IMG/VR virus record: IMGVR_UViG_3300033981_001160
Span: 1-24,509 of that record
Length of the DNA stretch: 24,509 bases
Origin: a virus
Taxonomy: Duplodnaviria > Caudoviricetes
Direction: 5' to 3' (one strand)
Below are positions 1 through 24,509 of this stretch, piece by piece. Numbering within the stretch: position 1 is the first letter of the stretch; each line of letters starts with the position of its first letter. The position numbers and the translations under genes were made by a program. The notes beneath the pieces were generated by a model. The model was not told the origin of the DNA. It was given only the letters and a program-made list of their open reading frames with translations, and did not search any database.

Positions 1-2
1 AA

Positions 3-245
3 GTGGAAGAACACATGAAACTGGAAGAAGGTTTGAGCTATGCCAACCCGCATTGGATCTTCGCCGGCGAACGAAACCACGGCGAAGGTTTCGTGTACCG
101 GAGTGTCCTCGTCGCGGACGACGACCCTGAATACCTGGCCGTGAAACAAAGGTTTGACGGGTTCACTGTGACACACAGAGAAGTCATCGAGGATGAGCAG
201 ATGATGTTCGGTCACGGTGAACTGACCATTTTTGGGAAGGTTTGA
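3..245 (+). CDS. hypothetical phage protein (start uncertain, at window edge)
   Basis: 80-aa ORF whose TGA (243-245) lies 1 nt before the exonuclease ATG at 247; no recognisable motif. Confidence 0.6.
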   Translation: MEEHMKLEEGLSYANPHWIFAGERNHGEGFVYRSVLVADDDPEYLAVKQRFDGFTVTHREVIEDEQMMFGHGELTIFGKV

Positions 246-246
246 G

Positions 247-1020
247 ATGCACAGGTCGGTGTCCCAACTGAAGCTGTATGAGCGTTGCCCTTACGCCTAC
301 AAGCTTTCCCGCATCGACAAGGTTTGGTCTAGGCCGGCTGCTTGGTTAGCCCAAGGCTCGGCGGTTCACGAGGCTGCTGAAGCCTACGAGCGATCCGGTC
401 GAACCATGACCCTTGAAACGATGCAGGATGTGTTTAGGGAGTCCTACAGCCGGCACATCGAGGAAGCCTGTCAGGTCACACCGAACTTCGAGTTTTGGTT
501 CAAGTCCGGCCCTTACGGTGGTGAACTTGACATTGAGAGGCGTTACTCGATTGGTTTGGATCAGTGCGAAAAGTACATTCGCTGGTATGCAGGTCATCCG
601 CAGGAAGTTATCTGGATCGCCCCAGATGGAAGCCCAGGTATCGAACTAGGTTTCGATATTGATTTGGATGGTGTTCTGGTTCGGGGGTTCATTGATGCGG
701 TGATCGACACTCCGGAAGGTTTGGTTGTTAGGGACAACAAGACCGGTAACAGTCCTGGTGACGATTTCCAGTTAGGGGTGTACGGGGTGGCGTTGGCTGA
801 AAGCTTTGGTATCGCCCCGCCCACGGTGGGCGATTTTTGGATGGGGAAGTCGGGGAAACCGACTGTTCCTTACCGGATCGGGGAGTGGACGCGGGAACGG
901 GTCAGAGAAGCGTTCCTGAGGCTTGAGGAAAACATTCAAGCCGAAAGGTTTGACCCCGACCCAGACCCGAAGAAGTGCGCTTTCTGTGATGTGAACTGGG
1001 CTTGCAGATACGCAACTTGA
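247..1020 (+). CDS. Cas4/RecB-like PD-(D/E)xK exonuclease
   Basis: N-terminal SVSQLKLYERCP, GSAVH, catalytic RGFIDAV...DNKTG and C-terminal CAFC-x5-C (four-Cys Fe-S staple pattern). ATG 247 preferred over TTG 232. Confidence 0.9.
   Translation: MHRSVSQLKLYERCPYAYKLSRIDKVWSRPAAWLAQGSAVHEAAEAYERSGRTMTLETMQDVFRESYSRHIEEACQVTPNFEFWFKSGPYGGELDIERRYSIGLDQCEKYIRWYAGHPQEVIWIAPDGSPGIELGFDIDLDGVLVRGFIDAVIDTPEGLVVRDNKTGNSPGDDFQLGVYGVALAESFGIAPPTVGDFWMGKSGKPTVPYRIGEWTRERVREAFLRLEENIQAERFDPDPDPKKCAFCDVNWACRYAT
525..537 (+). promoter_or_regulatory. stoperator-like repressor site (intragenic, 1 mismatch)
   Basis: ACTTGACATTGAG versus consensus ACTTGACANTRGG. Confidence 0.45.
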
Positions 1021-1027
1021 CATTAGG
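1015..1027 (+). promoter_or_regulatory. stoperator-like repressor site
   Basis: ACTTGACATTAGG overlapping the exonuclease stop and helicase RBS. Confidence 0.75.
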
Positions 1028-1033
1028 AGAACA

Positions 1034-1837
1034 GTGTTCACCCTCAACCAATCACTACACGTCAAAGGGCACTCCGGTGACCCCCTACCCGCAGTGTGGA
1101 AAACACTTGAACAGAAAGGAACGAACTTCCTACGCGGGCAACTAGCGTTGATTTGCGCCGGCCCCGGCGTCGGCAAATCCGCGCTCATCCTCACCTACGC
1201 ACTCAAAGCCAAAATACCCACCCTGTATTTGTCAGCAGACTCCGACGCTTTCACCCAACTATCCAGAACCCTGTCAATCCTCACAGGGAAACCGTTATCC
1301 GAAACAACGAACATGGTTCGCGCAGGCAACATCGGGGACGACGGAAAAAAGTTCGACGGCATACCCATCAGGTTCGTCTATGACGCATCACCTGACCTGG
1401 GGAGGATCAAAGAGGTTCTGAAATCGTATTGGGAACTCCAAGGCGACTACCCGGCTTTGTTGATCGTGGACAACATCACCAATGTTCGTACCGGCGGGCA
1501 GGAGAACGATGAGAACCCGTTCGCCGGCCTGGAATCGTTGATGGATTTTTTGCACGACAAAGCCCGCAAAACAGGATCATGCGTAGTCGGTTTACATCAT
1601 GTGACCGGTAAGTACAACGATGCCGAAGGCCATGTGCCGCTCTCGGGTGTGAAGGGGCAGTTGGCTCGTGTGCCGGAAATGGTGTTGACGCTTCATAAAG
1701 TGAACGAACCGTTGGGGCCGGCTTCCCTGCGGATTTCCACTGTGAAGAACCGTGCGGGTAAGGCTGATCCTTCTGGTTTTGATTATGTGGCGTTGGATTT
1801 TTGGGGTGACACTATGACCATTAAGGACAGATCGTGA
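1034..1837 (+). CDS. DnaB-like helicase (RecA-fold ATPase)
   Basis: Walker A GPGVGKS, Walker B LLIVD, VGLHH and VKNRAG motifs; AGGAG RBS before GTG. Confidence 0.9.
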   Translation: MFTLNQSLHVKGHSGDPLPAVWKTLEQKGTNFLRGQLALICAGPGVGKSALILTYALKAKIPTLYLSADSDAFTQLSRTLSILTGKPLSETTNMVRAGNIGDDGKKFDGIPIRFVYDASPDLGRIKEVLKSYWELQGDYPALLIVDNITNVRTGGQENDENPFAGLESLMDFLHDKARKTGSCVVGLHHVTGKYNDAEGHVPLSGVKGQLARVPEMVLTLHKVNEPLGPASLRISTVKNRAGKADPSGFDYVALDFWGDTMTIKDRS

Positions 1838-1917
1838 ACTTGGATGTTTTGTTGACTGTTGCTTTGTTCATTTGGTTGGCGAATGTGTTGTTGATTGCTT
1901 GGGTGGTGTCCAGGTGA
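1834..1917 (+). CDS. 27-aa predicted single-pass membrane peptide
   Basis: Not in the ORF track. MNLDVLLTVALFIWLANVLLIAWVVSR; GTGA overlaps at both ends; AAGGA RBS upstream. Confidence 0.65.
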   Translation: MNLDVLLTVALFIWLANVLLIAWVVSR

Positions 1918-2390
1918 CGACGGCTAGGCGCAGGCCAAGTAATCGTTCCCAGGATCGACGGCACAAACGGAAGAACTGCATTGATTGTGTCGATGAAGGG
2001 ATCACCACTGGTAGGAAAGCGCCGCACCCCGGCCCACGGTGCGCCACACACCACAGGGCGAAAAGGGCCAGTAGGCGTTCCCAAACCCAGGAGCAGCGTT
2101 GGATTCAGGTGTACGGCATCACCGGGGACGAGTATTGGGCGATACACCGCTATCAGCTAGGAAGGTGTTTCATCTGCCAGCGGGCCACAGGGGCACGCAA
2201 ACGGTTATCGGTGGATCACTGCCACAAAACCGGTTTGGTTCGGGGGTTGTTGTGCCACCCGTGTAACTCACGGGTTTTGGGTCACGCCAGGGATGAGATT
2301 GCGTTCTTTGAGCGGTGTATCGACTATTTGACTGAGCCGCCGGCGGTTCGTGTTATCGGTGAGCGGGTCACACCCGACATGCAAACTTGA
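1914..2390 (+). CDS. endonuclease VII (Holliday junction resolvase-like)
   Basis: CFICQ...LSVDHCHKTGLVRGLLCHPCN EndoVII signature; GTG 1914 overlaps the upstream stop. Confidence 0.92.
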   Translation: MTTARRRPSNRSQDRRHKRKNCIDCVDEGITTGRKAPHPGPRCATHHRAKRASRRSQTQEQRWIQVYGITGDEYWAIHRYQLGRCFICQRATGARKRLSVDHCHKTGLVRGLLCHPCNSRVLGHARDEIAFFERCIDYLTEPPAVRVIGERVTPDMQT

Positions 2391-2397
2391 CAATGGG
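2385..2397 (+). promoter_or_regulatory. stoperator-like repressor site
   Basis: ACTTGACAATGGG at the EndoVII/primase junction. Confidence 0.7.
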
Positions 2398-2818
2398 TAA
2401 ACACCGGGGCAGGTTCAAATGGCAAAAACACACAAAACACAAAGGAAACCTCAAAACCTATTGGACAAACCCTAACAGGCGACACAACAAACACAGGAAA
2501 ACACCATTGATAACCCAAGCGATCCAATACCTCACACCAGGGTGGGAACCACCCCCGGACAACGGAAAGAAATGGGTACACACCCTGTGCCCATTCCACC
2601 CCGACACCATCAAATCCGCCGCAATCTCCTACCAACTAGAAGCGTTCAACTGTTTGGGCTGCGGGGTCAAAGGCAACCCGGTGACGCTGATCGCCACACA
2701 GAAAGGAATCAACTATTCATCAGCTAAACGAATCGCAGAGACACTATCTGAATCAAGCGGCCAAACACTACCACCAAAGCCTACCCGCAAGCCCAGCATC
2801 AGAGTATTTGACGACTAG
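2393..2818 (+). CDS. DNA primase, N-terminal CHC2 zinc-binding part
   Basis: LCPFHPD...FNCLGCG zinc finger; ATG 2393 or TTG 2387. Confidence 0.85.
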   Translation: MGKHRGRFKWQKHTKHKGNLKTYWTNPNRRHNKHRKTPLITQAIQYLTPGWEPPPDNGKKWVHTLCPFHPDTIKSAAISYQLEAFNCLGCGVKGNPVTLIATQKGINYSSAKRIAETLSESSGQTLPPKPTRKPSIRVFDD

Positions 2819-3350
2819 AGGTTTACAAAACCCGTCAATCGGTGACAGATACAAACTTGGATTCGTGGCAGATCCGATGCCGGGGCATGAAATGTTTCGC
2901 GGATACCTAGCCATACCTTATCTCAGGCCGGCAGGTGTTATAGCGATCCGTTTCCGGTGCCTGCAAAACCACGAACACCAAGGGCACGGCAAATACATGT
3001 CAGTGGCAGGTGACAAACCGCATCTATACAACACAGCAGCACTCATGCAACAAACACCTGCGGTGGCGATCACCGAAGGTGAAATAGATGCGGTAACCGC
3101 AGACTTGTGCGGAATCCCCGCAGTGGGGGTGGCCGGGGCGCATTTATGGCAACCCCACTTTCGTGACCTGTTCCTCGGGTACCGGGACGTGTACGTGCTG
3201 GCCGATGGTGACCAGGCGGGGCAGAAGTTCGGAACGTCGATAGCTGAACAGTTGCCGAACGCGAAAGTGATCCCTATGCCGCCGGGGGAGGACGTGAACT
3301 CGTTGGTGGTCAAACACGGCAGGAACGCTTTAATCGAAAGGATCAAATGA
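2715..3350 (+). CDS. DNA primase, TOPRIM part (start uncertain: ATT 2715, frameshift, or TTG 2808)
   Basis: AITEGEIDA and LADGDQAG TOPRIM motifs, PGEDVN. The frame is open from 2691 and encodes ...ESQRHYLNQAAKHYHQSLPASPASEYLTTRGL before the first canonical start. Confidence 0.85.
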   Translation: MHQLNESQRHYLNQAAKHYHQSLPASPASEYLTTRGLQNPSIGDRYKLGFVADPMPGHEMFRGYLAIPYLRPAGVIAIRFRCLQNHEHQGHGKYMSVAGDKPHLYNTAALMQQTPAVAITEGEIDAVTADLCGIPAVGVAGAHLWQPHFRDLFLGYRDVYVLADGDQAGQKFGTSIAEQLPNAKVIPMPPGEDVNSLVVKHGRNALIERIK

Positions 3351-3592
3351 GTCAGGTGATTGTTTACACCCAACCTGGGTGCCGGCCATGCACCAGGGTT
3401 GTGCAGAAGATGTGGGATGCCGGCATGGACCCGGAGATTGTGGATATCAGCCGGGATTTGGTGTCGAAGGATTATTTGGAAAGGTGGCTTGGGGCGAAGT
3501 CAACCCCTGTTATTGAAGCTGACGGGTTCGACCCTGTTATTGGTTATCAGCCTGACAAGTTGAAGGAGATTATCGGTGCGTTTGGAAGTTAA
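3347..3592 (+). CDS. nrdH: NrdH-like glutaredoxin
   Basis: VYTQPGCRPC redox motif, STPVI, GYQPDKL. Confidence 0.85.
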   Translation: MSQVIVYTQPGCRPCTRVVQKMWDAGMDPEIVDISRDLVSKDYLERWLGAKSTPVIEADGFDPVIGYQPDKLKEIIGAFGS

Positions 3593-3677
3593 CTTTTCGG
3601 TGGGGATGGAGTTCCCTCGTTGGGTGGAGCGTATTCATGATTATGTGTGGTCTGAGGAGGAGGACGCTGATGAGTGA
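3576..3677 (+). CDS. 33-aa hypothetical protein
   Basis: Not in the ORF track. GAAGGAG RBS, GTG start, MRLEVNFSVGMEFPRWVERIHDYVWSEEEDADE; fills the gap between nrdH and the next gene. Confidence 0.6.
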   Translation: MRLEVNFSVGMEFPRWVERIHDYVWSEEEDADE

Positions 3678-3867
3678 CCCTGTATCACCCGATCACTACC
3701 AATTCAACCGAATCCAAGTCATCGACCTCACCGAACAACTCAACTTCTGCCGGGGCAACATAGTGAAATACGTTGCCAGGGCTGGAAGAAAAACAGACGA
3801 ACTAGAAGACCTTTACAAAGCCCGGTGGTACTTGGACCGCGAAATAGACAGGCTGGAAAATGAGTAA
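3670..3867 (+). CDS. DUF3310-like small phage protein
   Basis: DPVSPDHY...FCRGNIVKYVARAGRK...EDLYKARWYL pattern; GGAGG RBS before ATG 3670. Confidence 0.85.
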   Translation: MSDPVSPDHYQFNRIQVIDLTEQLNFCRGNIVKYVARAGRKTDELEDLYKARWYLDREIDRLENE

Positions 3868-4627
3868 ACGAATCTTCGTTATCTCCGACACCCAAATCCC
3901 ATACCATGATCGTAAAGCACTCAAAGCGGTAATCAAAGCCATAGGTGACCTGCAACCCGACGAGGTAATCCACATCGGTGATCTGATGGATTACCCTCAG
4001 CCGTCCAGGTGGAACAAAGGAACCGCCGGCGAGTTCGAGGGATCTGTGTTCGCTGACTCCGAACAAGCCAAACAAGTGTTCCTCGAACCGCTACGCAAAG
4101 TATATGCAGGCCCAGTCGGTGTCCACGAAGGCAACCACGACGAACGGCCACGCACATACCTAGCCAAGTATGCGCCGGCGCTGGCTGAGTCCGGGGCGTT
4201 CAACCTTGACACGCTACTTGACTTTAGGCAGTTCGAGGTTACACTGTTACCTGAGTTCAACAAGATCGCACCTGGGTGGATCACCACTCACGGGCATCGG
4301 GGCCAGATCAGCTTGTCCAGGGTTGCCGGCAACACCGCGTTGAACGCGGCGGTGAAGTTCTCAACAAGTGTCGTGATGGGTCACACGCACAGGATGGGTG
4401 TGTGCTCGAAGACGAACGGTTTCGCCGGGAACATCACCCGGCAGATCACAGGTGTTGAGGTTGGTCATTTGATGAACCAGAAACTCGCCCAGTATTTGAA
4501 GGGTGGGACGGGTGACTGGCAGATGGGGTTCGCCCTGCTCACCGTTGATGGTGGGCATGTTAAACCGGAGTTGGTTCCGATCACGAAAGGAAGGTTCACA
4601 GTTGATGGTCACACATGGGAGGTCTGA
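3860..4627 (+). CDS. calcineurin-like metallophosphoesterase (Bxb1 gp47-like, candidate recombination directionality factor)
   Basis: ISDTQ, GDLMD, GNHD, HGH and GHTH metal-binding motifs. Confidence 0.9.
   Translation: MSKRIFVISDTQIPYHDRKALKAVIKAIGDLQPDEVIHIGDLMDYPQPSRWNKGTAGEFEGSVFADSEQAKQVFLEPLRKVYAGPVGVHEGNHDERPRTYLAKYAPALAESGAFNLDTLLDFRQFEVTLLPEFNKIAPGWITTHGHRGQISLSRVAGNTALNAAVKFSTSVVMGHTHRMGVCSKTNGFAGNITRQITGVEVGHLMNQKLAQYLKGGTGDWQMGFALLTVDGGHVKPELVPITKGRFTVDGHTWEV
4216..4228 (+). promoter_or_regulatory. stoperator-like site (intragenic, 1 mismatch)
   Basis: ACTTGACTTTAGG. Confidence 0.45.
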
Positions 4628-4639
4628 CTTGACAGTAGG
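4627..4639 (+). promoter_or_regulatory. stoperator-like repressor site
   Basis: ACTTGACAGTAGG at a gene junction, identical to the copy at 8385. Confidence 0.75.
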
Positions 4640-5267
4640 TAACCGGATTGAGGAGTTGGCTGATCTGATCGGTAAGGCCGCTAAAACTGTGGCTTATCAG
4701 TGGCCCACGGTGGTTGATGAAGACGACATTCAGCAGGACATCACTTTGCATCTGATGGAACGTCCAGGCTCATTGGACAAGCTGCTAGATGAGTTCAGCC
4801 CGAAGGATCGGCTGAACGCGATCATCGCTATCGGGCATCAGATCGCTTCCAAAGAGCGGCTGGACTACGAGGTTTTCTCGGGCAATTTCCGGTACTCGGT
4901 CAACGAAGTGAAACGGATGCTGGAAAAGGGAGGATTGCGCGGCAACTCCACTAAATCGTCTGCGTTCCAAGACCTTCACCAATCCCTCGATGGAATCAGC
5001 CAAGAGTATCGGGAATGCTTATGGTCTAAGTATGTGCAAAACATCACTCCCACATCTGGATACGACAAAACCCAGGTGAGTCGCGCTCTGGAAGCCCTCA
5101 CAACGGAAATGAACCGGTCCTTCAAAAACCAGCCGAACGCCGGCCCTGGGAGCCGCGCAAAGATCAGTGCAGCCAAAGCCCGACAGATATCGAAAACCGA
5201 TTGGGACGACGACAGCAGCGAAGCCGTGCAACGGCTTCAAAACCAAGCCAGGGCTAGTGGACGGTGA
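4629..5267 (+). CDS. sigma-factor-like DNA-binding protein
   Basis: KAAKTVAYQWP...DDIQQD (sigma region 2-like) and a helical C-terminus; GGAGGT RBS favours TTG 4629; syntenic position upstream of RNR. Confidence 0.65.
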   Translation: MTVGNRIEELADLIGKAAKTVAYQWPTVVDEDDIQQDITLHLMERPGSLDKLLDEFSPKDRLNAIIAIGHQIASKERLDYEVFSGNFRYSVNEVKRMLEKGGLRGNSTKSSAFQDLHQSLDGISQEYRECLWSKYVQNITPTSGYDKTQVSRALEALTTEMNRSFKNQPNAGPGSRAKISAAKARQISKTDWDDDSSEAVQRLQNQARASGR

Positions 5268-5383
5268 ACGAATACATCGACCCGCAAACCGGGCTCAACA
5301 ACATCGACCTGATCCTCGAAGACCACAGAAAAGCTAAACAACTGGACATTAGGGAACCGGAGGAGGACAATGAATATCATTGA
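5264..5383 (+). CDS. 39-aa hypothetical protein
   Basis: Not in the ORF track. GTGA overlap with the upstream stop; [39 protein letters not shown]. Confidence 0.55.
   Translation: MNEYIDPQTGLNNIDLILEDHRKAKQLDIREPEEDNEYH
5341..5353 (+). promoter_or_regulatory. stoperator-like site (1 mismatch)
   Basis: ACTGGACATTAGG just upstream of the RBS for the 5370 ORF. Confidence 0.55.
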
Positions 5384-5543
5384 TCCTGTATTCAACGGGA
5401 TGGGCAGATCGGAGCTTTACCGCTCACTGATCTTCCCCGATCTGTTCCCCCATGAGAAACCAATGCTGGTTAACAACTGGCCTCTCGATGACCTCCAAAT
5501 GTACTGCGGAGGCACCTACATGATGATGAAAGAGATTGCATGA
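5370..5543 (+). CDS. 57-aa hypothetical protein preceding RNR
   Basis: Not in the ORF track. GGAGGAGG RBS, ATGA overlap with RNR; [11 protein letters not shown]...[12 protein letters not shown] resembles, from memory, the small cluster A gene at this position. Confidence 0.75.
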
Positions 5544-7561
5544 CTAACTTTGGACCCACAGGGCAACTCGTTTACGAACGCACCTACAGCCGAACCCTCC
5601 CAGACGGCACAAAAGAAACCTGGCCGCAAACCGTCGAACGGGTAGTAGACGGCAACCTCGCCTTGGTCGATGAGCGTTACCAGCTTGAGGATGAACGCCA
5701 ACAGTTGATCGACATGATGCTCGACTTCAAGATCCTGCCCGCTGGCCGGCACTTGTGGGCGTCCGGTGTGAAGAACGCTGAACACCTGTTCAACTGCTGG
5801 GTTGCCGGGTGGACCGATGAGCCCGCCGATCACTTCGAGTTCACCTTCATGCGGTTAATGGAGGGCGGCGGGGTAGGTGCCAACTACAGCAACAAGTATC
5901 TGTCCCGGTACCCGTTGGTGAAGCAGGCACTCAAGGTTGAAATCGTTTGCGACCCGGAACATGCGGACTACGACGACATGAAAGCTGCCGGGTTGCTGTC
6001 GGAAACCTATGACCCGGACTGGTTCGGGGCGTTCAAGATCGAGGACTCCCGCGAGGGGTGGGCTGCCGCCTTAGTGGATCTGATCGACACCCACTACAAC
6101 CCTGTTGTCGAACATACCAACCGTGTGTACGACGTGTCCCGTGTCCGATCCGCAGGCTCCAAGCTGAAAACCTTTGGTGGTAGGGCTTCCGGGCCTTTGC
6201 CGTTGGCGAAGATGCTGATTGATGTTTCGCAGGTGTTCAACCGCTTGGCGGTTGACCTCGAAATGCTTGACGGTATCTCCGCTATGGAAATCGACCACGC
6301 AATCGCGCAGTGCGTTGTCGCTGGCGGTGTGCGGCGATCCGCACGAATGGCAATGATGCACTGGGCTGACCCGCAGATCGAAAAGTTCATCGACATCAAG
6401 CAGCAATCTTTGTCGCACTGGACAACCAACATCAGTGTTGAGGTTGATGACAAGTTCTGGTATCAGGCCCAGCAAGGTTCCGCATGGTTAGCCGCCCGGG
6501 TACTGAAAGCCCTATCGCGGGGCATGGTGAACAACGGAGAACCGGGGTTCTGGGACTCATCCCTGTCCAACGTCGGTGAACCCAACGAGGTTGTCTGCAC
6601 CAATCCTTGCGGCGAAATCACCTTGGAGCCGTGGGAGCCGTGCAACCTCGGCCATGTGAACCTGGCCGGGTTCGTGGACGAACACGGCAGGGTGGACACC
6701 TTCGGGATGGACAAGGCGCACCAGTTGATGACCCGGTTCCTCATCCGGGCCACCTTCTCCGCTGTGGGTGACCCGAAATCCCGTGAGGTTCTGGACCGCA
6801 ACCGGCGCATCGGTGTCGGGCACTTCGGGGTTGCCTCATTCCTCGCCATGTCGGGGTTGAAGTATTCCAAAGCCCCGGACAGCCGGGAGTTCCAAGCCCT
6901 GCTGAATCAGCTTGCAACAACGGTGGATTACTCGGCTTCGGCGTTCTGCCACGAACTCCGAATCCCTGTGCCGGTCAAGAAGCGCACCATCGCACCGACA
7001 GGCACTATCGCCAAAATGCCTGGTGTGTCTGAGGGAGTCCACCCCATCTTTGCGAAGTATTTCATCCGCAGGGTGCGGTTGTCGAAGGTGGACCCCGATC
7101 AGGTGATGATGCTGAAGCAGTACGAGGCTGACGGGTTCGAGGTTGAGGACTGCCAGTACGCAGCCAACACCGCTGTCATCTCCATCCCCACAAAGGACAC
7201 GCTTGTTCAGGCTGTCACTGACAGGTTCGGAGATGAAGGCGAAAGCATTGTGGAGGCTGCCAGCGATCTGCCGCTTCATGACATGCTGCGCTTCCAGGCG
7301 TTGTATCAGGCGTATTGGGCTGACAACGCTGTCAGCTTCACAGCGAATGTTGATCCGCAGCAATACAGCTCTGACCATGTTGAAGAGCAGATACGGCAGT
7401 TCGCCGGAAGGCTAAAAGGCTGCACCATATTTCCGGAGGCATCCATGCCACAGTCTCCGTATGAAAGGTTAAGCCGTTGGGAATATGAGTCAGCAGTGGC
7501 GAAGCAGGTTTCTGACGGTATTTCGGAAGACTGTGGAACCGGAGGGTGCCCGGTGCGCTGA
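5540..7561 (+). CDS. nrdJ: adenosylcobalamin-dependent (class II) ribonucleotide reductase
   Basis: [23 protein letters not shown] catalytic motif, CNL, APTGT and C-terminal CxxxxC redox tail; no beta subunit nearby. Confidence 0.93.
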
Positions 7562-7932
7562 TGCCTTATCCGGTTATCCCTGTTGAGGAACGGCTACGTC
7601 GAAGACTAGTTAAGGACGAGAACGGATGCTGGTTGTTTCAAGGCCAGTCCGGAAGGCGCTACGCCTATCTCAAAATCAACGGCAGCCGCAAGTCGGTACA
7701 GGCTCATAGGGCTGCGTACCAACTGTGGGTAGGCGACATCCCTCCTGGGATGTTCGTCTGCCACACATGTGATGTTCCGAAGTGCTGCAACCCTTCTCAC
7801 CTGTTCTTGGGCACACCCGCTGAGAACTCCGCAGACAGGGATGCGAAGGGTAGGCACTGGGTTCCAAGAGGTAGTGAACACTACCTCTACAAGCACGGCA
7901 AGTACAGCCTGTACCTGCCGAACAACAAATGA
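7561..7932 (+). CDS. free-standing HNH (homing-type) endonuclease
   Basis: GCWLF...AHRAAY...[33 protein letters not shown]; TGATG coupling to the RNR stop. Confidence 0.9.
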
Positions 7933-7947
7933 AAGTAGGAAATTGAA

Positions 7948-8379
7948 TTGACCGTTGATGTGTTCGCAGACGTGTTCGCAGACAACACCGTCGAAGACAA
8001 AAAGGAGGAACGGCCCGTGAGCAGTGCTGAGGGGAAAATCACCATCACGTTGAAGGGTGGTGCAGGGTTCGATTCCCCGTGGATCGTTATTCACGCATCG
8101 GACATCCCGGATGCTTACGAGCAGTTGACCGGGGACAACGCGGCGTTGTTGTCGGAGTTGATGGGCAAGGTGAAGTCCGCAGCCCAGCATTTCTCCGGGG
8201 GGTCCGGTGTGGGTTCGGCACCTGTGAAGTCTGTTCCTCAGCAGGCGCAGGAACCGCCGGCAGACGCACCCGACTGCCCCCCTGGCTGGCAGTTCCGCTC
8301 CGGGGTGTCGAAGGCAGGGAAGCCGTATAAGGGGTTTTTCCCGCCTCGTGGGGACGAGTCACGCCCGATTTTCTTCTGA
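7948..8379 (+). CDS. hypothetical protein (cluster A-like conserved)
   Basis: AGGA RBS, TTG start; TLKGGAGFDSPWIVIHA core, Pro-rich linker, GVSKAGKPY C-terminus. Confidence 0.75.
   Translation: MTVDVFADVFADNTVEDKKEERPVSSAEGKITITLKGGAGFDSPWIVIHASDIPDAYEQLTGDNAALLSELMGKVKSAAQHFSGGSGVGSAPVKSVPQQAQEPPADAPDCPPGWQFRSGVSKAGKPYKGFFPPRGDESRPIFF
7960..7983. repeat. 12-bp in-frame tandem duplication
   Basis: GTGTTCGCAGAC x2 (VFAD VFAD). Confidence 0.9.
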
Positions 8380-8384
8380 CCGGG

Positions 8385-8397
8385 ACTTGACAGTAGG
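8385..8397 (+). promoter_or_regulatory. stoperator-like repressor site
   Basis: Intergenic ACTTGACAGTAGG. Confidence 0.8.
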
Positions 8398-8423
8398 GAG
8401 GGGCACCGTCTGGGTGCCCCTCC
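8397..8423. promoter_or_regulatory. GC-rich intergenic stem-loop
   Basis: GGAGGGGCACC-gtctg-GGTGCCCCTCC; 11-bp perfect stem, no U-tract. Confidence 0.7.
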
Positions 8424-8450
8424 TAACCCCCCGACGAAAGGACACCGTTT

Positions 8451-8693
8451 GTGAACACGCTGCTGGCTGTGATGAAAGAAATCGACGCACTCATCAAAGA
8501 ACGCGACGAACTCCGCAAGCAACTCGATGTGTTGCAGGAGCCCAATAATCAGAAGAAGTTGACTGACCGTGAGGTCAAAGAGATACGCAACCTTGCCCGC
8601 ACATCGGATCTGACGCAGCGCGAGATAGCGGACTGCTACGCAGTTAACCCGGCAACCGTTTCAAGAATAGTAAGGGGTGTTTATCACAAGTGA
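8451..8693 (+). CDS. helix-turn-helix DNA-binding protein
   Basis: KLTDREVKEIR...TQREIADCYAVNPATVSRIVRG; GAAAGGA RBS. Confidence 0.88.
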   Translation: MNTLLAVMKEIDALIKERDELRKQLDVLQEPNNQKKLTDREVKEIRNLARTSDLTQREIADCYAVNPATVSRIVRGVYHK

Positions 8694-10471
8694 AGCAGCA
8701 TAAGCGGCTAGTGGACGAAACCCCCGTTGTCATCAACGTGGTTGAAACAACAGAGGATTTGCAGCCGTTCCTCGACTTCACCCGGCAACACAAAGTTCTC
8801 GGTGTGGACTCCGAAACCACCGACCTCCGCATCTACTCCGACGACTTCCGGTGCCGGCTGGTGCAGTTCGGCACAGCCGACGAAGCGTGGGTGATACCCG
8901 TAGACAAGGGTGGGGCGTTTCGTCACGCCGCAAGAACCGTTCTGAAACACATTGACGGGATGGTGTTGCAGAACGCCGCTTTTGACCTTCAGGTGTTCGA
9001 CAGGTGCGTCGGGGTTCCGATGGAAGAACTGTGGCCCAAGGTTGCTGACACCCGCATCCTGGCGCATCTGGTGGACCCTCGCGGGGTGTCGGAGGGCGGC
9101 CCCGGTTTGTCTTTGGAGGACTTAACACGGCACTACATCGACCCTGCGGTGGCCGATGAGGTTAAGGGGTTGATGAATGTGTTGCGGCTGCAACACAAAA
9201 CAACGAAACAACACATTTGGCGGGTAGTGCCGTTGGATGACCCGCAGTACGAACTGTACGCCGGGATGGACCCTGTTTTGGCTTACCGCCTGTACCGCAA
9301 GCTGGCCCCGCTGGTCCCGAAAGAGTCCCGCCCACTCATCGAGCAGGAACGCAAACTCGCTGAAGTGTGTTCGTACATCGAACGCCGTGGGTTCCTCCTC
9401 GATGTCGAATACACCAAAGAGTTGTCCGAAACATTCAGGGACACAGAGGAAGCCTACTCATGGAAAGCACGCCAGTTTGGGTGCGAAAACATTTTCTCAC
9501 CTGAGCAGTTGGCTGACACTTTCCAGTCCAGGGGCCACACGTTCACTGAGTTCACCCCGACAGGGAACCGGAAGGTTGACAAGGTGTTGTTGGAGCGTTT
9601 GGTGGCTTCTGGTGACGAGTTCGCTGAGGCGGTGTTTGAGGCTAAGAAAGCGCGGAAGTGGAGGACAACATGGGTGGATGGTTTTTTGGCTGGTGTAGAT
9701 GCGGGCGGCAGATGCCACGCATCAATCAACCCTTTGAGGGCACGCACAGCGAGGATGTCGATAACCGGGATACCGGCACAAACGCTGCCGGCTGGCGACT
9801 GGTTGATCCGGCGCTGCTTCGTTGCTGACGAAGGTCACCTTATAGCGTCGGTGGACTACCAAACCCAAGAGTTGCGGGTGTTAGCCGCACTGTCGGGTGA
9901 CCAGACGATGATCCGGGCTTTCCAAACCGACCAGGACTTGCACCAGATGACCGCCGATGTTTCGGGGGTGGACCGCAAGATCGGCAAAATGGTGAACTTC
10001 GCTTACGTGTACGGCTCGGGGCCAAGGAACATCGCGGAGCAAGCCGACATTGATGTTCTGACCGCCCGGAAGGTCATTGCCGGTTTCGAGTCAAGATATC
10101 CCAGGGTTAAGCAGTTGTCTCAACGGTTACAGCGTCAGGCTGTCGCTGACGGGTTTATCACTACCCCGTTTGGGCGCAGGCTTCCGGTGGATAAGGACAA
10201 GCCGTATGCGGCTTTGAATTACATGGTGCAGTCATCATCCAGGGATATAACGGCGCAGGGTTTGTTGCGGCTGCACGCAGCCGGGTTCACACCGTATGTG
10301 CGGTTGCCTATTCACGATGAGGTTTTGGCTTCTTTGCCGGCGAATAAAGCTGGTTGGGGTGCCGAAAAGATTGGTGAGTTTATGGCTTGCACTTTTAAGG
10401 GTGTGCATATCGGCACTGACCCGGAGGTCGGTGGCCGTTCCTGGGGATCGCTTTACGGTTCAGATTATTAG
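8690..10471 (+). CDS. DNA polymerase I (family A) with 3'-5' exonuclease domain
   Basis: Exonuclease DSETT, NAAFD, YAGMD; motif A DYQTQELR, motif B RKIGKMVNFAYVYG, motif C IHDEV. Confidence 0.97.
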   Translation: MKQHKRLVDETPVVINVVETTEDLQPFLDFTRQHKVLGVDSETTDLRIYSDDFRCRLVQFGTADEAWVIPVDKGGAFRHAARTVLKHIDGMVLQNAAFDLQVFDRCVGVPMEELWPKVADTRILAHLVDPRGVSEGGPGLSLEDLTRHYIDPAVADEVKGLMNVLRLQHKTTKQHIWRVVPLDDPQYELYAGMDPVLAYRLYRKLAPLVPKESRPLIEQERKLAEVCSYIERRGFLLDVEYTKELSETFRDTEEAYSWKARQFGCENIFSPEQLADTFQSRGHTFTEFTPTGNRKVDKVLLERLVASGDEFAEAVFEAKKARKWRTTWVDGFLAGVDAGGRCHASINPLRARTARMSITGIPAQTLPAGDWLIRRCFVADEGHLIASVDYQTQELRVLAALSGDQTMIRAFQTDQDLHQMTADVSGVDRKIGKMVNFAYVYGSGPRNIAEQADIDVLTARKVIAGFESRYPRVKQLSQRLQRQAVADGFITTPFGRRLPVDKDKPYAALNYMVQSSSRDITAQGLLRLHAAGFTPYVRLPIHDEVLASLPANKAGWGAEKIGEFMACTFKGVHIGTDPEVGGRSWGSLYGSDY

Positions 10472-10474
10472 CTT

Positions 10475-10493
10475 ATTCCGCTGCCAGCGGAAT
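10475..10493. promoter_or_regulatory. 19-bp intergenic palindrome
   Basis: ATTCCGCTG-C-CAGCGGAAT directly after the polymerase stop. Confidence 0.6.
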
Positions 10494-10524
10494 CATCGAA
10501 TTAACGGAACGAAAGGGTTTGACA

Positions 10525-10878
10525 ATGGATGAGCGTGAGTTTTTCGACAAGCTGTACCAAATGTGGGCTGCCACCACCGGCGCGCAAGACCGGTACTGGG
10601 ACTACCAAAAAGACGGCAAAGACTACTTCTTCAACATCAACGCTGTCGGTGAGGACGGTGACAATAAGTTCGTCGCTTCAGTTCTGTTGGATGAAGATGC
10701 TGACTTCATCACCGCTATTCACGGGTGTTTCCCCGATCTGATTCGCACTGTGCTGGCTGCTTTGGATGAGGCTGACAGGGCTGATTTCGATAAGGACGCG
10801 CGGGAGTGCCGTATTGCGGAGTTGGAGGCTGAGTTGGCTGAGTTGCGTGCCGATTTGGAAGGGCTGATTGCTGGATGA
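10525..10878 (+). CDS. hypothetical protein with C-terminal coiled coil
   Basis: GAAAGG RBS; DADFITAIHGCFPDL core; RIAELEAELAEL heptads; ATGA overlap downstream. Confidence 0.8.
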   Translation: MDEREFFDKLYQMWAATTGAQDRYWDYQKDGKDYFFNINAVGEDGDNKFVASVLLDEDADFITAIHGCFPDLIRTVLAALDEADRADFDKDARECRIAELEAELAELRADLEGLIAG

Positions 10879-11267
10879 GCAGACCTGGCTGGGATGACTA
10901 CTTCATGGGAATAGCCGAAGCGGTATCGGAAAGGAGCGACTGTGAACGCTCGAAGGTCGGTGCGGTGGTTGTTAAAGACCGCCGGGTGCGGGGCACAGGC
11001 TACAACGGAAGCCCTGCTGGTACACCTGGGTGTTTTGACTGTCCTCGAAGATTATCGAACGTATCTCCGGGTTCTGATTACACCACCGGGGAAGGGCGTT
11101 GTGTGGCGGTCCACGCGGAAATGAACGCACTGTTGTATTGCGACCGGGAGGATTTGGTGGGTGCAACTTTGTATGTGACTAGGGAGCCGTGTTATGCCTG
11201 CGATAAGGCTATTCAGGCTGCGGGTGTTCACGGGGTTGTGTGGCCGAAAGGAAATGAAGATGAGTGA
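10875..11267 (+). CDS. deoxycytidylate (dCMP) deaminase
   Basis: RPGWDDYF, TGYNG, HAEMNA and EPCYAC zinc-deaminase motifs. Confidence 0.93.
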   Translation: MSRPGWDDYFMGIAEAVSERSDCERSKVGAVVVKDRRVRGTGYNGSPAGTPGCFDCPRRLSNVSPGSDYTTGEGRCVAVHAEMNALLYCDREDLVGATLYVTREPCYACDKAIQAAGVHGVVWPKGNEDE

Positions 11268-11565
11268 GTTGCGTGAACGTATAGCCGTCACCATTTACGG
11301 CGCGGCATCGCAGTGGGACGGGCACCCGTGGGATGCGTTGGCTGGGCACATCCAGGCGTTGTATCTCGGGCAGGCCGACGCGGTGATCGCGGAACTAGGG
11401 CTTTGGCAACAATGGAGCAACTGGCATCCAGGCTATTACCGCTGGGTCACCGACTGGATCCCACATTGGAAACACCGAACCCCTGAACCGCCGGTAATGG
11501 AGGTGGTGGCGCCGCCGTTGAGGCGGACGTGGGCGACTGAGATGGGATTAAGGCAACCGAAATGA
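11260..11565 (+). CDS. hypothetical protein, paralog of the next gene
   Basis: ELRERIA...ADAVIAELGL...YRWVTDW; ATG 11260. Confidence 0.75.
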   Translation: MSELRERIAVTIYGAASQWDGHPWDALAGHIQALYLGQADAVIAELGLWQQWSNWHPGYYRWVTDWIPHWKHRTPEPPVMEVVAPPLRRTWATEMGLRQPK

Positions 11566-11783
11566 CTGATCTACGTACCCGTATCGCCCAGGTGCTGCAA
11601 CCGCGACTGCTGTCAGACATGCGATGGCCTGACACGTCGATAGCGACACGCAACGCCGAAGTGCTGGCCGACGCGGTGATCGAACAACTAGGGCTACGTC
11701 AGGACTACGACCCGTATTCGGAACCTGAATCGTCCCGCTACCGCTACGTCACCGAATGGACAGCCGACGATGAAACTGACTGA
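11562..11783 (+). CDS. hypothetical protein, paralog of the previous gene
   Basis: DLRTRIA...ADAVIEQLGL...YRYVTEW; ATGA overlap. Confidence 0.8.
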   Translation: MTDLRTRIAQVLQPRLLSDMRWPDTSIATRNAEVLADAVIEQLGLRQDYDPYSEPESSRYRYVTEWTADDETD

Positions 11784-11922
11784 ACTGATCCTCCAACTCC
11801 ACACCGAAATGCTCACCAGAGGCAACGTCGACGTGTGGATCGGCGGCAACCGGGCCAGGCCACCCAAAGTGGTGTGGTCAGAGAAAACCGACGATCACCC
11901 CGCAGGCATCTACCTTTCTTAA
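11770..11922 (+). CDS. 50-aa hypothetical protein
   Basis: Not in the ORF track. MKLTELILQLHTEMLTRGNVDVWIGGNRARPPKVVWSEKTDDHPAGIYLS; overlaps the upstream gene end and fills the gap. Confidence 0.6.
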   Translation: MKLTELILQLHTEMLTRGNVDVWIGGNRARPPKVVWSEKTDDHPAGIYLS

Positions 11923-11944
11923 ACCCGCTACAAACTAAATTCCT

Positions 11945-11973
11945 AACCCCTCTATGTAGGGGTTTGTTTGCTT
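11945..11973 (+). terminator. probable intrinsic terminator ending the early operon
   Basis: AACCCCT-ctatgt-AGGGGTT followed by TGTTTGCTT. Confidence 0.6.
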
Positions 11974-11992
11974 ACCCTTTTAGGGAGGAAAG

Positions 11993-12400
11993 TTGCTGTA
12001 CCAGGAAATAATATTAGACCATTACAAACATCCTATTGGCCGGGGATTGCGTGAATCATTCACGCGGCAGGCAAGCCAGCACAACCCCACTTGCGGGGAT
12101 GAAGTTCAAATCCGCGTCCTAATCACTGAAAGCCGGGTGGTGGAACTGTCGCACGAAACGCAGGGCTGCTCAATAAGCCAAGCGTCAGCAAGCGTTCTCA
12201 CGGAGCAGGTCACTAACCTATCAGTTGACGAGGCAATGAATGCGATTGGGAACTTTTTCAAGCTACTTAGGGGTCAGCCTGCGGAAGGACTGACGGAGGA
12301 TGCAGCCGCGTTCCAGGGTGTACGAAATTATCCTGCCCGTATAAATTGCGCTTTCCTGCCCTGGAAAGCTCTAGAGAAGGCGCTGGGGGAGAGCAAATGA
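11993..12400 (+). CDS. sufU: SufU-type (NifU/IscU family) Fe-S assembly sulfur-transfer/scaffold protein
   Basis: LYQEIILDHYKHP, NPTCGD, GCSISQASAS and FQGVRNYPARINCA: all three Cys plus the Asp; no IscU LPPVK motif; GGGAGG RBS. Confidence 0.93.
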   Translation: MLYQEIILDHYKHPIGRGLRESFTRQASQHNPTCGDEVQIRVLITESRVVELSHETQGCSISQASASVLTEQVTNLSVDEAMNAIGNFFKLLRGQPAEGLTEDAAAFQGVRNYPARINCAFLPWKALEKALGESK

Positions 12401-13203
12401 AACACGTCGTTATGTTTAGCGGCGGGGTAGGTTCCTGGGCCACCGCGAAGCGGGTAGTAGATGAGCATGGGACAGACAACCTTTATCTTGTCTTCGCTGA
12501 TGTCAAAGGTGAAAACGATAGCCCACACCTCGGAGAAGACGAAGATGTGTACCGATTCATTGACGAGGCTGCCGCAAATCTAGGCGGCACCCTTGTGAAG
12601 TTAAAAGAAGGCAGGTCGATATGGCAAGTCTTCAAGGATGACCGTTTTCTTGGAAATAGCCGTCTGGCGAACTGCTCTAAGTTTCTCAAGCAGCGACCTT
12701 GCCGCGAGTGGTTAGAAGCTAACTGCGACCCGAATGAAACGGTGGTCTATGTCGGCATTGACTGGTCTGAAGCTCACCGGTTGCCAGCGATTGAGAACGC
12801 ATACAAGCCATACACGGCAAAAGCCCCTCTGTGTGAGCCTCCTTTAATTGACAAAAAGGACATGCTCAAGCAGTGCCGGGAAGCGGGAATAGAACCCCCG
12901 CGATCTTACGAGCAGGGCTACCCTCACGCGAATTGCGGTGGCGCTTGTGTACGTGCAGGTAAAGCGCAGTGGGCCATGCTTTTGAAGCAGAACAGGGAGC
13001 GTTATCTTTTCCACGAAAACCAGGAGTCAGAGCTTCGTCAGTATCTCGGAAAGGACGTGACTATTCTTCGGGAGCAAGTGGCGGGGGAGAAGGTTCGTCT
13101 GACTTTGCGGGGCTTCCGGGAACGCCAGGAGGAACAAGGATCGCTATTTGATGATGATGAGTTAGACCTTGGGGGATGTGGGTGCTTTGTTCAAGACGAG
13201 TAG
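12397..13203 (+). CDS. PP-loop (adenine nucleotide alpha hydrolase / PAPS reductase-like) Cys-rich protein
   Basis: VVMFSGGVGS PP-loop, LVFAD, NCSKFLK, VGIDWSE, HANCGGACVRAG, terminal GGCGCF; nine Cys; ATGA coupling to sufU. Confidence 0.82.
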   Translation: MKHVVMFSGGVGSWATAKRVVDEHGTDNLYLVFADVKGENDSPHLGEDEDVYRFIDEAAANLGGTLVKLKEGRSIWQVFKDDRFLGNSRLANCSKFLKQRPCREWLEANCDPNETVVYVGIDWSEAHRLPAIENAYKPYTAKAPLCEPPLIDKKDMLKQCREAGIEPPRSYEQGYPHANCGGACVRAGKAQWAMLLKQNRERYLFHENQESELRQYLGKDVTILREQVAGEKVRLTLRGFRERQEEQGSLFDDDELDLGGCGCFVQDE

Positions 13204-13212
13204 TTGTGGGCG

Positions 13213-13276
13213 ATCAGCGAATGCATCTACACTAACCCACACTCGACGTGACCTAGTGTTCTGACTGTAAACTGAT
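13213..13276. other. candidate attP site
   Basis: Only non-coding gap beside the integrase; imperfect dyad ATCAG...ACACTA...CAC...TCGA...GTG...TAGTGT...CTGAT centred near 13244-13245. Confidence 0.6.
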
Positions 13277-13279
13277 GGG

Positions 13280-14707
13280 ATGAAGGTTTTGGGCAGAGTC
13301 CGGTTATCCCGCAGCACAACGGAAAGCACCAGCATAGAACGCCAAAAGGAACTGATCGAACAATGGTCTGCCCTGCACGAACACGAAATCGTGGGGTGGG
13401 CTGAGGACGTTGACTGCCCCGGCTCCATTCACCCTATGGAAGCCCCTGCTCTCTCCCCGTGGTTTGGGGAGAGGGCGGGGGAGTGGGAGGTCATGGCTAT
13501 CTGGCGGCTAGACCGCCTAAGCCGCAGAGTGATCGCTTTGAACGAGGTCTTCGGGTGGATGCTGCGCCACGACAAAATCCTTGTCAGCATCACCGAATCA
13601 CTAGACCTGTCCAACTGGACAGGCAGACTAGTCGCCAACGTCCTCGCAGGAGTCGCTGAAGGCGAATCCCAAGCCATTGTGGAACGCACCAAAGCAAGCC
13701 GGATGAAACTGGTTCAGTTGGGGCGCTGGCCCGGTGGACACGCCCCCTACGGGCTGACACCGGTAGAGCTAGCGGCGGGTGGCTGGCAGTTGCAACCTGA
13801 CCCACAACAGGCGGCTGTGATACGCAGGATCGCCGCTGAACTGATCGGCGGGGCCGCTGTAGAAGCGGTAGCCAACCGGCTCAACGAGGACGGCATACCG
13901 TCCCCCAAAGGGGTCAAATGGACACCCCAAACCCTGTTCAAAATGACCCAGGCGAAATACCTGCTCGGCCATTCCACCTACGGTGGGGAAACCGTCAGGG
14001 ATGCGGAGGGTTTCCCTGTCCTCATTTCGGAGCCTGTTCTGGACGCCGCTGAATGGGATCAACTACAAGCCGCTGTCCAACTCCGCAAGTCCGGGCCTAT
14101 ATCAAGAACCCGTAACGTATCCCCGCTACTGAATGTCGCTTTGTGTTTCGAGTGTGAGCAACCCTTATTCCACCGGGTGTACCGCAGGAACTACGGGAAG
14201 AACATTTACCGGTACTACCATTGCCGGGATAACCACACCGGGATGGTGGAAGCGGGAATGGTGGAGGAATTGCTTGAGGAAGCGTTTCTTGATGCTGTGG
14301 GGGAGCGGAAAGTCCTCGAAAGGGTGTTCCGTAAGGGCGAAAACCACGAAACCGAATTAGAGGACGCTAAACGCGCCCTGGACGACATTAGTACCCTGCT
14401 GGGTACAATGACCTCAGACACGGTGAGAAAACGTCTTACAGAGCAAATGAGGGCCATAGATTTTCGGATATCGACCCTTGAAAGGTTACCGACCTCCCAA
14501 GCCGGTTGGGTTTATAAAGAAACAGGGCAAACCTTCACAGATGCGTGGAATGCAGCCGACGTAGAGCAGCGCCGGCAGTTGCTAATCAAGTCAGGCATCT
14601 ACTTCAAGATACTGCGTGTGCCAGGAACTCAGGTAATAACTTCGGACCTGTACATTCCCGACGAGATGTTAGACCGCCTTAACGCAAAAAAGCCCCCCAC
14701 CCAATAA
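13280..14707 (+). CDS. int: large serine integrase (Bxb1-like)
   Basis: RVRLSR catalytic Ser, SIERQ, WRLDRLSR, recombinase domain, zinc ribbon CFEC...YYHC and coiled coil. Confidence 0.96.
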   Translation: MKVLGRVRLSRSTTESTSIERQKELIEQWSALHEHEIVGWAEDVDCPGSIHPMEAPALSPWFGERAGEWEVMAIWRLDRLSRRVIALNEVFGWMLRHDKILVSITESLDLSNWTGRLVANVLAGVAEGESQAIVERTKASRMKLVQLGRWPGGHAPYGLTPVELAAGGWQLQPDPQQAAVIRRIAAELIGGAAVEAVANRLNEDGIPSPKGVKWTPQTLFKMTQAKYLLGHSTYGGETVRDAEGFPVLISEPVLDAAEWDQLQAAVQLRKSGPISRTRNVSPLLNVALCFECEQPLFHRVYRRNYGKNIYRYYHCRDNHTGMVEAGMVEELLEEAFLDAVGERKVLERVFRKGENHETELEDAKRALDDISTLLGTMTSDTVRKRLTEQMRAIDFRISTLERLPTSQAGWVYKETGQTFTDAWNAADVEQRRQLLIKSGIYFKILRVPGTQVITSDLYIPDEMLDRLNAKKPPTQ

Positions 14708-14731
14708 AGGGTGGGGGGTCTTTCTTGTTTT
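14686..14731. terminator. bidirectional intrinsic terminator between the converging arms
   Basis: AAAAAA-G-CCCCCCACCC-aataaa-GGGTGGGGGG-TC-TTTCTTGTTTT. Confidence 0.9.
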
Positions 14732-14891
14732 AGTCAGGCATCTTCCCGAACCGGCCATGACACAACCGGCACTCACCTATCTCCACATCCGCACGTTTAC
14801 CGTCAGGGGTGTAAAGAGACAAAGGCATAACCTCACGGCACCCACACAAACGCAAACCGGCATCCAACAAATCCTGCGGTGTGACAACCAT
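14730..14891 (-). CDS. 53-aa Cys-containing hypothetical protein
   Basis: Not in the ORF track. TGATG coupling to the upstream gene; MVVTPQDLLDAGLRLCGCREV...ECRLCHGRFGKMPD; ends at the terminator. Confidence 0.65.
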   Translation of the reverse strand: MVVTPQDLLDAGLRLCGCREVMPLSLYTPDGKRADVEIGECRLCHGRFGKMPD

Positions 14892-15157
14892 CAGACAGCC
14901 TTAAGTACAGTCCACCCGGCCAGGGTGCCCTGCTGGTCATTAGACACACTGCCGTCCAAACCAGTCACACGCCAATACAGCACACCCTGATCGGATACCC
15001 GCACCGCGATATTGCCGGTGCCAGGTTCCTCTAACACGGTGCCCACAGGGTCACCGCCCTGTGCGCGTTGCACAGCCGTCAGGACGGCTTTAACTTGTTC
15101 TTCTGTTAGGTCTGCTACTTGTGCGGTAACGGCCCGCACTAAACCGGCATCAGCCAC
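14891..15157 (-). CDS. hypothetical protein at the end of the tail operon
   Basis: 88 aa; GGGAG RBS; GDPVGTV...IAVRV motif. Confidence 0.75.
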   Translation of the reverse strand: MADAGLVRAVTAQVADLTEEQVKAVLTAVQRAQGGDPVGTVLEEPGTGNIAVRVSDQGVLYWRVTGLDGSVSNDQQGTLAGWTVLKAV

Positions 15158-15166
15158 AACAACTCC

Positions 15167-16216
15167 CTACTTTGAATCGAACATGACGAACTGGGCGGCT
15201 TTACCGGACTGCAGTGCGTTAGTGTTTGCGAACGCCAACCCGGTGTACCTGTGATTGGGGCCGACGAACGAGATCCTGCTGGTGTCTATTGCCTCAAGGA
15301 TCTGGGTGCCGCCCTCGAACAGTCGGAAGGTGTACGGGGCATCCGCAGCCCCGTTCACGCCCTTCACACCGCACTGCAACGTGTAGCTGGCGGCGGGGTT
15401 GAAGTTGAAAGAGCCAGCCTTCTTGAAGATCGTTTCAGTGCCACGAATGTTCACACCGATCTCAGCGGACTTAGCGCCCAGCTTTGCGAACACGAACGTC
15501 GCAGTTGTGTCAGTGTTACCCATCTTGGCGACACGCCCCATGATGTAGTTGAACGCAGTCTGGTTGAACAAACCTGTTTGCGGTTTCGCCTGGAACACCA
15601 CACCGACACGCTGAAAGTCGGTGCCGGTGTCCTCCGCAACGTACTTAGCCCAACCGGTGCGGGTAGCCAGAGGGAAACAAAACAGCCACATCTTGCCGTC
15701 TTTGATCTCAATGGTTTCCGCAGCTAAACCTTTATGCCACGTTTCCCATTTCGACCCAGGACCACCATCGGGGTAGAGGTTGAAGTTCTCCGTTTTGCTG
15801 ATCCCATCAGCGCCCCCGGCGAACAGTGCGGCCACATCGGAGTTCAGGGTGGCGATAGCGGCGGCGATCTGCTCCATCGTGGCGTAGATGTCAAGGAAAT
15901 CCCAGTCACCCTCCACCAAGCCCTGCCAACCATCAACGATGTTGTTGATGATGTCTTTGAAGAACTTCAGCAGATCGGGTTTGGTTTTCAACGCACCCAT
16001 GATGGTGGTCACCGCAGATGTTTCGCCGCCGAAATCCCCACCTAAAACCGGCTCGAACTGCCTCAAAGCATCCAACGGTAACCGCAACAGTTGGCGTTCA
16101 ACCTGCTCCAACGGGGCATCCCACGTCGGAGTCACCCCCACAATCTGATTCAAAAGGGTTTCGTTGACGTTCTGACCCCAATCCCCGCCGCCGATCACAT
16201 ACGAGCCGTCACTCAT
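15167..16216 (-). CDS. minor tail protein (possible receptor-binding beta-sandwich C-terminus)
   Basis: N-terminal GSYVIGGG.WGQ, helical region, then a beta-rich domain; position in the tail module. Confidence 0.75.
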   Translation of the reverse strand: MSDGSYVIGGGDWGQNVNETLLNQIVGVTPTWDAPLEQVERQLLRLPLDALRQFEPVLGGDFGGETSAVTTIMGALKTKPDLLKFFKDIINNIVDGWQGLVEGDWDFLDIYATMEQIAAAIATLNSDVAALFAGGADGISKTENFNLYPDGGPGSKWETWHKGLAAETIEIKDGKMWLFCFPLATRTGWAKYVAEDTGTDFQRVGVVFQAKPQTGLFNQTAFNYIMGRVAKMGNTDTTATFVFAKLGAKSAEIGVNIRGTETIFKKAGSFNFNPAASYTLQCGVKGVNGAADAPYTFRLFEGGTQILEAIDTSRISFVGPNHRYTGLAFANTNALQSGKAAQFVMFDSK

Positions 16217-16661
16217 CAGCGACCTCAGCCGGGAGGAACGCGGGGCCGTTCACCGGCTCCGACACCAACCCGGCATCCACGAACTGCTGCAACATCGCCT
16301 GCTGCTCGTTGGCCGTCAACTCCTGAATGTCAGGCAGCCGAACCGGTTCCGGTGCCGGCGTACCCTCAGTGACCCACCCGGCAGCATTGTTGTAAGCGTG
16401 GCGCGGCCCGCGCACAGCGGGCTGGAAATCCAAAACCTGCCTGGGCAACTGATCGACATGCACCATGCCGTTCTCATCCGCCAAAGACGCAATGTAGTCG
16501 CGGTGGGCGAACCCGCAGTTGAACAGATGCTCGGACCACTGCGTGAGGAACTGGGGGTGAGTGATACCACCCACCCCCGCGATCATGGGAAGGTTGCGTA
16601 ACGCCCACACGAAATGCTCACGCGGGTTTTGGTAGTTCGTCTGCTCCTGCGTGCGGATCAT
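16209..16661 (-). CDS. minor tail protein (L5 gp29/DUF2744-like)
   Basis: PREHFVWALRNLP...WSEHLFNCGF...YNNAAGWV. Confidence 0.8.
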   Translation of the reverse strand: MIRTQEQTNYQNPREHFVWALRNLPMIAGVGGITHPQFLTQWSEHLFNCGFAHRDYIASLADENGMVHVDQLPRQVLDFQPAVRGPRHAYNNAAGWVTEGTPAPEPVRLPDIQELTANEQQAMLQQFVDAGLVSEPVNGPAFLPAEVADE

Positions 16662-16834
16662 GCGGAGAACCTTTCCGACATCTGTTTGAACAACTCCCAG
16701 CGGGCTGCGTCCAGCAACCCCAAAGCCTCGATGAACGATGTGTTCTCATTCATCGCAACGGAGAAGCCTTGCGCCCCATCGGGCCTGATATGCCGGGAAA
16801 CGGAGATTTCCTGAAAAACCAAATCGTCATTCAT
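16658..16834 (-). CDS. 58-aa hypothetical protein
   Basis: Not in the ORF track. Coupled at both ends (TGATG, ATGA); MNDDLVFQEISVSRHIRPDG...FIEALGLLDAARWELFKQMSERFSA. Confidence 0.75.
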   Translation of the reverse strand: MNDDLVFQEISVSRHIRPDGAQGFSVAMNENTSFIEALGLLDAARWELFKQMSERFSA

Positions 16835-18681
16835 CACAAGAGCCCTAACTGACTTCCGATACTGCCTAGTTTCTGAATCTCCGACATGACACGGGTCATG
16901 GGGTCAGATGGTTTGCGGTAGCCCAGGCTGATCTGCCAACCCGAAGGGCCGTCCTTACCCCAACTGTATTTCGCCTTCTTCACCCGCTCCACGAAAATGG
17001 TGTCGGGGTCCGGGTAACCCAGAACTGTTGTGCCGACACGAGAACCGATCCACATGTGCCCGTAGCCGTTCCTCCCGAACAGGTACGGCGCGGCGTCGGA
17101 AATCTGAAGGGTGTGCGCTGTGTGCGCCTGCGTTTCAAACATCCGCTTCTTGACCGCCAGCGCAGCCCCAAGCGTGAACGCTTTCTCCGCATCTGCCCAG
17201 CCCTCGTAGTAATGGAAGTCACCTAAACTGGTTTTTATGTTCTCCAAACCGGCGATAGGCAAACTGATACCCATTGCCCGCAGTGTCGGTACCTGCATAA
17301 ATGCCAGCAGAACGTCGCGGTAGAAAATTTGGGCTACAGCATCGAGCATGCCCCCGAGTGAGGGCATTTCGAAGGGGATGGCACCGACAGGGGCACCTGA
17401 CGCGGCTTCCAACGCACTGTTGATCAGCGAGGAAATGATGTCGCCGCCGATATTCACCGCCGCCGACGCCGCCTCATTTATTCCCGGAGCCGACGAACCA
17501 CCCGTCAAGAAGCTGGTATCGGTGGCCTCGAAATACTGGAACTCCGACGATTTAATTCCCGTGTACACACCCTCCTGGAACACCACATGCGGTGCCTGCG
17601 GGGAAGTGCCGAAAAACATCGGGGTGTAATACTCACCGGGGAATGTCGGGTCACCAGTGAACACGTCCACACCTTCGGTGTAACCGTCAGAGGTCAACTG
17701 GACGATGCCCCTGGTCAAACCGACCAGGATGCTCCCACCGAACGCGGTTTCCTTACCCCACTCGTTATTGTCTTCCACGTCCCACACCAAGCAGCCTGGG
17801 CGCAACGGGATCGCGGTGTAAAGGTCAACGAGTAGCTGCTGCTCACCGATCAGGTTCTCGAACGGGTGCGGGTCACGATCCGGCAGATACCGCCGGCAAG
17901 TGATAGTCAAACCAGTGTCATCCAACACTTGTTTCGCCATGTCATAGAACGAACCGAACCGCGAGAACACAATCGTGATAGGGGTGTTGTCTCCTAGCAG
18001 CGGGTAGGGCTTCACAATGTTTCGCCAGTTACCTGGGTAAAAGCTAGGCCCCATCCACTCGTTGATGTCCAGAGGATCGTCAGGCAAAGACCACAACGAA
18101 CCTTCCAAGCGGATGCACAGGTTCACGAAAAGTGTTGTCAACAGGCAGAACCGGGCCGGACCAAAGATCACCCACAGCTTCGGGAACTGGAACTCCGGGC
18201 GCAGGAACGGGTTGGCCCACACCCGGATGTGCTTCAGTTCCTCGAAATCGTGCAAGAACGTGATGTCCAGGTAGCAGTCCCCGGAGTCCTCTTTCACAAC
18301 CCGGTAGTCCGACATGCGGCCAGACCAACGAACACCCTGCTTCTCAATGACGATGTGTACGTTACGTTTCTGCCTACCCTTGTGGTTCATCACCCACTTA
18401 GCGAGATAATGATCCAAACCCAGTTGAATTGAGGCTGTGCCGGTTTCGTTCTCGATTTCCTCGAAGTCACCTGACCGTTCGCCGGCCACCTGGCCGCGTA
18501 ACTGGTAGTCCCCGTCGTAAAGTTCGATGACCGGTTTGGACAGCCGCAGCTTCTCCAACCATGCTCTGCGATCCTGAACCTTCCCCCACAGGTTTTCGTG
18601 GTCCGCGAGGCTGGACAAGCCACCCGAAAGGTCAGCGCGCTGCAAAACCGAATCCACGCCTGTCCTCCCATTCCCAGCCAT
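16834..18681 (-). CDS. minor tail protein (L5 gp28-like baseplate protein)
   Basis: 615 aa; IELYDGDY, NETGTA, WANPFLRPEFQFPK; follows the gp27-like gene; GGAGG RBS. Confidence 0.88.
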   Translation of the reverse strand: MAGNGRTGVDSVLQRADLSGGLSSLADHENLWGKVQDRRAWLEKLRLSKPVIELYDGDYQLRGQVAGERSGDFEEIENETGTASIQLGLDHYLAKWVMNHKGRQKRNVHIVIEKQGVRWSGRMSDYRVVKEDSGDCYLDITFLHDFEELKHIRVWANPFLRPEFQFPKLWVIFGPARFCLLTTLFVNLCIRLEGSLWSLPDDPLDINEWMGPSFYPGNWRNIVKPYPLLGDNTPITIVFSRFGSFYDMAKQVLDDTGLTITCRRYLPDRDPHPFENLIGEQQLLVDLYTAIPLRPGCLVWDVEDNNEWGKETAFGGSILVGLTRGIVQLTSDGYTEGVDVFTGDPTFPGEYYTPMFFGTSPQAPHVVFQEGVYTGIKSSEFQYFEATDTSFLTGGSSAPGINEAASAAVNIGGDIISSLINSALEAASGAPVGAIPFEMPSLGGMLDAVAQIFYRDVLLAFMQVPTLRAMGISLPIAGLENIKTSLGDFHYYEGWADAEKAFTLGAALAVKKRMFETQAHTAHTLQISDAAPYLFGRNGYGHMWIGSRVGTTVLGYPDPDTIFVERVKKAKYSWGKDGPSGWQISLGYRKPSDPMTRVMSEIQKLGSIGSQLGLL

Positions 18682-18844
18682 AACGGTCCTCCGGTGCGAA
18701 CGGGTTCACGTCCCGCTCGAAGTTATGTGCGCTGCCACCCTCAATACGGGTGTCGCAATCGTCCTCATCGTCCGAAACAAGATCCACGCCCAGCACATCG
18801 ACTGTGAGGACGGGGATTCCGAATAGTTTGAATACGATTGTCAT
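18632..18844 (-). CDS. 70-aa acidic hypothetical protein
   Basis: ATGA overlap with the upstream tail gene; MTIVFKLFGIPVL...RGFGFAAR; overlaps the next gene by 50 nt. Confidence 0.6.
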   Translation of the reverse strand: MTIVFKLFGIPVLTVDVLGVDLVSDDEDDCDTRIEGGSAHNFERDVNPFAPEDRYGWEWEDRRGFGFAAR

Positions 18845-20805
18845 TCCAAACCCCACGGGCGTGACCAAGGGCGCGGCAGGCGCAGCGCCACCATCTGACC
18901 GGGCTTACAACCAGACACAGTGACCTCGAACCTTCTGGTGCCTGTGTACGGGGGAACGAAGTGTTTGAACCTGACACCGTTCATGCGGCCCCACAACTCC
19001 GAACCTGACTCCGACACAACCTGCTCCACACGCGGATCGGTGTCCACGAAAGCGTTCTCCGCAGGGGCTGTAGCACCCTCCAACCGGACAGCCGTAGTCA
19101 CCCTCGGGTTCCTGCCACCGGTCAACGCCACAGACGCCGGTTCAAGGGCAGGAACATCCTTACCGGACAACAAACCCTGGAACGTCACTTGGAACGGGTG
19201 CGAACCCTGCGTCACCGTTTCGATAGCCACAGCCGGGTTCTTACCGCCCGTGAGTTTCTTGGCATCCGACTTCAACATCTCCGCGTTGTAACCGGACAGT
19301 GAGCCACCGAAGGTGATGGTGTACTTACGGAATCCGGGTGTGAGGATCTTGGTGTTCACCGCGATCCCAGCGCCACCGGACAGATCCCCGGCATCAGCGG
19401 TCAAACGGTTAACAGCCACCCCTGCAAGGTTGCCCTGGAACGCGATCTTCCACCACGGCCCACCACCGAACAAACCAGCCCCGGTGACGTTAATGTCGAA
19501 CGAGCCGATGTTCGACAACTTCGACAACTCAAACGCCACAGTCAAATTGGATGCGTTATAGGGGATCGGGCCGGTGGTTTCCCCGTCGAACGTCAACTTG
19601 AACGTGCCCTTAGTGGGTTCACCGACAATGCGGACTTCCTGAACACAGTCCTGCGAGTTCTGCTCCACCGTCACACCCACCATCGACACCTGGGGGATAG
19701 CAGCCAAAGCTGCGTACACATTCAAGGCGATAGCGTTAAACGGGATGTCGTCGGTCCAGTTGTCCTCGAAGCACAACCGGAACGTGCCACCTGTGGCACC
19801 ACCGGTCAACTCCACGGTCTGCTTCTCATTCACAGCCGGGTTACGGTTCACCACAACATCCCCGGCAGCGATCTGAGCCAACGCCACCAAAGCGTTCTGG
19901 ATCTGCGTCGTAGTCGCATTGTGCGGAATAGTCCCGGTGGTTTCCGTACCGAACTTCAACCGGAAGTTCCCACCAGTGGGCCTACCATCAATGACGATCT
20001 GCTGAACCTCATTGGTTCGCAGACCACCAATCAAACCCGGTAGCCGCAGGCGGCGGTTCTTCTGGGCGTCTTCCTCCCACGAATAATCGGGCAACGTCCA
20101 AATCGTTGCCTTGGACTTCGGGGCACCCAGCCACGGCAGCCACGGCACATAAGGTTCAGCCGGTGCCTCAGTCGAACCTGGCACCGACCACTTAGGCCAA
20201 ATGATCTGATCCGTAGGGTTAACCTTCGGAACATCAATGGTGATTGTTTCCTTGGGCAGTTCGTTCTGCGGCCAGGGCCACGGCAGATTGAGTGCGTTCG
20301 GGTCGAACGATGTGTCCGTTTTCGTTACAGCGGTGTGTATCTCGTCCTCGCCGTACCAAAACGGGTCGTAAGCCACACACACCATCGACACACGGTTGAT
20401 GGTGTGCATACGCGGGTCCATCATCGTGTCAACCTGGGGGGACTCCAACAGCCGAACCTTCAGGAACCGTGTCCCCGATTCGGTGGTCGTCACAAACAGT
20501 TTGCAGTCAGCCTCAAAGGACCACGCTTTGCGCCACTCCGAATCCCTCGATGACCACGACTGGTTCTTGGAAGGGTCGTCCAGAATCTCCACCGCGAACA
20601 CCATGTCGCGGCGCAGCACCCTGTGGTTGAGGTAGCGGGAGCCCGGATAGTTACCGGGCTCCTCGCTGACCACCTTCACCGCAGGGTCATAAAACTCCTT
20701 CAACCCTGTTCCCAGGTACACACCTTTATCCCCGGCGTTGGGGCCGGCAAGAGTGAACCGAACCCCGTTGACACCCTCTAACACGACTACGGTGTCAGGT
20801 TTCAC
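18841..20805 (-). CDS. minor tail protein (L5 gp27-like distal tail) with a 313-aa insertion
   Basis: DTVVVLEGVNG, DSEWRKAW, AYDPFW, DTDPRVEQ, RPWSRPWGLE; GTG 20805 has a GGGAG RBS; first gene after the tape measure. Confidence 0.88.
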   Translation of the reverse strand: MKPDTVVVLEGVNGVRFTLAGPNAGDKGVYLGTGLKEFYDPAVKVVSEEPGNYPGSRYLNHRVLRRDMVFAVEILDDPSKNQSWSSRDSEWRKAWSFEADCKLFVTTTESGTRFLKVRLLESPQVDTMMDPRMHTINRVSMVCVAYDPFWYGEDEIHTAVTKTDTSFDPNALNLPWPWPQNELPKETITIDVPKVNPTDQIIWPKWSVPGSTEAPAEPYVPWLPWLGAPKSKATIWTLPDYSWEEDAQKNRRLRLPGLIGGLRTNEVQQIVIDGRPTGGNFRLKFGTETTGTIPHNATTTQIQNALVALAQIAAGDVVVNRNPAVNEKQTVELTGGATGGTFRLCFEDNWTDDIPFNAIALNVYAALAAIPQVSMVGVTVEQNSQDCVQEVRIVGEPTKGTFKLTFDGETTGPIPYNASNLTVAFELSKLSNIGSFDINVTGAGLFGGGPWWKIAFQGNLAGVAVNRLTADAGDLSGGAGIAVNTKILTPGFRKYTITFGGSLSGYNAEMLKSDAKKLTGGKNPAVAIETVTQGSHPFQVTFQGLLSGKDVPALEPASVALTGGRNPRVTTAVRLEGATAPAENAFVDTDPRVEQVVSESGSELWGRMNGVRFKHFVPPYTGTRRFEVTVSGCKPGQMVALRLPRPWSRPWGLE

Positions 20806-20806
20806 G

Positions 20807-23800
20807 TTATCTCCCAATGGTGGCTTGCATTTGCCTGTTCTGTAGAACCTTCTGGCCGCTCAAAGCGTCATCCATGTTCGCGACGTTGAACACGAAACTG
20901 GTTGCGTAATCGAGCCCTTGCTGCATCAGCGACGGGATAGCGCCCTGGCCGGACCAACCCAGATCGGACATGAACTGGTTGCCGGTAGCGGTAGCGAAAT
21001 CGAACGGTATCTGCTGAAAACCGTTGATCTGCTCCTTGTAGCTTTGCGTCGTGGAGTTCATCTGACCGCCGTACTTCTGGGCGTAAGTCAGTTTGTCCCG
21101 CTCCAACCCCAACAGGTTCTTCTGGTTACGGATCTGCTCGATCTGCGCTTTGATAGCGGCCTGATCGGCACCAGGGGTGTCCTTGGCAGCTTCCAACTGT
21201 TTGCGTTGAATCTCCAACTCCAACAGGCTTTTCTTCAGTTCCTCGATGCGGCCCTTCGACTGGGACGAATCGAGCATCGCTAAAGACTGACCTGTTTGGC
21301 CTAGTGTCTGCTGGAACTCTTGGGCGGCAGGCAAAGCGCCTGCCATAGATGTTCCGATCCCCGCAATGCTGTTGGAGAACTGGGAGATAGGTTGGGCAAC
21401 TTGGTTGAAGTTGAAGTTGATTACTAGCCCTTCGGCGTTGCCGAACACGTCTTTGACTTGTTGCATCATGACGCGGGCGATTTCAACTACCCCACCTACG
21501 GATGATTCCATCCCAGCGGCGAAACCTTCACCTACTGCCTTGCCTGAGTTGTCCACCCAGCCTGACCCGGAGAACGGGCCTTTCTCGGCTGGTGACTGCG
21601 GGAAGAACGCTTTAGCAGCGGCCATAAGCGCAGACGCGGCACCGGCCACCAGATCAGCGGACGAGGCGATACCCGCCGCGAACGAGGCACCGATAGCTCT
21701 ACCGGCAGACTCAGCGGCACCAACGAACGCCAGCATCGTAGAAATCATCTGCTGACCAACACTGCCCACCGCAGCGATAGCCGGTGCCATAGCTCCCTGC
21801 ACAGCCGGGGGGAACTGGGCGAACGTCGCCGAAGCCACCGCAGCCACCTGGGCACCCACAACATTCACCACGTTGACGATGCCCAACATCACGGTCTGGA
21901 CAACACCAATCGCGGGTGTCAAAGCCGCACCCACAGCGGCCACCACACCCGAAAGAGCGGCACCAACCTGCTGAGGGGCACCCCTGAACGCTTCACCAAT
22001 GGAGTTACTGATCTTCGACGTTTGCGTCCCGATAGCAAGCACCATGAAGGCGAACAGGCCGGTGATCGTGTTACGCACACCAGCCATAGCCGCAATGAAC
22101 GCATTATTGATAGCCGGACCCATTGTGGAGAAAGCCTGACCAACCCGGTCAGCGATAGTCGCCAACGGCAACAAAGCGTTGTCGATCTGCGTCTGCAACT
22201 CCGGGCCAAGGTTCGCCATAGCGTTCTTAGCGCCCTGGATGGCAGCCGTAATCTGCTGCGTCAACTGCTGAGACACAGCGGTGTCCACACCACCCGGCGT
22301 GAACGCTGAACGGAGAGCTTGTGCCTGATCCTCTTTGGATATGTTGATCGCCTGATTGATCTGCTGTTTGACAGCTTCACCGACCTGACTCATGTCAAAA
22401 AAGTCAGTGCCGATCTGCGCCCCAGCCTCTAAACCCTGAGCCAAACCATCCGACAGGTCAGTGGCGAGCCTCGCCCCAGCGGCCCTAGCCTTACTGCTGA
22501 ACTCATTACCTGTGAGTTCATCAATCCAGCCACCAACCTTGTCACCGAAAACAAGTTTGTTAGGTGAAGCCAAACCGGAAAGGGAGTCAGACATTTGTTG
22601 CGCCGACTGCGGCAGACGGGCACCCAACTTGTTCAGTACCGCATCAATCGCCTCGACAACCGCCACAACAGGTTTTAACGCCGTAGCGATCCCCTGGAAA
22701 GCATCAGCAAGCGCCGGCAACGTCACATTGACCAGACGATCAACAGAGTCCACAAACCCGCTCATCGACTTACCGAAATCGACGTTAGACAGGTTCTCCC
22801 AACCACTCTGGAAGAACGTAGTGACAAGACCACCCAACCGGGAAAGGGTGTCACCCAACTGCTTCATCGCCGTGTCCAACTGGGACACACCGGTAACAGC
22901 ATCCTTGGTGGTGATCTTGTCAACCCACTCCAAGAACGATTTCCCAGTCCGGTTGAAAGCGTCAGCCAAACCAGGGAACTTGTTCGACAACTCGGAGACA
23001 AGCTGGATCAAACCAGAAGCGAAGTCCTGGGCACCCTGCTTCGCCCTACCCAACGCCTTGCCAATGTTCTCGATAGTGTTCTCGATCTTGCCCAGGTTGC
23101 CCGGATCGGTGACCGTCTTTGTCAACCCGCCGAACAGTTCAGTCAAGCCCTGCGAAACAGTAGGCAGAGACTTCTTCAGGCTGGGGATCAACTTGTCGGC
23201 AAGCTCTTTGAAAATCGGTGTGAAACCGACCTCGAAAGACTGCGACATAACAGCACGCAGTTCTTCAAACTGCGGCTTCACCGACTCCGCAGCCTTCTTA
23301 ATGCCGTCCAAACCCAACGCTATCGCAGCAATGGGAACCGTCAGGGCTGCAAACGCAGCCGGGATAGCGACCAAACCGCCAGAAATCAAGGCCAACGCCG
23401 GGGCGATCAAAGCCAGAACAGCAACAGCGATCATGCCGTTCTGCCCAAGCCGCACGAAAGCCTTACCAGCATTGATAGCGGCTGAACCGACCTGATAAAG
23501 ACTATTAGATACCGCTTTGAAGCCGCCTGTGCCAAGTATCGCCAAGCTGCGGCTGAAACCGATCTTGTCCCAGTCGATCTTGTTAATCTCAGACAGTTCA
23601 ATCTTCGGGCGTAAAGTTATCTCAAGTTTCTGCTGGGCCAGATTATTGAAGAACTCTAGCCGCTTAAACTCCGCGAAATCATCGTCAACTTTCTTTTTGA
23701 ACTCTGCAAGTTCACGTTTCGCGTTAGCGACATCGAAGTCCAGTTTGACTTGTGAACGGATCTCTTTACTGAGAAGGTTCTCGCCGTACCCGAAATCGCG

Positions 23801-24325
23801 GGCTTCTCGGTAGAAGTCCTCGATGTCCTGCCGCAAAGCGGCAAGTGTTTCTTTATCCTGTTTCGGGTCAAGAAGCGATAGTTTCTTTTTGAAGACTTTT
23901 TCGGCTTCCTTGAAGCCGTCACGAAGTTCCTCGTTGTCCACAGTTAAAGGCAGGTTTGCCTCAAACTCGGTAATCAGAGACTCGAACTTGTTCAGATACC
24001 TGCGTTTGAACCGGTCAAGGTCAACGTCGATCTGAACCTTGGCTTTAGAGCCTTTAGCGGCACCCTGGATGTCCTTGGCGAGCTTTTCGGTGCCGGTGGC
24101 CTTAGCTTCAACCTCAGCCTTCAGGTTCTTTGTAGATTTCTCGATATCGTCAGTGAGTTTCTTACCGGAATCCTTCAGGCGGGCATCAACATCAACAGCA
24201 ACCCGACCCCGAAGCTCCCGCTCAACCTGCTCAAGCTTCTTTTTCAGGTCTTCCCGAAACCGATCCAGGTCAGGAACAACCCGGATAGAAACCCGACCGA
24301 CCTCTTTACCACCCGCACCCGCCAC
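20807..24325 (-). CDS. tape measure protein
   Basis: 1172 aa, Ala/Gly-rich and helical; EVGRVSIRVVPD N-terminus, SPAEKGPFSG motif; AAGGAG RBS. Confidence 0.95.
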   Translation of the reverse strand: MAGAGGKEVGRVSIRVVPDLDRFREDLKKKLEQVERELRGRVAVDVDARLKDSGKKLTDDIEKSTKNLKAEVEAKATGTEKLAKDIQGAAKGSKAKVQIDVDLDRFKRRYLNKFESLITEFEANLPLTVDNEELRDGFKEAEKVFKKKLSLLDPKQDKETLAALRQDIEDFYREARDFGYGENLLSKEIRSQVKLDFDVANAKRELAEFKKKVDDDFAEFKRLEFFNNLAQQKLEITLRPKIELSEINKIDWDKIGFSRSLAILGTGGFKAVSNSLYQVGSAAINAGKAFVRLGQNGMIAVAVLALIAPALALISGGLVAIPAAFAALTVPIAAIALGLDGIKKAAESVKPQFEELRAVMSQSFEVGFTPIFKELADKLIPSLKKSLPTVSQGLTELFGGLTKTVTDPGNLGKIENTIENIGKALGRAKQGAQDFASGLIQLVSELSNKFPGLADAFNRTGKSFLEWVDKITTKDAVTGVSQLDTAMKQLGDTLSRLGGLVTTFFQSGWENLSNVDFGKSMSGFVDSVDRLVNVTLPALADAFQGIATALKPVVAVVEAIDAVLNKLGARLPQSAQQMSDSLSGLASPNKLVFGDKVGGWIDELTGNEFSSKARAAGARLATDLSDGLAQGLEAGAQIGTDFFDMSQVGEAVKQQINQAINISKEDQAQALRSAFTPGGVDTAVSQQLTQQITAAIQGAKNAMANLGPELQTQIDNALLPLATIADRVGQAFSTMGPAINNAFIAAMAGVRNTITGLFAFMVLAIGTQTSKISNSIGEAFRGAPQQVGAALSGVVAAVGAALTPAIGVVQTVMLGIVNVVNVVGAQVAAVASATFAQFPPAVQGAMAPAIAAVGSVGQQMISTMLAFVGAAESAGRAIGASFAAGIASSADLVAGAASALMAAAKAFFPQSPAEKGPFSGSGWVDNSGKAVGEGFAAGMESSVGGVVEIARVMMQQVKDVFGNAEGLVINFNFNQVAQPISQFSNSIAGIGTSMAGALPAAQEFQQTLGQTGQSLAMLDSSQSKGRIEELKKSLLELEIQRKQLEAAKDTPGADQAAIKAQIEQIRNQKNLLGLERDKLTYAQKYGGQMNSTTQSYKEQINGFQQIPFDFATATGNQFMSDLGWSGQGAIPSLMQQGLDYATSFVFNVANMDDALSGQKVLQNRQMQATIGR

Positions 24326-24327
24326 AA

Positions 24328-24509
24328 CTACTCCTTACCCGCCAACTTTTGAGCCGCAATAGCCGCAAACAAACCCGAACCAGCCCTCTTAACAACAGCA
24401 CCCGGAATCGGAAACGGCTCAGGCGGCTTAGGGCGAGACTTAGAATGAGCAGCCACATACGTGAACTGCAAAGCCCTCACAGCGTTAACAGTCGCAGCCG
24501 CGATATACC
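24328..24509 (-). CDS. tail assembly chaperone, C-terminal part (truncated by window)
   Basis: Open frame YIAAATVNAVRALQFTYVAAHSKSRPKPPEPFPIPG...KE-stop immediately upstream of the tape measure. Confidence 0.75.
   Translation of the reverse strand, partial: YIAAATVNAVRALQFTYVAAHSKSRPKPPEPFPIPGAVVKRAGSGLFAAIAAQKLAGKE

Follow-up and report, generated by a model that had tools for sequence, protein, structure and literature searches.

A SufU gene paired with a gene for an SspD/PptA-like PP-loop enzyme in a phage: a candidate sulfur relay for DNA modification

The window studied here, i.e. the whole stretch of DNA that was analysed, is a virus record of 24,509 bases that constitutes a 24.5-kb part of a phage genome. 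Two overlapping genes in it, one coding for a SufU-type protein and the other for a PP-loop enzyme, raise the question of which molecule such a phage might supply with sulfur. A preliminary description of the locus proposed that the phage SufU taps host SufS in favour of an enzyme that could thiolate DNA, tRNA or a nucleotide. The features of the region are the following:

11770..11922, plus strand: gene of 50 aa whose last codons come from the left end of the accessory segment, the empty allele giving another C-terminus (allele comparison)
11906..13218, no strand: accessory segment of 1,313 bp with both genes, absent from near-identical sibling phages
11945..11964, plus strand: weak hairpin followed by a T-rich tract, a doubtful terminator (pattern match; z = -0.94)
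11980..11986, plus strand: ribosome-binding site AGGGAGG before the TTG start of sufU (sequence)
11993..12400, plus strand: SufU sulfurtransferase, 135 aa, TTG start (profile matches, PDB matches, alignment)
12397..13203, plus strand: SspD/PptA-like PP-loop protein, 268 aa from ATG, SGGxGS loop, conserved C93, C180, C184, C261 and C263 (profiles, alignment)
13224..13277, no strand: probable attP, an imperfect inverted repeat outside the segment (left arm conserved before related integrases)
13280..14707, plus strand: large serine integrase, not part of the cassette (profile matches)

The sufU gene overlaps the PP-loop gene by the ATGA at 12397-12400. This overlap, the 268-aa length, the nine cysteines and the NCGGAC and GCGC motifs of the enzyme are all as previously described, and so is the intact SufU-type gene: its product scores 134.9 bits with the curated equivalog TIGR01994, above the cut-off of 92.5, and keeps all the zinc and persulfide residues. 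The IscU and NifU models remain far under their own cut-offs with this ORF, which also matches PHROG 8429. The best PDB matches are mycobacterial SufU chains (9DCL and 8ODQ, E about 1e-35), with which C34, D36, C59 and C119, forming the putative zinc site and persulfide acceptor, are aligned; together with H10, these residues are invariant in 46 of 46 rows of an alignment of phage and bacterial proteins. The nearest named database relatives are actinobacterial SufU proteins (50-58% identity). The phage SufU is a protein taken from bacteria, and in the trees its phage copies (8 or 10) lie on one side of a branch with support of 92, where long branches meet, and 78, a result that neither backs nor dismisses a single capture. 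Position 54 is changed from Tyr to His in nine of ten phage copies versus three of 36 others.

Mycobacterial SufS is described in the available text of PMC10216065 as a type II desulfurase whose basal activity is low and is strongly stimulated by SufU; zinc-SufU accepts the persulfide on Cys40 and binds no Fe-S cluster. Since C34 of the phage protein aligns with that Cys40, and the characterised mycobacterial SufU binds no cluster, the phage SufU is best read as a putative sulfur carrier and not as a scaffold. It shares with the Zn-SufU of the mycobacterial suf operon the three aligned Cys, the Asp and a TIGR01994 score above cut-off, but it has no adjoining sufBCDS genes, is shorter (about 135 aa versus 145-165) and sits on a long branch. 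A tblastn search of the window at E<1e-3 gave no match to sufB, C, D or S, so that it contains no SUF Fe-S assembly operon, and a pattern search found no sigma-70-type promoter upstream of sufU.

The two genes travel together. Among four viral contigs with the window's integrase at 99-100% identity, L246 has the cassette, while L244, L245 and L247 lack it and join window position 11906 to 13219; the missing 1,313 bases comprise both genes and nothing else. The flanks of L244 and L245 are 99.7-99.97% identical to those of the window, and the segment is likewise missing from six less closely related contigs that cover the site (L248, L252, L255, L258, L261 and L262). Since a single indel of 1,313 bp holds both genes, the cassette is dispensable and is gained or lost as one piece. 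The serine integrase is identical or 99% identical in the siblings without the cassette. We ruled out that the empty allele arose by a deletion running from one 8-bp repeat (11906-11913) to the other (13223-13230), because this allele retains bases that such a deletion removes; insertion is therefore the simpler reading. Third-position GC is 0.55-0.56 in both cassette genes versus 0.61-0.71 in five core genes, although the dCMP deaminase gene has 0.54. The pair had been placed between a terminator and attP/int, and this setting stands in part: a hairpin pattern and the integrase are present, but the hairpin at 11945-11964 folds no better than shuffles (z -0.94, versus z -6.7 for the hairpin behind the integrase) and the attP is a probable one.

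Read in reverse, the gene set of the window resembles that of a mycobacteriophage according to ORF and profile matches. The order is RecB-like nuclease, helicase, endonuclease VII, split primase, class II ribonucleotide reductase, DNA polymerase I, dCMP deaminase and serine integrase, with minor tail and tape-measure genes on the opposite strand beyond the integrase; we take this to be a cluster-A-like mycobacteriophage. The related records inspected carry the genus name Fromanvirus, and the DNA relatives of the window among 50,697 phage records are 62 Mycobacterium and 4 Rhodococcus phages. The presumed host is of the mycobacterial type. The 24 runs that match the cassette are lake-water metagenomes, 12 of them flagged as a possible source of the window. 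The assembly is sound, a single contig covering 11775-14758 without mismatch in two of four runs, both possibly the window's source.

Other observations concern the window outside the cassette. A 14-nt motif occurs in seven copies (up to 3 mismatches) between 524 and 8397, all on the plus strand and mostly at gene junctions (1.4 copies expected; none of 100 shuffles reaches 7), with no copy near the cassette; they resemble stoperator sites of the cluster A kind. An HNH endonuclease gene (7546-7932) overlaps the end of the ribonucleotide reductase gene. Contigs L254, L257, L259 and L260 share a minor tail gene with the window (84-95%), beyond which their region for immunity and integration is another one, with tyrosine-recombinase-like ORFs in L254 and L260 as judged by eye; the minor tail region is a tail module common to different phage types.

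The pair had been thought to be without known parallel, a view that does not hold, since it is present in 11 public phages. SufU matches were found in 38 phage records, including 16 Mycobacterium phage records that correspond to 11 phages, and in 11 of 11 of these SufU-carrying GenBank mycobacteriophages the enzyme gene is directly upstream of sufU, the reverse of the window order. The neighbourhood analysis proposed earlier thus shows that the pair recurs, in these phages and in further arrangements. The Fromanvirus phages involved are HanShotFirst (gp85/84), Pepe, Barriga, Nhonho, Bones, Froghopper, Scowl, Makemake, Marge, Sibs6 and PascalRango. Their PAPS-reductase-like and NifU-like genes belong to the same two families (59-60% and 43-44% identical) and overlap by four bases in the four records inspected; however, besides the reversed order, they lie near the genome end and not beside attP. 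In public genomes the pair is annotated without comment, the products being called variously tRNA methyltransferase, ribonucleotide reductase or PAPS reductase, and no functional study of it was found in the literature. Four of the other 22 SufU-matching records were inspected: three were host suf/isc operons and one was a lone NifU-like gene.

The 30 viral SufU loci comprise 14 of high GC that lack suf genes, one suf operon and 15 of low GC. Within 4 kb, each of the 14 high-GC loci has the enzyme, a member of a second PAPS-reductase-like family or the two together; these loci are not independent, since three identical proteins, six close relatives and the twin of the window are among them. 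The gene orders are sufU-enzyme, enzyme-sufU, enzyme-second-sufU, sufU-second and, in L128, sufU at 3.4 kb from the second family. The latter matches PF01507 above cut-off and, weakly, BrxP/DndC. It pairs with SufU (L007:4979-5899; L126 and L127:4524-5537), sometimes without a PptA-like gene, and has 33 matches among phage records, archaeal viruses included. Several loci show a C5-methyltransferase-like gene after sufU. An enzyme (P0001) and a SufU (P0122) that are 89% and 65% identical to those of the window each have a longest contig of 1,262 bases from the same source type; they probably represent the arrangement of the window a second time, with SufU diverging faster.

The enzyme is, however, often found alone, for instance in the phages Drago and Optimus. 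At least 44 of the 60 mycobacteriophage records with the enzyme lack a SufU match, and SufU is near the enzyme in 10 of 117 fetched loci, many of which have short flanks. SufU is therefore an optional booster and not a requirement. A quick tree of 48 rows rejects a single clade of SufU-paired enzymes (AU p=0.008), and the pairing therefore arose or was lost more than once.

What does the enzyme resemble? Its sole PADLOC match is SspD (PDLC02782, E=1.6e-12, residues 2-215), a model that has no curated cut-off and also matches in 6 of 14 control genomes. The sole significant PDB match of a profile of 121 homologues, among 177,635 sequences, is chain C of 21FY, named PptA (E=9.5e-14, positions 5-220), and the PP-loop serines are retained in the alignment together with C93, C180 and C184, which makes the enzyme PptA-like. 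A search with an IscS showed that the 21FY entry also contains E. coli IscS, a cysteine desulfurase. PptA is thus the only solved sequence relative of the enzyme and its partner is a desulfurase, but it is distant and the C-terminal GCGC region of the enzyme falls outside the alignment. The function of PptA is a predicted one, deduced solely from what it is called and what it binds. Its bound desulfurase is IscS, whereas the phage brings SufU, the partner of type II SufS.

The nine cysteines lie at 93, 102, 110, 146, 160, 180, 184, 261 and 263, with NCGGAC at 179-184 and GCGC at 260-263. Although the enzyme is Cys-rich as claimed, only five of them are conserved. In a set of 128 distant representatives (143 new ones, with length limited to 230-345 aa), C93 and C180 are kept in 128, C184 and C263 in 127 and C261 in 125. 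The set of nine was ruled out as a cluster signature (C102 in 21/128, C110 in 36/128, C146 in 50/128, C160 in 10/128). In the same alignment the PP-loop reads SGGxGS, without the usual Asp.

Homologues of the enzyme occur inside sspB-sspC-sspD operons in 3 of 21 bacterial genome loci (L054, L057 and L066), each with two SspD-like genes; one locus has SspH and one has a gene with a GmrSD domain. The L057 homologue, from a chromosomal sspBCD operon, is 48% identical to the enzyme over 267 aa, and all five ssp-operon homologues keep the five Cys. By its SspD profile match together with this full-length likeness to an sspBCD-operon protein, the enzyme belongs to the SspD protein family. In L241, L242 and L243 (G001-G003), Bacillaceae ssp operons each carry a pair of SspD-like paralogues; the last gene of one is McrB-like, and one has upstream genes with PLD-like and GmrSD domains. 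No desulfurase gene was found in the 16-18 kb fetched around each of three Bacillaceae ssp operons, nor near the enzyme in 120 loci.

Fusions and neighbours give a similar picture. In 43 longer homologues an intein is placed directly before C180 in 29 and before C93 in one, and inteins favour essential sites. Most of the inteins at the hot spot before C180 (P0241-P0281) have LAGLIDADG domains. Methyltransferase domains are fused in four of the 43 (two C5, one N6/N4 and one MT-A70); other fusions are DUF3987, AAA_25 or DUF3631 in six and a metallophosphoesterase in one, while two carry nothing named. Among 110 neighbours of 57 homologues, those assigned to families are mostly replication, recombination and nucleotide genes. 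Because the SspD/PptA likeness, the ssp operons, the conserved Cys, the fusions, the inteins and the neighbours concur, the family evidence points to sulfur chemistry on DNA as the probable activity.

The cassette would nevertheless differ from a complete Ssp system (SspABCD-E/FGH). The enzyme is linked to such systems by the PADLOC match and by homologues that are 47-48% identical, keep these five Cys and belong to three sspBCD operons of Bacillaceae, themselves only predicted to make phosphorothioate; however, the window has no sspA, B, C or E, and the enzyme is phage-borne and paired with SufU. No Ssp or Dnd partner gene was found among the 31 ORFs of the window or by tblastn. The earlier statement that sufS/B/C/D and Ssp/Dnd partners are absent is therefore upheld for the 24.5-kb part, and for it only, because the window is part of a phage genome. 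Our verdict from sequence comparison is that the enzyme may work like SspD/PptA, but that the cassette is not an Ssp system.

The reading that we prefer, with a probability of roughly 0.5, is that the enzyme acts solo, in the manner of SspD/PptA, in DNA phosphorothioation and is linked to host SufS by a SufU relay of its own. The phage SufU would take persulfide sulfur from host SufS and hand it to the PP-loop enzyme, which is predicted to insert it into phage DNA as phosphorothioate. The five conserved Cys may bind an Fe-S cluster and/or carry sulfur, ATP at the PP-loop may activate the target, and the sulfur from SufU could serve for cluster building, be the transferred atom, or both. An own SufU would raise the flux from SufS and could channel the sulfur to the enzyme instead of SufBCD. 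A phage with a sulfur-needing enzyme would gain from it in a host whose SufS needs SufU for turnover, and solo enzymes would have to draw on host IscS or host SufU. The benefit would be escape from restriction, the modification likely serving the phage as armour or as mimicry in the face of host defences; a vibriophage PAPS-domain fusion that confers escape from Dnd (bioRxiv 2021.05.05.442762) speaks for this reading.

The earlier idea of a phage SufU that taps host SufS for a sulfur-inserting enzyme thus gains support from the recurrence of the pair, its movement as one segment and the desulfurase-bound PptA, but SufU is not required, most relatives being without it. The options for the enzyme become fewer, since DNA is a better candidate target than tRNA, and SspD/PptA a better model than TtcA/TtuA or APS reductase. 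A role in lysogen defence is not supported. Against the preferred reading count the absence of SspB, SspC, DndD and desulfurase genes from the window, the PP-loop without its usual Asp, the distance of PptA and a fold search that cannot choose among PP-loop families, and likewise the many enzyme records that lack SufU, the interdependence of the 14 paired loci and the 15 low-GC SufU loci with neither enzyme. According to the text available of PMC12914056, PMC12707154 and PMC12839542, Dnd, Ssp and BREX-4 depend on an ATPase together with a DNA-binding partner, TdpC being a one-gene exception as cited in PMC12914056. The main gap is that such ATPase and DNA-binding partners are missing from this phage part.

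Among other explanations, one with a small chance of being right keeps the same sulfur relay and changes the product, which would be a thiolated base, a nucleotide precursor later built into phage DNA, or tRNA. No gene for a DNA-nicking or ATPase partner is nearby, and solo homologues are often among replication and nucleotide genes, as such a product would allow. The AlphaFold model of the enzyme (pLDDT 89) has a PP-loop fold, and in Foldseek and VIA-align searches PAPS/APS reductases, LarE, ThiI and others are near-tied, with Z of 10-12 for many; LarE, ThiI, NcsA, TtuA and MnmA come within 2-3 Z of the best match. The tRNA thiolases TtcA/TtuA/MnmA/ThiI (Z 9.6-11.0, rmsd 2.9-3.6, 148-171 aligned) share the PP-loop fold, but gave no Pfam, NCBIfam or PDB sequence match, the relatives at sequence level being SspD and PptA. 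21FY did not appear in the results of either program, the Foldseek library ending in April 2026. The HMM and structure searches suggested at the outset thus returned SufU (TIGR01994), an SspD/PptA-like sequence and a PP-loop fold. The fusions to DNA methyltransferases and replication domains and the close homologues in ssp operons also argue against another product, and the precursor route would equally end in sulfur-modified DNA.

Less likely again, the enzyme would not modify DNA by itself, but would borrow or jam the host Ssp/Dnd machinery as a mimic or decoy, with SufU diverting sulfur from SufS. The SspD homology without SspB/C and the dispensable segment fit this explanation. So does a vibriophage fusion of a PAPS domain with Dam that confers escape from Dnd, an anti-Dnd effect that the part of bioRxiv 2021.05.05.442762 at hand presents without a modification measurement, and phosphorothioate systems are reported to be common in Mycobacterium abscessus (available text of PMC8092301). 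The vibriophage gene resembles the present one in being an accessory PAPS-reductase-like gene that shifts host range against phosphorothioate defence, but it is fused to a methylase, lacks SufU, and is likened to the enzyme at the PAPS-reductase-like level and not by subfamily. Against a decoy, the PP-loop and five Cys are kept (125-128 of 128 representatives), as expected of an active enzyme, and PptA itself binds IscS, judging from the composition of 21FY.

SufU could also be a general host-metabolism gene that boosts Fe-S supply during infection and merely travels with the enzyme, which we hold to be improbable. The 15 low-GC viral SufU loci have neither PP-loop gene nearby, most enzyme genes are solo, and the L128 SufU is 3.4 kb away from its PAPS-reductase-like gene. 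Nevertheless, in this phage group SufU was in no case seen without a PP-loop gene (14/14 loci; 11/11 GenBank phages), the two being found in several gene orders, at different genome sites and with overlapping start and stop codons; and since the paired enzymes are not one clade, hitch-hiking from one event would need repeated losses. None of 80 metagenome SufU loci had either enzyme, and sufS was present in 74. The low-GC loci include T4-like viral contigs (L132, L135, L139, L142-L152 and L154) with SufU-type genes among replication genes, two of which show, by eye, an IscA/SufA-like gene and glycosyltransferase-like ORFs beside SufU.

That the enzyme is a true PAPS/APS reductase (CysH) of sulfate assimilation, as public annotations have it, is very improbable: it matches PHROG 424 'PAPS reductase' (1.5e-58) and CysH/APS reductases lead the structure matches by a margin below 1 Z, but it has no Pfam match at E<=0.05, PAPS_reduct PF01507 included (its relatives reach 18.1, under the cut-off of 22.5), no NCBIfam CysH match at E<=0.1 and no CysH chain among the PDB sequence matches of the family profile, it occurs in ssp-operon and methyltransferase contexts, and SufU is not known to act in sulfate reduction. 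ESM Atlas gave only unnamed, mostly viral clusters with partial PF01507 labels.

Phage PAPS-reductase-like genes have been likened to DndC, with DNA modification or action against defence as possible roles, in the available text of PMC8092301, PMC11437467 and PMC13551039; the accessible parts of PMC10853773 and PMC13251355 hold nothing further on phage enzymes. In a search of mainly open-access articles, no paper was found on the pairing with SufU or on PptA as a phage enzyme. These genes and their DndC link are thus already known, and the SufU pairing is what appears to be new here.

Phage 'PAPS reductase' genes are common and are usually counted as sulfur-metabolism genes. Here, such a gene is tied by sequence to SspD and to desulfurase-bound PptA, and by linkage to a captured sulfur carrier. 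A wider proposal, put forward tentatively, is that actinobacterial phages run a partner-free DNA phosphorothioation enzyme, some of them repeatedly recruiting host SufU, in a viral DNA-armour pathway, as a dedicated shuttle that unlocks type II SufS and serves two PP-loop families; eleven cultured phages would then have unrecognised sulfur-modified genomes. If true, this would be a viral sulfur-modification enzyme adapted to hosts that use SufS/SufU, and a role of SufU outside cluster assembly. A backbone modification would be predicted in named phages that grow on Mycobacterium smegmatis mc2 155, among which natural versions with and without SufU exist for comparison, so that the presence of the same pair in cultured phages makes the proposal directly testable. 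Such a modification would also bear on the host range of these phages against Dnd/Ssp defences.
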